A stretch of DNA of 64,000 nucleotides from an uncultured Acidobacteriota bacterium (lineage in GTDB: Bacteria > Acidobacteriota > Polarisedimenticolia > J045), in NCBI GenBank assembly GCA_963702425.1, contig CAVPCQ010000017.1, forward strand, positions 96,001 to 160,000. The letters are read 5' to 3'. How positions within the stretch are numbered: the first letter of the stretch is position 1; the number at the start of each line of letters is the position of its first letter. Shown here piece by piece: positions 1-64,000 of this stretch. The notes beneath the pieces are model-generated. The model was given only the letters and a program-made list of their open reading frames with translations. It made no database searches and was not told the origin of the DNA. Both the position numbers and the translations under genes were made by a program.

Positions 1-134
1 CGTCGTACGTACGCGTAGAGCGGAAACCAGTACCCCTGATACAGCCGCGCCAGCGCCGCGCGCGATCGCTCGGGGTCGGAGTCGGCGATGGCATCGACGA
101 TGCTCCAGCGCGTCTCGGGAAACGAATCGGCCAT
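1..134 (-). CDS. ECF sigma factor, N-terminal part (runs off window)
   Basis: Not in the ORF track. Manual translation from ATG 134: MADSFPETRWSIVDAIADSDPERSRAALARLYQGYWFPLYAYVR. The FPxTxWS...YWxPLYAYVR pattern is typical of kinase-associated ECFs; GGAGG RBS upstream. Confidence 0.8.
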   Translation of the reverse strand, partial: MADSFPETRWSIVDAIADSDPERSRAALARLYQGYWFPLYAYVR

Positions 135-414
135 GGATACACCTCCGATCAGTGTCGCGCCGGGTGCTCTGATTCGCCTCCCGGCCCGATGCAGGGCGAT
201 TCATCCGCGCGGAGCTACCGATCGTGACTCGACCAACCGCCCTCTCTGCACGGCTGGGAGCCTGTCCGAGTATTGACTCGGACCGGCCACGCGAGGGAGC
301 GAATTCCGGCGGATTCAGCCGTATCGACGGTCAATTAGGTTTTCGCTCCAGGGCGCTTTGCGGAGCACCGCTTGCATCGATCTCACTCCTACTCAAACGG
401 CTCTGAGATGGGTT

Positions 415-3333
415 CTAGCCGTCGCTCTCAGGCGTCTGGCTCGCGATCGCTGTCTCTTCCTCGTACCGGCCCTGGTCGTGATAGAGGCTGGCCAGGAGAT
501 CTATGGTCTCCCGCGTGTAGCGGGACTCGTTGCCATAGAGTTCGCGGCTGATCCCGACGGCTCCTTCGAGCAGCGGTTCCGCCTCCGCGTGAAGGCCCCG
601 CTCCTTGTACGCCACACCCAGGTCCCTCATCGCCCAGAGCGTCAAGATCTGCTTCTCGCCCCAGAGGCGGCGACGGATCGCGAAGACGTCCCCGAACTCC
701 CGGATCGCGTCGTCGAGACGGCCCTGTGTCCGGTAGAGTTGAGCGAGGCTGCGTCTGAGATCGAGCGTGGACGGGTGGTCCGGGCCGAGATCCCGTTGAA
801 CCGAGCCGATCGCGTCGAGGTACAGACGTTCGGCCTCCTCATACCGGTTCTGATCATGATAAAGGGAGGCCAGACAGCTCAAGGAACTCAGGGTGTAATG
901 CCACTCGTCGCCGTGGAGCCGCCGGCTGATCTCGACGGCTTCTCTCAGCAGTGATTCCGCCTCCCCATAGAGCTTCCCCTCCTTGAGTGCCATACCCAAG
1001 TTCCTCATGACCCCGAGCGTCCAGACGTGCTCCTCGCCCTGGAGGCGCCGGTTGGCGTCGAACACCTCCCTGAGTTCCCGGATCGCGTCGTCGCGACGGC
1101 CCTCTCTTCGGTAGAGCTGGCCCAGGTTGTTCCTGAGATCGAGCGTGGTCGGATGATCCGGCCCCAGATCCCGTCGAGCCGACTCGATCGCGGCGAGGTA
1201 TCTCGCTTCCACCTCCTCGAGACGTCCCTGAGACTTCTGGGTCATCCCCAGGTCGGCGATGAGCGTGAGCGTTTCAGGATGGGTATCGTCCCAGGTTGCC
1301 CGAGCACCCGCGAGGGCGCGCCGAAAAGCCGATTCGGCCTGGTCGTTCTGGCCAAGCGAGAAGTGGAGCCAGCCCAGAGTCCTCAGCAGGCCGATGGTCT
1401 GGGGGTGATAGTCGCCGCGGATCGTCCGGCTGATCTCGATGGCGCGTTCGCACAGCGTCATGGACTCGGGGCGACCGGCCCCAAGTACCTCGGCGAGTGT
1501 CTGCATCGAGGTCAGAGTAGTGGGGTGCTCTTCGCCGAGCGTCCGCCTGGCCAGGTCCAGCGTGCTCCGGGCCATGGCTTCCCTCTCCGCCAGGCGATGC
1601 GGGTGGGCAAGGGTCGGCTCCAAAGAGGCCAGGCTGTTCATCGCGAGGAGCGCGTCGGGATGGTCCTCGCTCCGAGACCTCCGGGTGATGTCGATCACCG
1701 CTTGATACTGCTCGCGGGCCTCGTCGAACCGGCCCTCCGATCGGTACGAATCCGCCAGGCTGAAACGGCAACTCGTGGCCCTATCGGAATCCTCGCCGTA
1801 CAGCTGCGTGCACAGGCGCAGCGCACGTTTCAGATGCGGTTCCGCCCGGACGTACAGGCCCGAGTCCTTGAACCAGTTTCCGAAGGTGGTTCGAACGGCG
1901 GCCTCGGCGCTGGGCTGACCCGCAAACTGAGATCCGATGGAGGCCTCGGACTTGTCGAGCACCTCCAGGAGCGTCACGCTCCGCCCCTTCTTCTTCGCAT
2001 CGACCGACGCCAGGATGTTGGCAAGGAACGACGAGCTGGCCTCGGATTGCTCGAGTTCTGCTTTCTGCTGACGGTTCGAAGCCACGAGGGCGAAGGCCAG
2101 CGCGCCCGACGCCATCACGACGCCGAAAGCGATCGCCGCTGTCAACGCCAACTTCGCACGGTTGCGTCTCGCCAGCTTTCGGAGCCTGTACATCGCGCTG
2201 GGAGGACCGGCCATCACCGGCTCATCGCGCAGGTAGCGGCTGATGTCCTCCGCCAGCGCGTCCGCGGTTTCGTACCTTCGGGTGCGATCTTTCGACATCG
2301 CCTTCAGGACGATCCAGTCGAGGTCTTCGCGCAGCTGCCGGGCACGCGCGCGCGTGTCCGTGTCGCGCCGGGCCGTCTGACCGCTGCGACTCTCAGGGAT
2401 GGAAGCAACTTTCTTGCTCGGGGGCACCGGCTCCACGTCCCGGAGGATGCGCTGAATCTCCGGCCACCCGACACGGAACGATTTCGGGTCGAACGGCGTT
2501 GCGCCCGTGAGCAGCTCGTAAAGAACCACGCCCAGCGAGTACACGTCGGTGCGAGTGTCGACGTCCAGGCCGGTGTTGTCCGCCTGCTCCGGGCTCATGT
2601 ACTCCGGCGTGCCGATCATCTGACCATGCCGAGTGAAGAACGTGCCGTCGTTGACGGACAGGTTCGTCGCCTTGGCGATCCCAAAATCGATGATCTTGGC
2701 CACCGGGGAGCCATCGACGAGTGTCACCAGGATGTTCGACGGTTTGAGGTCGCGATGAATCACACCCTTGTGGTGCGCGTGCTGGATCGCCCGGCAGACG
2801 GGAATGAACAGACTCAGCCGGTCCGGGATGGGGAGACTGTACCGGTCGCAGTACTTCGTGATCGGCTCGCCCCCGATGAGTTCCATCACGAAGTAGGGCC
2901 GCCCGAGAGCCGTCTCGCCCGCGTCCAAGGCCCGGGCGATGTTGGGGTGATCCATCAGCGCCAACATGTGGCGCTCGGCCTCGAAGCGGGCCAACACTTC
3001 ACGGGTATCCATTCCGGCCTTCAGCACCTTGAGGGCCACGCGCCGGCGGACGGGTTCCTCCTGCTCGGCCCGATAGACGAGCCCCATGCCACCTTCGCCG
3101 ATCTTGTCCAGGATGCGGTAGCAGCCGATGTACTCCGGCTGGACCTCGAATCGGAGCGCGGGCTGCCCGCCCGACGGACCGACGTCGAGGCGTGGCACGC
3201 ATGGGGGGCCGGGACCCTCCTGAACACTGGGCGGGAGCTCCGCCGCAGACTTGGCGCAGCGCGCGGTCGCGCGGGTGCTGGACGGAGTGTCGCCGACGCC
3301 GACACGACGATTGCGGTTGCTGACGTTGTCCAT
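415..3333 (-). CDS. Hanks-type Ser/Thr protein kinase with TM segment and tandem ~42-aa TPR repeats
   Basis: GEGGMG, VALK, HRDLKPSN, DFG, GTPEYMSPEQ motifs; LGxxHPxTL repeats. Start moved to ATG 3333 (GAGG upstream). Confidence 0.92.
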   Translation of the reverse strand: MDNVSNRNRRVGVGDTPSSTRATARCAKSAAELPPSVQEGPGPPCVPRLDVGPSGGQPALRFEVQPEYIGCYRILDKIGEGGMGLVYRAEQEEPVRRRVALKVLKAGMDTREVLARFEAERHMLALMDHPNIARALDAGETALGRPYFVMELIGGEPITKYCDRYSLPIPDRLSLFIPVCRAIQHAHHKGVIHRDLKPSNILVTLVDGSPVAKIIDFGIAKATNLSVNDGTFFTRHGQMIGTPEYMSPEQADNTGLDVDTRTDVYSLGVVLYELLTGATPFDPKSFRVGWPEIQRILRDVEPVPPSKKVASIPESRSGQTARRDTDTRARARQLREDLDWIVLKAMSKDRTRRYETADALAEDISRYLRDEPVMAGPPSAMYRLRKLARRNRAKLALTAAIAFGVVMASGALAFALVASNRQQKAELEQSEASSSFLANILASVDAKKKGRSVTLLEVLDKSEASIGSQFAGQPSAEAAVRTTFGNWFKDSGLYVRAEPHLKRALRLCTQLYGEDSDRATSCRFSLADSYRSEGRFDEAREQYQAVIDITRRSRSEDHPDALLAMNSLASLEPTLAHPHRLAEREAMARSTLDLARRTLGEEHPTTLTSMQTLAEVLGAGRPESMTLCERAIEISRTIRGDYHPQTIGLLRTLGWLHFSLGQNDQAESAFRRALAGARATWDDTHPETLTLIADLGMTQKSQGRLEEVEARYLAAIESARRDLGPDHPTTLDLRNNLGQLYRREGRRDDAIRELREVFDANRRLQGEEHVWTLGVMRNLGMALKEGKLYGEAESLLREAVEISRRLHGDEWHYTLSSLSCLASLYHDQNRYEEAERLYLDAIGSVQRDLGPDHPSTLDLRRSLAQLYRTQGRLDDAIREFGDVFAIRRRLWGEKQILTLWAMRDLGVAYKERGLHAEAEPLLEGAVGISRELYGNESRYTRETIDLLASLYHDQGRYEEETAIASQTPESDG

Positions 3334-3689
3334 CGAGGGCCTCGTTGCCCGAACCTGGATCGTCCCTGAGAGGTCGTCGTGCGCGCGCGAGCACAGGGGC
3401 CGGCCCGAGGACGTTGCCCCCACCCGGAGGGCCACGGGATGATAGCGCTTCCGCGAATCCCGTCAACTGTAGGGACTCACGCGTCGATCGCTCGGCGGTG
3501 GACGCTCGTGCGGTGAATCAGCCGCGCCTGATGGGCGATCACGGCGGCCGTTTCCACGATGGTTCCGTCCGGCTCCGCGCTTGCGCCTGCGTTGCTGCTA
3601 CTGTGTCCACCTGCGGCCGTCTTACGGCTCTCATGCGTCACCGGACGACGGAGGCCCCCGAAGCGACACCTTCGCAGAACAACGTCACC

Positions 3690-4320
3690 TGCGGCCCGCC
3701 TGTTCCTGTTGGCGGCGCTGGCGCTGAGATTCGATTCCGCGCGAGCGGCCTCCGTGCCGTTCGACGCGACGCGGAACGAGATAGCCGGCAGCGCCGCCTG
3801 GATCATCGATCCGGACACCTGGGACCGGCGGCCCCTGTACGGGCACGGCCCTCGAATCGAACCCCGGCCGCTTCCCGGTTCCGCCGCAGGCCAGAATCAC
3901 CGCCACGACGCCGGAGACGTTCTGGACCGGCGGGATCTCCGCGTGGGCGGTGGACCTGGTGAAGTCCGCGCATACGATCGAGCAGTTGCCGCACGGCGGG
4001 CGGATCACCGAGTGCCCTGAGTCCGAGATTCAAAGCACAATTCGACGGTTCTGCGCGCTTCTGGCTGCGTTGCTCGTCCTTGCCGTAGCCCAGGTACGCT
4101 GGCGTCCTCGCGCCTCGCCAGAGTCACGCAGCCCTCGCCGACTTGTGCCGCGAATCTCGGACTCAGGACAAGCTGGACCCCTCGAATCCGCAAGACCTCT
4201 CGCACTACGACGTCTTCGTCGTGGTCGAGCCGCAGAGTCCGTTCACGGTCGCCGAGAATCAGGCCATCCTCGACTGCGTCGCCGGAGGAGGCGGCCTCTT
4301 CATGGCCGGCGACCGCAAGA
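3690..4320 (+). pseudogene. Secreted hydrolase-like protein remnant split by a MITE
   Basis: Fragments across frames: AASVPFDATRNEIAGSAAWIIDPD / ITATTPETFWTGGISAWAVDLVKSAHTIEQLPHGGRIT / [insert] / DPSNPQDLSHYDVFVVVEPQSPFTVAENQAILDCVAGGGGLFMAGD. These read as one collinear extracellular domain. Confidence 0.65.
4013..4170. mobile_element. 158-bp IS630-type MITE
   Basis: TIRs TGCCCTGAGTCCGAGATTC (4013-4031) and GAATCTCGGACTCAGGACA (4152-4170), 18/19 match. The right end reads RISDSG like IS630 transposase C-termini; AG on both flanks. Confidence 0.75.
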
Positions 4321-4471
4321 CACGGCGGGCGGGCACGCTTCCGGCGCCTCGCCGGCCCTCCGCCGGCACCGTGTGTAACGAATCCCGGGGGATCGGGGTG
4401 GTTGGGGCAGGAGGACACCGGATACACCCACCTCTCAGCGACGATGTCGCTGTTGCCTCGGAGGACTCGCA

Positions 4472-5929
4472 ATGACAACGGCCAACCTCACGTTCGGCAA
4501 TCAGGTTTCGACGTTCCACGAAGACGCTCCTCATCGCCGACACCGCGGCACCCGGTTCCTGTGCTCGGCCGCCGCCATCCTCGCGATGATCGTCACCTCG
4601 ATCCCCGTCACTCTCGCCGCAGAAGACGAGGACCGCGGCGCCCGGCCTCTCGGAGAGGTCTCGCCGGACAAAGCCCTGGTCTACCTCATTCGTCCCAGCG
4701 CCTACGTCGCCAAGTGGGCGAAGTCGTCCGTCTATTCGGACCAGGTGTTCCTTGGGACGCTCCGCAACTCGAGTTACGCATTCGCGTATGTCGAGCCGGG
4801 GGAGCACCTCCTCTGGAGCGTCATGCAGGGGCGCGTGCTGGCGACCGGGCGGTTCGAGTTCATAGCGGGCAAGCAATATCACCTGAGGGTGAATCCTACG
4901 GCGATCGCTCTCGTCCCCGAAGAGGAGGCGCGCGGCATCATCGAGGAGGTCAAGTCGTACGTCACGCTGACGGAGGAGGAGCTCGAGGACTCGAAGAAGA
5001 ACCTGGACAAGAGGTGGGCCAAGGCCCAGGAGAAAGACGCCGCCAAACCGCGCGTGGCGATAGAGAAGATGGTGGCGGAAACGCCCCCGGCCGACGTGGC
5101 CGGGAAGTTGCGGATCCCGAAGGGGACCACGATCACGCTCGCGCTTCTCGAGAACGTCTCGTCGGCGTGGAACCAGCCCGGCGACAGCGTCCGCTTCCGC
5201 GTCGTCCACGATTTCGTCATCGAGGGCACCACGTTCCTGCACGCCGGAACGAACCTCGAGGCGAAACTCCGCGCGGTCGTGCGGGCCTCTGGCAGCGGAC
5301 GACCCGGTGCCATCGACATCGCGTTCCCGGGTGTGCGCGCCGCGGATGGAACGCCCGTTCCCTTAGTCGGGTACGCGATGAGCACGGGGAAGAACCGTGA
5401 AGGGACCGCGCTCGGCACTGCCAGCGTCGGTGGACTGCTCGGAGGACTCATCGGCACGGCGATCAAAGGGGGTGAAGCGCTGCTCCAGATCGGCGCGCTC
5501 TACGAGGCGACTACCCCCGTCGATGTCTGGGTCGACCCCACGCGCGCAACGCCACCCGCAGCGGGCCCTGCCGGCTTTGCGCCTCCCGAGCTGGCCCTGC
5601 CCTCGAATGCTCAAGAGGTCGAGTGCAAGATCAAGACGGGTTGCCGGGGCCTGGATGACGTCTTGATCCAGCTCCAGTCCGAGCTGCAGCCGTCGCGGAT
5701 CGCGATCCGCACGATCGATGGACGCGAGCTTCCGTCGCCGATCTCCGCGTCGGTGACGAAGCGGGAGAAGGACGGCCGCTGGACCTGCACGTTCCCGGGA
5801 TGGAGTGTCGTGCGGAATCTCCCGCTGCGTGAGGGTACCGCCTCGTCGTCCATCCAGATCGAAGGGAGTCTCGAGAACGGGACCGCCTTCAGGAGCGACA
5901 CGGTGGTCCCCGTGGTGGTTCGTCAGTGA
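4472..5929 (+). CDS. Secreted protein with DUF2846-like and TrbI/VirB10-like domains
   Basis: Signal-like N-terminus; PDKALVYLIRP...YVEPGEH; IPKGTTITLALLENVSS...GDSVRF; GGAGG RBS. Confidence 0.7.
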   Translation: MTTANLTFGNQVSTFHEDAPHRRHRGTRFLCSAAAILAMIVTSIPVTLAAEDEDRGARPLGEVSPDKALVYLIRPSAYVAKWAKSSVYSDQVFLGTLRNSSYAFAYVEPGEHLLWSVMQGRVLATGRFEFIAGKQYHLRVNPTAIALVPEEEARGIIEEVKSYVTLTEEELEDSKKNLDKRWAKAQEKDAAKPRVAIEKMVAETPPADVAGKLRIPKGTTITLALLENVSSAWNQPGDSVRFRVVHDFVIEGTTFLHAGTNLEAKLRAVVRASGSGRPGAIDIAFPGVRAADGTPVPLVGYAMSTGKNREGTALGTASVGGLLGGLIGTAIKGGEALLQIGALYEATTPVDVWVDPTRATPPAAGPAGFAPPELALPSNAQEVECKIKTGCRGLDDVLIQLQSELQPSRIAIRTIDGRELPSPISASVTKREKDGRWTCTFPGWSVVRNLPLREGTASSSIQIEGSLENGTAFRSDTVVPVVVRQ

Positions 5930-6044
5930 TCATCGGCGGAGAGAGACGACCGCCCGGGGGCGTGATCTCACTGCCCCCGGGCCGGCGCTCGGGACCGAGG
6001 CCGGGCTCGGCCTCGGTCCCTCCGCATCGTGAACACCGCACAGG

Positions 6045-7035
6045 TGTAGCGCGCCACGTGCGCCGTGAAAGGTCCGTTGGTCCAGCAGGTGCAAGTCCTG
6101 CCCCGGCAAAGGTCGTCCCGGCCGGGTGGCGATCCCAGCAGTGGTGGAGGCGACGAAGCGGTCGAAGCCTGGGAGAAAGAAGGCGACGCGAGGTCGTCTG
6201 CGAGCCAATAGGCCGCAACGCGAGTGAACACCGAGAGGGCCCCGAGAGTCACGATGCGAAGGCCGCCCCTCCCAAGCACAGGGGAAGGCTCCTACGGATG
6301 GCACGCAGTGAAGGACGACGCGTGCGGTCCGCTTCGCCGGGGTGGTGGGTGGCGGCATGCAGCGCGGAGCGGCGGGCAACACGGGAAGCCCGCTTCGGTG
6401 GCTGCGGCCAACGAGCGCGCGAGGCGCTCGGCCGAAGCGGGTGGCGGAGGGGCTCGTAGTACCGGTGAGACCGGGTAATGCCGGTGGAGGGATGGGGCCC
6501 TGGTTCCGGGGAGCCGACGGAGCAGCACGGGAGGGAGGCGATGGGCGATGAGCCTAGCAACGCCCGAGACGCCCCAGACGCGGCAGTTGACGCTATACCT
6601 GAAGGCCAAGCGAGAGTCGACCACGTCATCGTTCTCAACGAGAAGCACCTGCAGCGCCTTCTGGCCGGCCTCGCCTGGTAATACCTCAACGACCGGACGC
6701 ACTTGTCCCTCAAGAAGGATGCGCCCGCGGTGCGAGCTGTGGAGAGGAAGCCCGGTCCAGCCGCCGAAGTCATCGCCCTACCTCGCCTTGGCGGACTTCA
6801 TCATCGCTACGCTTGGCGCCGCGCGGCCTGACGATTCCGCTCGACCAATCCATCGCCGCGGCCTCGTGGTGGAGCGCGTGTGCCGTTGCGGACGGCGGAC
6901 CGCCGCCCTCTCTGTCAACCGGTGGGCAGGACCGTCGCCGATACGCGCAGGGGCGCGTTCGACCGGCGCGTTTGCCTGCCATTCCGCGCCGCGTGCGCCA
7001 TCAGCAATGCGCGAACTCGATATTGGCGAACAACA
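6045..7035 (+). mobile_element. TGT...ACA rve-integrase (IS481/IS3-like) remnant carrying a truncated group II intron
   Basis: Left end TGTAGCGCGCCA, right end TTGGCGAACAACA. Integrase C-terminal fragment DHVIVLNEKHLQRLL...RTHLSL...GGLHHRY; homologous to 60597-61014. Confidence 0.75.
6058..6614 (+). ncRNA. Group II intron 5' half (domains I-III plus first RT codons), truncated
   Basis: GTGCG 5' end at 6058; DIII-like GTAGTACCGGTGAGACCGGGTAATGCCGGTGGAGG; RT start MSLATPETPQTRQLTLYLKAKRE; no DV/DVI. Confidence 0.75.
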
Positions 7036-10000
7036 CCAGTACGGCCGCCGCACGCGCCGCCGGAAGCAGCAGTCCCATCCGCTCGGACTCGGCGAGCGCC
7101 GCCTCGGCCGCGGCCGCCGCGGCGTCGCCTTTCCCTGCCGCCGCGAGCGCTTCGGCCCGCAGTGCGGCGGCGGCGGGACGCTCGGGCTGCGGCGCCCGCT
7201 CGACCGCGAGGGCCGCGTCGAAGGCCTCGAGCGCTTCGGCCTTGCGTCCGCGCCGCAGGGCCGCCTCGCCCTGCAGGGTCAGCGCCGGCACTCGAAGGGC
7301 GGCGACGTCCGCGCCGGGAAGCGCACGCGGAGGGCCACGCGGTGCGCGTCGTTCCAGCGCCCCTCGTAGGCCAGCGCGACGCCCCGCGCCAGTTCCACCC
7401 GCGCCTCGAGGTCGGACAGACCGGGCGCATCGCGTACCGCGCGCCGGGCAACGTCGAGGTCCTCGGCCGCTTCGCGATCGCGGCCCAGCGCGGACAGCAC
7501 CTGCGCCCGCCGCACGCGCGCGTAGGTGACGTAGGCCGGCAGCGTGTGGGCGCTGAACACCGCGGCGGCGCGGGATGCGCCGTCGAGCGCGTCGGCGAGA
7601 CGGCCCTGGCGATCGAAGATCTCGGCCAGGCCGGCCCACGCCCAACCGGCGGCCTGGGAGGCCCGCTCGACCGGGGCATCGCCGGCAATCTCGCGGTACG
7701 TGGCGATCGCCGCGTCGATCTCGCCGCGCTGATACCGGATGTCGGCCAGCATCAGCCCGCTGGTGGAGGCGCTGTCGGTGCGGCCGAGCGAGCGCGCCAA
7801 GGCGACCGCTTCGGAAACGAGCGGCTCGGCCTCGTCGATGCGCCCCGTGTACTGAAGCAGGCTGCCAAGGTTGACGAGCGGGTCCAGCATGAGCGGCTCG
7901 TTCTGCAGCTGTCGCGCCACGTCGAGCGACTCGCGCAGCTGCCGCTCGGCCTGGGCGAAGTCGCCCTGCAGGTAGAACTGCACGCCACGGCGCAGCAGCG
8001 CCTCGCTCAACAGCGCGAGGTGCCCCGTCTCGCGCGCGACCGCCTCCGCCTTCTGGAGCGCGCGCTCGGCTTCCCGCGGTCGACCCAGCCGCAGCTCGTT
8101 GGCCGCGACTTCCATCTCGGATCGCGCCGCGCCGACGGTGCGCCCGGCGCGCTCGAACTGGCCCGCGGCAGAGGCAAACGCCGTGCCGGCCGCGGCGAAG
8201 TCCGCCTTCATGTCCGCCACCTGGCCGCGCGCGAACTGCGCGACAGCAAGACCTTCCGTGCTCTCGAGCTGGTCATAGAGCCGCTCGGCCGCGTCCAGCA
8301 CGGCCTCGGCCCGGGCCGGCTCATTCGCGAGCGTCAGCGTCTCGGCCTGGGCCAGGTACAGCGACGGATCGGCCGGCTCGCGCTCGAGGGCCCGCTGCAA
8401 CACGGCGAGGCTCTCGGTGAGCTGGCCCGCATCGGCAAGCGCGCTCGCGTGCAGTCGCAGGAGTCCGGCCTCGTCGGGGAACCGCTCGACCAGCGCTGCC
8501 GTCGCCGCGACCGCCTCGGCGGCGCGCCCAAAGGTGCGGGCCCAGATGGCCTTCAGCGTCAGCGACAGCCGCTCCTGCTCGGCGGTGCCGGCGTCCGGCG
8601 CCAGATCGAGGGCGTGCGTCGCCGCGTCGCGCGCTCGCGCGCCGTAGCCGGCCTCGTTCAGCGCCTCAGCGAGCCGCGCGAACGCCATCGAGTAGCCGGC
8701 GTCGAGCTCGACGGCCGCACTGAACCGCGCTACCGCCTCGTTGACCTTTCCGTCACGCAGTGCTGCCTGACCGCGTTCGTACAGCAGCCGGGCCTCGTCG
8801 GAGGCGGAGGTGAGATCGACGAGATCGACCCGGTCGTCGCGCCAGGCGGTCAACCGCCCCACGCCGGGCAGTGTCGTCCGCAGCTGCCTGGAAAGCCGTT
8901 CGGCCAGGGCGAGGGGGTCGCCGGCCTCGGCGCGCAGGGCCGGGAGTTCCGGCCGGCCGCGCGACGGTGCCGGCTCGAGCGTCGCCACGTAGCGGTCTCC
9001 TTCCTTGTACAGCGTGCCGGTGAACAGGTAATCGAGCCCCATCGCCTGCGCGACCCGCCGCGCCGCGGCCGGCTCCAGCGCCGCAGGATCGCCGCCCGCC
9101 GCTCTGGCGAGCTCGGCGGGGCCACGAACGCGCGCGAGCCGCGACGCAGAGAGATCGGTGGCGACGAGGTCGGCGATCATCGTGGCGTGCAGCGTCCCAG
9201 CCGCCTCGCCGGTGCGATCGTCGAGTGCCGCGATCGCGATCGCGAAACGCGGCGCTTCCCAGGCGGGGGGCGAGAGGAACCAGCGGGACCCCAGCGCCGC
9301 GACCGCGACGGTGGGGACCGCCAGGGCTGCGAACGAGATCGCGACGCGCCGGCGCCGGGCCGCGGCTGCAGCGTCCTGGGCCTTGACCCACTCGCCGCGC
9401 TGCGCGCGCTGGAGGTCCTCCGCCAGCGCCGCGGCGCTCGCGTAGCGCTCCTCGGGGCGCTTGCGCAGCCCGCGCTCCAGGACCGCGCGCAGGCCGGGCG
9501 TCGCATCGAAGGTCCGCGAGGCCTCGCGTGCGGCGGGAGGCTCGGTCAGGATGGCGCTGATGGTCTCTGCCTGGGTCTCGCGACGGAACGGGTGAATGCC
9601 GGTGGTCAGCTCGAAGCTGACGACCGCGAGCGAGAACAGATCGCTGGCGGGGCCCAGTTCCTCGGCACGGAGCTGTTCGGGCGACATGTACGCCACCGTA
9701 CCGACGATCGTCCCGTGGCGCGTCAGCGAGTCGTCGGCGGTCTCTGCCGTCGAGCCGATCGCGGACGCGGGCGCGCTTGGCCGCGCCAGCCCGAAGTCGA
9801 GCAGCTTGACGTGCCCGCTGCCGGAGACGATGACGTTGCCCGGCTTGACGTCGCGATGAACCAGGCCGTGCTCGTGGACCGCGCGCAGTGCCTCGGCCAG
9901 CTCCTCGCACCAGGCCAGCCGCTGATCCATGCCGATGGACGGGTCCTTGCCCGCCTCCATCAGCGTCCGGCCCTCGAGGTACTCCATCACCAGGTAGGTG

Positions 10001-10290
10001 TTGCCGTCCGCCTCGAGCACGTCGAATACGGTCGCGACGAACGGGTTCACGATCGACGCGGCGACTCGGGCTTCGCGCAGGAAGCGGGCGCGCACGTCCT
10101 GGCGCGCCAGCAGCTCCGGGTGGACCACCTTGATCGCGACGGGCCGGTGAAGGCGCGTATCCTGCGCCAGGAAGACCTCACCCATCCCGCCACGACCGAG
10201 CGGTCGCTCCATCCGGTAGGGTCCGATCTCCTGCGTGGGACCTCCCCCCTACGCCTCGGACGCTGGTCGTTCGTGGCCGTTGCGCGTCAT
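7036..10290 (-). pseudogene. Ser/Thr kinase-TM-TolB-like-TPR protein, lesioned (main ORF 7279-10212)
   Basis: GRGGMG, HRDVKPGN, DFG, YMSPEQ. In-frame TAG at 10249-10251 between ATG 10290 and IGPYR; frameshift near 7330; tail runs into the element end at 7035. Confidence 0.75.
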
Positions 10291-10430
10291 ATACGCCGCT
10301 TGGGGGCGCGGTTCAAGGGCCCTGCGACGCCGGCGAAACGCCGCGCCCGAAGGTGAGGCGGGGCGGTTGTCGACCGGTCCCACGGGGCCGATCCCCGCGC
10401 CGCGCCGTGCCCGACCGCGGCCCGCCCCCG

Positions 10431-10503
10431 CGGCCTGCCGTTCCCCCATCCCGCCGGTCCGGGGCTACGCTCTCCGCCTCGGATTCGCGGCTTGAATCGC
10501 CTA
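10431..10503 (+). repeat. Dispersed repeat, possible IS91-like oriIS end (other copies 13619-13652 and 15486-15545)
   Basis: CCGCCTCGGA..CGCGGCTTGAATCGC core recurs three times at element junctions. Confidence 0.5.
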
Positions 10504-11591
10504 CTGCAGCGCTCCGGCCGCAATCAAGTCGATGACCTTCGCGATCCGCCGGTGCACTCTAGCGATCGGACCCCGATCGGGTGTGAGATCCGTCCATGGA
10601 CGCCTTTCTCGACAAGCACGTCGACAAGATCCACGGCTCGCTCTCCTGTTTCGACCGCGTGCTCTTCCGGGACTACCTGCCGTTCTTTTCCAGCCGCGAG
10701 ATCACGCCGTTCCTCGAACGCCAGAAGGTCCGGCCCGACGGCCTGAAGGACTTCCTCGTCGGGCAGGCCGAGCGTTTGAAGCAGCACGTGCGCCCACTAG
10801 CCCAGCGCCAGGGCCGGCCCTTCCTGGTCTTCGCGGAGCGGGTGCGCAGGGACGAGACGGCACGCGAGATCGCCGCGCGGAGTGGGATCACGGAAGGACT
10901 GGCGTGCGTGCTGTCGACGCTCGAGCCGTGCTGGACGTTCATGCTCCGCTGGGATGAAGCACGACAGCGTCTGCCGGCGGGTCGGGACCGTGATCAACGA
11001 GCCCGGCGAGTTCCGGTTACGCCGCCGCGGCGGCCGCCGCGTGACGGCGTGTGCCGCCCTTGAGGAAGAGCGTGTCCACCCTCTTCCGCTACCGCGAGAT
11101 CTCGCTCCAGAGCAACGCGCGGTATCTCAATGCCCTGGCCCAGGTCGATGATCCCTCGACGGGCGTGCACGTCCTGGACTCCCTCACGACACGCAAGAAG
11201 ACCGCCGCCGCGCGGCCGGCCAACCCCTTCCATCCGCTCTCTCGACCCGAAACTCAGCTCTTCGCCGCCCTGATGCGCGCGAATGCGCTCCACGGATTCA
11301 CGAATCACGACCTCAGCAACAGGCTCGACCCCGCCGCGTTTCGCCTTGACGACGATCCCCGCAAGCGCAACGCCCAGATCAGCCGGCTTCTTCATGGGCT
11401 CCACGTCTGCCGACTGATCGCCAAGATCCCGCGCTGCCGCCGCTCACGGTCACCGACTTCGGCTGGCGCGTCATGAGCACGGCTCTCGAGTTGCGCTACC
11501 GGGAGTTTCCAGCCCCCTTCACTGGTTTCGCTTGAAGCGGCTGCCCACTTCTCTGCAGAATACGGAGAAGTTGCGAAGAGAAGAGCTACCC
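10499..11591 (+). mobile_element. Degenerate TIR-less MYDK/wHTH element, copy A (internally deleted)
   Basis: MDAFLDKHVDKIHGSLSCFDRVLF...LEPC joined to VINEP...GFTNHDL...ISRLL; homologous to 42918-44010 and 53475-54139. Confidence 0.7.
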
Positions 11592-12699
11592 GCCCTCCTC
11601 CTCGAGGCCACAGTTGAGAGGGATGCTGACGATGAAGCTGGAAGACCTGGGATACGACGAATTCTTTGAAGAAGGGCGCGAGGCGTCCGGGTTTCCAAGC
11701 TGCGCGGTAGCGCGGGTCGCGGCGGAGCACAGGGGTTTCTACAGGATCATCAGCCCGGACGGCGAGTGCCTGGCCGAGGTCGCCGGGAAACTGGCCCACG
11801 CGGCGTTGAAACGGGAGGATTACCCGGCGGTGGGGGACTGGGTGGCCGTTACCGGGATGGAGCCGGGGCCGGCGGTGATCCACGGCATCCTGCCGAGGAG
11901 GACGCTGCTCAGGAGGATGAACTCCGGTCGGCCGGAACCCCAGGTGATCGCCGCCAACATCGATCTCGCCTTCATCGTCGAGTCCATCGACCGCGACTTC
12001 AACCTGAACCGCCTGGAGAGGTACCTGGCCATCGCCTGGGACGCCGGCATCAAGACCACGGTCATCCTGAACAAGATCGACCTGATCTCCGTTCCTGAGC
12101 GGTCGTCATTCAGCTCTCGCATCGAGAGCAGGTTCCATACCGGCGAGGTCCTCATGGTGAGTGCCGCTTCAGGTGAGGGCCTGGGTGGATTGACGAACCG
12201 CATCCCGAGAGGAAAAACCGGCTGCTTCCTGGGGTCCTCGGGGGTCGGCAAGTCCAGCCTGATCAACCGGCTGCTCGAAGCAGCGGTCATCCGGACGGAA
12301 GTGATCAGCGCTCATACCGGACAGGGCCAACACACCACGACGGCCAGGGAAATGTACTTCATGAAGAACGGCGGGATCGTCGTCGACAACCCGGGCATGC
12401 GGGAAGTGGGAGTGGCGGCCTCGGCGACCGTGATCGAGGACACCTTCGAGGATGTGGCCGAACTGGCCGGGCGGTGCGCCTTCCGGGATTGCACGCATGA
12501 GCACGAACCGGGATGCGCGGTGCGCGAGGCGATTGAAACCGGCGGGTTGGACCGGAAGAGGTTCGCCAATTACCTCAAACTGAAGCAGGAAGCGGAGCAC
12601 TTCGAGATGACGGCGCTGGAAAAGCGGCGGAAAGACCGGAGTTTCGGGCAGTACGTCAAGCGGGCGAAGAAGCAGTCCAGGAAACCGAGGGATTGAGGC
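11060..12699 (+). repeat. ~1.64 kb direct repeat, copy 1 (copy 2 at 53608-55247)
   Basis: Near-identical sequence at a constant offset of 42548. Confidence 0.95.
11632..12696 (+). CDS. rsgA: Ribosome small subunit-dependent GTPase A, copy 1
   Basis: PAVGDWV, NKID, GSSGVGKS, HTTT, DNPG, CxFxDCxHxxEPGC zinc site; circularly permuted G4-G1-G3 order. Confidence 0.95.
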   Translation: MKLEDLGYDEFFEEGREASGFPSCAVARVAAEHRGFYRIISPDGECLAEVAGKLAHAALKREDYPAVGDWVAVTGMEPGPAVIHGILPRRTLLRRMNSGRPEPQVIAANIDLAFIVESIDRDFNLNRLERYLAIAWDAGIKTTVILNKIDLISVPERSSFSSRIESRFHTGEVLMVSAASGEGLGGLTNRIPRGKTGCFLGSSGVGKSSLINRLLEAAVIRTEVISAHTGQGQHTTTAREMYFMKNGGIVVDNPGMREVGVAASATVIEDTFEDVAELAGRCAFRDCTHEHEPGCAVREAIETGGLDRKRFANYLKLKQEAEHFEMTALEKRRKDRSFGQYVKRAKKQSRKPRD

Positions 12700-12864
12700 A
12701 CACCGGTTGGCCGGCAGCATCAAGGAGAAGGACATCGCGGGAACGACAACTTCCGGGATGTGGCTCCGAGCGCGGAAGGTCTCGGACGGGGGGAGCGGAT
12801 CCGCGAGCTTGTCGGTCGCATGAGCTTGATGGAGAGGATGGGGCAAGCGGATCGGGGGGCCTTG

Positions 12865-12915
12865 GTAGGGTCGAGCACTGGCGCGGTACTTCTTGGATGC
12901 GGCCCATCCGTTGCT
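12865..12915 (-). ncRNA. Group II intron domain VI / 3' end remnant
   Basis: GTAGGGTCGAGCACTGGCGCGGTAC...ATCCGTTGCT matches 56165-56215 of the full intron. Confidence 0.75.
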
Positions 12916-13618
12916 TGTGCTTCGCCAAGATCGCATCCACGCGTCGGCACGACTGATGCCTCGGTGAATGCCGGGGCAAGAGGCACTCGCGACGGCATCG
13001 GCGACGGTCGCGCCCAACGGCTGGCAGAAATGGCGGCGGGGAGAGCGACACCAAGGAACACGCGCTCGGCGACGACGCGGCGGCCGCCGCAGAGACGACA
13101 TGGCCGAGCTTCTGGATCGCGCCGTGAAGGCGTGGCGCGCCCCTCGACAAGTTCTCGGCCGCCATCCGGTAGACGAGAGCGCGGATGTCGACCGTTGTGC
13201 TCGGGTCTCCAGCGTGGCGCCGCGATTTCCCACGCCCCTACCGTCTGAAGCCTTCGCGCTGCCAGCGCATGACGGTTGCGGGCTGCACGATGGCGAGCGC
13301 CTCCTCCCATCGGGTCCACCAGCGGGGCAGAGCCAGCCAGAGGAAGCCGTCGATGACGAGAAGGCGGGGCCGGGGATTCTTCCGCTGGAGGACGACAAGC
13401 TGCTGGCGGAGCGCGAGGTTCTCGATCAGAAGATGGGCGCGGCCGGCGAAGTTCGCGACGAGAGCCCGGAGGACGGCAAGGAGGCGGTGGAGCATCCATG
13501 CACGATGGCGGCCGTAGGGAGTGAGAGCAGCCGGGCTCATCCGCGGGCGATTCGGGTATCCTGCATGGAAGCGCAACTCGTTGAAGGGCAAGGCGGACGG
13601 GGTTTTTCGCGAAGGACA
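12916..13618 (-). mobile_element. TGT...ACA rve-integrase element, internally deleted
   Basis: Ends TGTGCTTCGCCAA and TTCGCGAAGGACA; ENLALRQQL...VQPATVMRWQREGFR and MAAEN..GAPRLHG fragments. Confidence 0.85.
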
Positions 13619-13958
13619 GCTCTCCGCCTCAGAAACCGCGGCTTGTATCGTTTCCGTGCCCTCATCGAACGTCTGGTTCACGACGGACTTCGACACAAGA
13701 TCCCGGTAGAGGCCGGGCAAACGCGACCACGCGGCCTTTCGGCCGTGCTGGACGTGCACGACGCGGCCGGTCGCCCTGTTCGAACTCAGCAGTTTCCACT
13801 TCCCTTGACGGCTCCACCTCGGGTGGTGGATTCTGCGGCCGGCCGCCCTAGATTCTGCCGTGATGTTCGGCTTCTCTCGAGACGGGAGGTCGCTCGCCGC
13901 CGTTTCAAATTCATGACTTTTCCTCCGCGCGGGTGGTCATCCGTAAAGTTGATTGCCG

Positions 13959-15125
13959 ATGAGAGTACTGACCCTGTTCGGTACGCGTCCCGAAGTCATC
14001 AAGCTTGCTCCCGTGATCCGGGAGCTGGAAGCGGCCGGCGAGTTCACGACAGTCAACGTGCATTCCGGCCAGCACGAAGGTCTGGCACAGCCCTTCGTCG
14101 AGGCGTTCGGCATACGGGTCGACCACGATCTCAGGGTCATGCGGCCGTGCCAGACCCCGAGCGACGTCTGCTCTCGCGTGCTCGACGCTCTTGACGGAGT
14201 GCTCGTGCGGGAAGCCCCTGACGCGATTCTCGTGCAGGGTGATACCACAACCGCTCTCGCTGGGGCCCTGTGTGCGTTCCATGCCAGGATTCCTGTGGGG
14301 CACGTGGAGGCAGGCCTGCGATCGGGCAACGATCTTAGCCCGCACCCGGAGGAGATGAACCGTCGGCTCATCACGCGGCTTGCGACCTGGCACTTCGCAG
14401 CCACCGAACTGAATCGCGAGAACCTCCTCCGCGAAGGCGTAGCGGACGCGCAAATCTTCGTCACTGGAAACCCTGTCGTCGATTCGGTCCAGCGTGTCTA
14501 CCAGCGGCTGCGGCCGGGCCGGGCTCTCCAGCGGGTCCAGGCCGAGATGCGGCACTCCCGCATCCTCGTCCTGACCACGCACCGGCGGGAGAGCTTCGGA
14601 GAAGCGATGATGGAGAACCTGCGAGTACTCCGCCGTTTCGTGAACGAGCACCCCGACGTCGGCCTCGTGTTTCCCGTGCACCCCAACCCGACGGTGGTGA
14701 GCGCAGCACGCAGCGTCCTCAGTGACCACCCCCGCGTGCTCCTGATCGAGCCCCTCGGTTACGAGGACTTCATCGCTCTCCTTTCCGCAGCGTGGCTCGT
14801 CGTGTCCGACTCCGGCGGTATCCAGGAGGAGGCCCCCAGCGTCGGGCGCCCCCTCCTGATCCTCCGCGAGAACACTGAGCGGCCGGAAGCCGTAAGCTCC
14901 GGTGTCGCACGCCTCGTCGGTGGGTGTCCAGAGCGCCTGGCGGCCATGCTGGAGGAGGCGGCTTCGCCAGGGTCCTGGGCCGAGACGGCGGGCACGGTGG
15001 CCAATCCTTTTGGCCGTGGAGACGCCGGCATCATCATTGCGCGGACGTTGCGCGGACTGTTGAGGGGAAGATCGGAGCCTCGGGCGTACGCCCCGGAAGT
15101 TGGTCCGACTCCAGAGGATTCTTAG
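13959..15125 (+). CDS. wecB: UDP-N-acetylglucosamine 2-epimerase (non-hydrolysing)
   Basis: FGTRPEVIK, QGDTTT, HVEAGLRS, PEEMNR, HRRE, DSGGIQEEAP, TERPE. Confidence 0.95.
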   Translation: MRVLTLFGTRPEVIKLAPVIRELEAAGEFTTVNVHSGQHEGLAQPFVEAFGIRVDHDLRVMRPCQTPSDVCSRVLDALDGVLVREAPDAILVQGDTTTALAGALCAFHARIPVGHVEAGLRSGNDLSPHPEEMNRRLITRLATWHFAATELNRENLLREGVADAQIFVTGNPVVDSVQRVYQRLRPGRALQRVQAEMRHSRILVLTTHRRESFGEAMMENLRVLRRFVNEHPDVGLVFPVHPNPTVVSAARSVLSDHPRVLLIEPLGYEDFIALLSAAWLVVSDSGGIQEEAPSVGRPLLILRENTERPEAVSSGVARLVGGCPERLAAMLEEAASPGSWAETAGTVANPFGRGDAGIIIARTLRGLLRGRSEPRAYAPEVGPTPEDS

Positions 15126-15269
15126 GAAGGTTGGTACTGCGTCGATAGTGACCAGGATTGGAATGGGCCCGGCTCACCGAATAGCAGATCTCGGGAGACG
15201 ATACCGTCCGATCGCCGTGAAAGAGGGGATGTTGCCTTCTGCCAGAGAAGATCGAATGGTACAGTCGCT

Positions 15270-15420
15270 GTCAAGTCAAGCAGGGTGATCGCCCTGTCGA
15301 AGTAGGCGCGAAGGAGAGTCGGCCGCTGAGCCAGACGCTGATGGCCGTTGTGGCGCATGGCGCGGAGTCCGTTGAGGTCGTGCGGGCAGAGATCCGCGAC
15401 GACCGGACCCTGGGGCCAGG
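15270..15420 (-). mobile_element. IS630-like transposase C-terminal scrap
   Basis: ADLCPHDL...QRLAQRPTLLRAYF resembles IS630 C-termini. Confidence 0.4.
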
Positions 15421-15554
15421 CCTCATCGCTTCGACGGGATGAAACTGCGAGGCATGGTCCGGCAAGTGATGTCCGCGCGGCCAGGCGGCCTGCCGCTCCC
15501 CTTCCCGCAGGCCCCGCCTCGGAGATCGCCGCTTGAATCGCTTGTCTGCGGCCG

Positions 15555-15740
15555 GCCACCTGTTCGGGGAGAGCCCGGTGTCGTGCCTGAAGCACGCGGC
15601 GCTCAGCCGGGCAACCGACGGCTGGCGGAGGATCTCGATCACCGACTTCGAGCGACATCGGTTCAAGCGCGTCGCGGAGGAAACACGGAGGGCGTACCAG
15701 GTGGCAACGGAACCGGTCACGAGACCGCTCTGGCCATGTA
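15555..15740 (+). mobile_element. IS256-like transposase C-terminal scrap
   Basis: HLFGESPVSCLKHAALSRATDGWRRISITDFERH. Confidence 0.45.
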
Positions 15741-16073
15741 TCCGGTCGGCCCGACCATCAGGGGCGCCGAGCAACTGCAGTCGCTGCTTCGTTGTCGGGT
15801 CGTGGTTCGCGCTTCTCACGTCGCGGGGTTTCAGGATCCGCGATTGACGAGCACTGCGATACCTTCGGGGCCGGGATCACGCTCTTCGATGACGGAGCAG
15901 GGGCCGCGCGAGGGTCCGGGGGGGAGGAGTGGCAGACGTGACTGGCTGGCGGCCCCTCGCCACCCGTTCCCCGGCCGCGGTTGCGCGCGCGGGGTCGAAT
16001 CAGTTACGGTTTAGAAGTTGACTGCGCTGCCTCGTTCCGGGATTGAGCCCCGAACGGCCGGAAAGGCGCAACC

Positions 16074-16700
16074 GTGACCGGCCCGAGGAGTTATCCGCCG
16101 ATCTCTTCCAGCATGGGTGAGGCGAGGCGCACGCGCCGATGCTCGGGTGCGTGGCGGCGCACACCTCGCCCCCCGCGGCCTCTGTCGTGGTCGCTGACTG
16201 GTCAACCGACAAGATGCCGAGGATCCTCTCCGAGTACTCCTTACTCTCGCGCGTTCGGGGGATTGGTGCGAGAGGTGGTGCGGACGGCATCGACCGCCAC
16301 CGCTGCCTCCAACACGGCTGGATGGGGAAGAGCGTCGCCGGCGAGCCTCTGCCCGTCGTCGACCTCCGGCCGATGGGATCGACCCAGAAGAGCATCTGGG
16401 CGGGGCGCGACCGCACCGGCTACGGGCAGTACTCCGCGGGAGCTTCGCCCCTCTCTTTGCTGGCGAGCGCTGCCTTCCGGCTGCCACAGCATTCCGTTCT
16501 CCGCGGAGACGTGGCGATGATCTGGGAACACCTTCGAAGGGCAGCCCAGAGCGCCCCCCAATGCGGGCACGCGGCGTCTCACCGTTGCTGGCGAGGCTGC
16601 CGACGCGGGTGTCTCGGGCGCAGCGAGGGCGAGGCGACGCGACCGCTCGGCGTGAGGAAGGCCGCAATCTGGCGGGCTGCGCACGGGAGCGTGGAGCGTG
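16074..16700 (+). pseudogene. Internally deleted paralogue of the GT2 at 30801-31748
   Basis: DGIDRHRC..GW, LRPMGSTQKSIWAGRDRTGYGQY aligns with DGIDCHCC..GW, LRPMGSSQNGIWAGRLRTGYGQY. Confidence 0.8.
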
Positions 16701-17489
16701 GGTAGCGGGGGCGCGGAGGACAGGAGAAGGCTCGAGGTCGTCGGGTGCCCGTTCGACCCCGTGACGATGGAATCCGCGGTGGCGCGATGTGTCGAGTGGT
16801 GTCGAGGCCCGCGGGCTCCCCACACCGTGATCACAGCCAACGCCGCCATCCTGTGCATGATGCGCAGAGACCCGGAGCTCCGCGACGCTTGTCGCCGCGG
16901 CGACCTCATCGTGGCTGACGGCATGCCGGTGGTGTGGACCTCGCGACTGGCGGGGAGCCCGCTGCCGGAGCGCGTGGCCGGAGTCGACCTCATGACGCGG
17001 CTCCTGGAGGCGGGTGACCGCAACCACTTGCGCGTTTACTTCCTCGGGGCGCGACCGGAGGTGGTGAAGGAGCTCACGGGGCACTGCGGGCGCAGCTACC
17101 CCGGACTGACCGTCTGCGGCGCTCGCGACGGCTACTTCGACCCCACCGACGACGGACGGATCGTCGACGCGGTCAGGAAGAGTGCGGCCGACCTGCTCTT
17201 CGTGGGAATGCCAAGCCCCTTCAAGGAGACCTGGTGCGAGCGGCACCGGGTTGCCCTCGACGTACCGGTGATCATGGGAGTCGGGGGCGGCTTCGACGCC
17301 GTCACCGGCTATGTACGGCGGGCCCCGCGCCTCCTGCAGTCGATGGGCCTCGAATGGTCTTGGCGGCTGGCGATGGAGCCCCGCAAGATGTGGAAGCGCT
17401 ACCTGTTCACGAACACCGAGTTCCTGTGGCTCGCTGCAGGCGAGGTGTGGCGCGGGCGACGCTCGGGAGGCATGGCCAGACCCGGATGA
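16698..17489 (+). CDS. WecG/TagA/CpsF family glycosyltransferase (GT26)
   Basis: ADGMPVVW, ERVAGVDL, DGYF, GVGGGFD, RAP, GLEW.WRL..EP. Confidence 0.93.
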   Translation: MGSGGAEDRRRLEVVGCPFDPVTMESAVARCVEWCRGPRAPHTVITANAAILCMMRRDPELRDACRRGDLIVADGMPVVWTSRLAGSPLPERVAGVDLMTRLLEAGDRNHLRVYFLGARPEVVKELTGHCGRSYPGLTVCGARDGYFDPTDDGRIVDAVRKSAADLLFVGMPSPFKETWCERHRVALDVPVIMGVGGGFDAVTGYVRRAPRLLQSMGLEWSWRLAMEPRKMWKRYLFTNTEFLWLAAGEVWRGRRSGGMARPG

Positions 17490-17847
17490 TGCTGGCGGCC
17501 CGGCGCATGGAGCGGATCGACGACCGGCTCGAGGTCGGACACCCCTACATGGCCTTCGTCCGGGGCGACACTGTGACGGTGTTCGTGGCGGCCCTCGCCT
17601 CCTTCCACCGGAAGATCCCGATCGACCAGGGCGGTCACCGTCAGACCCGTCTGAAGGTCGATGAGATCGCCTCAGACACCGGCCTCCGTCTCGATCACCT
17701 CGGGCAGTTCTGCAGCGGCGCGAGCGAGGGGTTCTGGCCGCGCTCGACGGCCGCGGGGAGAGAGACGATGGCGCAGTTGCGGCGCGAGGGAACTGGCATG
17801 CTAGGATTCCATGGGGATTCGAGTTGTTCGCGCAGGGCGGGAACGAA

Positions 17848-18297
17848 GTGAGCGGCAAGATCGAGACGAACGACGTGCTTCGCGCGGCCGCCGAGGCCAT
17901 ATGGGTCGCCGCTCAGCGGGAGACATGGGCGTCCCTCCTCCTCGTCCCGGCGGAGCCTGGCCTGTCTACGGCCGCCCTCGCGGAAGCAGTGGCAGCGGTC
18001 GGCACCGCCCAGAGGGGCGAGCGCGTCGAGGCGCTCGACCTGCGCGGGCTGTCCCTCGAGGGCTCCCGGACCGCGGCCGAGATGCTCGCCGACGAGTCCA
18101 CCCCCTACCAGCGGGTCGCCGCCATCGACTGCCCCACCGATAGCCAGACCGCGCTCCTGCTCGCGTCCGCCGCGGGTGCGAGCATTCTGGTCGTCGAACT
18201 GGAACGCACGGAGTCGGCGGCGGCGCGCAGGGTGATGGACCTCGTGGGACCCGCGCGTTTCCTTGGGGCGGTCGTCGCATCGCCCAGCCCCACCTGA
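17848..18297 (+). CDS. Stand-alone degenerate BY-kinase (WzeX-like pseudokinase)
   Basis: SLLLVPA...AIDCP...ILVVEL..T......R..D.VG.ARFLGAVV CpsD-like pattern; no Walker A GKS. Confidence 0.65.
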   Translation: MSGKIETNDVLRAAAEAIWVAAQRETWASLLLVPAEPGLSTAALAEAVAAVGTAQRGERVEALDLRGLSLEGSRTAAEMLADESTPYQRVAAIDCPTDSQTALLLASAAGASILVVELERTESAAARRVMDLVGPARFLGAVVASPSPT

Positions 18298-18423
18298 GCG
18301 GGCGCTACTCGACGATGACCGCGTCGCCCGGCAGCGGCGCGAACGACACACATGTCCCGTTGGGCAGCGGGAGCAGGCACCAGTCGAAGCGGCTGCGGAG
18401 TGGGCCTGGGGCGCCCGCCCCGG

Positions 18424-19908
18424 TCACGCGCGCGAGGGGCCGCCTCGTGGCGGCAGATCCTGCCGGTGAAGGAGCGGGCTCGTGGGGACCTCGGCGAGAA
18501 TAGCCAACCCGAGGCCGCGCTCAACCTGCCAGGCTTGGACGATTCGGCCCCGCCTCGCCTCGAGGCCCAACGCGGCGAGCATGCCCAGGAAGAGCCCCCC
18601 GAGGATGCCCGAAGCCAGGATCGCCCACTTGACGCGGCGATTTGACGGCGTGCGAGGCGGGAGGGCCGGCTTGATCACCGCATAGCGGAAGGGCACGCTC
18701 GCGCGGACGGCGTCGAGTTCGAGCCGGGCCCCCTCGAGGCGATCCGAGATTCCGTAGTAGCGCGCGATGGCCGCCGTGACGCGGCTGCGCACGTAGTCCA
18801 CGGCTGGGCGGACTGTCGGGACCTCGGGAGGAACCACCGGTGCCGCGGCTGACGAGGCCGCTCTCGCGGGGCCGTCGACAAGGTCGGCGGCGGTACCGCC
18901 TTGCGCAATGTAGAGGGCCTCGAGTTCATCGATTTCTTTGCGAAGTGAGGCGATCTGGGGAGAATCCACCGCCACCGCCTCCAGGCTTCTCCGCGTGTCG
19001 ACCACGATCGGGTGCGTGTCCGAGTAGATCACTCTCTGCTCCGCGAGCTGGGTCTGCAACTCCGCGATCCGGCGCTGGCGGTAGCTCAGCAACTCGTCGA
19101 GGGCACGCCGCCTCGAGGTGATGGAGGAGCGCAGGCCGACCAGGCGGACGATCTCGTCGCTGTTCGGCTCCGGAGAAGGAGCGGTCACGGGCGTTGAGGC
19201 CGCAGTCTTCTTCGGCACCGAGGGCTCGCTGGCGAGGGCGAGGTCGAGATCGCGGCGGGCCTCGGCGAGCCGTGCCTCGAGAATCGCGATCGACTCCCCG
19301 AGGACCGCCAGATCGTTACGCTCCCGGAAGTCCAAGAAGCCCTTTATGGTGGCTTCGAGGAGGCGAACCGTCATCTCGGGGTCGTTCCACGTCAGACCCA
19401 CCGTGAGCAATCCGGACCCGTCGTCCTGGAGCTCGGTCCAGGCCACGAAACGGCTCTCGAGGGTCGCGACGAGGATGTCGAAGAGCTGCTCGTCGCTCAC
19501 GTCTCCTCCCATCATCAGCCGGTCCTTCAGACGGAGTATCGGGGAGCGGGTCGCCCTCCACTGCTCGAGCAGTCCTGTCTCCGCGATCGCAGCGACCAAG
19601 TTGCCGCGACGCACGAGCTCGGACGTGGCGCGGGCGTTGGCCCGGGCGTCGGCGCTCAGAGTCCGGCCCGGGTTGGTGAGGATCGCTATGAGGTCGGGAC
19701 GCGGCGCCAGCAGCTTCGTCTCGACGAAGTACCGGTTTGGCACCACCCACGCGAGGAACATGGCCGCGGCCCCGATGAGGACGGTCGGAGCGAGGACCGC
19801 AAGCGGATGACACCGTATGGCCCGCCATCCATAGGAGAGCCAGTCAATGATGTACTCCGCGTCGAGGGAGCCCTCGTCTTCCTCGTGGGACGGCACGTCG
19901 TGTCTCAT
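18424..19908 (-). CDS. Polysaccharide co-polymerase (Wzz/Wzc N-part, EpsV-like), no kinase domain
   Basis: N-terminal TM + P.RY, coiled coil, YSDTHP, PALPPRTPS + C-terminal TM. Confidence 0.85.
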   Translation of the reverse strand: MRHDVPSHEEDEGSLDAEYIIDWLSYGWRAIRCHPLAVLAPTVLIGAAAMFLAWVVPNRYFVETKLLAPRPDLIAILTNPGRTLSADARANARATSELVRRGNLVAAIAETGLLEQWRATRSPILRLKDRLMMGGDVSDEQLFDILVATLESRFVAWTELQDDGSGLLTVGLTWNDPEMTVRLLEATIKGFLDFRERNDLAVLGESIAILEARLAEARRDLDLALASEPSVPKKTAASTPVTAPSPEPNSDEIVRLVGLRSSITSRRRALDELLSYRQRRIAELQTQLAEQRVIYSDTHPIVVDTRRSLEAVAVDSPQIASLRKEIDELEALYIAQGGTAADLVDGPARAASSAAAPVVPPEVPTVRPAVDYVRSRVTAAIARYYGISDRLEGARLELDAVRASVPFRYAVIKPALPPRTPSNRRVKWAILASGILGGLFLGMLAALGLEARRGRIVQAWQVERGLGLAILAEVPTSPLLHRQDLPPRGGPSRA

Positions 19909-20319
19909 GGGATCAAGGATACCAGCAGGCGGGGGGGCGAGCGTGGCCCCCCGCTTCGCGACAGCGGAGCCTCCGTCCGGCGTCGCTCGAGGGGCATGGG
20001 CCCGCGATATGGGGCCTCGGGCCGATCCGGGCCTACGGACCCCGCTTCACGCCGTTGCCGGTCCGAAGGTGCTGCAGGCGCTCCGCCTCGCCGCCAGCGT
20101 GGCCGCCGCGCCGTGGCCCGCTGCGCTTCTCGAGCTGCGGTGTCGCGGTCTTCGGGCGTCCCGCTGGCGGAACGCGTCGAGGATCATGAAGGACGCGATG
20201 CTGGGCGTGAAATTCGCTGATGGCCTGCCCTGGAAGAGGTCGCGCTGCGAACGTCAGCGTCAGTCCAGGACTTGAATCGGCGCTGTCGACTCGCGCAACG
20301 GCTTGCGTCGAAGGGCAAC

Positions 20320-21387
20320 TCATCCAGCGGCCGACGGTCGTCGATTCCAGAACATCGCGCGGCGCATTCTCTGCCGCAAGCCAGGAAGCATGAGCAGGGC
20401 GAACAGCCGTCGAGCGGCTCTGCGTGGCAACAGGCCGACCGCCACGAACCAGCCAGCCATGAGGACGCGGCGGTCCGACGGTATCCCCTTGTTCCGCAAA
20501 GCCGCGAGCGCGCCAGAGAAGCTGAGGCTCCAGACGGAGTCACCAGGGAAGGGGTGGGAGTCCGGAGCGAGCTTGCAGGAAACGAGACGGAACTGCACAT
20601 GTCGCATGTGCCTCATCGGTAGCCTGTCAGAGACCGGGATTCCCCGTGCCAGCGCGTTGGTGCGCACCAACTGCAACTCCCTCGTGCTCATGGCGAGCAG
20701 GTCCCGAACTTTGCCCACGTCCACGCCTGACTGGTATTGGTAGGTCGTGGAGTCGTTTCCCCCGTGCATGCGGTAGCATCCCAGAGGCTTCTCGATGGCC
20801 GCGACCGGTCCGTAGAAAGGAACGGTGTGGACAAGATACCCGTCGGGAGCCCGGACGTACTCCTTCTCATCAAGGGGCAGCAGTCGCTCCAACACTTCGC
20901 GACGAAAGGCGTTCGCCGTGCTGACCATGCACGTGAAGGTCCCCCGGGACGTCAGGATCGACGTCACGTCACCAGAGTCCAGGCGGACCCGTTTCCAGGG
21001 GTATTCCGCGATGAAGCGGCCTTGCGCATCGACGATATTGAGGCGGAACTGGATCAGTACGGCGCCGCTCCGCGCGGCGTCGACGACCTCCTGGGTCGCG
21101 CCCGGAAGATACCAATCGTCGGCATCCAGGAACATGACAAGTTCACCTCGGCTTGCGGCAAAGCCGGTGTTGACACAGGAGCCATGCCCGCCATTCGACT
21201 TGAGAACGGGGCGGATCCGGCCGCCATAGCTCCGGATGATCTCGACCGACCCGTCAGTGGATCCGTCGTCGACCACAATGACCTCGACGTGCTTGTAGGC
21301 TTGTCCGAGGGCCGACTCGATCGACTGCCGAAGAAAGCGGTCGTAGTTGTAGTTGACGATCACCACGCTCACTAGTGGCTCATGCAC
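20320..21387 (-). CDS. Glycosyltransferase family 2
   Basis: VSVVIVNYNY, VVDDGSTD, FLDADD; GTG start at 21387 with GAGGAG RBS. Confidence 0.92.
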   Translation of the reverse strand: MHEPLVSVVIVNYNYDRFLRQSIESALGQAYKHVEVIVVDDGSTDGSVEIIRSYGGRIRPVLKSNGGHGSCVNTGFAASRGELVMFLDADDWYLPGATQEVVDAARSGAVLIQFRLNIVDAQGRFIAEYPWKRVRLDSGDVTSILTSRGTFTCMVSTANAFRREVLERLLPLDEKEYVRAPDGYLVHTVPFYGPVAAIEKPLGCYRMHGGNDSTTYQYQSGVDVGKVRDLLAMSTRELQLVRTNALARGIPVSDRLPMRHMRHVQFRLVSCKLAPDSHPFPGDSVWSLSFSGALAALRNKGIPSDRRVLMAGWFVAVGLLPRRAARRLFALLMLPGLRQRMRRAMFWNRRPSAAG

Positions 21388-21937
21388 GGAAGGCTCCTCG
21401 CGCCATGCGCCAGTAGAGGGTGCCTGATCAGATCGGCGGCGTTCTGACGCCAAGCGCGCGACGCCGGGCCGGCGAAATCGATCCACGTGCGCGCTATCGA
21501 GCCTCCAGGAGCGGACTCGGACTCTGGCGGGATGGGGCCGCCAGTCCGGGCCTCCTCCCCTCGGTGGCAAGCGGGTATCTTCCCGGTGTACGGGCCACGA
21601 CCGACGTTGACGAAGCCCCATCTCGATCGGAGGAACTGTCCCCTGAGCGAACCCTCGACGCTTCGGAGGCGCTTCGCGCGTGCCAGGTCATCCTCCATCG
21701 CGAGGACATTCGCAACCTCCTCCAGGTGCGCCCTTCGCGGGAGCTCGAGCCGTCCTCGAAGGCGGCGCCACAGCAGTCCGGCACTCGGAGAGCGCTGAGG
21801 CCCGGCCGGACCGATCGCGGGAAAAAGCTCACCGTACCCGGGCGAGGGAGTGATCCCGACCTGCTCGAATTCCGTGGTGATCTCGCCCTTCCGGCCGGTA
21901 CTGCTTGGCAGATCCCGCCCGAGACAGTCCCTCAGAC

Positions 21938-22546
21938 TCATCCCCATGCGCGGGCGTACTCCTGTGGGATCGCGAGCGCTGCCAGGCCCGCGGCGCCGCC
22001 GGGGACGAACTCCCGTCGTGCCGCCGGAGTGAGCTCTCCCACTCGCACAACCAGGAACGCGTGGCGGGCCAGCTGAGGCAGGATGAGCTCCTGGCCTGCG
22101 ACCTTGTGGAACTCGTTGGCGAGAACCTGAGTGAAGGCGAGCCATCGGTCGGTCTCTGCTTCGTTGCCGAAGACCTCCGTCTCAGCGCCTTCGATATTGT
22201 GCTGCGGCAGACAGAGGCGCGCCAGCCGCACGAGAGGCTCGTACAGCTTCTGGATAAGGCACTGGCGAAACACCGCCACGTCGCTGGCGCCCCTTCGAAC
22301 CGCGATCTCATGCGAACCGATGTCGGCGTCGGTGTCCTCCAGCAAAGTCAACCGTCCCCTGCGTTCGACGTGGATGCGGTGACGGGGAGCCTCCCGGAGG
22401 AACCGCCAAGACTCGCCGTACGCGGCGAAGCCCGCCCGTCGAACTAACCGATCGGGAAGAAGCGCGGCGCCGAGCCGCCCCCACTCCCAAGGAGAGTACG
22501 ACGCGGCGACGACGAGGGCGCGGCGATTCTCGTTGTGCGATCCCAT
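21938..22546 (-). pseudogene. FkbM-like methyltransferase remnant lacking the central SAM-binding segment
   Basis: VRRGASDVAVFRQ...Y joined directly to IEGAETEVF...WL...EFH. Confidence 0.5.
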
Positions 22547-23049
22547 GGCCGGTCGGTAGGGTACCCCGAGTCGGCTGCGCGTGTCACAACGTCCGGTAGC
22601 GTCCGCGGTGGCCGCTCGCTGCAATGGTCCGCAAGTCGCCCCGTTGTCTCGACCCCCTGCGGCGCTCCGTTCGGCCGGGAGCACGGGGTCGAGACCCAGT
22701 TGAACTCAGCTCCCCATGAGGCGTTCGGGCGGATGGCCGCGAACCGGCGATGGACGAAGTCGGGGGGCGGCGGCGCCTCGATCGGGGGCGTGATCGCTTC
22801 TGGCCCCGGACGGCGCTCCGAAGGCCCACCTGCGGCATTTCACTCTGGTGGGCGCGGTCGGCGAGGCGACCGAGCGCGGCCGCGGCGAGCAGCGGATTGC
22901 TGAAGGACTCGGGCCACTCGGAGAAGGCGCGGTTTCGAGGTGACGCTCATCGAGCCGCACTCGTAGCGTTCGTTGACGATCTCGTGGAGGTCCTCGGGAC
23001 CGGGGGCGGGGAGCGCCTAGAGCCCGAAGTCGTCGAGTCATGTGGAGCT

Positions 23050-23470
23050 GCGCATAGCTCGACGAATTCGGCTTGCTGGTGCCGGCTGTAAGAGGACGTC
23101 ATCACGAAGGCCCAAGACGTCCACACCGCCCCCGACCGGGGGTCGAGCAACCGGCCGGCGAAGCCGAAGTCGAGCTGGGCCTCGGCCCCTGGCTCGACCT
23201 CAGCCCGTACCTCCGCCTCGGGTACCCGCGGCTCCAGCCGTCGCACCAGCCGCCAGATCGACGAGTAGCTGCCGGTGAAGGCGTGCCCCTCGCGCAGCCG
23301 CTGGTGAATCGCCCGACACTCGACCCCTTGCCGGCGCAACGCCCGGATCTGCGCGATGGACTGCTCGGCCTACGACACCGTCAGCAGGGGGCTCACCGCC
23401 GGCAGGCTCACCGCAAGCCGCGCCGCCAACTCCGCAGTCGGGGGTAGCGCCGTGCCCGGCAGCTTATCTC
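23050..23470 (-). mobile_element. IS21-family IstA transposase fragment
   Basis: IHQRL...FTGSYSSIWRLV...EPGAEAQLDFG...AFVMT.SYSRH; internal stop. Confidence 0.8.
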
Positions 23471-23559
23471 TCCGGATCAGCGGGTTACGCCGGTCGCACC
23501 TGGGCGCTCCCGCACGATTCCGTCCTCTCACTCGGCGAGAAGACGCTGGATCGCGCGGC

Positions 23560-23760
23560 GCGGCCGTTGGCGACCACGCCGTGAAGCGGGTGGACTCGAT
23601 CGTCGGTGACAGCCTTGTGATCCAGGTACCCGCGCTTGTGCCTCGCCGGTCTGTATCGGGGCCTTGCGATGAACCGCCCTGGGTCGTGAGGTCGCTGCTG
23701 GACGGGCAGCTGGGATTGCCGCAGGCTCTGGATCGCGAGTTCATCCGAGTCTCCCGTCCA
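23560..23760 (-). pseudogene. IS-associated small Cys protein remnant (DUF6788-like)
   Basis: RACGNPSC...GP...GTWITRLS only. Confidence 0.3.
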
Positions 23761-23972
23761 TGTCTTGTCCGCCTCCGCGCTCGGGGCTGGTGGGGCACGG
23801 TGGGAAACCCTGAGAAGATCGACCACCTGCCGCCAACGGTCAGCGCGGGCGGAACTCCGGCCCCGCGCTGAGCTCGACGATGGATCCGGGCGGATCTGCA
23901 TCGAGCCGCACGAGCTCGAGAAGGTCGAAGACGACCACTGGACTGCGGCGGGACCCTTCCCACCATCTTTCC

Positions 23973-25190
23973 TCATGCCCCGACAGGACCGGCTCCGCCG
24001 AGCAGCCGCTCGTACACCGCGTCGAGCCTGTGAGACTCGCGCTCCCAGTTGTAGCGATCGCGCGAGCAGCGCAGGGCATTCTCCCGGAACGCGCGGTAGG
24101 TGTCCGGCTCATCGACGAGGCGCCGGACGGCTTCGGCGATGTCCCGCGGGTCCTCGCAGTCCACGGTCAAGCCCACTCGCTCTCCGCTCACCAACTCCCT
24201 CATCCCCGGGTAGTCGTTTGTGATCACCGGGAGGCCCATCATCATGTACTCGTGCACCTTGTTGGGGGCGCAGTAGTAGTTGTTTCGGCACGTGTTCCGA
24301 TAGAGCAGCACCCCGGCGTCGGCGGACGCAGTGTAGTGGTGCAGCTCGTCGTAGTGAACGGGGGGCAGGACCACGGCGCGTTGGGGATCGGGAATCAGCG
24401 GCCGCAGGTCCGCATACTCGCCGTAGCCACTCCCGATCAGGACCAGGACCGTCCCGTTTGCGAAGTACCGTGTCGCGGCGAGAAGCTCCTTGACGCAGCG
24501 CTCCTCGTCGAAAAGGCCCTGGTACAGTAGAACGAAGCGCGCCTCGATTCCGCGTCGCCTGAGTTCCTCGGGAATCACGCTCGTCCTCATGGGCGGTCGG
24601 TAGGGCGGGCAGTTCATGATCGTGACGGGGGGCCGACGCGCGCCGGCCTCCTCTCGCATGATCCGCGAGCGGTTCGCCTCCGGCGTGATGACCGTGTCCA
24701 CCAGTGGTACGAGTGTCCGCTCGAGATGTCTCCAGAAGCCAGCGAAGCGCACCTTCCGATGGGTCTCGGCGTGCAGTTCGTGAGCGTGATACAGCACGGG
24801 GCGTCCCTTCAGGGCGGCCGCGGACAGGGTAGCCGGCAGGGTGGGCAGATCATGCGCCTCGAAGAGATCGGCCTTCGAGCGCAGTGCGGCGGCGATGGCT
24901 CGAACGTTGTACTCGGCGTAAGTGGCGAAGTACTGGACGAAGGCCGTCAGCGTGGATCGGGGCGAGAGGCCGTACATCCGGCTGAACAGGCGGCGAGTCT
25001 TCGAGTAGATCCGCACGACATCGAAGTCGCCGGCATAGCGTTCGAGGCGTGGCAGCTCGGGACGCTCGGTGAGGCAGAGCACGCGCACGTCGTAGCCGGA
25101 ACGGGCCAGTGACCGTGCCTTATTGAGTAGTGGCGGAAGGCTCGACGGATCGGACACGTAGGTGACCATGCAGATTCGCTTGCCGTGCAT
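23973..25190 (-). CDS. Glycosyltransferase family 4
   Basis: AHDLPTL, YHAHE, YQG, PNKVHEYMMMGLPVI, YNWE. Confidence 0.92.
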   Translation of the reverse strand: MHGKRICMVTYVSDPSSLPPLLNKARSLARSGYDVRVLCLTERPELPRLERYAGDFDVVRIYSKTRRLFSRMYGLSPRSTLTAFVQYFATYAEYNVRAIAAALRSKADLFEAHDLPTLPATLSAAALKGRPVLYHAHELHAETHRKVRFAGFWRHLERTLVPLVDTVITPEANRSRIMREEAGARRPPVTIMNCPPYRPPMRTSVIPEELRRRGIEARFVLLYQGLFDEERCVKELLAATRYFANGTVLVLIGSGYGEYADLRPLIPDPQRAVVLPPVHYDELHHYTASADAGVLLYRNTCRNNYYCAPNKVHEYMMMGLPVITNDYPGMRELVSGERVGLTVDCEDPRDIAEAVRRLVDEPDTYRAFRENALRCSRDRYNWERESHRLDAVYERLLGGAGPVGA

Positions 25191-25574
25191 TCCCTGCCCG
25201 TCCTGGAGTGATGCCGGCATCGAGGGCCGGGTTCTTCGCGATCTTCGAGCGCAACAGAACCTCCGTCGTGGTAGAAAGCAGGCGCGAGCCAGCCTTCCTT
25301 GTCTCGGAGGCTTCGTGCGCGGGAAGCCTAGCACACGACAGACCCTTGTCCTCCCGCGCCTCGCTGACTCGACTTCGACGGAACTGCCCCGGGAAGCCCG
25401 GAGACCGGATCAGTCGAGTCCCACCTCCATGGCGACACTCTGTTGGTTGTCATGATGGCGCTGTTCGAACTCGGTCGCGGGACGTGCCCGATCGCGTCGA
25501 ACCCGGCCGCTACTGCCCGCCGGCGTCTCCCCGCCGGCGGTAGCTTGGACGCACTTCCAGGCTGAGCGGGCGGC

Positions 25575-27587
25575 TCAGGTGCTGATGCCGACGTCGTGCC
25601 GTTCGCACCAGGACAGGAGCACGTAGAGTGCCCAGACACGGGACCAGTAGAGCCCGGGTCGGCCATCCAGGTAGGAGCGCCAGAGGATCTGCAGCGAACG
25701 GTTGTCCAGTCCGGCGCGCCTGGTGGCCTCGGGGTCGTGGAACAGGGCCTCCATCCGAGGCCGCAGGCTCTTGCGCGCCCAGGCCTCGATCGGGAGGACG
25801 AAGCCAGACTTTGGCCGCTCGAAGATGGCGGGATCGAGCCGAGCGAGCGCCAGATCGCGCAGGAGCTGCTTCCTCTGGAGGGGAAGGAAACGGCGCGCCG
25901 GATCGACGCCGGACACTTTCTCGAGCAGGACGTGATCGAGAAGCGGTACGCGTACCTCGAGGGAGGCTGCCATGCTCGCCGCGTCCGTGTCGCGTAGCAG
26001 GCGCTCGCCGATGAAGCTGAGGAGCTCGAGCAGCGAGACCCCGTGGAGCAGAGCATCTCCGGCGGAGCACTCCCGCCAGGACTCGGCGACGGCCACGGGA
26101 AGGCCGTACTGCTGCCGGGCCTGCGCGGCCCGCACGGTGACCTCTGCAAGCGCGGTCTGCGTTTCCCGGGTGAACAGGGCGTAAAAAGCCTGGTAGAGGC
26201 CCAGCAGGTCCGGAGCGGCTCGAGCCACTTCGTCGAGCTTGCCCCACCGAGTTTGGGGCGAGGCGACGCCGAAGACGTCCCAGTAGAGGCGGTGCACCGC
26301 GTGTGCGGCAAAGTTGACGCCTGCGTCCGTAAGCCGTCGAACTGGGCCGGGCAGTGCGCGAGGGATCCAAGCACTCACCCTGACGGCTTTCTGCAGCTCG
26401 GCGAAGCTGGGGTAGCCGCCGAAGACCTCGTCGCCCCCGGTGCCTGCCAGAGCCACGGTCATCCCCGCGTCGCGGGCTGCCCGACTCACGAAGTAAGTGT
26501 TGATGCCATCGAAGGTCGGCTGATCGATCGCCTCCAGCGCCTGGGGCAGCTGCTGCCTGAAGGCCTGCTCCGTGAGGGTCGCCGTCGAGTGCACGGTTCC
26601 GAGCAAGTCTGCGACGCGGCTGGCGTAACGTGTCTCGTCCCACGCTTCCTCGTCGAATCCGATGGTGAACGTGTGGACGGAGCCGGGCGCCGCCTCGCTC
26701 GCGAGAGCCGCAACCGCGCTGGAATCGATGCCGCCCGACAGGAAGACTCCGAGCGGCACGTCCGCAACGAGCTGCATCCTCACAGTTTCCAGGAGCTCCT
26801 CGCGCACCTCAGCGATCGAGATTCGACGGCCGCTCGACGACGGCATCCGCCAGTAGCGCCGCTCCGTACGCCGGTTGCTCGGCTCGCTCCCCGATGGCGG
26901 CTCGATCGTCAGGATGGTCGCCGCCGAAAGCAGGTTCACGCCGTCGACGATGGTCCCGGGGCCGATGACGAATCCTTGCCAGAGGTACGATGCGACGCCC
27001 GCCGGGTCGAGGCGCCGGGGCACCGCACCGGTCGAGAGGAGGGCACGGAGTTCGGAGGCGAAGAGAACCGCCTCCTCGCCGGTTTCGTTGTCGTGAACGA
27101 TCGTCCAGTAGAGGGGCTTGACGCCCATCGGATCGCGGACGAGGTGGACAGCGGGACCGCCGGGGTCAAAGATCGCCAAGGCGAAGATGCCGCGAAGGCG
27201 CGGGACCGCGTCGAGGCCCCACCGCTTGTAGGCCTTCAGAACGACCTCAGTGTCGCTCGTCGAGACGAAGCGCTCCCCGACGGCCTCGAGTTCCTGTCTC
27301 AGGCTGCGGAAGTTGTAGATTTCGCCGTTGAACGTGACCGCGCAACCCGAAGCAACGTCCACCATGGGCTGGGCACCGGCATCGGAGAGGTCGATGATCG
27401 CGAGTCGCCGGTGCCCGAGGGTGACCTCACCCCCAGCTGATTGCCAGATCCCCGCGCCGTCCGGACCGCGATGCCGTTGTGCATCGCACGCCCTGCGGAC
27501 GTGGTTCGAGAGGCTGTCTCTGCGGTCGCGTTTAGGCACCCGATCCGCCGGTGCGAGAAGGCCTATGGCGCCAGCAATTCCGCACAT
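25575..27587 (-). CDS. asnB: Asparagine synthase-like glutamine amidotransferase
   Basis: MCGIAG start at 27587; HRGPD, RRLAIID, NGEIYN, SDTEV, LSGGIDS, GGDEVFGGY, RVPLLD. Confidence 0.93.
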   Translation of the reverse strand: MCGIAGAIGLLAPADRVPKRDRRDSLSNHVRRACDAQRHRGPDGAGIWQSAGGEVTLGHRRLAIIDLSDAGAQPMVDVASGCAVTFNGEIYNFRSLRQELEAVGERFVSTSDTEVVLKAYKRWGLDAVPRLRGIFALAIFDPGGPAVHLVRDPMGVKPLYWTIVHDNETGEEAVLFASELRALLSTGAVPRRLDPAGVASYLWQGFVIGPGTIVDGVNLLSAATILTIEPPSGSEPSNRRTERRYWRMPSSSGRRISIAEVREELLETVRMQLVADVPLGVFLSGGIDSSAVAALASEAAPGSVHTFTIGFDEEAWDETRYASRVADLLGTVHSTATLTEQAFRQQLPQALEAIDQPTFDGINTYFVSRAARDAGMTVALAGTGGDEVFGGYPSFAELQKAVRVSAWIPRALPGPVRRLTDAGVNFAAHAVHRLYWDVFGVASPQTRWGKLDEVARAAPDLLGLYQAFYALFTRETQTALAEVTVRAAQARQQYGLPVAVAESWRECSAGDALLHGVSLLELLSFIGERLLRDTDAASMAASLEVRVPLLDHVLLEKVSGVDPARRFLPLQRKQLLRDLALARLDPAIFERPKSGFVLPIEAWARKSLRPRMEALFHDPEATRRAGLDNRSLQILWRSYLDGRPGLYWSRVWALYVLLSWCERHDVGIST

Positions 27588-27607
27588 TGATCCACCATCC
27601 AGAGCAC

Positions 27608-29095
27608 TCAGGGCCGCCCGGGCATCAGTTCCCGGACGAGTAGCATGACCTGGCGCGGGTGCACCACGCCGAACATGGTGACGAGGCCACCATAGACCGG
27701 CAGGTCGACAGCGAGTCGCCAAGGTCCGAGTGGAGCGAGAACCCAGTGGAGGGCGACCGTCAGGAGCACGGCGAGCCCCGTGCGGCCGAGGACCTGCCGG
27801 CGCCGCGCGTCGATGACCTGAGGGCCGACCGCGACCAGCAGTGCCCCGAGCACGACGAACTCCTTGGCCAGCATTGCCAGCGCCATGCCCGTGCCCGCGC
27901 CCCCAATGCCCAGTCTCGACCCGATCGCAGGCACCAGGAAGAGCGCGGCGGCCACCTGGAAGACGATGCCGACGATGGATATCCCCGTGAGACGCCAGCC
28001 GAGACCCTGCACCACGAGAGCGGTTGCCAGCAAGATCGAGAAGTAGATCAGCAAGATGAGCGCCGCCAGCGCGCGGAGGCTCCCTGCTCCCGGCGTGAAT
28101 GGGGCGCCGAAGGCCAGGCGCATCCAAGTGTCCGCCCCGAGCGCGAGGACAAGCGCCACAGGCGTGGTGATGGCGAGGACCGCCTCAAGGGTCCGGCGGA
28201 ATACCGCGACCATCTCTTCCCGGGAGCGCTCGAGCGCCCTCGAGTAGAGTGGCGCCAGCACCGCGTAGAGGATCGGGGTCAGGAGCAGCGCAATGCTTGC
28301 CATCGTCTGGGACGCACCGTACCAGCCAACGTCAGTATCGCTTGCCATAAGGCCCAGCAGAGCCGTATCGAGTCGAACTCCGAGGACCTGCGCGATGCTG
28401 TGGGCATAGAACCCGAGGCTCGCTCCGATCGCTGCCCGAGTCGCGATCCGGTCCACGCGGAACGCGACTCCGAGGCTGCGGCGCACCGACCTCCTGAGGA
28501 CCAGAGCCTTGAGACCTTCGGAAACCGCGAAGACGAGCGCGAAGCTCGCGAGCGACCAGCGCGCCAGGATGCCGGCCGCCATGCCGACCCCCCACACCAG
28601 CTTCGCGAGCACGTTCGTGACCGCCAGCTCGTTAACCGTCGCATTGGCCTGGAGAAGTGCAGCCAGGCTGCCGTTCACGAAGAACAGGAGATGTCCCAAG
28701 CCGAAGGCTATCAGCAGGGGCCTGATCGCGGGAGGGCGATCTCCCAGCGGAAGCAGCAGGAGGAGGGCCAGGAGGGCGAGAGAGACGAGGAACCTCATGA
28801 GCAGGGTGCCGCCGAAGAACTCCGAAGCGTGCTGCGGCCGAACGGGAATCTCCCTCTGGATGTAGGCGTCGATCCCGAGCCCGGCGCAACCGAGGACGGC
28901 AGCGGCGAGGCCATCGGCGAAGCTCAGCAGACCAAAGGCTTCCGGTCCGAGGTGGCGTGGCAGCCAGAAGCGTATGACGAGGCCGATCGCCCACGTGACG
29001 CAAAGCGACAGGCTCAGCTTGCCCGCGTTACGGAGCGCGGTCCGCGTGTCCCGCGCCAGCGAATCCGGCGCGGCCGGCTCCGAGCCCGTGATCAC
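27608..29095 (-). CDS. wzx: Wzx-type polysaccharide flippase
   Basis: Multi-TM; RHLGPEAFG, VGWYGA. GTG start overlaps the wzy stop (GTGA). Confidence 0.88.
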   Translation of the reverse strand: MITGSEPAAPDSLARDTRTALRNAGKLSLSLCVTWAIGLVIRFWLPRHLGPEAFGLLSFADGLAAAVLGCAGLGIDAYIQREIPVRPQHASEFFGGTLLMRFLVSLALLALLLLLPLGDRPPAIRPLLIAFGLGHLLFFVNGSLAALLQANATVNELAVTNVLAKLVWGVGMAAGILARWSLASFALVFAVSEGLKALVLRRSVRRSLGVAFRVDRIATRAAIGASLGFYAHSIAQVLGVRLDTALLGLMASDTDVGWYGASQTMASIALLLTPILYAVLAPLYSRALERSREEMVAVFRRTLEAVLAITTPVALVLALGADTWMRLAFGAPFTPGAGSLRALAALILLIYFSILLATALVVQGLGWRLTGISIVGIVFQVAAALFLVPAIGSRLGIGGAGTGMALAMLAKEFVVLGALLVAVGPQVIDARRRQVLGRTGLAVLLTVALHWVLAPLGPWRLAVDLPVYGGLVTMFGVVHPRQVMLLVRELMPGRP

Positions 29096-30498
29096 GCCGT
29101 GCCGGTCTGTGTTGGTGCTGGTGTTGACTCCGCCTCTTTGAGTTTGGTGGGTGGCGGTTCCGGGCCGTCTCGTGCTACTGCCGAGGAGTTCAGGTCGTTC
29201 CGCCGCGTCGCTCTCGAGGGGGCAGCCTGGCGGGCCCACGTCGCCGTGGTCGCTGCGACGGCGATGGCCGTCCCGGCGACCAGGGTGCAGGCGAGCTGCT
29301 TCATGCCGAGATCGCCATAGCACTGGGCACCGAACGCCGGGAGCACCGCGACCGCCGCCATGGCGGCGGCTCGCTCCGGGGGCCGCCTGGCCCCCACGTA
29401 GCCACGGGTCCCGAGGAATGCTGCGACCGGCACGACGATCCACATCCCGAAGAGACCGACCAGGCCGCCGAAAGCGATCATTCCGATGAACGAGTTGTGA
29501 GGCATGTAAAGATACTGCCACCAATCAGGGCCGAAGTTCGCGAAGACACTCGTCGTCTTCTGGTAGGGCAGACCCCAGCCCTGGCCAAGGACCGGGTTCG
29601 ACTCAGCGAGAGTGAAGAGCAGGTTGCGTACCTCCTCGAGCCGGGCGAGTGACGAGTTGTCCGCGTCGGAGCCCGCGCTCGAGAAGGCACGGAGGGGCTC
29701 GAACACCGCTTCCGTCCGCCCCCATCCCACCGCGGCGTAGAGGAGAAACAGCGGTGCCAGCGCCATCAACGCTAGGTGGATCCTCGCACGCTGCCGCCCT
29801 CTCGGCAGCTGAGCGTAGATGAAAACCATACCGAGGACGAGATTCACCCACGCGAGACGGCGACCGTTGAGGGTGATCGCCCAGAGCAGGTAGGCCGAGC
29901 CCATGCCCGCCCACAACCAGGACAGCCACCTGCGCCGGGCGAGTGCCCAGCTCAGGAAGATCAGGATTCCGGCCGCGAAGAGGAGTGAATCCTCGTGGGT
30001 CGTCATGTAAGTGGGGGGCGGGACGATCTTCCCCTTCACATGGTAGAAGTAGAAGTACAGCACGAGTGTCGCCCGCACGACGCCAGCCGCGAGAACGGTG
30101 GCCCCGACCGCAATCAGGTCGCGCTTGTTGCGCATCGCGCCCGAGAGAAGGGCGGCCAGCAGCAGCGCGGTGAGGAACGCTCTGAGCTGGAAGTAGGCCT
30201 GGTAGCCGCTCCCCCCGTGGGCCAATCCCCACGCCAGGCCCAAGGCGATGCTGGCCAGGCTCACCACGATCGCCCCGTCCAACACTGAGGACCTCCGGCG
30301 CATCGCGCCGGGCCAGAAGAGGCAGAATGGAGCCAGGGCGATCAGCGTGAGTTGCCATGGAGACAGGTTGATGCCCGGGAGGGACGTGACGATCGGATCG
30401 AGAACGGCGAAGATGCTCTTCCAGTGGCCTTCGTAGACCAGGCTCTGGCTCTCCTCCGTCCACGCCACGAATAGAAGCACGCACAGCACTCGACACAT
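29092..30498 (-). CDS. wzy: Wzy polymerase / O-antigen ligase family
   Basis: Multi-TM; NGRRLAW, S...R..E..NL, NPVLGQGWG, PHNS. Confidence 0.85.
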   Translation of the reverse strand: MCRVLCVLLFVAWTEESQSLVYEGHWKSIFAVLDPIVTSLPGINLSPWQLTLIALAPFCLFWPGAMRRRSSVLDGAIVVSLASIALGLAWGLAHGGSGYQAYFQLRAFLTALLLAALLSGAMRNKRDLIAVGATVLAAGVVRATLVLYFYFYHVKGKIVPPPTYMTTHEDSLLFAAGILIFLSWALARRRWLSWLWAGMGSAYLLWAITLNGRRLAWVNLVLGMVFIYAQLPRGRQRARIHLALMALAPLFLLYAAVGWGRTEAVFEPLRAFSSAGSDADNSSLARLEEVRNLLFTLAESNPVLGQGWGLPYQKTTSVFANFGPDWWQYLYMPHNSFIGMIAFGGLVGLFGMWIVVPVAAFLGTRGYVGARRPPERAAAMAAVAVLPAFGAQCYGDLGMKQLACTLVAGTAIAVAATTATWARQAAPSRATRRNDLNSSAVARDGPEPPPTKLKEAESTPAPTQTGTA

Positions 30499-30510
30499 CA
30501 GGCGGGAGCC

Positions 30511-30687
30511 TCAGACCCAGCGGTAACGAAGGCAGTAGAGGATGAGCAGGTAGGCCACGTCGAAGATCAGGACCCACAGGAGAAGGCGCAGGAGGGCCGG
30601 ACGCAGCCGGCGCTTCCTGCCCGCGAGGATGCCGATCAGGACTGGCACATAAATGACCATGAGGAGGAGGGTCTTTCCGCCGCTCAT
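30511..30687 (-). CDS. Small two-TM membrane protein
   Basis: MSGGKTLLLMVIYVP...RKRRLRPALLRLLLW; co-oriented in the operon directly before wzy. Confidence 0.6.
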   Translation of the reverse strand: MSGGKTLLLMVIYVPVLIGILAGRKRRLRPALLRLLLWVLIFDVAYLLILYCLRYRWV

Positions 30688-30800
30688 TGGACCAGTATAC
30701 GAGAAGAAGGGGGACTCCTCTCCCCCGACCTGCGGGCCCGCTGCCTCGTCCATGCCTACGTGCTCGAGCCGCAGGTCGGGCAGCTCGGTCCGCGCACGGC

Positions 30801-31748
30801 TCACGGCTTGCGCCCCGAGCGGCGGGCTTGCCACAGCGCAGCCTGTTCTTCGTTCACCCGTCGCGTGGCGTCGCGCTTGCCGTACCGGAGGCACATGAGC
30901 TGATAGCGGCGCAGGAAAGGGCGAAACCCGGGCAGATCGTAACGGGGCACACCGCGCGCCCAGCTCGAGAAATAGCTCCACAACATGGCCGCGCTCCCTA
31001 CGAGGACGGGGTGCCTCGGAACGCGGTACAGAGCACTCACAACGAAGTACAGCGGAGAGGTGCCCATGAAGTACTGGCCGTACCCGGTGCGCAGCCTCCC
31101 GGCCCAGATCCCATTCTGGCTCGAGCCCATGGGGCGCAGGTGGACGAAGCGGAGGGAGTCGTCGTCAACGCTCTCCGCGATCCAGCCCAGCATGCGACAG
31201 CAGTGGCAGTCGATTCCGTCCCACATGATCGTTCTCTCGAAGCCCCCGATCTCGCTGAAGCAGGCGGCGCGGTAGAACTTCGACGCGCCGACTGACATCT
31301 CGTCACCACACACCTCCGGTACGAGTCGGCCGGTGGAGGGGTGCACGAAGTAGGGTTTTCCGGACGTCGTTCCGATCCGTGGGTTCGACTCCATCCGTTG
31401 CATGAGCCCTTCGAAATAGCGGGGCGGGAGCTCGAGGTCGAGATCCAGCTTGCACAGGTAGTCGAAGGCCCCGGTGTCGACGACCCCCAGCCCCGTGCGA
31501 AAGGCCTCGATGACGCCGGGGCCCACGGCGCGACCGCCCCTGTCGGAGCGTCGGACGACCTGGAGGTACGGTAGCCGTCTTTCGTACTCGCCGAGAATCG
31601 CTGGCGTCGCATCGGTCGAGCCGTCGTCAACGATCACCCAGAGAGCAGGGGGAATCGACTGGGCGACGACGCTATCCAGGGTGCGGCGCATGAAGCTCGC
31701 TTCGTCGCGGCAGGGGGAGATCAGTGCGTATCTGCGCTCACTTGCCAT
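30801..31748 (-). CDS. Glycosyltransferase family 2
   Basis: ISPCRDE, IVDDGSTD, KLDLD, WDGID. Confidence 0.92.
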   Translation of the reverse strand: MASERRYALISPCRDEASFMRRTLDSVVAQSIPPALWVIVDDGSTDATPAILGEYERRLPYLQVVRRSDRGGRAVGPGVIEAFRTGLGVVDTGAFDYLCKLDLDLELPPRYFEGLMQRMESNPRIGTTSGKPYFVHPSTGRLVPEVCGDEMSVGASKFYRAACFSEIGGFERTIMWDGIDCHCCRMLGWIAESVDDDSLRFVHLRPMGSSQNGIWAGRLRTGYGQYFMGTSPLYFVVSALYRVPRHPVLVGSAAMLWSYFSSWARGVPRYDLPGFRPFLRRYQLMCLRYGKRDATRRVNEEQAALWQARRSGRKP

Positions 31749-31981
31749 AGGGGAGTATCGCGTACGGTTTCAGGATCTTCAACATGGGGCTCCTGTCAGC
31801 AATCCAAGCCCGCCGGGCGTGCTGTCCGAGAGCCCTTGACCACCGTGACGACGTTCATTGAATCCCAGGAGTGGAGGAACTACGTTTTCGGGGGCACCGT
31901 AGCCCGACGAATGAAGAGCCACGCCCGGCCTGTCACGGCCCGCGATCTAGGCAGCCGTGAGACCCCGGAAGGAGTAACCGC

Positions 31982-34192
31982 ATGTGGGCCCGCCGCGCCG
32001 TGCCGCCTCGCCTGCTCGTGCTCGTACCGCTCTACGCCTTCGGACTAGGGCCGGCAGGCGCCGCCTGGGAGGCGCGGGTCGAACGCGAAGTGACGCAAGA
32101 GGAGACCCGTACAGAGAAGTTGCGCGACGCCGCTGGACGCTCCGCCGAGGTTGACGGCTTGAAGGGGGACGGCATTGCGCCCGCGAAGGCGGAGCGGCAA
32201 CCGGGGAGCAGGGGATCGGCGGCGAGTTCGTCGTCCCTCCTCGGAGCGCGCTGTAGCAGCTTTGGCGGGAGTAGGGCCGGCCGGGGCGAACTGATCCAGA
32301 AGCCGCGTTTCTACACGTCCGAGGACCTCCCTGTGGGTCGTGTCGCCTCCCGCGGTGACGCGAACCGGAGGTCCGCATTGTCGGGCGGCCTGGATCCTCA
32401 GCCACGACCGGACCTGGACTCCTTTCCGGGGCTGGAAAGCCCGCCTGCCCAGACCGGTACGATCGCCGCGCCACAACCGACACCTGCCAGGAAGCCGAGG
32501 TTCGAGCATCTGCGTGGGCTCGGGCCTCGGAGTTGGCCCTTGCCACAACGCCCGCCTGGGCCGGGTTTAGATCCCCGTGACGTCGGGGCGGGTGTCATTC
32601 CGGTCGAACGCCTCACGGCGTGGGACCCGGGGATTCCGGGGGGGATACCGACCTATCACACGGTCTGTGCCACGATCGACGCGTCCAGCTACGGCAACGG
32701 CACGGTGGACTCGACGGCCGGCATCCAGGCGGCGATCGACGCGTGCCCGGCCGGTCAGGTCGTCCAGCTCTCGGCAGGGACGTTTCTGGTCAACGGATAT
32801 CACCCCATCTTCGTGAACAAGAGCATCGTGCTGCGCGGTGCCGGGCCGCGGGCCACCCTGCTGACGAAATCGTCCATGAACGACAACCCGCTCGTATTGA
32901 TCGGTGAGCGGTGGAACTCCGAGGTCGCCTCGGTCAACCTCACGGAGAGTGCCCCTAGGGGAGCGAGGTCGGTGCAGGTGTCCGACACCGCCGGCTTTCG
33001 CGTCGGCCAGCTTGTGACCTTGACCGAGCTGACGGACGACTCCTACGTCTACTGGGGCACCAACCCAGCCGCCGCGGAGGGCGGCGCCGCCAGGGGCTGG
33101 TTCACGCGCTACGATCGACCCGTCGGGCAGATGCTCGAGGTCGCGTCCGTGAGCGACAGGATCATCGGGTTCACCACCCCCCTCCACATCGCATTCGACA
33201 TCGCACGCGCGCCGCAGCTGACGCGGTACTCGATTCCCTACGGCGCGAAGTTCGCCGGCGTCGAGGACCTCCAGCTGCACGGAGGCCGCGACGACAACAT
33301 CACCCTCCGCCTCGCCATGTACTCTTGGGTCCGGAACGTCGAGTCCGTGAACTCATTAGGCGACAGCGTCGGGTTGGACCGATGCTTCCGCTGCGTTGTC
33401 CGGAACAGCTACTTCCACGACTCCGCGAACCCCACGCCTGGCGGGGGCGGCTATCTGCTCGCGCTGTCGACCTACACCGCGGACAGCCTCGTTGAGAACT
33501 CCATCTTTGTTGGCGGAAACAAGGTGATGGTCATGCGGGCCTCCGGAGGAGGCAACGTCATCGGTTACAACTACTTCGACGACGGCTACATCGACTACAA
33601 CCGAGGGTGGATGGAAACGGGGCTGAACGCGTCACACCTCGCCTGTCCGCACTTCGAGCTGTTCGAAGGGAACCAGGCCTTCAACGCGGACGGAGACGAC
33701 ACCTGGGGCGGTGCCGTCTACATCACTTTCTTCCGCAACCACCTGACCGGAAAACGGCGCTCGTTCGACGACGTCTCGAACCGGCGGGCGATCGGCCTCA
33801 TGTACGGGCACTACTACTACAGCTTCGTGGGCAACGTGCTCGGCACTCCGGACCAGGATCCGGCGCCCTTCTCCGGGTTCGCCTACGAGGACGACTATCC
33901 GTGGGAGAGCGACCCGATCGGCCTGTGGCGGATCGGGTACGCGCCGGGGGACTGGAACGCGCCGCCCGATCCACGGGTCGTCGGCACGCTCCACCGGCAC
34001 GCCAACTTCGACTACGCGACACACTCGATCATGTGGGCCACCGGCTGGTCCGACACTCTGCCAGACTCGCTGTACCTCGCCAGCAAGCCCGCCTTCTTCG
34101 GTGCTTACCTCTGGCCCTGGGTCGATGCGACCGGAGCCACCAACCTGCACACCCTGCCCGCCCGGGCCAGATTCGAGGCCGGAGGCTGGTAG
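31982..34192 (+). CDS. Right-handed beta-helix (pectate-lyase-like) polysaccharide-active protein; true start uncertain
   Basis: WDPGIPGGIP, DSTAGIQAAID, LSAGTF, VLRGAG, ENSIF/GNVIGYN/FEGN ladders. The first ~200 aa are low-complexity and may not be coding. Confidence 0.8.
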   Translation: MWARRAVPPRLLVLVPLYAFGLGPAGAAWEARVEREVTQEETRTEKLRDAAGRSAEVDGLKGDGIAPAKAERQPGSRGSAASSSSLLGARCSSFGGSRAGRGELIQKPRFYTSEDLPVGRVASRGDANRRSALSGGLDPQPRPDLDSFPGLESPPAQTGTIAAPQPTPARKPRFEHLRGLGPRSWPLPQRPPGPGLDPRDVGAGVIPVERLTAWDPGIPGGIPTYHTVCATIDASSYGNGTVDSTAGIQAAIDACPAGQVVQLSAGTFLVNGYHPIFVNKSIVLRGAGPRATLLTKSSMNDNPLVLIGERWNSEVASVNLTESAPRGARSVQVSDTAGFRVGQLVTLTELTDDSYVYWGTNPAAAEGGAARGWFTRYDRPVGQMLEVASVSDRIIGFTTPLHIAFDIARAPQLTRYSIPYGAKFAGVEDLQLHGGRDDNITLRLAMYSWVRNVESVNSLGDSVGLDRCFRCVVRNSYFHDSANPTPGGGGYLLALSTYTADSLVENSIFVGGNKVMVMRASGGGNVIGYNYFDDGYIDYNRGWMETGLNASHLACPHFELFEGNQAFNADGDDTWGGAVYITFFRNHLTGKRRSFDDVSNRRAIGLMYGHYYYSFVGNVLGTPDQDPAPFSGFAYEDDYPWESDPIGLWRIGYAPGDWNAPPDPRVVGTLHRHANFDYATHSIMWATGWSDTLPDSLYLASKPAFFGAYLWPWVDATGATNLHTLPARARFEAGGW

Positions 34193-34567
34193 TCGCGAAG
34201 GCGAGGCGCTCGCGGGCCAACCGAGATCCGGGTCCAGGGGCCTGAGCACACACTGCAAGTGTCCCAGCTGCCGGCCGTCACGCCCAGCTCGGTCGCGTCC
34301 GTCAAACCCACGGCGGGGCCTGATACCCCGACTGGGGAAGCATGGAATCGCGCTGCGTGCGAACCGGCGATCTCGCGACCGTCCTCCAGGCCTGGACGCG
34401 CTGACCCGCCGGCGCCGTCGCGAGGCTCCCGAACTGGGCCCCGGTGCGCGCGACGACGGCGACCAAGCTGCAATCGGTGCCGTCGGACCGGGGAACCGAC
34501 GCTGGCAGAAGGCTTCGCCTGGACCTCTGGAAGTGCGCCAAGGGCCGGCATTACACTGTAGGAGAGC

Positions 34568-37417
34568 ATGGCTAGCGATCTCGGACGCACGCGTATGGAT
34601 ACGACGAGGAACTCGGCGACCCCAGACGATTCGCTCGTGCCGCGACGGGTGCGCCCGCTGGGCGTACCCGCGGCCTGGACCGGGGCCGAGTCGATACGGG
34701 TCTACCCCGCGGCTCGCCTCGACCAACTCGTCGCGCGTCAGGCCGAGCGGACCCCCGAGGCCATCGCCCTCAGCGACGGCCCGACGACCGTCAGCTACGC
34801 CCAGTTGATGCGGGACGCGCACAGGCTCGCCCACGTGCTCTGTGCACGCGGCATCGACCGTGAGGACCTGGTTGCCGTGTCTCTCGACCGATCGATCGAC
34901 CAGATCGTGAGCGTTCTCGGCGTCCTGCTGTCAGGCGCGGCATTCGTGCCGATCGATCCACAGGGGCCGGCGGAACGACGCCGCTTCATGCTGGAAGACG
35001 CCCAGCCGCGCGCGATCGTGACCAACGCGGCGTCTGCCGGCTCGATTCCCTCCGAGCTTCGCAGGATCGTCGTCTCTTCCGCATCGTTCGGCCAGGCGCA
35101 CGCGGAGCCCGGTGCCGGGAGTGCGCCGCTGCCGCTGACCGGAACGCCGCAGGATCTCGCATACGCGATCTACACATCCGGCTCCACCGGCACACCGAAG
35201 GGCGTGCTCAATCAGCACGACGGCGTGTCGAACCACCTGGCATGGATGGCGGAAACGTTTCCCCTCTCCACCGATGACCGCGTGCTCGTCAAGGCGCCGG
35301 CAGTGTTCGATGTCGCCGTCTGGGAATGGTTCTGGCCGCTCTCCCAGGGTGCGTGCCTCGTCCTGGCGCCTCCGGGCACCGACAAGGACCCGCGCAGCCT
35401 GCTCGACGCAATCGAAGCCCACCAGATCACGAACATTCACTTCGTGCCGACGCTGCTCCGCGTCTTGCTGGAGCGCCCGGATCTCGATCGCTGTCGGTCG
35501 CTGCAGCGGGTGTTCTGCAGCGGTGAAGCGGTGGCCGCGGACCTTCGTGATCGGTTCTTCGACCGCGTTCCGGGGAGACCTGTGCTGATCGACCTGTATG
35601 GCCCGACCGAAGCCGCCGTGCACGTCACCGCCTGGGTGTGCACGCCCGGAGAGACCGGACCGGTCCCGATAGGCCATCCGCTGCCCAATGTCCGGGCGTA
35701 CATCGTCGATCACGATCTCAACCCCGTGCCCGAGGGCGTTCGCGGCGAATTGCTGATCGGCGGCGTGCAGGTCGCGCGCGGCTATCTGCGCCGTCCCGAG
35801 TTGACGCGCGAGCAGTTCGTTCCGGATCCGTTTGTCGAGGATCCGGACGCGCGGTGCTATCGCACGGGCGACTGCGTCGCCTGGCGCGCAGACGGCGCGA
35901 TCGACTTCTTCGGCCGCTACGACTCACAGGTGAAGCTGGGCGGCGTGCGCGTGGAGCTGGGCGAGGTCGAGGCGGCGCTGCGCCTCCATCCGGCGGTCGG
36001 CGACGCGGCTGCCGTCGTACGGGAGGACGGAGAGTCGAAGCGGATCGTCGCCTATCTGCGACGTGCGCACGCCGGTGACACGCGGCCGGATCCCACGGTC
36101 GAGAGCCTACGCCGCTTCCTGGCCGACAGGCTGCCGGCCTACATGACGCCCGGCTGGTATGTGTGGCTCGACCGCTTTCCCGCCACGCCGACGGGCAAGC
36201 TGGATCGTCGAGCGCTACCGAATCCCGACGCGTCCCGGTTGTCGACCGAACGGGCGTTCGAACCCCCGGTCGCAGGCACCGAGGCGCATCTGGCGAAACT
36301 CTGGCGCGACGAGCTGAAGATCGATCAGGTCGGGCGGCACGACGACTTTCACCTGCTCGGCGGCGACTCGCTGGGCGCGATGCGGCTGTTTGAGCGGATT
36401 CGCGACACGTTTGGCGTGGACCTCCCGCTGGCAACGCTGTTCGAGGCTCGAACCGTCGCGGAACTCGCCGTACTGTTGCGGGATCGGATCGAGGGGAGCA
36501 CGCCGCCTGAATCGGGCGATCGCACGCGCCTTGAGACCGGCGTGCCGGCCATAACCCGTCCAGCCCTGCGCTCACTGGTCGCGGTGCAAAACGGAGCCGG
36601 CCGGACCCCGCTTTTCGTCGTGCACGGTGCTGGAGGCAACGTCCTCAACATCTGGGACCTGGCGCGGGCAATGAGTCCGAAGCAGGCCGTCTTCGGCCTC
36701 CAGGCCTCTGGCATCGATGGCGTCAGCCCACCGGGAGCGACGATCGAGCAGATGGCGCAGACCTACCTCGACGAGGTTCGGGCGGTGCAGCCACAAGGCC
36801 CCTACATGCTGGCCGGATACTCCGGTGGCGGCGTCATCGCATTCGAGATGGCGCGGAGACTGGACGAGGCGGGGGAAGCGATCGGGGTGCTCGCCTTCAT
36901 CGATACGTTTCATCCGCAGATGCGGCTCCCGCAGATCAACGCGTTGACTCGGCTCGAGCGGCTTCGTCGCGAAGGGATGCCGTATGTCCGTGATGCCTTC
37001 GACAGGCTGCGCAAGTCCCGCCAGGACGCTCGTGACGAGCGGCGACTCGAGGAGCATCTGGCGGCGGGCGAGCCGATCCCACTCGCCCTGCGTGAGCTGT
37101 ACCTGATTCGCAACTTCCAACACGCGGCGCGCCGGTACACACCGCCGGCGTGGCCGGGGAAGGTGCTGTTGTTCAGGGCCGAGCAGGTCGATTACTACTA
37201 CCGGGCCGGCGGCCCGGTCTACGGATGGGACGAGACCGTCCTGGGCGGCATCGAGATCATTCCGATCCCGGGCGATCACGACACGTTATTGCTCGGCGCC
37301 AACGCCCAGCGCATTGCGCACCGCCTCGGCCAGGCGATCGACGAAGTGGAGGCCCGAGGGGCGATCAGGACAGGGAGGGATAGACGAAGCGGAGCGCCAG
37401 AACGTACTGCAGATTGA
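34568..37417 (+). CDS. Stand-alone single-module NRPS (A-PCP-TE)
   Basis: YTSGSTGTPKG, FDVAVWE, YGPTE, YRTGD, TGKLDR; GGDSL; GYSGGG and GDH. No condensation domain. Confidence 0.93.
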   Translation: MASDLGRTRMDTTRNSATPDDSLVPRRVRPLGVPAAWTGAESIRVYPAARLDQLVARQAERTPEAIALSDGPTTVSYAQLMRDAHRLAHVLCARGIDREDLVAVSLDRSIDQIVSVLGVLLSGAAFVPIDPQGPAERRRFMLEDAQPRAIVTNAASAGSIPSELRRIVVSSASFGQAHAEPGAGSAPLPLTGTPQDLAYAIYTSGSTGTPKGVLNQHDGVSNHLAWMAETFPLSTDDRVLVKAPAVFDVAVWEWFWPLSQGACLVLAPPGTDKDPRSLLDAIEAHQITNIHFVPTLLRVLLERPDLDRCRSLQRVFCSGEAVAADLRDRFFDRVPGRPVLIDLYGPTEAAVHVTAWVCTPGETGPVPIGHPLPNVRAYIVDHDLNPVPEGVRGELLIGGVQVARGYLRRPELTREQFVPDPFVEDPDARCYRTGDCVAWRADGAIDFFGRYDSQVKLGGVRVELGEVEAALRLHPAVGDAAAVVREDGESKRIVAYLRRAHAGDTRPDPTVESLRRFLADRLPAYMTPGWYVWLDRFPATPTGKLDRRALPNPDASRLSTERAFEPPVAGTEAHLAKLWRDELKIDQVGRHDDFHLLGGDSLGAMRLFERIRDTFGVDLPLATLFEARTVAELAVLLRDRIEGSTPPESGDRTRLETGVPAITRPALRSLVAVQNGAGRTPLFVVHGAGGNVLNIWDLARAMSPKQAVFGLQASGIDGVSPPGATIEQMAQTYLDEVRAVQPQGPYMLAGYSGGGVIAFEMARRLDEAGEAIGVLAFIDTFHPQMRLPQINALTRLERLRREGMPYVRDAFDRLRKSRQDARDERRLEEHLAAGEPIPLALRELYLIRNFQHAARRYTPPAWPGKVLLFRAEQVDYYYRAGGPVYGWDETVLGGIEIIPIPGDHDTLLLGANAQRIAHRLGQAIDEVEARGAIRTGRDRRSGAPERTAD

Positions 37418-39086
37418 ATCGCGTGAACCACACCAAGGTCTTCTTGAGGCCTTGCGGCGGGTCGACCGCGGCCTCGAAGCGCCCGTCGCCCCGCCCGTAG
37501 TGGACCATCGTCTCCGTGCCGTACCCGGAGGGTGGATCATCTGCGGGAAGAACGAGGAGATCGGGAAGGCCGTCGTCATCGAGGTCGTGGAGCAACTGGC
37601 CCCAGTTCGATCCGATGATGCTCGTGACGGCGCCCGGCTCGAAGGTGCCGTCGCCTCGACCGAGGAAGGGCCGGACGTACTCGTCTGGAAGCGGTTCGAG
37701 GGAAGCCAGGAGGTCGAGCGTGCCGTCTGCATCGAGGTCGCCCGGGAAGAGCCGCGTGGGCCACGGTCCGAAGGACTCCCGGTAGCGGTCCGGCTCGACG
37801 AAGCGGGGACCGGGGAGGCCGCGGTACCAGACGAGGCCGTATTTGGGAAAGGAGTCATTCCATCCGGATGGGGCCGGCGTGAGCACCGCGTCGCGTACCC
37901 CGTCACCGTCGAGATCGCGCGCATCGATCAGCCCCGGCTGTCCCTGGCTGCGCTCTCCGACGATCGGTTCCGCATCCGGGCGGGAGAGCAGGAGCTGGTA
38001 GCCATAGCCCGGACCGCCGTCCCACGCCCCCGGGTTGAACCGCAGCACGATGTCCTCGAGGCCGTCGTCGTCGAGCTGCATCGGTTCCGCTGCGCTGGTG
38101 CCGGGCGGAATCTCGACCGCCCTCCGCCAAGCGAACGATGACCCTGCGGCGTCCCAGCGATACGCGACCAGTTGTGCCGTCGTGCCGCCCGACAGGATCA
38201 TTTGGACCAGGATGTCCGGCAGGCCCGGGCCGGACCGGCCAAGTATGCTCCGCACGTAGGAATAGCCGCCCACGAATGTCGGGCTCCACGAGGCGAGCGG
38301 ATCGCGAGCGTCGCCGAGCAACACGATGAACGCGGTGCCGTCCTCCGTGGAGCGCGTCACGATGTCATCGTCCCCGTCGCCGTCGACATCCGCTGCCTCT
38401 GCGCTCGCAGCGAAGCGGAACGGGAGGCGCGCCTCGAGCACCAGCGACCAGCCGGTCCCTTCCCCGAGGCCATAGGCGCGCACGACGTACTGTTCCAGGA
38501 TCGCGAACTCGCTGCGACCGTCGCCGTCGAAGTCACCGACTGCCGAGACCGCCCACTCCTCGGGGAACTCGAAGGCCTCGCTCGGCGCGAAGCGCCCGCC
38601 GCCCAGGCCGCGAAACAGCTCGATCCGCGAAGGGGCCTCGTCAGGGCGCGGAACGAGGTGGAGGAGCAGATCGAGCGTGCCATCCCCGTCGAAGTCGGCG
38701 TCGTAGAACCTCACACGCTCGAGATACTCGCTGATCGGATTCCCCGTGGCGATGCACTCGCTCCCGAAGCGCGGGCCAGGCCCGAAGCGGACGCGGAGGA
38801 TCGAGTGGGAGACCTCCGGAGCGAGTTCGGCGTGCGGAAGAGTCAGCGTGCTCCTCACCAGCAGGAGCAATTCGGGGCTTCCGTCCGCGTCGACGTCGGC
38901 CCTGTGGGTCGCCTCGATACGCTGATCCCCCAGCTCGAGCGGCAGCGGAAGCTGCGCGTGTCGGCGCGTGCACGCGGACGCTCCCGCGTCGGTCACGGTA
39001 CCGGTCGCAGCCAGCAGCGCCAGTACCAAGGGACTGCAGGTGAGAAAAGAGCGAATGACCGATTGACGGAGGCACCAGCAGGCCAT
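37365..39086 (-). CDS. Secreted FG-GAP/VCBS repeat protein
   Basis: Signal peptide; multiple DxDGDGxxD repeats; GxGDGxF. Confidence 0.88.
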   Translation of the reverse strand: MACWCLRQSVIRSFLTCSPLVLALLAATGTVTDAGASACTRRHAQLPLPLELGDQRIEATHRADVDADGSPELLLLVRSTLTLPHAELAPEVSHSILRVRFGPGPRFGSECIATGNPISEYLERVRFYDADFDGDGTLDLLLHLVPRPDEAPSRIELFRGLGGGRFAPSEAFEFPEEWAVSAVGDFDGDGRSEFAILEQYVVRAYGLGEGTGWSLVLEARLPFRFAASAEAADVDGDGDDDIVTRSTEDGTAFIVLLGDARDPLASWSPTFVGGYSYVRSILGRSGPGLPDILVQMILSGGTTAQLVAYRWDAAGSSFAWRRAVEIPPGTSAAEPMQLDDDGLEDIVLRFNPGAWDGGPGYGYQLLLSRPDAEPIVGERSQGQPGLIDARDLDGDGVRDAVLTPAPSGWNDSFPKYGLVWYRGLPGPRFVEPDRYRESFGPWPTRLFPGDLDADGTLDLLASLEPLPDEYVRPFLGRGDGTFEPGAVTSIIGSNWGQLLHDLDDDGLPDLLVLPADDPPSGYGTETMVHYGRGDGRFEAAVDPPQGLKKTLVWFTRFNLQYVLALRFVYPSLS

Positions 39087-39159
39087 TGGACCTCCCCGAG
39101 GACGAGCATGAGCTTACGCCGAAGGCATAACGAACGCTAGGTTCTGCCCCTCCGAGGGA

Positions 39160-39189
39160 GAGCGGCGTACGGGGTCATGGCGAGGCACA
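39160..39189 (-). mobile_element. Solo left end of the TGT...ACA element family
   Basis: GCGGCGTACGGGGTCATGGCGAGGCACA resembles GCGGACGGGGTTTTTCGCGAAGGACA (13618) and the end at 55738. Confidence 0.6.
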
Positions 39190-39353
39190 GCGCGGAGCGC
39201 GAGCGTGGCGTCGCGGTCCTCCGGCCCGGAGCACGATTTCCTCTTCGCGGTGAGAGAGCGCGGCGAGCCGATCGGCGGGCTGCTTCGACTCCTCAGACGA
39301 TCCGGCCGCAGCCGACTCGGTGATGTCGGACCTGCTCGCGCCCTAGCCGCCGT

Positions 39354-42044
39354 TCACCGGGCGACGACGAGCACGCGGATCACACCGCGGCCGGCGGCGA
39401 GCGGCTCGAGCGCCTTGGCGACGATCGTCCCGGGGAGCGCGACCACGGCCCGTGACGCATGGCCCGGGGCGATCGACGTGGCGAGCAGGTCTCCCGGCAC
39501 GATCGGCCCGTCGGTCGCATCGACGCGGCAGGTCGCGACCCCGCCGAGCGCGACGAGGACCAGTCCAGGGGGTGCGGACCCAGCCACAGCAACACCGACG
39601 ACGCGCGGGTCGAGCGCGGACTGGGCCGCGCGAACTGCGCCCGAGCCCTCCGGGTCGAGCGCCACGACGTCCCCCGGCTCGATCGGACCGGCGCTGGGGA
39701 AGGCGGCGGCGAGCACTGGCGGCGGCGCCGCGGCGGCCGCGGAATCGGGCGAGACGATCGACGCGATCGCAACCCCTTGCGCTTCCATCGCCGACTCGCT
39801 CCCCGGGACACCTCCCGCCAGACGACCCGCCGTCGCTCCCGTCGCTGCGCTCGCCGGCCTCTCCGCCATCGGACCGGTCGGCGCTACCACCGAGCGGTGG
39901 ACGAAGGCAAGGATCTCGCCGCGACCGACTGCGAGCGGCTCGAGCGCAATGCCGATAGCGGGGCCACCGTCGCGAACGCGGATCGCGATCCCCGGGTCGG
40001 GCCCCGGCCCGAGCGGGTCTCCGGGGTGGATCGGGCCGATTCCTGCGTCGACGCGCACGCGCACGCGACCCGCGAGCGCGACTGGCGCGACACGACGCTC
40101 GAAGAAGTCGGCGAGTGCGAGCGACTCGAGCATCTCGGCATCGATCTCGGAACGCTCCGCCTCGGTCATCCGCAGGACGAGCCGTTCGAGAATCGCCGTG
40201 CTCTGGGTCTCGAACTCGGCGCGCAGTTCGGCGCCCCACCGCTCACCGAGCGCCTCCGCGTCGAACGGCGCACCGCCGAGCAGCAGCCCCGGCCCCGCGC
40301 TGACGACGCCCAGCACGAGCGGGTCGTCCTCGCCGGCTGTTCGACGCACTGCGCCGGGGCGCAGCGGGTCGGCGGCCACCAGTTCGCCCGCTGCGATCGG
40401 TTCGGACATGACGAAGCTCTCGGCCACATCGAACGCGACGTTCTCGGTCAGCGCGCCGCGGATCCGCAGGTCGCCGTCCTCCTGCAGCTCGGCGAGCTTG
40501 GACGTGTTCGCGGTCGATCCGTCGTGGAACCAGTCCGCGACCGTCGACGCCGCGTTGTTGTTGTCGTCGATCATCGTGCGGACGATCCCGTCCGAGTAAA
40601 GGTTGAGCGTCACGCCGTCGGGAGCGTGGACGAAGTTCGCGTTCACGGTGCCGTCGACCTCGAGATCCTGTGCGATGTAGACGTCGGCCAGGCTGCCGAT
40701 CTCCGCGGCGTCCTGCCCGGCCGCGTCGCCGAACGAGTTGAAGATCTGGCCCGTGGTCGGGATCGCGTCGCCGGCGATCACCCCGCTGATCGCGTAGAAC
40801 GAGCCGCCGACCTCCAGGTCCGACGTCACGTGGAGATCGTCGGCCGTCGTCATGTCGCTCGACTGCGGGTTCCCCGAGCCGTAGGCGCTGTAGGTTCGAG
40901 CGGCGTTGTTCCCCGTGGCGACGAAGAGCCGGCCGGCTGTGAGCGAGTCGCCGGCCTCGACATCGTGCATCACGAACAGGTCGTCGTCGTCGGTGACCCG
41001 CCCCGACACGGGCCCGCCGTGAAGGTAGCTGCCGAAGAAGTGGTATGCGCGCCCGGGCGCGGCCTCGGCGCTCGGGCCGGCGTGGAACATCCCCGACACG
41101 CTGAACGAGCGCGTGGTCTCGAACCGGTCGTCGGCGAAACCGGCGCCGTGCTCGTGGAGCCGGAGCTCGGGCATCGCGGGCTCGCCGTTGGCGAAGTCGA
41201 TCGCGAGCACCTGGCCGCCGGAAATCCGCAGCGAGCCGCCGACAGAGAGGAGCGTCCCCGCGGCGAACGAGAGCGTCCCGGCCGTGTAGCTGTCGCTGAC
41301 GTCGCTGCGCAGGAGCTGGGTCGAGTCGAGCCCGTCCAGCTTTCCCGCGTCGACGTTGGTGTGGATGTGGAGCACATCGGCGATCGCGCCGCTGGTCAGC
41401 GCGGTCAGGTTGGCCGGTGTCACGGTCGGCCCAGCGCCGTCGAGCTTGTTCAGCTCTGCGGCGCTGCTCGTCATCGCGGCGCCGCCGAGCTGCAGCGCGC
41501 CGGCGACGTTGAGCGTCGTCCCCGGGTCGAAGGTCAGCGCGTAGCCGTAGAGCGCGCTGCCGGTGAAGTTGTCGCTCCCTTCGCTGCGCAGGAACTCGCC
41601 CGGGCCCTTGTCCTGGAGCTGGGTGCAGTTGAAGGCGTAGGGCGCGGCCGCGAAACGGACCCGAGGGAGCAGCACGTCGCCGTCGACCTCGAGCTGGAGG
41701 AAGACCTGGTCGAAGTCTCCGAACATCACTCCGATGTTCGACCCGCCGTAGCCCGACGCGCCCGCGACGAAGGGCTGGCTGCCGAGCAGGATCTCGAAGA
41801 GGCCGCCGGTCACCGTCACCGCGGGATGGCTCTCCGAGCCGATGTCGTATGCGGCGTCGTTCGACGAGGCGTGGCTCCAGTAGCGCACGACGATCGGGTA
41901 CGGCCCGTCGAGCGGACGATCATTCGTGTCCCGCAGGACCCCCTGGAATCCGGTGATCAGTGGGGGGATGTTGGCCATGGCCAGCGGCGTGACCGCGGCG
42001 ATCAGCAGGACGAGTGAGCGGTGCAGGACGGTGTGCCGGATCAT
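39354..42044 (-). CDS. Secreted tail-fibre-like protein with duplicated C-terminal chaperone-like domain
   Basis: Signal peptide; FQGVL..G.F.ILLG..PR.R..AAPYA; DAGKLDGLDSTQLLRSD repeat; two VAL.G...VDA..GPI.PGD domains. Confidence 0.75.
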   Translation of the reverse strand: MIRHTVLHRSLVLLIAAVTPLAMANIPPLITGFQGVLRDTNDRPLDGPYPIVVRYWSHASSNDAAYDIGSESHPAVTVTGGLFEILLGSQPFVAGASGYGGSNIGVMFGDFDQVFLQLEVDGDVLLPRVRFAAAPYAFNCTQLQDKGPGEFLRSEGSDNFTGSALYGYALTFDPGTTLNVAGALQLGGAAMTSSAAELNKLDGAGPTVTPANLTALTSGAIADVLHIHTNVDAGKLDGLDSTQLLRSDVSDSYTAGTLSFAAGTLLSVGGSLRISGGQVLAIDFANGEPAMPELRLHEHGAGFADDRFETTRSFSVSGMFHAGPSAEAAPGRAYHFFGSYLHGGPVSGRVTDDDDLFVMHDVEAGDSLTAGRLFVATGNNAARTYSAYGSGNPQSSDMTTADDLHVTSDLEVGGSFYAISGVIAGDAIPTTGQIFNSFGDAAGQDAAEIGSLADVYIAQDLEVDGTVNANFVHAPDGVTLNLYSDGIVRTMIDDNNNAASTVADWFHDGSTANTSKLAELQEDGDLRIRGALTENVAFDVAESFVMSEPIAAGELVAADPLRPGAVRRTAGEDDPLVLGVVSAGPGLLLGGAPFDAEALGERWGAELRAEFETQSTAILERLVLRMTEAERSEIDAEMLESLALADFFERRVAPVALAGRVRVRVDAGIGPIHPGDPLGPGPDPGIAIRVRDGGPAIGIALEPLAVGRGEILAFVHRSVVAPTGPMAERPASAATGATAGRLAGGVPGSESAMEAQGVAIASIVSPDSAAAAAPPPVLAAAFPSAGPIEPGDVVALDPEGSGAVRAAQSALDPRVVGVAVAGSAPPGLVLVALGGVATCRVDATDGPIVPGDLLATSIAPGHASRAVVALPGTIVAKALEPLAAGRGVIRVLVVAR

Positions 42045-42070
42045 CGTTCCCTCCCCTCGATGCGTCGGCT

Positions 42071-42613
42071 TCACGGACAGGGCGCGGGGTTGCCGCGCTC
42101 GACGCCGCCGCTGGTGGATCCCTTCGTTCCTTCCTCGCGCAGTCGGTTCACGGCGGTGACGAGATAGAAGTAGCCCGCACCGACCGCGGGCACGCCGGGA
42201 TCGGCATACGCGGTGCCCAGGACCTCGCCGTCGAGGCAGGCACCGAACCCGAAGCCCGGGAGCGCGGACAGCGCGTCACGGTAGATGTGGTAGCGCCCGA
42301 GGGACGGCTCCGCGTCCCAGTTCAGCGTCGCCCGGTCGGCGGCGAGGCGCAGGCCGCGGACCTCGCCCGGCGGCGGGTAGGCCGCCGCGAAGCCGAACTC
42401 GCCGCGGAAGCGCGCGCCGAGGAGCGCATGGCGGCCGACCCCTTGGCCGATCGACGCGGGCTGCAGTCGGAAGCGTCCGCCGCCGACGGTTGCCCCCGCC
42501 GGTGCGCCACCTGCGTTGGACGCCCTCTCGACCGCGCGGAAACGCGCTCCTTCCTGGGCGAGGACCGCCGGGACGACGAGGATGACGGCGTAGGGGGCCA
42601 GGGCGCGGAGCAT
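42071..42613 (-). CDS. Secreted protein with FN3-like terminal module
   Basis: ATG 42613 with AGGAGG RBS; PPGEV..L...W.....YHIYR...YFYLVTAVN..EG..G...ER....CP. Confidence 0.75.
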   Translation of the reverse strand: MLRALAPYAVILVVPAVLAQEGARFRAVERASNAGGAPAGATVGGGRFRLQPASIGQGVGRHALLGARFRGEFGFAAAYPPPGEVRGLRLAADRATLNWDAEPSLGRYHIYRDALSALPGFGFGACLDGEVLGTAYADPGVPAVGAGYFYLVTAVNRLREEGTKGSTSGGVERGNPAPCP

Positions 42614-42769
42614 GGAGTCCTCCTGAGCTCGTCCTTGAAGACAGTGCCCCCCCGAATATCTACTAGTCCGCGTGGCCGCGAGCTGGCGCGCTCCCACGCG
42701 GAGCGCGACCGATACCCGGCAGGAGGGGTTCTCCTTGAGGCCCGCATCCGGCATTCGGAGGTCCTTTCC

Positions 42770-42895
42770 GGAAATCGGCACGGACCCTCGGCGATCGTCT
42801 TCGAGACGCTCGAATCGATCGACCGGCTCGCCGAGTTGGTCCAGCCACCGCGCCGGCACCTCGTCCGGTATTACGGGGTCCTCTGCCCTCGGCCC
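42770..42895 (+). mobile_element. IS91-family (Y2) transposase fragment
   Basis: IVFETLESIDRLAELVQPPRRHLVRYYGVL. Confidence 0.7.
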
Positions 42896-42917
42896 GACGT
42901 GAAACGTGGCCATTCCC

Positions 42918-44010
42918 GCCCACCGCTGCGCTCCGGCCGCAGCCAAGTCGTTGACCTTCGCGATCCGGCGGTACACTTTCGCGATCGGACCCCGATCGGG
43001 CGTGCGATCGGTCCATGGACGCTATTCTCGACAAGCACGCCGACAAGATCCACGGCTCGCTCTCCTGCTTCGACCGCGTGCTCTTTCGCGGCTACCTGCC
43101 GCTGCTCTCGGGTCGGGAGATCCTTCCGTTCCTCGAGTGCCGGGGGGGCCGGCCTGACGGTCTGAAGGACTTGCTCGTCGGGCAGGCCGAGCGCCTGAAG
43201 CAGTGCGCGCGTCAACTTGCCCAGCGCCAGGACCCAGCCGTTCCTGGCCCTCGCGGAGCGGGTCCGCAAGGCCGAGAAGGCGCGCGAGATTGCCGAGCGG
43301 AGCGGGATCACGGAGGGATTGGATTGCGTGCTGTCGACGCTCGAGCCGTGCTGGACGTTCGCTCTCCGTTGGGATGAAGCACGACAACGTCTTCCTCCGC
43401 GTCGAGACCGTGATCAATGAGCCCGACGAGTTCCGGGTTCGCGGCGGCGGACGCCGCGTGACGGCGTGGGTCCCCTTGTGGAAGAGCGTGGCCACCCTCT
43501 CCCGCTACTGCGAGAGTTCGCTTCGGAGCAACGCGCTGTATCTCAACGCCCTGGCCCGGGTCGATGACCCAACGGAGGTCGTGTGCGCCCTGGACTCCAT
43601 CACGACGCGCAAGCACACCGCCACCGCGCGGCCGGTCAAGCCCTCCCATCCGCTCTCTCGACCCGAAGCCCAGCTCTTCGCCACCCTGATGCGAGGCGAA
43701 CATGCGCTTCATGGCTTCACGAATCGCGAGCTCGTACGAAGCTCGACTCCTCCGCCTTTCGCCTGGACGACGATCCCCGGAAGTGCAGCGCCCAGATCAG
43801 TCGGCTCCCCCACCGGCTCCACGTCTATCGACTAGTCGCCAAGATCCCACGCTCCCGCCACTGGTGGGTCGCCAAGTTCGGCTGGCGCGTCATGAGCGCG
43901 GCCCTCCAGCTCCGGTACACGAAGTTTCCAGCCTCCTTCGCTGCGGCTGATTGACCATTCCGCCCGCTTCCCTGGAGAATGCGGAGCAGTTACGAAGGAA
44001 GGAGATACCC
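42918..44010 (+). mobile_element. Degenerate TIR-less MYDK/wHTH element, copy B
   Basis: MDAILDKHADKIHGSLSCFDRVLFRGYLP...; same internal deletion junction (TGGGATGAAGCACGAC) as copy A. Confidence 0.75.
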
Positions 44011-44175
44011 CTTGTCCGCCGAGACGATCGATCGACTGATGTCGCGGGCGGGGCATCCTCTCCGCCAGCACCATGCAGGAGTCCGGGAGACAGTTCCCGG
44101 CTCTCCAAACAGGCAGGCACCGCCGACGGATCTCACGCGATGATCCGGCGGTCGTTCCCAGCAAGAGGAGGCTCC

Positions 44176-45852
44176 ATGAGAAAGTGTCTCACGGTGCTGG
44201 GAGTGGCGGTCGTGGCCGTCCTCCTGACCACCTCCGCGTTCGCACAGAGCCGCGGAGTCACCTTCACCCCGATCGGCTTCATCGATCCCCCGGGACCGTT
44301 CCCGGCGTCGAGCATCCTCGCGATGAACCCGCAGGGCACCATCTTCGTGGCGAGCCCGTCCTTCAGGTCCAGCTACGCGGTCGTGTGGACGCGCGAGGGC
44401 GGGTGGGGGACGCAGATCGGCAACGTCGCTCCCCCCATCCGGATCTCGGAGGATGGCACGATCATGGCGAACGCGCCCTGCACGGGCTCGAACCCGCCCT
44501 ACCCCCCGGAGCCGCCCCACCTATGGCCGAGCACCTGGCTCGACACGGTGAAATCATGGAAGCCGATCACGGAATGCTGGTTCTGCAGCTTCGGCTCCGG
44601 CATGTCGTTCTACGACATGGGCGGCAACGGCGATTACGCCGCCGGGCTGACCTGGTCGGGGTGCAGCGTCGCCCGGGGCTTCCTGTGGGACAAGGCGACG
44701 AACACCACCATCGACACCGGCTCCCCCAACGGTCTGAGCACCCGGGCGAACGCCGTCACCTGCGACGGCTCGGCCGTGATCGGCTGGGGTACGGCGCTGT
44801 GGGGCGGCCGGCGTGGCGCGCGCTGGGAGAAGGAGACCGGCACCTGGACCTTCTACGGTGACCCGGCCGGCCAGGAGCCCAAGGCCTGCAAGGTGACCCC
44901 CAAGGGCTGCACCTCGGATTCGGCCGACCCGGTGCGCGGCTGCCCCGAGTACGTCGACGACGGCTCCTGCCCGACCTCGAGCAAGGGGACCTGCACGGCC
45001 GGCGTCTGCGTCGGCGGCTTCGACGCGGGCAAGACCTGCACCAGCAGCTCGCAGTGCGGCGGAACGTGCGCCGGCGGGCCGAACGACGGCAAGCGCTGCA
45101 CGTCGAACGGCAGCTGTCCCGACACGCCGGTCTGCCTGCCCAACCCGCTCTGGACCGACGACCTCTGGAAGGGCGAGGCGTTCGACGCCACCTCCGACGG
45201 CAAGTATGCGGTCGGCCGGAACTTCGACTACGGCCTGGGGTGGAACGACGGCTACCGGGTGAACCCGGACGGCAGCTTCGACCGGATCCCGACGTTCCCG
45301 GACTTCCCGTACATCCTCAATCCGTACGTGATCAGCGACAACAGCTACGCCGTCGCCGGTGCCGTCGGCGACTTCTTCTCCGGCACCGCGCCGTTCATCT
45401 GGAACAAGGACGTCGGCACGATCGACTTCCAGTTGTTCCTGATCGGGCAGGGGCTCGACGAGCTGTACTTCTGGTACCTGAGCTCGATCAACGCGATCAG
45501 CGCCAACGGCAGGATCGTCGCCGGTGCGGGAACCAACCCCGACGGTCTGCTCGAGGGCTGGATCGTCGACCTCAACTACGTCCTCGTCTGCCGCAATCCC
45601 GACCCGGCCGCCGCCGGCGCGGACCCCGGCTGCAAGGACGGGACCGGCGATGGTTGCCGTACGATGCGCGTCGCCTACGAGACCGTCGGCGATGCGAGCG
45701 AATACGGCTCCTGCGAGTTCAAGCGCTCGGGTGGTCTGGCGCGCGCGCAGGAACTGCGCCAGGAGCTGACCGAGAAGTACCACTCGGGCGTCTTCAACGG
45801 CCCGTACAAGTTCGGTCCCAAGCGCAACGAGGGCCCGAGCGAGACGCGCTAG
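44176..45852 (+). CDS. Secreted HAF-like beta-propeller protein with a Cys-rich insertion
   Basis: ATG 44176 with GAGGAGG RBS; signal peptide; ANAVTCDGSAVIG, ISANGRIVAG repeats; CxGGxxxGKxC repeats. Confidence 0.85.
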   Translation: MRKCLTVLGVAVVAVLLTTSAFAQSRGVTFTPIGFIDPPGPFPASSILAMNPQGTIFVASPSFRSSYAVVWTREGGWGTQIGNVAPPIRISEDGTIMANAPCTGSNPPYPPEPPHLWPSTWLDTVKSWKPITECWFCSFGSGMSFYDMGGNGDYAAGLTWSGCSVARGFLWDKATNTTIDTGSPNGLSTRANAVTCDGSAVIGWGTALWGGRRGARWEKETGTWTFYGDPAGQEPKACKVTPKGCTSDSADPVRGCPEYVDDGSCPTSSKGTCTAGVCVGGFDAGKTCTSSSQCGGTCAGGPNDGKRCTSNGSCPDTPVCLPNPLWTDDLWKGEAFDATSDGKYAVGRNFDYGLGWNDGYRVNPDGSFDRIPTFPDFPYILNPYVISDNSYAVAGAVGDFFSGTAPFIWNKDVGTIDFQLFLIGQGLDELYFWYLSSINAISANGRIVAGAGTNPDGLLEGWIVDLNYVLVCRNPDPAAAGADPGCKDGTGDGCRTMRVAYETVGDASEYGSCEFKRSGGLARAQELRQELTEKYHSGVFNGPYKFGPKRNEGPSETR

Positions 45853-45887
45853 TTCGAGAACGTCCGGTAGGCGGTCAGCGTCGATAG

Positions 45888-45930
45888 AAAAAACGGCGCG
45901 GCGGGTCGTGCAGCGACGGCCCGCCGCCGT
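45888..45930. terminator. Putative intrinsic terminator hairpin
   Basis: A6 tract followed by a GCGGCGGGTCGT/ACGGCCCGCCGC stem, downstream of the ORF stop. Confidence 0.55.
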
Positions 45931-46023
45931 CGTCTCACCGGGTGGCGCGCCTGTGCTCCTCGACCTCGATCCCGCTCAGCATTTCGAGACGGGCGCCAGA
46001 TCTAGGAGCAGAGGCGGCGGACC

Positions 46024-46585
46024 ATGCGTGACCTCCTTGCAGTGCGGACCGTGGTGATCGTAGCGGCCGTTGCACTCCCGGCCAGGGCCACGGACCCTGT
46101 CAACCGGCTTGGGGATACCCCCACGCACAGCGGGGTCGACACCCCGCCGACCGGCAAGGTGTTCTTCGACACCGTGGTGGGCCACTGTCCCAGCGGCCAG
46201 ATCGTGTGCGGCGGGGTTTGCGATGTCGACAGCGACGCGGACACGTTCTGCGACCATCTGGACAACTGCCCGAACCGGGCCAACACGGACCAGGTCAACC
46301 GGGACGGAGACCAGGCGGGGGACGTCTGCGATTACAAGCAACGCCGTCACTGAATATCACACTCTCATGCTGGTTCGCGGGTTGTCGTTCATGTGGATCC
46401 AGGGCCTGGGCTTCGGCAGACTCTACGACTTCCTGATCTATCGCGGATTCGCGCGTGCGCAATGGGGCCATTTCTCCAACAGCTTCATCCCGTTGGACCT
46501 CTCGAGCGACGGTCGCGTCATCGTCGGTGGTACCGGGGCCGTCTCCGGCTTGCCCGGCTGGGTCGCGATCACGCGACACGACTGA
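46024..46585 (+). pseudogene. Internally deleted, inverted paralogue of 49869-51542
   Basis: Shares the signal peptide, the DTPP.GKVFF..CDHLDNCP segment, the C-terminus and ~75 bp of downstream DNA. Confidence 0.9.
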
Positions 46586-46922
46586 GAGCGGTCGGTCTCT
46601 GCGCTCGCAGATGGCGGGTCGGTGACGATCCGCCGCCCGTCGACTTCGTGGCCGGACCGCGCACCTTCGGGCACGCTACTCCGCGAATCGCCGCCGACCT
46701 ACCCCGGCCGATCCACGAGTTCGACCGGGCGCTTCGGTAGAGCAGCCGTCCGGCTGGTCTGGCCCCACGATCGGTCACCCCGCCCCTGGTGCCGTCCTCA
46801 GCCAGGGAACGAAACGCGGGCAGAACCCATTATCTACCGCCGTCTTCCGCTTCCGGACATCTGCCCGGCCTTCTCCCACTCCGCTCGCCTGTGTACTCCT
46901 CGTGCCTATTGGAGACGCTGCC

Positions 46923-47476
46923 ATGCTGGCTATCGCGCGGCCGACCGCTTCAATCCTCCGTCTCGCATCGATGTCGAGCTGCGCCGCCGTTCTGGCCCTT
47001 GTCGTGCCGTCCTTCGCGCACGTGGCGGCGCGCCAGGTGCCCCAGGAAGAACTCCCCAAGAACGGGTTCCTCTCCCCGATGGAGTTCGAGACGCCCCTTG
47101 CCCTGAAGGTCCCGCCGCCCGAGCAGTCCTCTCGTTCGATCATCGAAGTGAAGGACTTCGCCGAGTTCATCTGTGACGATGTGCCCCTAAGCTCGTCACG
47201 TTCGAGGTCGGTCCGCAGAAGAAGGGGCAGACTGGCGTCCCGGTCAAGGTCATCGCGGAGATCTACACGCGGCCCAGCTACGACCGGGCGGTCAGCCTGA
47301 CGTTCACGCTCCTCCAGGATGACAGGGTGGCCGGCCTTGCTTCGATTCTCGACATTGATGCGGAGGAGAAGAAGACGAGGCGCAAGTCGACGGCCTTCGT
47401 CCTGAAAGTGGATCCCTCCCCAGGTGAGCTGGAGCTTCGGCTCCGGGCTCGCGTCGAGGTACTGGACAACAAGTAG
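46923..47476 (+). pseudogene. Small secreted hypothetical protein, single frameshift near 47188
   Basis: Signal-like N-terminus; a second frame continues LVTFEVGPQKK...RVEVLDNK* with high-GC codon usage. Confidence 0.55.
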
Positions 47477-47549
47477 GGGGCGGATACGGGGCTGGCGGGA
47501 CCGGGCCCGCGGTGGTGACCCAACAGGTTCACGCTGTGCTGAGGCCGGG

Positions 47550-47572
47550 GGATGCCGTCCTCGCGAAGGACA
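47550..47572 (+). mobile_element. Solo right end of the TGT...ACA element family
   Basis: GGATGCCGTCCTCGCGAAGGACA vs GGACTCGATCTTGGCGAAGGACA (61014). Confidence 0.6.
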
Positions 47573-47589
47573 GTCGGGCGTGCCGATGC

Positions 47590-49631
47590 ATTGGTAGATC
47601 CTATCGCGCCCGACCGGGTTGCCCCGTCGGACGTGCAAGACCCCCTTTCAAACCGTGCGTGCGGATTTCCCGCACACGGCTTACCGGTGGTCTCTCGAGG
47701 CGCGGCATTACACGGCCTGCCAGAAGGGCTGTTCGGGGGACTGGATCGTGCCCCGCAGCCGGTGCAATCCCAGGTTCCAGAAGTACTCGCGCGTCCACCG
47801 GGCCGCCTCGCCAGGCTGGAGCGACCGGCCTTGGCGCTGAAGCCGCAAGCGCCGGAGCCGTTGCCAGACGTAGCGATCGACCTGATTGAAGCGTTTGGCG
47901 GCATTCCCGGTGCGGAAGTAGGCCCCCCACCCGCGCAGGACGGGGTTGAGGACGGCGATCACCTCGCGCAGATCGGCGTGGCATCGTCCCCGCGGGGTCA
48001 GCTCCTTCACGCGCTGCCGGATCCGCTTCATCGCCCGTGGAGACGGCCACCGGTGCAGAAAGTACAGGCGCTGGTCCCGTCTGCTCCCAGACCTTGCCGC
48101 TCAGGCGCTTGTGCAGATGGCAGCCGAGGAAGTCGAAACCCTCCTGGCCGTTCCAGAGTTCGACCCGCCTCGTCTTTTCCGGGTGTAGTTCCAGACCGAG
48201 CCGCCCGAGGATCGCCCGTATCCGCTCCTCGGCCCGCTCGCACGCCACCTTCGTGCGGCACAGCACCACGAAGTCGTCACAGTAACGCACCAGCGTCCCC
48301 AAGGGAGCGCTGTGTCGCGTCCACAGGACATCCAGCACGTGCAGGTAGATGTTCGACAGCAACGGTGAAATCACCCCGCCCTGCGGCGTCCCCGCGATCG
48401 TCGGGGTCACCGTGCCATCCTCCAGCACCCCAGCCTCGAGCCACTGCCGCAGCAGCTTGAGCACCCGCCGATCCGAGACGCGTCGCCCGACGAGTTTCAG
48501 CAACTTGTCGTGGTCGATGCTCCCAAAGTAGTTGCGGATGTCCGCGTCGAGCACGTGATGGTGCCCCTTCGCGCCGAGCTTCCTCAGCGTCTCCAGCGCA
48601 CCCTGCGCGCTCCGCTTGGGGCGGAAGCCATACGAAACCGGCAGGAAGTCGGCCTCGAAGATCGGCTCCAGCACCAGCTTCGCCGCCCTCTGCACCACCC
48701 GGTCCCGGACCGTCGGGATGCCCAAAGGCCGCTGCCTTCCGTCAGCCTTCGGGATGGACCGGCGCAGCACCACCCCTGCCCGGTACTCCTTCGCACGCAG
48801 GGCCTGGCCGAGCTCATCCAACATCCGCTCGACCCCATACCGCTCGACCTCGGCGATCGTCTCCTTGTCCACGCCCGCCGCGCCGCGGTTCGCCCGCACC
48901 CGCCCCCACGCTTCCCGCAGGACGTCACCCCTGCAGATGTGGTCGTACAACGCGTGAAAACGCCTCCCAGCCGACCGTTTGGCCGCACTCCACAGCCGTC
49001 GTTGCAGTCGTCGCACTTTGTCGCGCGCCGTTCCGGCGCCGGGGTCGTTAGGTCCGCTCGCGGCGGCCATTCCCTCGCGCTTACCTGCTCCGACGACACA
49101 ACCACCGCAGGGACCCTTCCCTCCCGCCGCGTTCTTCGTCGCGACGATCACCGGTACTACGATCCCCTCGGACTCCCGCTGCGCAGCGGCCGATTTCGCC
49201 TCCGGCTGATACGACGCGCCTGGCCCCGACGTGGGCCGCGCAGACGGGTCTCTCGTGTTCCGCACCGCTCCTTGCACGCGTGCTGCGCCCCCTACCCCGC
49301 CGGGACCGCCCGCGCGCTCCGGTTCTGACGCGGGCGGTGTTGCCTTCGCCGTGACATGAGCGGCTCGGCCCCCGGATTGTTCCTCTGTCGAGGCTGCAGG
49401 CTTCACTTCAGGTTGCGGCCCGCGTGCTCGCTCCCTGCGGCACGGCTTCCGCCGCCTCGCAGGCTTTCGATGCCCCGCTCGGGCAAGGCGGTCTCCCGCC
49501 CTCGCCGGGGGCCTGCTACCCGGCGCGCCGGCGCTTACCGGGGCGGGACTTCCACCCGCTGGATCGGTGCAGCTTGAAACCGGCCCCATCGCCGTCTGCT
49601 GGCCCTGGCCACCGGCTTCTTCACGACGCAC
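47590..49631 (-). mobile_element. Group II intron, full-length RNA boundaries
   Basis: GTGCG at 49631; DV AAGCCGTGTGCGGGAAATCCGCACGCACGGTTT; DVI ending CTACCAAT at 47590. Confidence 0.92.
47708..49070 (-). pseudogene. ltrA: Group II intron RT/maturase (no En domain), frameshift near 48075
   Basis: RPLGIPTVRDR, GFRP, GTPQGG.ISPLL, YCDD, FDFLG; the maturase LNPVLRGW..YF is in another frame. Confidence 0.9.
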
Positions 49632-49868
49632 CATCGAGGTGAGGATACCGCTGCGGGGTCGCGCTCAGTCGCTCGTCCCCGTCGGAATCGCTCCCATGCG
49701 TGCCCGTCCGGACGCATCGCCGTCGCGGGGGCCGGGCGCGTCCCCGACGCCCGCACTGACCCCACGACCGGTCGCCCCGCCCCCGGGGCTATCCTCCCCA
49801 GAGTGCGAAGTCGACGGGCCGCGGATCGTCGCCGACCCGCCATCTGCGAGCGCAGGGGCCGACCGCGC

Positions 49869-51542
49869 TCAGTTGTGTCGCGTGATCGTGACCCAGCCGG
49901 GCAAGCCGGACACGGCCCCGGTACGACCGACAATGACGCGACCGTCGCTCGAGAGGTCCAACGCGATGAAGCTGTCGGAGAAATGGCCGAGTTGCGCACG
50001 AGTGAATCCGCGATAGATCAGGTAGTCGTAGAGATCGCCGAAGCCCACGCCCTGGACCCAGATGAACGGCAACCCGCTGGCCAGCATGTTCGTGTGGTAT
50101 CCGGTGATGACGTTCCCGCCATCCGAGATCGCCACGGCCCTGGGGCTCCACTCCACGTCCAGGGTGCCAGGACCCAGGGGCGAGAGTCCTCCTGTGAAGG
50201 TCCAGCGGCACGCGCGATTCCCGGACGACACCGACGCCGCCGACCCGTCGAACGTGACGTCGTAGGCCACGCCGAAGTCGTTCATCCACTCCGGCCAGTA
50301 CGTGGCCGGCGGCTGGTAGGTCCAGATCACGCCGGTCTCCGAGCCCAGCTCCGGGTTCGCGGATCCCACGATCCTGCCGCCGTCGCCCGACACGCCCTCG
50401 ACGAGCCGCACCGACGTGTCCTCGGGACCACGGAACAGCTGCCAATCCTCGGCCGCGATGTCGTAGCGGTATCCGACCAGCTTGCAGGGTTGCTCGACCG
50501 TCGGCGTCCTGCCGTAGACGACCTTGCCGTCCGAGGTCATGTCGGCGCCCTCGCTGTAGAAACGGCACGCGTCAATGTTGATGGTGTCGTCGTACAGACC
50601 CAGAACCTCCCAGTTGCCGTTGGTCCGGTCGTAGATCGCCGCGGCACTGACCTTGGACACCGATTGCGGGACGTAGGTGTTGATGCTGGCCAGCACCAGG
50701 TTGTTGTCGTCGCTGAACCCGCGGATCTGGCTCACCCGCTCGATCCCCATGTACTCGTAGTAGCTGGTGTCCGACGGGTTCGCGATGAACGCCTCGGTCG
50801 GAATCAGGACGCCCCGCAAGGTGCTGGGCTCGAGCGCGGCGATCCACCGGCCGTCCCGCGAGACGCGTAGGGCCTGGTGGCCCGGCAACTCGGCGTAGAA
50901 TCGGTCCGGCATGGAGAAGTTGCACAATCCCGTCGGGCACGAATCGCACGCATTCGGCAGGCCGCCGCGGTCGGAGTCCAGCGCATCGTTGCTGTTCGGA
51001 CACTGGTCGTGGCAGTTGGGCACGCCGTCGCCGTCGCTGTCCGCGGTGTCCTCGACCTTGAAACAGCCGCACCTGCCGCGGTCGACTTTCGCCAGATCAC
51101 TGATACAGTAATCGCAGACGTCTCCCGCCTGGTCGCCGTCCTGGTTGGCCTGGTCCGTGTTGGCCCGGCTCGGACAGTTGTCCAGATGGTCGCAGAACGT
51201 GTCGGCGTCGCTGTCGACATCGCAAACCCCGCCGCAGACGAGCTGGCCGCTGGGACATTGGCCCACCACGACGTAGAAAAACACCTTGCCGGCCGGCGGT
51301 GTGTCGATCCAGCTGTTCGTACTGGTATCCCCAAGTCGGTTGCCGGGGTCCGTGGCCCGGGTCGGATCCGTCGACCGGAATACGGTGTAGGTCGGAATCG
51401 TCCCGGTCCAGCTGAGGGTCACGGAGGTGGCGCTCTGTCCCCTCGACACCCTCAGGTCAATGCCCTCGGGCGCGGCGGCCCGGGCCGGGAGCGCAATGGC
51501 TGCGACGATCAGTACGGTCCGCACTGCAATGAGGGCACGCAT
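49869..51542 (-). CDS. Secreted protein: FN3-like module + thrombospondin type-3 repeats + HAF-like propeller
   Basis: Signal peptide; DNCP..AN.DQ.N.DGD..GD.CD; VS.DG..IVG repeats. Confidence 0.88.
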   Translation of the reverse strand: MRALIAVRTVLIVAAIALPARAAAPEGIDLRVSRGQSATSVTLSWTGTIPTYTVFRSTDPTRATDPGNRLGDTSTNSWIDTPPAGKVFFYVVVGQCPSGQLVCGGVCDVDSDADTFCDHLDNCPSRANTDQANQDGDQAGDVCDYCISDLAKVDRGRCGCFKVEDTADSDGDGVPNCHDQCPNSNDALDSDRGGLPNACDSCPTGLCNFSMPDRFYAELPGHQALRVSRDGRWIAALEPSTLRGVLIPTEAFIANPSDTSYYEYMGIERVSQIRGFSDDNNLVLASINTYVPQSVSKVSAAAIYDRTNGNWEVLGLYDDTINIDACRFYSEGADMTSDGKVVYGRTPTVEQPCKLVGYRYDIAAEDWQLFRGPEDTSVRLVEGVSGDGGRIVGSANPELGSETGVIWTYQPPATYWPEWMNDFGVAYDVTFDGSAASVSSGNRACRWTFTGGLSPLGPGTLDVEWSPRAVAISDGGNVITGYHTNMLASGLPFIWVQGVGFGDLYDYLIYRGFTRAQLGHFSDSFIALDLSSDGRVIVGRTGAVSGLPGWVTITRHN

Positions 51543-51584
51543 GGTCCACCTCCTCTGATTCCAGTGACGATTCCGGTCTGCGAG

Positions 51585-52670
51585 CTAGTGAAACGGAGCA
51601 TCGAAGTAGACCACGGACCCCTGCAGGCGACCCTCGGGGTCGACGCCATTCCGGATGAGCGCCTTCCCGTCGCGCGTGATCGCCGCGATCGTCTCGAACG
51701 ACCAGCCGTCGATTCCGGGGACCTTGTCGGACCGCAGGTAAACGTCGAGATAGCGGAACGTATTCGGCTCGGCCCAAATCCAGGCGTCGCGGGGTCCTTC
51801 GAAGTAGGTGGCCCCGACGACGATCGAGCCGTTTTCGGAGGCATCGGTCGCGTAGCTTCTGCAGGCCCGGTAGCCGCCCGGCAACCCGCAGATCGGGCCA
51901 ACCGTCTTCATTCCCGAGCCTGCCTTCCAGCGCCAGCCCCAGCCCGGACCGAGACCGCTCCCGACGATCACGCTCCCGTCGGAATTGGTCGCCTCGGCCT
52001 CGCCGACGAGGTCCGCCTGGTTGCCGAGGATCCACTCCTCGACGCCGTCGACCCGCTTCGCACCGCGCCGCGAGCTGTCCTCCTCGTCCTGCCAGCCGAC
52101 GACGACGCGGCCGTTGCCCGAGACGCCGTTGGCACGAGTCGCGCTGCGATCGAAGAAGGTGCCGAGACTCGTAACGTCCTTGGTGACCAGGTCGAACTCG
52201 CCGGCAGTGGCCGAGCAGCGAGTTGGTAACCAGACCGAGCCGACCGCCTTGCTGCCGTCCGTGGTGATCCCCCAGCCGCTGCTCACGTTGAAGTCGCACG
52301 GCAGGCCCCCGGGCACCGTGCCGAGGGTCTCCCACGACTCGCCACCGAGCCAGCGTGCGGCGTTCCAGAGGCCGTTTTCATCCGTCGCGCAGCCGACGAT
52401 GGTGCGACCGTCTCCCGAGATCACCGTGCGGCTCACCGGACGACCACCGCCGAGCAATACGGCCCCCCCGTCACGAGTCCAGTAGAAATTGGGGCCGTAC
52501 CAGATCGATCCGACGACCTTCGTCCCGTCGTCGGAGATGTCTGAGAAGAAGGCGCCCAGCGGACCGACCGGCATGAACGTGATACCGCCGGCCAGCGCTG
52601 AACCAAACGCCGCGACCAGGAGAATGATGAAGGCGAGGCAGGCGACATTCCTGCGTCGTGACATGAGCAT
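51585..52670 (-). CDS. Secreted HAF-repeat beta-propeller protein
   Basis: Signal peptide; ISxDGxxVVG repeats. Confidence 0.85.
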   Translation of the reverse strand: MLMSRRRNVACLAFIILLVAAFGSALAGGITFMPVGPLGAFFSDISDDGTKVVGSIWYGPNFYWTRDGGAVLLGGGRPVSRTVISGDGRTIVGCATDENGLWNAARWLGGESWETLGTVPGGLPCDFNVSSGWGITTDGSKAVGSVWLPTRCSATAGEFDLVTKDVTSLGTFFDRSATRANGVSGNGRVVVGWQDEEDSSRRGAKRVDGVEEWILGNQADLVGEAEATNSDGSVIVGSGLGPGWGWRWKAGSGMKTVGPICGLPGGYRACRSYATDASENGSIVVGATYFEGPRDAWIWAEPNTFRYLDVYLRSDKVPGIDGWSFETIAAITRDGKALIRNGVDPEGRLQGSVVYFDAPFH

Positions 52671-53474
52671 CTCCCTACCGTTTCTCTCGGTCTACCGCAG
52701 ACGCCAAACGAGAGTATCGACAGAAAGCAGCCCCCGATTCAACGGCGGATTACCGAGGGAGGGATCAGCATTTTCCCTAGGGGTGAGCGTCCGGCCATCA
52801 CCCCTCCGGCGTGCCTGGGCCACTTTCCGCCGAACTGTTGCCGGTCTCGGCGACCGGGTGCCCGACGATCCGCGGCCATTCGACGCTGAGTTGAACGCGG
52901 TCGGACGTGATCTCGGTCCGCGGGCTCTGCTTTAGAGGCTCTCCGACCAGCGGATCGGCAGAGACTTCAGCGACCCGCGAGTTGACGAACTAACGTGGTA
53001 GGGCAAAAACGTTGGGAAAGCAAATGACCCTGCGGTCTCCGGGCGCAGTGTGCCAGAGGCTCCTCGGGTCTCTTTCCACGCTTGGCACGTCCGGCCCGCG
53101 CCTCGCCCCTCCCCCGAACTGCCCGTGGTTGCGGGCCGAACCGCTCGCGCTGCTGCTACAGGGACGCTGGTCCCGGGGCGAAGGGACACCGGTCCTCGCG
53201 GTCGTGGACTCCCCGCTCTGAGCTGCAGTCGGCGCCTGCGGGCTCCCGCGAATCGGCGGTTCCGCCCGTGCTCAAGGATGCCGTAAGCGTTGGGCCGGTG
53301 GAGCGCCACGAGGATCCTTTTCGGGCCGTGGCAGCGCGGACACCCCCGCCACCGCGGTCGCGTCGACCCGTCGCGTCAGTCTTCCCGCCAGGAGGAGAAG
53401 GGTGTCGGAGTGTCTTCCGTCGTCGCCTTCCCTCCTTCTCCTTTCGCACGGGAGGCGACTTCAGTGATTGGAGG

Positions 53475-54139
53475 AACGAACTGGATCACGATGTATGACA
53501 AGGACGGTCTGGCCCTGCGGGTCGAGGCCGTGATCAACGAGCCCGACGAGTTCCGGGTTCGGCGCCGCCTCCGGCGCGGCGGCCGCCGCGTGACGGCGTG
53601 GGTCCCCTTGAGGAAGAGCGTGTCCACCCTCTTCCGCTACCGCGAGATCTCGCTTCAGAGCAGCGCGCCGTATCTCAATGCCCTGGCCCAGGTCGATGAT
53701 CCCTCGACGGGCGTGCACGTCCTGGACTCCCTCACGATGCGCAAGAAGACCGCCGCCGCGCGGCCGGCCAACCCCTTCCATCCGCACTCTCGACCCGAAA
53801 CTCAGCTCTTCGCCGCCCTGATGCGCGCGAATGCGCTCCACGGATTCACGAATCACGACCTCAGCAACAGGCTCGACCCCGCCGCGTTTCGCCTTGACGA
53901 CGATCCCCGCAAGCGCAACGCCCAGATCAGCCGGCTTCTTCATGGGCTCCACGTCTGCCGACTGATCGCCAAGATCCCGCGCTGCCGCCGCTCACGGTCA
54001 CCGACTGCGGCTGGCGCGTCATGAGCACGGCTCTCGAGTTGCGCTACCGGGAGTTTCCAGCCCCCTTCATTGGTTTCGCTTGAAGCGGCTGCCCACTTCT
54101 CTGCAGAATACGGAGAAGTTGCGAAGAGAAGATCTACCC
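53475..54139 (+). mobile_element. MYDK/wHTH element, copy C (3' half, retains MYDK)
   Basis: NWITMYDKDGLALRVEAVINEPDEFRV...GFTNHDL...LIAKIPR. Confidence 0.75.
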
Positions 54140-55247
54140 GCCCTCCTCCTCGAGGCCACAGTTGAGAGGGATGCTGACGATGAAGCTGGAAGACCTGGGA
54201 TACGACGAATTCTTTGAAGAAGGGCGCGAGGCGTCCGGGTTTCCAAGCTGCGCGGTAGCGCGGGTCGCGGCGGAGCACAGGGGTTTCTACAGGATCATCA
54301 GCCCGGACGGCGAGTGCCTGGCCGAGGTCGCCGGGAAACTGGCCCACGCGGCGTTGAAACGGGAGGATTACCCGGCGGTGGGGGACTGGGTGGCCGTTAC
54401 CGGGATGGAGCCGGGGCCGGCGGTGATCCACGGCATCCTGCCGAGGAGGACGCTGCTCAGGAGGATGAACACCGGTCGGCCGGAACCCCAGGTGATCGCC
54501 GCCAACATCGATCTCGCCTTCATCGTCGAGTCCATCGACCGCGACTTCAACCTGAACCGCCTGGAGAGGTACCTGGCCATCGCCTGGGACGCCGGCATCA
54601 AGACCACGGTCATCCTGAACAAGATCGACCTGATCTCCGTCCCTGAGCGGTCATCATTCAGCTCTCGCATCGAGAGCAGGTTCCATACCGGCGAGGTCCT
54701 CATGGTGAGTGCCGCTTCAGGTGAGGGCCTGGGTGGATTGACGAACCGCATCCCGAGAGGAAAAACCGGCTGCTTCCTGGGGTCCTCGGGGGTCGGCAAG
54801 TCCAGCCTGATCAACCGGCTGCTCGAAGCAGCGGTCATCCGGACGGAAGTGATCAGCGCTCATACCGGACAGGGCCAACACACCACGACGGCCAGGGAAA
54901 TGTACTTCATGAAGAACGGCGGGATCGTCGTCGACAACCCGGGCATGCGGGAAGTGGGAGTGGCGGCCTCGGCGACCGTGATCGAGGACACCTTCGAGGA
55001 TGTGGCCGAACTGGCCGGGCGGTGCGCCTTCCGGGATTGCACGCATGAGCACGAACCGGGATGCGCAGTGCGCGAGGCGATTGAAACCGGCGGGTTGGAC
55101 CGGAAGAGGTTCGCCAATTACCTCAAACTGAAGCAGGAAGCGGAGCACTTCGAGATGACGGCGCTGGAAAAGCGGCGGAAAGACCGGAGTTTCGGGCAAT
55201 ACGTCAAGCGGGCGAAGAAGCAGTCCAGGAAACCGAGGGATTGAGGC
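53608..55247 (+). repeat. ~1.64 kb direct repeat, copy 2
   Basis: Matches 11060-12699; ends exactly at the TGT terminus at 55248. Confidence 0.95.
54180..55244 (+). CDS. rsgA: Ribosome small subunit-dependent GTPase A, copy 2
   Basis: Identical to copy 1 except MNSGR>MNTGR. Confidence 0.95.
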   Translation: MKLEDLGYDEFFEEGREASGFPSCAVARVAAEHRGFYRIISPDGECLAEVAGKLAHAALKREDYPAVGDWVAVTGMEPGPAVIHGILPRRTLLRRMNTGRPEPQVIAANIDLAFIVESIDRDFNLNRLERYLAIAWDAGIKTTVILNKIDLISVPERSSFSSRIESRFHTGEVLMVSAASGEGLGGLTNRIPRGKTGCFLGSSGVGKSSLINRLLEAAVIRTEVISAHTGQGQHTTTAREMYFMKNGGIVVDNPGMREVGVAASATVIEDTFEDVAELAGRCAFRDCTHEHEPGCAVREAIETGGLDRKRFANYLKLKQEAEHFEMTALEKRRKDRSFGQYVKRAKKQSRKPRD

Positions 55248-55738
55248 TGTGCTTCGCCAAAATCGAATCCATGCGTCGGCATGACTGATGCCTCCGTGAA
55301 TGCCGGGGCAAGCGGAGGTCGGCCGCTGTGCTCGGGCCTCCAGCATGACGCCGCGATTTCCGGCGCCCGTACCGTCGGAAGCCTTCGCGCTGCCAGCGCA
55401 GGGCTGAACGATGGCGAGCGCCTCCTCCCATCGGATCCACCAGCGGCGCAGAGCCAACCAGAGAAGGCGGTCGATGAGGAGAAGGCGGGACCGGGGGTTC
55501 TTCCGCCGGAGGACGGCACGCTGCTGGCGGAGGGCGAGATTCTCGATCAGAAGCTCAGCGCGGCTGGCGAAGATCGCGAGAAGAGTCCGGACGACGGCAA
55601 CGACGCGGTTGAACATCCGCGCCCGATGACGGCGGTACGGACGGAGGGCAACCGAGCTCGTCCGCCGGAGAGTCGGTTATCCTGCATAGGAACGCAACTC
55701 GTTGAAGGGCAGGGCGGTCGGGGATATGGCGGGAGACA
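55248..55738 (-). mobile_element. TGT...ACA rve-integrase element, internally deleted
   Basis: Ends TGTGCTTCGCCAA and TGGCGGGAGACA; ENLALRQQ...WEEALAIVQP fragment. Confidence 0.85.
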
Positions 55739-56164
55739 GGTGCGCAGGAGCTCGAGGAGAACGGCCGCGGTCAGCTCGGCGTCGAATGCCAGCCGGTAGC
55801 ACAGCGCGAACGGCAGCGTCAGCACCCAGCCCGCCCCCGCCCGTCCGCATGCCCTGCGGCGAAGGACTCACGGCTGGGCCGGTCTCCGCTTGGCAGGTGC
55901 CCCGGTCTCCTGAGTCGAACCGATCCCGGCCGAAGATCAACCCCATCCTCATGGTGTACACTCTAAAACCGACGACGGCGGGACGAAATACCGTTTATCC
56001 CTGCGCCGCGTCGAGGCGAGCATCTCCGGCCCGCAGAGGCGCGCATGGCAGCGGATGACGAAGGCTCCGGCCAGAAAGCACCGCATAGCGACATCCTGCA
56101 GGCGCTGGGTAACCTGATCGCCGGCCCCAGGAACCAGCCGTTGCTGTGGGAGCGGCGCGGCCTG

Positions 56165-58170
56165 GTAGGGTCGAGGACTGGCGCGGTACCCCTTGGACGC
56201 GGCCTATCCGTTGCTCCCCGTTTCCTCTGGGAGTGCCTCACTAGCCACATCGTGGGCCCGTTTCCAGCCCCCGCCACATCGCACGCAGCAAGCGGATTTC
56301 CCGCACTACGCGCTCCTGCACACTTCGCATCAAGGGTTATGAAACCGTTCGGCCGGAGCGACTTTCGGTGATGAGGACACGAGGTATCGGATCCGGTAAT
56401 CGCCGAATAGTCCGAGAGTCTCGTACAGCCATCGCCTACTCCACCGCTTCCAGCCGAAGCCGGGGCGCAATCGGGCCCGCGCCAGGTGACGCCTGATCTT
56501 CTCTTCTACCCAGTTTCGGATGAACGACAGACACCGGCTCGAGTGCCCGTGCGCGAAGTAAGTCACCCAACCGCGCAGGATGGGATTGATCTTCTCGACC
56601 AACCTCCTGGTCGGTTGGGAACGAAGGCGGCGAAACCACGTCTTGACCTCGCGTAGCAACGCCGTCCGGTTCTTCAGCTGCGGCGTGCGCAGCGGCATCC
56701 ACCGCCCTGCACGACTCCGCACTCGGCGAAACTCAAAGCCGAGGAATCCGAAGCTCTCCCCTCGCGTCAGGTCCACGTTCCGGCTCTTCTCCTCGTTCAC
56801 CTCCACCCGCAGCTTGGCCAGCTCCTCCCGAAGCCGTTTCTCCACCGCTCGACGAAGCCACGCATGACGCGGATGAGAGTCCACCAACAGCACCAGGTCG
56901 TCGGCAAACCGAGCGTACTCGATCGCCGTGAATCGACCGTAGCGCGTGACCTCTTTCGCCCGCTCCAGCATCCTGTCCACCTCGTTGAGGTACAGATTGC
57001 TCAGCAAGGCTGAGATCACACCGCCTTGAGGAACTCCCACCTTCCCGGAAGCCTTCAGGATCATTCGCAGCAAGTGCATCACGTCCTCGTCATCGACTCG
57101 CTTGGCTACCTTCCCCAACACGATGGCGTGTGCCACCGTGTCGAAGTAGGAACGCAGGTCGAGATCGATGACATACGTCTTACCTTGAATGATCGCATCC
57201 GAGACCCGTTGCACCGCGTCCTGCGGTCTTCGCCTGGGTCGGTAGCCACATGACCCCGACTGAAAGCCCGCCTCGAAGATCGGTTCCAGGATGAGCTTGA
57301 GCGCTCCCTGGACCACCCGGTCCCGGATGGTTGGGATCGACAGGACGCGGAACGTGCCGCCCGCCTTGGGAATCTCAACCTTCCGGACCCGTAGGGGACG
57401 ATGGATGCGTTCGCTCAGTTCCCTCCTGAGCTGCTCCACGAAGCTATCCACGCCCTGCGCCTCGATCGCTTCGAACGTGACCCCATCAATCCCCGGGGCC
57501 CCGTTGTTCTTCTTGGCGAGTCGATACGCCTCTCGTAGCGTCTCCGTCTTGCACACGTGCACATACAGTCCCCAAAAAGCGCCAAGACGGCTCGGCCTTC
57601 GCCTTGACGTATATCCTTCGTCTCAGGTCTTGCAGATCGACGGGTGCTTTTGTCATTTCACCCCTGCCTTCCATGTTGACGAAGGATTCGTGTGCAGCAG
57701 GGCCCCTTCGCTCTACGGGCGTTACCCCGCTTCTTCGCTACTTCGGACCCGGCCGCCACCGTCTCGTCTTCGGTCGATTTCCCGGGGTCTCCGGTCATTC
57801 GACCTACCTTGCTCCGTCGATTTCTCGACGGGACGAGGACGGCTTCTCCAGTTGCTCGGCATGTCCTTGTCACCGTGCTGCCCCTACCACCCCGCCGGAG
57901 TGACCCGCCGCCTCGGTCAGATTGCGACGGACCATGCTGCCTTCGCCCCGAGGCAGAGAGCTCGGCCTCCGGAATCATCATTCGTCGAGGCCACCTCTGG
58001 GTTCACTCGCGTTGCGGCCCGGTGACTCGCTCACCATCCCGAAGATGGCTTTGTCAGTCGGCTTCACCAGATTCGTTTCCTCCACTGATGCGACCCGAGC
58101 TACGGGGCTTCTGACTTTTGCCCCGGTGGGACTCACTCCCACTGAACATGCCAGCCTTCGCTGGACGCAC
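56165..58170 (-). mobile_element. Group II intron, full-length RNA boundaries
   Basis: GTGCG at 58170; DV GCGCGTAGTGCGGGAAATCCGCTTGCTGCGTGC; DVI ending GACCCTAC at 56165. Confidence 0.92.
56330..57656 (-). pseudogene. ltrA: Group II intron RT/maturase (no En domain), one extra T in a homopolymer near 57575
   Basis: MTKAPVDLQDLRRRIYVKAKAEPSWRF then, in another frame, GAPGIDG, IPTIRDR, GVPQGG, FADD, FLGF, INPILRGW. Confidence 0.9.
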
Positions 58171-58717
58171 TCCCTCGCCACAACCCCGTCCGCCTTGTCC
58201 TTCATCGAGTTGCGTTCCCATGTAGGCGACCCGAATCGTCCGCGGACGAGCCCGATCGCCCTCAGTTCCTACCGCCGTCAGCGCGCGTGGATGCTCAACC
58301 GCCTCCTTGCCGTCGTCATGCGATGCCATCGCGAAGGTGTCAGACGGTACGGGCGCTGGACATCGCGGCGCCACGCTGGACGCCCGAGCACATCGGGCGG
58401 CCTCCGCGCGCTCGTCCACCGGATGGCGACTGAGAATCCGTCGACCGCGACGACCGGACGCACTTGTCCCTGAAGAAGGACGCTCCCGCGATGCGAGCTG
58501 TGGAGACGAGCACCGATCCAGCCGCGGAAATCATCGCTCGCCCGCTCCTCGGCGGACTTCACCACCGGTATGGCTGGCGTCCCGCAGCCTGACGCTCTCG
58601 CTCGACCGATCTGCTGCCGCCGCCGCCGCGTCGTCACCGAGCGCGAGTGCCTCTTGCCCCGGCATTCACCGAGGCATCAGTCATGCCGACGCGTGGATGC
58701 GATTCTTGCGAAGCACA
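58171..58717 (+). mobile_element. TGT...ACA element, internally deleted; its terminal TG is at 56163-56164, beyond the intron
   Basis: TG + TCCCTCGCCACAACCCC rebuilds the left end; right end TTGCGAAGCACA; RMATENP and GGLHHRY fragments. Confidence 0.85.
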
Positions 58718-58863
58718 CCTCAGCGTACCCCCGTGGGATCCCCTTGCCGCCGCGCCTCGTCTCGGGAGCGCGCGTTCGCCGATGATCGTTGCCTCCGCTG
58801 GTGTCTCGGTCGCTGTTCTCGACCCGATCCGGCTCGGGATGCTCATGGGCCGCTCGCAGTCGG

Positions 58864-60099
58864 TCAGATCCGCTCGATCGCGAGCAGCGACACGTCGTCG
58901 CGCAGGTGGCCTCCCGACCAGTCCCGAACGAGATCGGCGACGAGTTCGAGCCCTGCCCGCAGGGGGCGGTGCCGCCCCCGGTCGATCTCCGCTACCAGCC
59001 TCTCGTAGCCGAACTCCTGCTCCAACGCGTTCGGCGCTTCGATGACTCCGTCCGTGTAGAAGTACAGCCGATCCCCGGGTTGGAGGATCACGGTCTCGTC
59101 GTCGTAGGTCGCGTGCTCGATCATCCCGATCGGCAGGCCGCTGCCGTGAAGCCGGACCGGCGTCCCCGCCTTGGGAAAGAGGATGGGGGCGGGGTGGCCG
59201 GCCATGACGTACTGGAAGAGCCCTCGTGACGCGTCGAAGACCCCGTACACGAACGTGAAATACTGTCGCGTTCGATCCATCGGGAACTGCCGGTTGAGAC
59301 GCTCCGCTACGCGCGATGGCGGAACTACGCTGAGTCCGTCTGTTTTCGCCTCGAGGAGAAGCGCCCCTTCGACCGATGGCGACAGCATGTGATTCAAGGT
59401 GAACGACAGGAGGGCCGCCCCCACTCCGTGGCCGCTGACGTCCAGCAGGTAAAGCCCCACCGGGCCGTGCGGGAAGGCGACCACTCCCACCGCATCACCC
59501 GCCAGGTCGGTGCAGGGGTGGAACGCACGGGCGATGCGCAATCCACCCAGGTGCAGTTCCGCCGGCGGGAGCAGGGCGTTCTGGATTCGCGCCGCCAGTT
59601 GGAGATCGTGTTCGAGCACCTCCTTGGCCCGACGCAGTCCGTGCTCGGCCTCGCGACGCACGCTGACGTCCGACTGGATGCCGATGAAGTGGGTGACCTC
59701 GCCGAGGTCGTTGCGGACCGGCGTGATCGAGAGCCGGTTCCAGAACGCGGTGCCGTCACGCCTGTAGTTCAGGATCTCGACGATGCACTCGCGTTGCTCG
59801 GCAACGGCGGCACGGATTTCCGCAACCGCGTCCGGATCGGTGTCGGGCCCCTGAAGAAACCGGCAGTTCCTGCCCAGCACATCCGCGATCGCGTACCCCG
59901 TCATGCGCTCGAAGCCCTCGTTCACGTAGATGAGGGGCCGGTCCGGCAGCCGGGCGTCCGCAATGGTGATGCCCTCAGCCGCGACGTCGAGCGCACGGTC
60001 CTTCAACTCGGGGTGGTCCGCCAGCGCTCGTTCCTGGAGACGGGCGGCGGCCGACGCTTCGATGTGTTGGTCAGGGGGCTCGGTTGACACGCGCACCAC
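58864..60099 (-). CDS. LOV (PAS-PAC) - coiled coil - SpoIIE/PP2C phosphatase
   Basis: GRNCRFLQ, NYRRDG..FWN, IGIQ.D; AARIQ..LLP, GD, DVSGHG, TDG, DD. Confidence 0.93.
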   Translation of the reverse strand: MVRVSTEPPDQHIEASAAARLQERALADHPELKDRALDVAAEGITIADARLPDRPLIYVNEGFERMTGYAIADVLGRNCRFLQGPDTDPDAVAEIRAAVAEQRECIVEILNYRRDGTAFWNRLSITPVRNDLGEVTHFIGIQSDVSVRREAEHGLRRAKEVLEHDLQLAARIQNALLPPAELHLGGLRIARAFHPCTDLAGDAVGVVAFPHGPVGLYLLDVSGHGVGAALLSFTLNHMLSPSVEGALLLEAKTDGLSVVPPSRVAERLNRQFPMDRTRQYFTFVYGVFDASRGLFQYVMAGHPAPILFPKAGTPVRLHGSGLPIGMIEHATYDDETVILQPGDRLYFYTDGVIEAPNALEQEFGYERLVAEIDRGRHRPLRAGLELVADLVRDWSGGHLRDDVSLLAIERI

Positions 60100-60159
60100 T
60101 CTCCGGGTCGGGTGTGATCATACTCCGGCTATCGGCGACCTCCGAGGGGGTAAAAACGC

Positions 60160-61014
60160 TGTGCGTCGCCTTGACTTCGTCCGCCCTACCCTTCAGCGAG
60201 TTGCGTTCCTATTCAGGCTACCCGAATCGCCCGCGGACGAGCCCGGTCGCCCTCCGGCCATACCGCCGTCAACGTGCGTGGATGCCCAACCGCCTCCTTG
60301 CGGTCGTCATGCGCTGGGATCGCGAAGGCTTCAGACGGTACGGGCGCTGGACATCGCGGCGCCACGCTGGACGCCCGAGCACAACGGGCGACCTCCGTGC
60401 GTTCGTCCACCGGATGGCGACCGAGAATCCGTCGTGGGGAGCGCCGCGCATCCACGGCGAGATCCAGGAACTCGCCCTGGAGGTCTCCGAACGCACAGTC
60501 TCTCGCTACATGCCCCGGCGTCCGGCACATCCCGACGCACGGCAGCGCTGGCGCATGTTTCTCGCCGACCACCGCGGGGTCATCGCCGCGATCTGCTCGA
60601 CCACGTCATCGTCCCGAACGAGAAGCACCTGCAGCGCCTTCTGGCCGGCTTCGTCTCGTACGACCTCAACGATCGCACGCACTTGTCCTGAAGACGGATG
60701 CTCCCGCGATGCGAGCTGTGGAGTCGAAGCCCGATCCAGCCGCCGAGGTCATCGCCCGACCTCGCCTTGGCGGACTTCATCACCGGTACAGCTGGCGTCC
60801 CGCAGCCTGACGATTCCGCTCGAATAGTCCGTCACAGCTGCTTTGTCGCGGAGCACGTGTACTCTTGCGGACGGCAGTCCGCCGCCCTCTCTGTCAACCG
60901 GTGGGCATGACCGTCGCCGACACATGCAGGGGCGCGTTCGGCCGGCGACTCTGCCTCCCATTCCGAGCCGCGTGGGCCATCAGCAATGTGCGGACTCGAT
61001 CTTGGCGAAGGACA
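60160..61014 (+). mobile_element. TGT...ACA rve-integrase element, internally deleted
   Basis: Ends TGTGCGTCGCC and TGGCGAAGGACA; ENPSWGAPRIHGE...VSERTVSRY, DHVIVPNEKHL, GGLHHRY. Confidence 0.88.
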
Positions 61015-61028
61015 GGTCGACATCCAGC

Positions 61029-64000
61029 TCAGAAAACGAACTGCAGCTCCGTGCCGCTTTTCAATACCCGGATGCCGCCGGGGTACCCTGAGCCGTCGTC
61101 CAGCTGGTAATACAGGATCGGTCCGTCCGGAGGTGTCCAAACGAACGGGCTCCGCGAAGCGACGCCGATCCTGTTCGTCGGGTTCACGACATTCTGCGGG
61201 TCCGTGGACTGGTAGACGGACACCTCCGGCTGGAACGTCTCCGCGGTGAGGGTGAAGACGCAATCGGCCGGAATCGTGGCGGTGAAGGTGCCGTTGCTGA
61301 CGGGCACCTTGCCGGCATACTCGAGATTCTTCGCGGCCGATGTGTAGTAGAGGTCGAGGCTCGTCAATGCGGGCAGCGACGCCAGCCTCCCTTGCAGGGC
61401 TGCGGCCCCGGCCCCGGTGTTGATGCCGACGATCGTGACCCGGTTCGAGCCCGCGTGGTGGAACGCCAGGAGCGGCGAGAACGGGCCGGTCATTCCGTCG
61501 ACGCCGATGCGCCGCGCGCCGGGACGAACGAACTTGGTGATCTGGGCCACGGTATAGAAGTTCTTGCGCGGCGTGTAGGTCTTCGGCACGGCGTTCTCGT
61601 CATCCACGGAGAACAGGCCCCAGAAGCTCCAGGTCGCGGGCGGGTGGGCGTAGAAGCTGTCGTAGCCTTCCCATACGATGCCGGACGAGGCGCCGTTGGC
61701 AAGGTGGTCGAGCAGGTAGTCCGCCGTTCCCCGGCAGTAGTTCCAATCGTAGTTGCCACGCGTGCCGCTGTCGCAGGTGGGGCACCAGACGTTGAACTCC
61801 GTCATCCAGAACGTGCGATCGGGGTAGGCGGAAGCGCGGATGAAGTCAAGCACGCCGGACGAGCCGCCGCCGTTGTCGGAGTAGCTGTGAACGCCGAAGT
61901 GCGCCAGCTTTGCCATGATGACGGGGTCCGCCATCATTTCGGGCATGTAGCCCGTGCCGCCGCCCGCGCGGTCGGGGCCGACGAATCGCAGGTCGCCGAG
62001 CCCGTTTGCATCCAGCTTCCGCGCCAGTGCGTGCAGGCTAGCGGTGTAGGGAGTCACATCCATGTGGATGCCTTCGTTGTAGATGTCCGGCTCGTTGTTC
62101 GGAGCGACGAGACGGAACTCGAGCCCACGCGTGTTGCGTGCGTACGCCAGCAGCGAGGTGATCGACTCCGCCCATTCCTCTTCCATGCCGGCCCCGAGCG
62201 TACCGCCTCCCATCCATGAAGGTCCCGGTCCCATGAAGTTGAAGAACACGCCGTCCGTCAGCCCGCGCTGGTTGAGGTAGGCGGTCATGTCCCAGAGGCC
62301 GGTGAAGGCGCTCGAGCCGTAGAGCGCGTTGTAGTACGGCCAGTCGAACACGGCGGGATCGGCGTTATCATTGATCGCCTCCCAATCGGTGTTGTCGAAC
62401 ACGATGCGGAACTGCGTCATCCCTGCCTGTTCGATGAGCGCGTCGAGTACCGGTTGAAGCTCCGTGCCGTTCCAACTGCGATGGTTGGCGTTCACGCCGA
62501 AGCCGTCAATCACCTGTCCGATCCGCGCACCGTCAAACGTGACTCCCGGGTCGCCGTTTCCGTCCGTCGCGTAGATGGAGTATGTGCTGTTGCCCGCGCC
62601 GGTGAGCGCGACGGGGTCGGGCCACGAGCCGTAGTTGTAGCGGCCCCAGCGCAGCGTGCCGCCGTTCTCCGCGTAGACCCGCGCGTCGGCGGCATCCGAC
62701 CAGATGGCCAGCCAGTAGAAACTCCCGTTGGTTACCGATAGCGGCTCGGTCAGTGCAAACCTCTGCCAGCCGTCGGCGGGATTGGTAACTTCCACACTCG
62801 CACGCAGCAGCCGGTCTGCGCTCCCGCCGTTGTCGGAGTAGATGGCGCAGCGGTAGCGGCCCGTGCTGGCGGTCACTTTCGCGAAGATGTTCGTCGCCGT
62901 CAGGTCGGCGGACGCCTGGAAGCGGCTGGCGTTGATCCATGCGCCGTTGTCCCAGAGCGTGTCGGTGAACGTCCCTTGGTCCGTGTTGCCCAACACGGCT
63001 GCCGCGCCAGTCCCGGAAACGGTGACGGTCACGGGTGTCGACGTCTTGCTCAGACCGAGGTCGTCGGTGGCCCGCGCGGTGAACGTGTAGGTGCCCACGG
63101 GGACGTTGACCCAGCTGAAGCTGTACGGCACGGTCCTGTCCTCGCCGATCTTGGTCCCGCCGCTCAAGAACTCAACGGCGGCGACCGGGGCGGCGTTGCC
63201 GGTCGCGTCTGCGATCAGCGTGATCAGCGCCGGCGCCTCGAACGTCGCGCCGGCATCCGGGCTGGTGAGGCTGACGGTCGGCGGCAGGTTGCCGGGGTCT
63301 GTCGTGAGGCGCACCTGGCCGCCGCGTGTGTGATGGACGGCCACGGCATGATCGCCGCCGCCGAGGTCGCGGACCGTCCAGCCGTCGCTCGCCAGGTCGG
63401 TCCGCTGCGGCAGGCGCGAGCCGGCCAGGGTCACCTCCGTGGGCAAGTAGCTGAGTCGCAGGTACTCGGTGTCCGTCGCATCCTGCGCGGTGTACCGGAC
63501 CTCGCCCGGACCGTACGAAACGTCGGTGAGAACTCCGCGGCTGTAAAGGATGTGGTCCTCCCGGGGAGGGGCCCACTCCGGCATCGCGGCGAAGGCATGG
63601 TAGAACATGCGAGGGGCTTCGCCATAGCAATCGGACCACCAGGTGGCGATACCGGGGGAGTAAGGGCTTTCTGTCGCCCGGCCCTCGGAATCACTGCAGT
63701 AAGTCACCCAGTTCAAGGAGCGGTAGGCCTTCTCGAGATAGGCCGTATCCCCCGACGCCCGGTACCACCGGGCGCACTCGGCGGCGTAGCGAGCCGTCTG
63801 ATAGTCCATCTTGTAGAGGAAACCGTCCTGTTCCCCCACGATGGCGGCGCCGTAGGCCGTCGCCGGCTCGCCGCCGGTGGTGCGGTAGACGAAGTTGTCC
63901 TCGGTCCACTGAATGAGGGCGGGCAGATGGGTCTGCCAGTCCGGATCGAATTCCGGGTGGTCGTACATATAGAGAGCCGTGTTGCTCTTGCTCAGGTTGC
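61029..64000 (-). CDS. Multi-domain secreted glycoside hydrolase (helical domain, Ig-like, GH30-like); 5' end beyond window
   Basis: NLPPTVSLTSP Ig domain; Q.IDGFG, NEPD (acid/base), WMTE (nucleophile), KFVRPGA. The frame stays open to the window edge. Confidence 0.85.
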   Translation of the reverse strand, partial: NLSKSNTALYMYDHPEFDPDWQTHLPALIQWTEDNFVYRTTGGEPATAYGAAIVGEQDGFLYKMDYQTARYAAECARWYRASGDTAYLEKAYRSLNWVTYCSDSEGRATESPYSPGIATWWSDCYGEAPRMFYHAFAAMPEWAPPREDHILYSRGVLTDVSYGPGEVRYTAQDATDTEYLRLSYLPTEVTLAGSRLPQRTDLASDGWTVRDLGGGDHAVAVHHTRGGQVRLTTDPGNLPPTVSLTSPDAGATFEAPALITLIADATGNAAPVAAVEFLSGGTKIGEDRTVPYSFSWVNVPVGTYTFTARATDDLGLSKTSTPVTVTVSGTGAAAVLGNTDQGTFTDTLWDNGAWINASRFQASADLTATNIFAKVTASTGRYRCAIYSDNGGSADRLLRASVEVTNPADGWQRFALTEPLSVTNGSFYWLAIWSDAADARVYAENGGTLRWGRYNYGSWPDPVALTGAGNSTYSIYATDGNGDPGVTFDGARIGQVIDGFGVNANHRSWNGTELQPVLDALIEQAGMTQFRIVFDNTDWEAINDNADPAVFDWPYYNALYGSSAFTGLWDMTAYLNQRGLTDGVFFNFMGPGPSWMGGGTLGAGMEEEWAESITSLLAYARNTRGLEFRLVAPNNEPDIYNEGIHMDVTPYTASLHALARKLDANGLGDLRFVGPDRAGGGTGYMPEMMADPVIMAKLAHFGVHSYSDNGGGSSGVLDFIRASAYPDRTFWMTEFNVWCPTCDSGTRGNYDWNYCRGTADYLLDHLANGASSGIVWEGYDSFYAHPPATWSFWGLFSVDDENAVPKTYTPRKNFYTVAQITKFVRPGARRIGVDGMTGPFSPLLAFHHAGSNRVTIVGINTGAGAAALQGRLASLPALTSLDLYYTSAAKNLEYAGKVPVSNGTFTATIPADCVFTLTAETFQPEVSVYQSTDPQNVVNPTNRIGVASRSPFVWTPPDGPILYYQLDDGSGYPGGIRVLKSGTELQFVF

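Follow-up and report, generated by a model that had tools for sequence, protein, structure and literature searches.

A group II intron lacking an endonuclease domain that probably homes into the outward-reading end of an rve-type insertion sequence in an uncultured Acidobacteriota bacterium

We analysed a stretch of 64,000 nucleotides from an uncultured Acidobacteriota bacterium (hereafter the window) and found on its minus strand a group II intron (58170->56165, 2006 nt, 5' GUGCG ... CCCUAC 3') that interrupts the terminal inverted repeat of an insertion sequence (IS) two nucleotides from its tip. It is very probable that this intron, an En-minus intron of the RF02003 type, uses the outward-reading end of the rve-type IS as its retrohoming site. 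Three full copies of the intron are present in the genome (in the window, C32 and C34, the C32 copy at a contig end), copy numbers being lower bounds in this 42-contig draft (91% complete, 5.85% contamination). All three share the position ...GGCGAGG[G/C]A|intron|CA in the IS end: the 5' exon ends ...GGGGT[TG/TA/CA]TGGCGAGG[G/C]A, and the 3' exon is CA followed by unrelated DNA.

The junctions of the window copy read, on the minus strand, ...GGGGTTGTGGCGAGGGA|GTGCGTCCAG...CGACCCTAC|CAGGCCGCG, the 3' end of the intron being set by ...CGACCCTAC, which is conserved among relatives. This reading returns exactly the coordinates 56165-58170 that had been proposed in a first-pass annotation made from the letters of the sequence. 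When the intron is taken out, ...CCTG is joined to TCCCTCGCCACAACCCC and the 12-mer TGTCCCTCGCCA is rebuilt, reproducing the join described there, and the placement of the intron just before the terminal CA on its own strand agrees with the CA that starts the 3' exon in every full copy. The window intron splits the IS tip as TG|TCCCTCGCCA. The features of the intron and its site are:

56163 to 56164, minus strand: the CA that terminates the IS end (TG when read on the plus strand) and with which the 3' exon now begins; CA in 3/3 copies.
56165 to 58170, minus strand: full-length group II intron of 2006 nt, defined by its junctions, the three full genome copies and a 3' end conserved in relatives.
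56169 to 56275, minus strand: domain VI, unusually long, from covariation.
56281 to 56313, minus strand: domain V, a 13-bp hairpin with a 2-nt bulge and a GAAAU loop, from folding and covariation.
56330 to 57656, minus strand: reverse transcriptase/maturase gene without an endonuclease domain (RVT_1, GIIM).
57949 to 57955, minus strand: EBS1, UGCCUCG, from pairing with the exon and covariation across relatives.
57970 to 57986, minus strand: EBS2 loop GACGAAUGAUGAUUCCG in the hairpin GGCCUC...GAGGCC, a hairpin loop in the fold.
58007 to 58144, minus strand: conserved domain I core, scoring 126.3 bits with Rfam RF02003 (group-II-D1D4-4; gathering score 49).
58171 to 58187, minus strand: IBS1 (58177->58171, CGAGGGA) and IBS2 (58187->58180, GGGGUUGU), inside the left inverted repeat of the IS.

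The element combines the hallmarks of a group II intron, namely a reverse transcriptase/maturase, a 5' end of the form GUGYG (GUGCG), a domain I core, a domain V with a 2-nt bulge and an EBS1/IBS1 pairing. In an alignment of 16 sequences, domain V showed compensatory changes at 6 of its 13 pairs and an invariant G.U; the stretch starting AGCAACGG was considered as domain V and rejected, as it belongs to domain VI. The D5-D6 model RF00029 found nothing at E<=1 when run on 56120-56420, an apparent consequence of the unusual length of domain VI. Class C (IIC) introns target a DNA hairpin (a terminator or attC), with a short IBS1 and no EBS2; this assignment was rejected, because no hairpin precedes the insertion site and an EBS2 loop is present. 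Bacterial class D was likewise rejected: the intron matches RF02003, whereas RmInt1 and RmInt2 match RF01999, and the motif LX3AX3PXLF[V/A]HW, as quoted for class D in PMC4615759, was not seen by eye in the C-terminus of the window intron protein.

RVT_1 and GIIM are the only domains of the intron-encoded protein, no HNH or other endonuclease domain having been found after the maturase domain, which justifies the label En-minus that the intron had been given before. The gene is intact in the C34 copy (441 aa; TIGR04416 342.8 bits, cut-off 300, covering residues 38-393) and frameshifted in two of the three full copies. In the window copy the frameshift is due to an extra T in the run 57574-57578 (TTTTT vs TTTT in the other two copies), which is absent from contigs of three public runs. 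Because its protein gene is frameshifted, the window copy is probably non-autonomous and would rely on the intact C34 copy.

The host is an rve-type IS of ~1.37 kb, with a full-length copy at C17:20080-21445, whose transposase has rve_3 and HTH domains and whose ends are IRL TGTCCCTCGCCAAG at L001:21 and IRR ...CTTGGCGAGCCACA ending at L001:1386. The intron occupies the transposase-proximal end (IRL), the 'left end' of the first-pass annotation, and is antisense to the transposase gene. Terminal inverted repeats and multiple copies with unrelated flanks are present; a candidate target-site duplication (GCT/GCT) was seen at 12916-13618, the other copies in the window lacking a clean repeat. The transposase reached 78 bits with the IS481 model NF033577 (cut-off 224) and 75.5 with the IS3 model (cut-off 160); membership of the IS481 family was therefore rejected on the curated cut-off, and the host element is best described as an IS481/IS3-like rve element with TGT...ACA ends. 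Five such elements had been reported in the window; four elements of this family and a solo tip could be placed:

12865 to 12915, minus strand: remnant of a related intron, comprising 51 nt of its 3' end (90% identity), that directly adjoins the IRR tip of the 12916-13618 element; the 3' exon is CAAGGCC.
12916 to 13618, minus strand: deleted IS copy of 703 bp, with GCT flanking both sides.
39164 to 39189: solo IS tip.
55248 to 55738, minus strand: neighbouring deleted IS copy; its IRL tip (55738) points towards the interrupted tip across 424 bp.
58171 to 58717, plus strand: host element (56163/58171-58717 with the split-off TG), an internally deleted, non-autonomous IS derivative from the IRL minus its first TG to the IRR tip at 58717, with transposase residues 101-143 and 326-372 only.
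60160 to 61014, plus strand: deleted IS copy.

Taken alone, the window is weak evidence that the rebuilt 12-mer is a true tip: TGTCCCTCGCCA has no exact match in it, and 17 matches at <=2 mismatches compare with 9.9 expected (4 of 100 shuffles reach 17). Across the whole genome the 12-mer has 11 exact matches, and the DNA beyond the tip is unrelated in every case. The subterminal IS context has 28 matches in the genome, 20 of which end in NACA followed by an unrelated flank, the other eight being three intron-split tips, three altered tips and two apparently spurious matches. At least six perfect CGAGGCA|CA tips carry no intron, one of them at 39164-39189, and because they stay empty, homing is either far from saturating or no longer active.

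The pairing of the intron with the IS end is consistent with a homing site. EBS1 pairs 7/7 where the exon reads CGAGGCA, as it does in C32 and C34 (at C32 via one G.U), and 6/7 with CGAGGGA at the window site, where the mismatch lies at -2 (G opposite G). AUGAUUCC (57971-57978) in the EBS2 loop can pair with GGGGUUGU at exon positions -17..-10, in a register that agrees with that in relatives; the contiguous pairs number 7, 5 and 7 for the three copies, with an internal mismatch in C32. Over 51 distinct relative/site combinations, EBS1 pairs on average with 6.33 of the last 7 exon bases (7 paired in 28, 6 in 17), against 3.50 +/- 0.18 and a maximum of 4.06 in 2000 shuffles, and it co-varies with the exon across relatives. 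For EBS2 the family-wide statistic is weak (mean longest run 4.38 vs 4.01 +/- 0.11 when shuffled, maximum 4.41). The first-pass annotation had suggested multicopy transposon termini as the homing site, to be checked by aligning the exon junctions of homologous copies in the genome and by looking for an EBS1 and an EBS2 complementary to the IS end; the alignment put 3/3 full copies at the identical IS-end position, both EBS sequences were found, and the suggestion stands.

In the mechanism that we propose, the intron RNA would read the strand that ends in the ...CA-3' of the transposase, EBS1 (UGCCUCG) would pair with the 7 IS bases immediately preceding the insertion point (CGAGGCA/CGAGGGA), and the EBS2 loop with GGGGUYRU a few bases upstream. 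The intron would reverse-splice after the A that precedes the terminal CA, 2 nt short of the tip, with the recognised 5' exon wholly within the IS and only C(+1) and A(+2) left beyond the intron. By analogy with the En-minus introns RmInt1 and RmInt2, cDNA synthesis might be primed by nascent lagging-strand DNA at the replication fork. Because the sequence recognised lies wholly within the IS, every IS copy would be a target whatever its surroundings. The insertion parts the cleavage dinucleotide of the transposase from the transposase-binding site, and because the terminal CA now lies 2 kb away from this inner part of the repeat, we lean towards the view that the interrupted end is no longer correctly cleaved and joined. 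If the end is truly blocked, such introns would be natural inactivators of transposons and a simple system for studying conflict between mobile DNAs.

A shared site might also reflect common descent, if the intron had entered a single IS copy and then been spread by transposition. Lying inside the IS, 2 nt from its tip, the intron would be carried along by a transposing IS, the 3' exons differ right after the CA, as expected from transposition, and in a relative a near-identical IS with its intron is found at two loci (L028/L029), which would equally fit a composite that is still transposing. In the present genome, however, the pairwise identities of the three introns (99.6, 92.0 and 92.1%) far exceed those of the adjacent 240 nt of IS (73.4, 70.1 and 83.3%, respectively), showing that the intron entered at least three diverged IS copies separately. 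The three host elements also differ structurally (one is a 547-bp deletion derivative, one a nearly complete IS and one a remnant of 70 residues), and the covariation of EBS1 across relatives shows pairing to be the factor that selects the site; spread from a single entry is thus very unlikely.

The order of events could also be reversed, with the IS targeting the 5' end of resident introns and inserting beside them, as this IS family does land near or within mobile DNA (C10:120872; the C34 3' exon; 12915/12916). An incoming IS, however, would bring its complete ...ACA tip, whereas the tip is split in 3/3 copies (A before the intron, CA after it), and reverse splicing requires just such a 7-nt EBS1 match to the bases preceding the split; we regard this scenario as highly improbable. 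That the junction should result from mis-joined repeats, or from three ectopic insertions that coincide by chance, is exceedingly improbable, even in a 42-contig draft with 5.85% contamination and one copy (C32) at a contig end: the assembly contains it three times, each time with other flanking DNA and another IS sequence, and related junctions occur in independent public genomes. Contigs from public sediment metagenomes also cover the intron, one DNA contig carrying the intact tip TGTCCCTCGCCAAA and one RNA-library contig extending out of the intron by 24 nt into the IS-tip exon; the RNA-library run has intron-covering contigs, which cannot show transcription or splicing, and no contig of the public runs spans the empty site 56164/58171, which is uninformative either way.

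Retrohoming into the IS end, which we prefer, appears to extend beyond this genome. A comparison of the intron DNA with 30 genome relatives yielded no full-length copy and only partial matches (73 nt of the 5' end in G021; short internal or 3' segments in G003 and G004). Among 80 related loci, a homologous transposase adjoins the 5' exon in nine (seven sense, two antisense), and in all nine the IS interior is on the 5'-exon side. All 19 rows labelled IS-tip, a label taken from exon sequence and accompanied in only 10 relatives by an adjacent transposase or a matching far repeat, fall into one 25-row clade (SH-aLRT 98). Relatives in other phyla also reside in IS ends, in other IS families and at either end, always reading outward. 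Members of the sister clade (32/56 rows) are inserted immediately behind domain V of another intron of the RF02003 type; such nesting of intron in intron is the habit of the sister clade and not of the window intron. Waldern et al. (2020, PMC7306698) note that a group II intron most commonly has another group II intron as its neighbour.

Wherever the tip could be firmly mapped, relatives lie 2 nt from it. The far tip in a Terriglobia genome is fixed as CGTAGGGTC by a pair of IS copies with 4 mismatches over 1151 nt, and the intron, at ...GACCATA|CG, is 2 nt away; at L048 the alignment is compatible with the same distance, with a score equal to the best shuffled one (26 vs 26). The distance is not universal, because at L011 and L018 the inverted-repeat similarity extends 3-6 nt past the intron. 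Local alignment of near and far ends at 13 loci beat the best shuffled score in three, equalled it in two and fell below it in eight, and a search for the far repeat (<=3 mismatches) matched 12 of 75 loci, five of them credible (L011, L018, L027-29) and the remainder representing wildcard positions or non-IS contexts. A much bolder reading, speculative and in our opinion unlikely, would see a phylum-spanning clade of RF02003-type introns without endonuclease as specialised on the outermost nucleotides of rve-type IS ends, always on the transferred strand, reading outward and just upstream of the 3' cleavage site. Their position would then not be accidental, and they might exploit the nicked, single-stranded or replicating end that arises in copy-out transposition, as dedicated parasites that inactivate IS ends.

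The first-pass annotation overstated the novelty of the system, since homing of En-minus introns into IS inverted repeats has been published and bench-tested: RmInt2 homes into the inverted repeats of ISRm17 in Sinorhizobium meliloti GR4 (Martinez-Rodriguez et al. 2014, PMC4615759; Toro et al. 2018, PMC5894124). RmInt2 resembles the window intron in being En-minus, in having the terminal inverted repeat of a multicopy IS as its natural homing site, with both ends as potential targets, and in recognition via EBS1/EBS2/EBS3, to which the EBS-based recognition of the window intron can be likened; its authors argue that the spread of IS elements is curbed by the introns that home into them. RmInt2, however, belongs to class D and matches RF01999 and RF00029, whereas the window intron matches RF02003 and not RF00029, and the two proteins are 33% identical. 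The geometry also differs, as read here from the plasmid sequence pRmeGR4c (NC_019848), in which 4/4 RmInt2 copies have the form flank-CTAG-TGCCCRTCCATA|intron|..TCGCCAAC..: RmInt2 lies ~12 nt inside the ISRm17 tip and reads inward, with part of its recognised 5' exon outside the IS, whereas the window intron lies 2 nt from the tip and reads outward, with its whole 5' exon inside the IS and the terminal CA split off. RmInt1 in ISRm2011-2 (S. meliloti) is, according to the same sources (PMC4615759, PMC5894124), likewise En-minus, with an IS-borne multicopy site and lagging-strand priming, but it is a class D intron whose target lies within the transposase gene and not in the terminal repeat. 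Class C introns, as described by Zimmerly and Semper (2015, PMC4424553), are also En-minus and occupy repeated non-coding motifs of mobile elements, such as the imperfect inverted repeats of attC; the site of the window intron, in contrast, is read by sequence (a 7-nt EBS1 plus EBS2) and contains no hairpin.

In the literature covered, which included few subscription journals, we found no account of an intron that reads outward from a position 2 nt short of an IS tip. The window intron places a second, structurally unrelated lineage beside the single example of homing into IS inverted repeats that has been studied, and the habit appears to be clade-wide over several phyla and not that of a single strain. 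The EBS1/EBS2 rules of this clade could enlarge the set of En-minus introns that can be retargeted.

The intron remnant at 12865-12915 has the junction ...CCCTAC|CAAGGCC and hence a 3' exon beginning with CA, as had been noted before. No further intron sequence was found beyond 13618, on the far side of the element 12916-13618 (score 22), and the abutment of the 51-nt remnant on an IS tip is only partly explained. The host IS is also seen to land beside or within other mobile DNA elsewhere in the genome: tandem tips occur at C10:120872 and in the C34 3' exon, and at 12915/12916 an IS tip abuts the intron fragment.

On the minus strand, the intron and both of its exons read ...GGCGGACGGGGTTGTGGCGAGGGA/GTGCGTCCAG...CGACCCTAC/CAGGCCGCG (slashes mark splice junctions), in exact agreement with the first-pass annotation, which had placed a group II intron at 56165-58170. 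The 3' boundary was set by the ...CGACCCTAC conserved in relatives, whose sequences diverge beyond it. A profile search identified the domain I core as Rfam RF02003 (126.3 bits; gathering score 49), the open frame contains RVT_1 and GIIM domains only, and the intact protein, taken from another intron copy, matched TIGR04416 with 342.8 bits (cut-off 300). The D5-D6 model RF00029 gave no match to the 3' part of the intron even at E<=1, and domains V and VI were delimited by folding and an alignment of 16 sequences.

Intron features (window coordinates)
58170 to 56165, minus strand: group II intron, 2006 nt (RNA model, protein and domain V)
57955 to 57949, minus strand: EBS1, UGCCUCG, in domain I, complementary to the final seven 5' exon bases
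56281-56313, minus strand: domain V hairpin of 13 bp, bulged by 2 nt; a G.U pair is invariant, and six pairs show compensatory changes
56169-56275, minus strand: long, covarying domain VI, 3' of domain V (folding and alignment)

Immediately past the 5' splice site, the plus strand opens with sequence that matches, in inverted orientation, the right-hand ends of two window elements, 12916-13618 and 55248-55738. The insertion sequence (IS) copies inside the window are derivatives with internal deletions; the contig of the intron also carries a full-length relative (L001, C17:20060-24000), which begins with TGTCCCTCGCCAAGACCCC, ends ...CTTGGCGAGCCACA about 1.37 kb later and encodes a 372-aa product with rve_3, HTH_32 and HTH_21 domains. 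This transposase scored 78 bits with the IS481 model and 75.5 with the IS3 model, both far under the curated cut-offs, and we therefore name the host an IS481/IS3-like rve element. The intron lies at its transposase-proximal left inverted repeat (IRL), antisense to the transposase and reading outward. The rebuilt 12-mer tip has no exact match within the window; the rest of the genome has 11 occurrences, and the DNA outside the tip is unrelated in every case. The conserved subterminal context is matched at 28 places in the genome, of which 20 end in NACA followed by unrelated flank, three are interrupted by the intron, three have altered tips and two look spurious. The intron thus separates the terminal CA from the preceding A and lies 2 nt from the tip, and the unrelated outer flanks across the genome support the earlier reading of TGT...ACA as a true transposon end.

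A genome blastn search recovered three full intron copies: the window copy and those on contigs C34 (99.6% identity) and C32 (92%). Aligning their exon junctions, as had been proposed, showed that all three share the IS-tip site, ...GGCGAGG(G or C)A/intron/CA, followed by unrelated sequence. One host is a 547-bp derivative, another a near-full IS and the third a short remnant. Pairwise, the introns are 99.6, 92.0 and 92.1% identical vs 73.4, 70.1 and 83.3% for the adjacent 240 nt of IS; the hosts had therefore diverged long before the introns arrived, each intron entering separately. EBS1 pairs at 7/7 positions with the C34 site, at 6/7 with the window site and, through one G.U, at 7/7 with the C32 site (EBS1 there is UGUCUCG). 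In related loci of other genomes (junctions mapped for 75/80), the EBS1 columns show covariation with the exon of the respective intron, with a mean of 6.33/7 paired over 51 distinct combinations vs 3.50 +/- 0.18 for shuffled exons (maximum 4.06 in 2000). Less firmly assigned is a putative EBS2: upstream of EBS1, the loop of a hairpin GGCCUC...GAGGCC includes AUGAUUCC, which can pair with GGGGUYRU at -17..-10 (the longest runs of pairs in the three copies are 7, 5 and 7); in relatives, GAAAA/GAAUU in this loop is complementary to UUUUC/AAUUC at -13..-9, and the family-wide statistic is weak (4.38 vs 4.01 +/- 0.11). Shared junctions, separate entries and EBS1 pairing support the first-pass proposal that IS ends serve as the homing site, and we regard this reading as well supported and the feature as real.

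Several perfect targets are empty, among them a solo 26-nt IS tip at 39164-39189 (plus strand; GGCGTACGGGGTCATGGCGAGGCACA) with a perfect IBS1/IBS2 match, which adjoins an NRPS-like A-T-TE gene (34568-37417) and an FG-GAP repeat gene. Solo tips of 14-19 nt also stand in tandem against complete tips (C34:45846-45866, C10:120872-120911, C17:30860-30885), and one of these serves the intron on C34 as its 3' exon (CA-GGGGTTGTGGCGAGGGACA), which suggests that the IS tends to insert at or beside its own ends.

Protein relatives number in the hundreds (67-85% identity; Acidobacteriota, Proteobacteria, Gemmatimonadota and others), and their tree splits into groups of 25 and 56 rows. The 25-row clade (SH-aLRT 98) contains the window intron and all 19 rows with an IS-end-like 5' exon (...TTTTSG, 7-9 nt, then CA or CG across the intron), a label read from the exon sequence and independently supported for 10 of the 19. 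A homologue of the host-element transposase lies beside the 5' exon in nine loci (seven sense, two antisense), with the IS interior on the 5'-exon side in all nine. Loci L028 and L029 hold two IS copies with four differences in 1151 positions, whose far tip is fixed as CGTAGGGTC; the near end is thus ...GACCATA/CG, with the intron again 2 nt from the tip. The near/far-end alignment of L048 is compatible with 2 nt at a score of 26, equal to the best shuffle (26), and the sequences of L011 and L018 suggest that the inverted repeat may run 3-6 nt past the intron. The 56-row group includes all 32 rows inserted immediately 3' of domain V in a different RF02003-type intron (junction ...CGGTT/), a recurrent intron-in-intron habit of the sister clade; L021 has two RF02003 matches 1.9 kb apart.

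Rows inserted after domain V (5' junctions): L021-L026, L031, L033, L035, L042-L043, L047, L049-L053, L055, L059-L069, L072, L076-L078, L081-L082

The protein gene is frameshifted in two of the three full copies. The extra T of the window copy is absent from public contigs of three runs, so an intact form is common outside the assembly. Searched with 55800-58800, public runs X1-X3 and X15 gave sediment and freshwater-sediment metagenome contigs with the intron family at 90-100% identity, some metagenome contigs showing other exon contexts of the after-domain-V type. One public DNA contig carries the intact tip TGTCCCTCGCCAAA, and an RNA-library run also contained intron contigs, one extending 24 nt into the IS-tip exon.

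By analogy with established En-minus introns, which have no endonuclease domain, cDNA synthesis would be primed at replication forks. In DDE transposases the inner repeat serves binding and the terminal CA the chemistry; from such general knowledge, the interrupted IS end is plausibly dead, and L028/L029 would equally fit a composite that still moves.

Three target habits are described for bacterial group II introns, i.e., homing sites, terminators and attC (Zimmerly and Semper, PMC4424553), and introns have been reported 'hiding' in mobile elements (Waldern et al., PMC7306698). A close precedent is RmInt2 of S. meliloti GR4, each of whose seven copies occupies an ISRm17 inverted repeat, left or right. 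Its retrohoming was demonstrated experimentally, and the authors argue that targeting both repeats gives it twice as many targets and contributes to limiting IS spread (PMC4615759, PMC5894124). The principle of homing into IS inverted repeats is therefore already known. However, the four copies on pRmeGR4c (flank-CTAG-TGCCCRTCCATA/intron/...TCGCCAAC...) lie about 12 nt inside the tip and point inward, whereas the window intron lies 2 nt from it and points outward; RmInt2 belongs to RF01999 plus RF00029, the window intron to RF02003 without an RF00029 match, and their proteins share 33% identity. New here are the lineage of the intron, its outward orientation, a position that splits off the cleavage dinucleotide, and the spread of the habit across a clade; the part of the literature searched, in its main texts, yielded no description of an outward-reading intron 2 nt from an IS tip.

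Other intron and IS pieces occur in the window. In the region 6059-7036 (plus strand), a third RF02003-type intron starts with GTGCGCC at 6059 and retains roughly 20 codons of its protein gene; at 6616 it gives way to the 3' portion of the IS transposase gene and the right-repeat (IRR) tip (about 7036), a fusion created by deletion or recombination between intron and IS. Another group II intron (about 47593-49600, minus strand) matches RF02003/RF02005 and RF00029, and no recognisable GUGYG 5' end was found for it; its 3' exon begins with CAATGC, an IRL-like TGTCCTTCGCGA lies 21 nt downstream, and the region is flanked by inverted repeats of 258-309 nt (46078-46648 / 49806-51365). At 12865-12915, a 51-nt intron 3' fragment directly abuts the complete IRR tip at 12916, with GCT on both sides of the element and no continuing intron sequence beyond 13618; one possible origin is that the IS inserted into an intron and a deletion then removed the rest. 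A PAS + SpoIIE (PP2C phosphatase) gene (58864-60099, minus strand) is flanked by two deleted IS copies.
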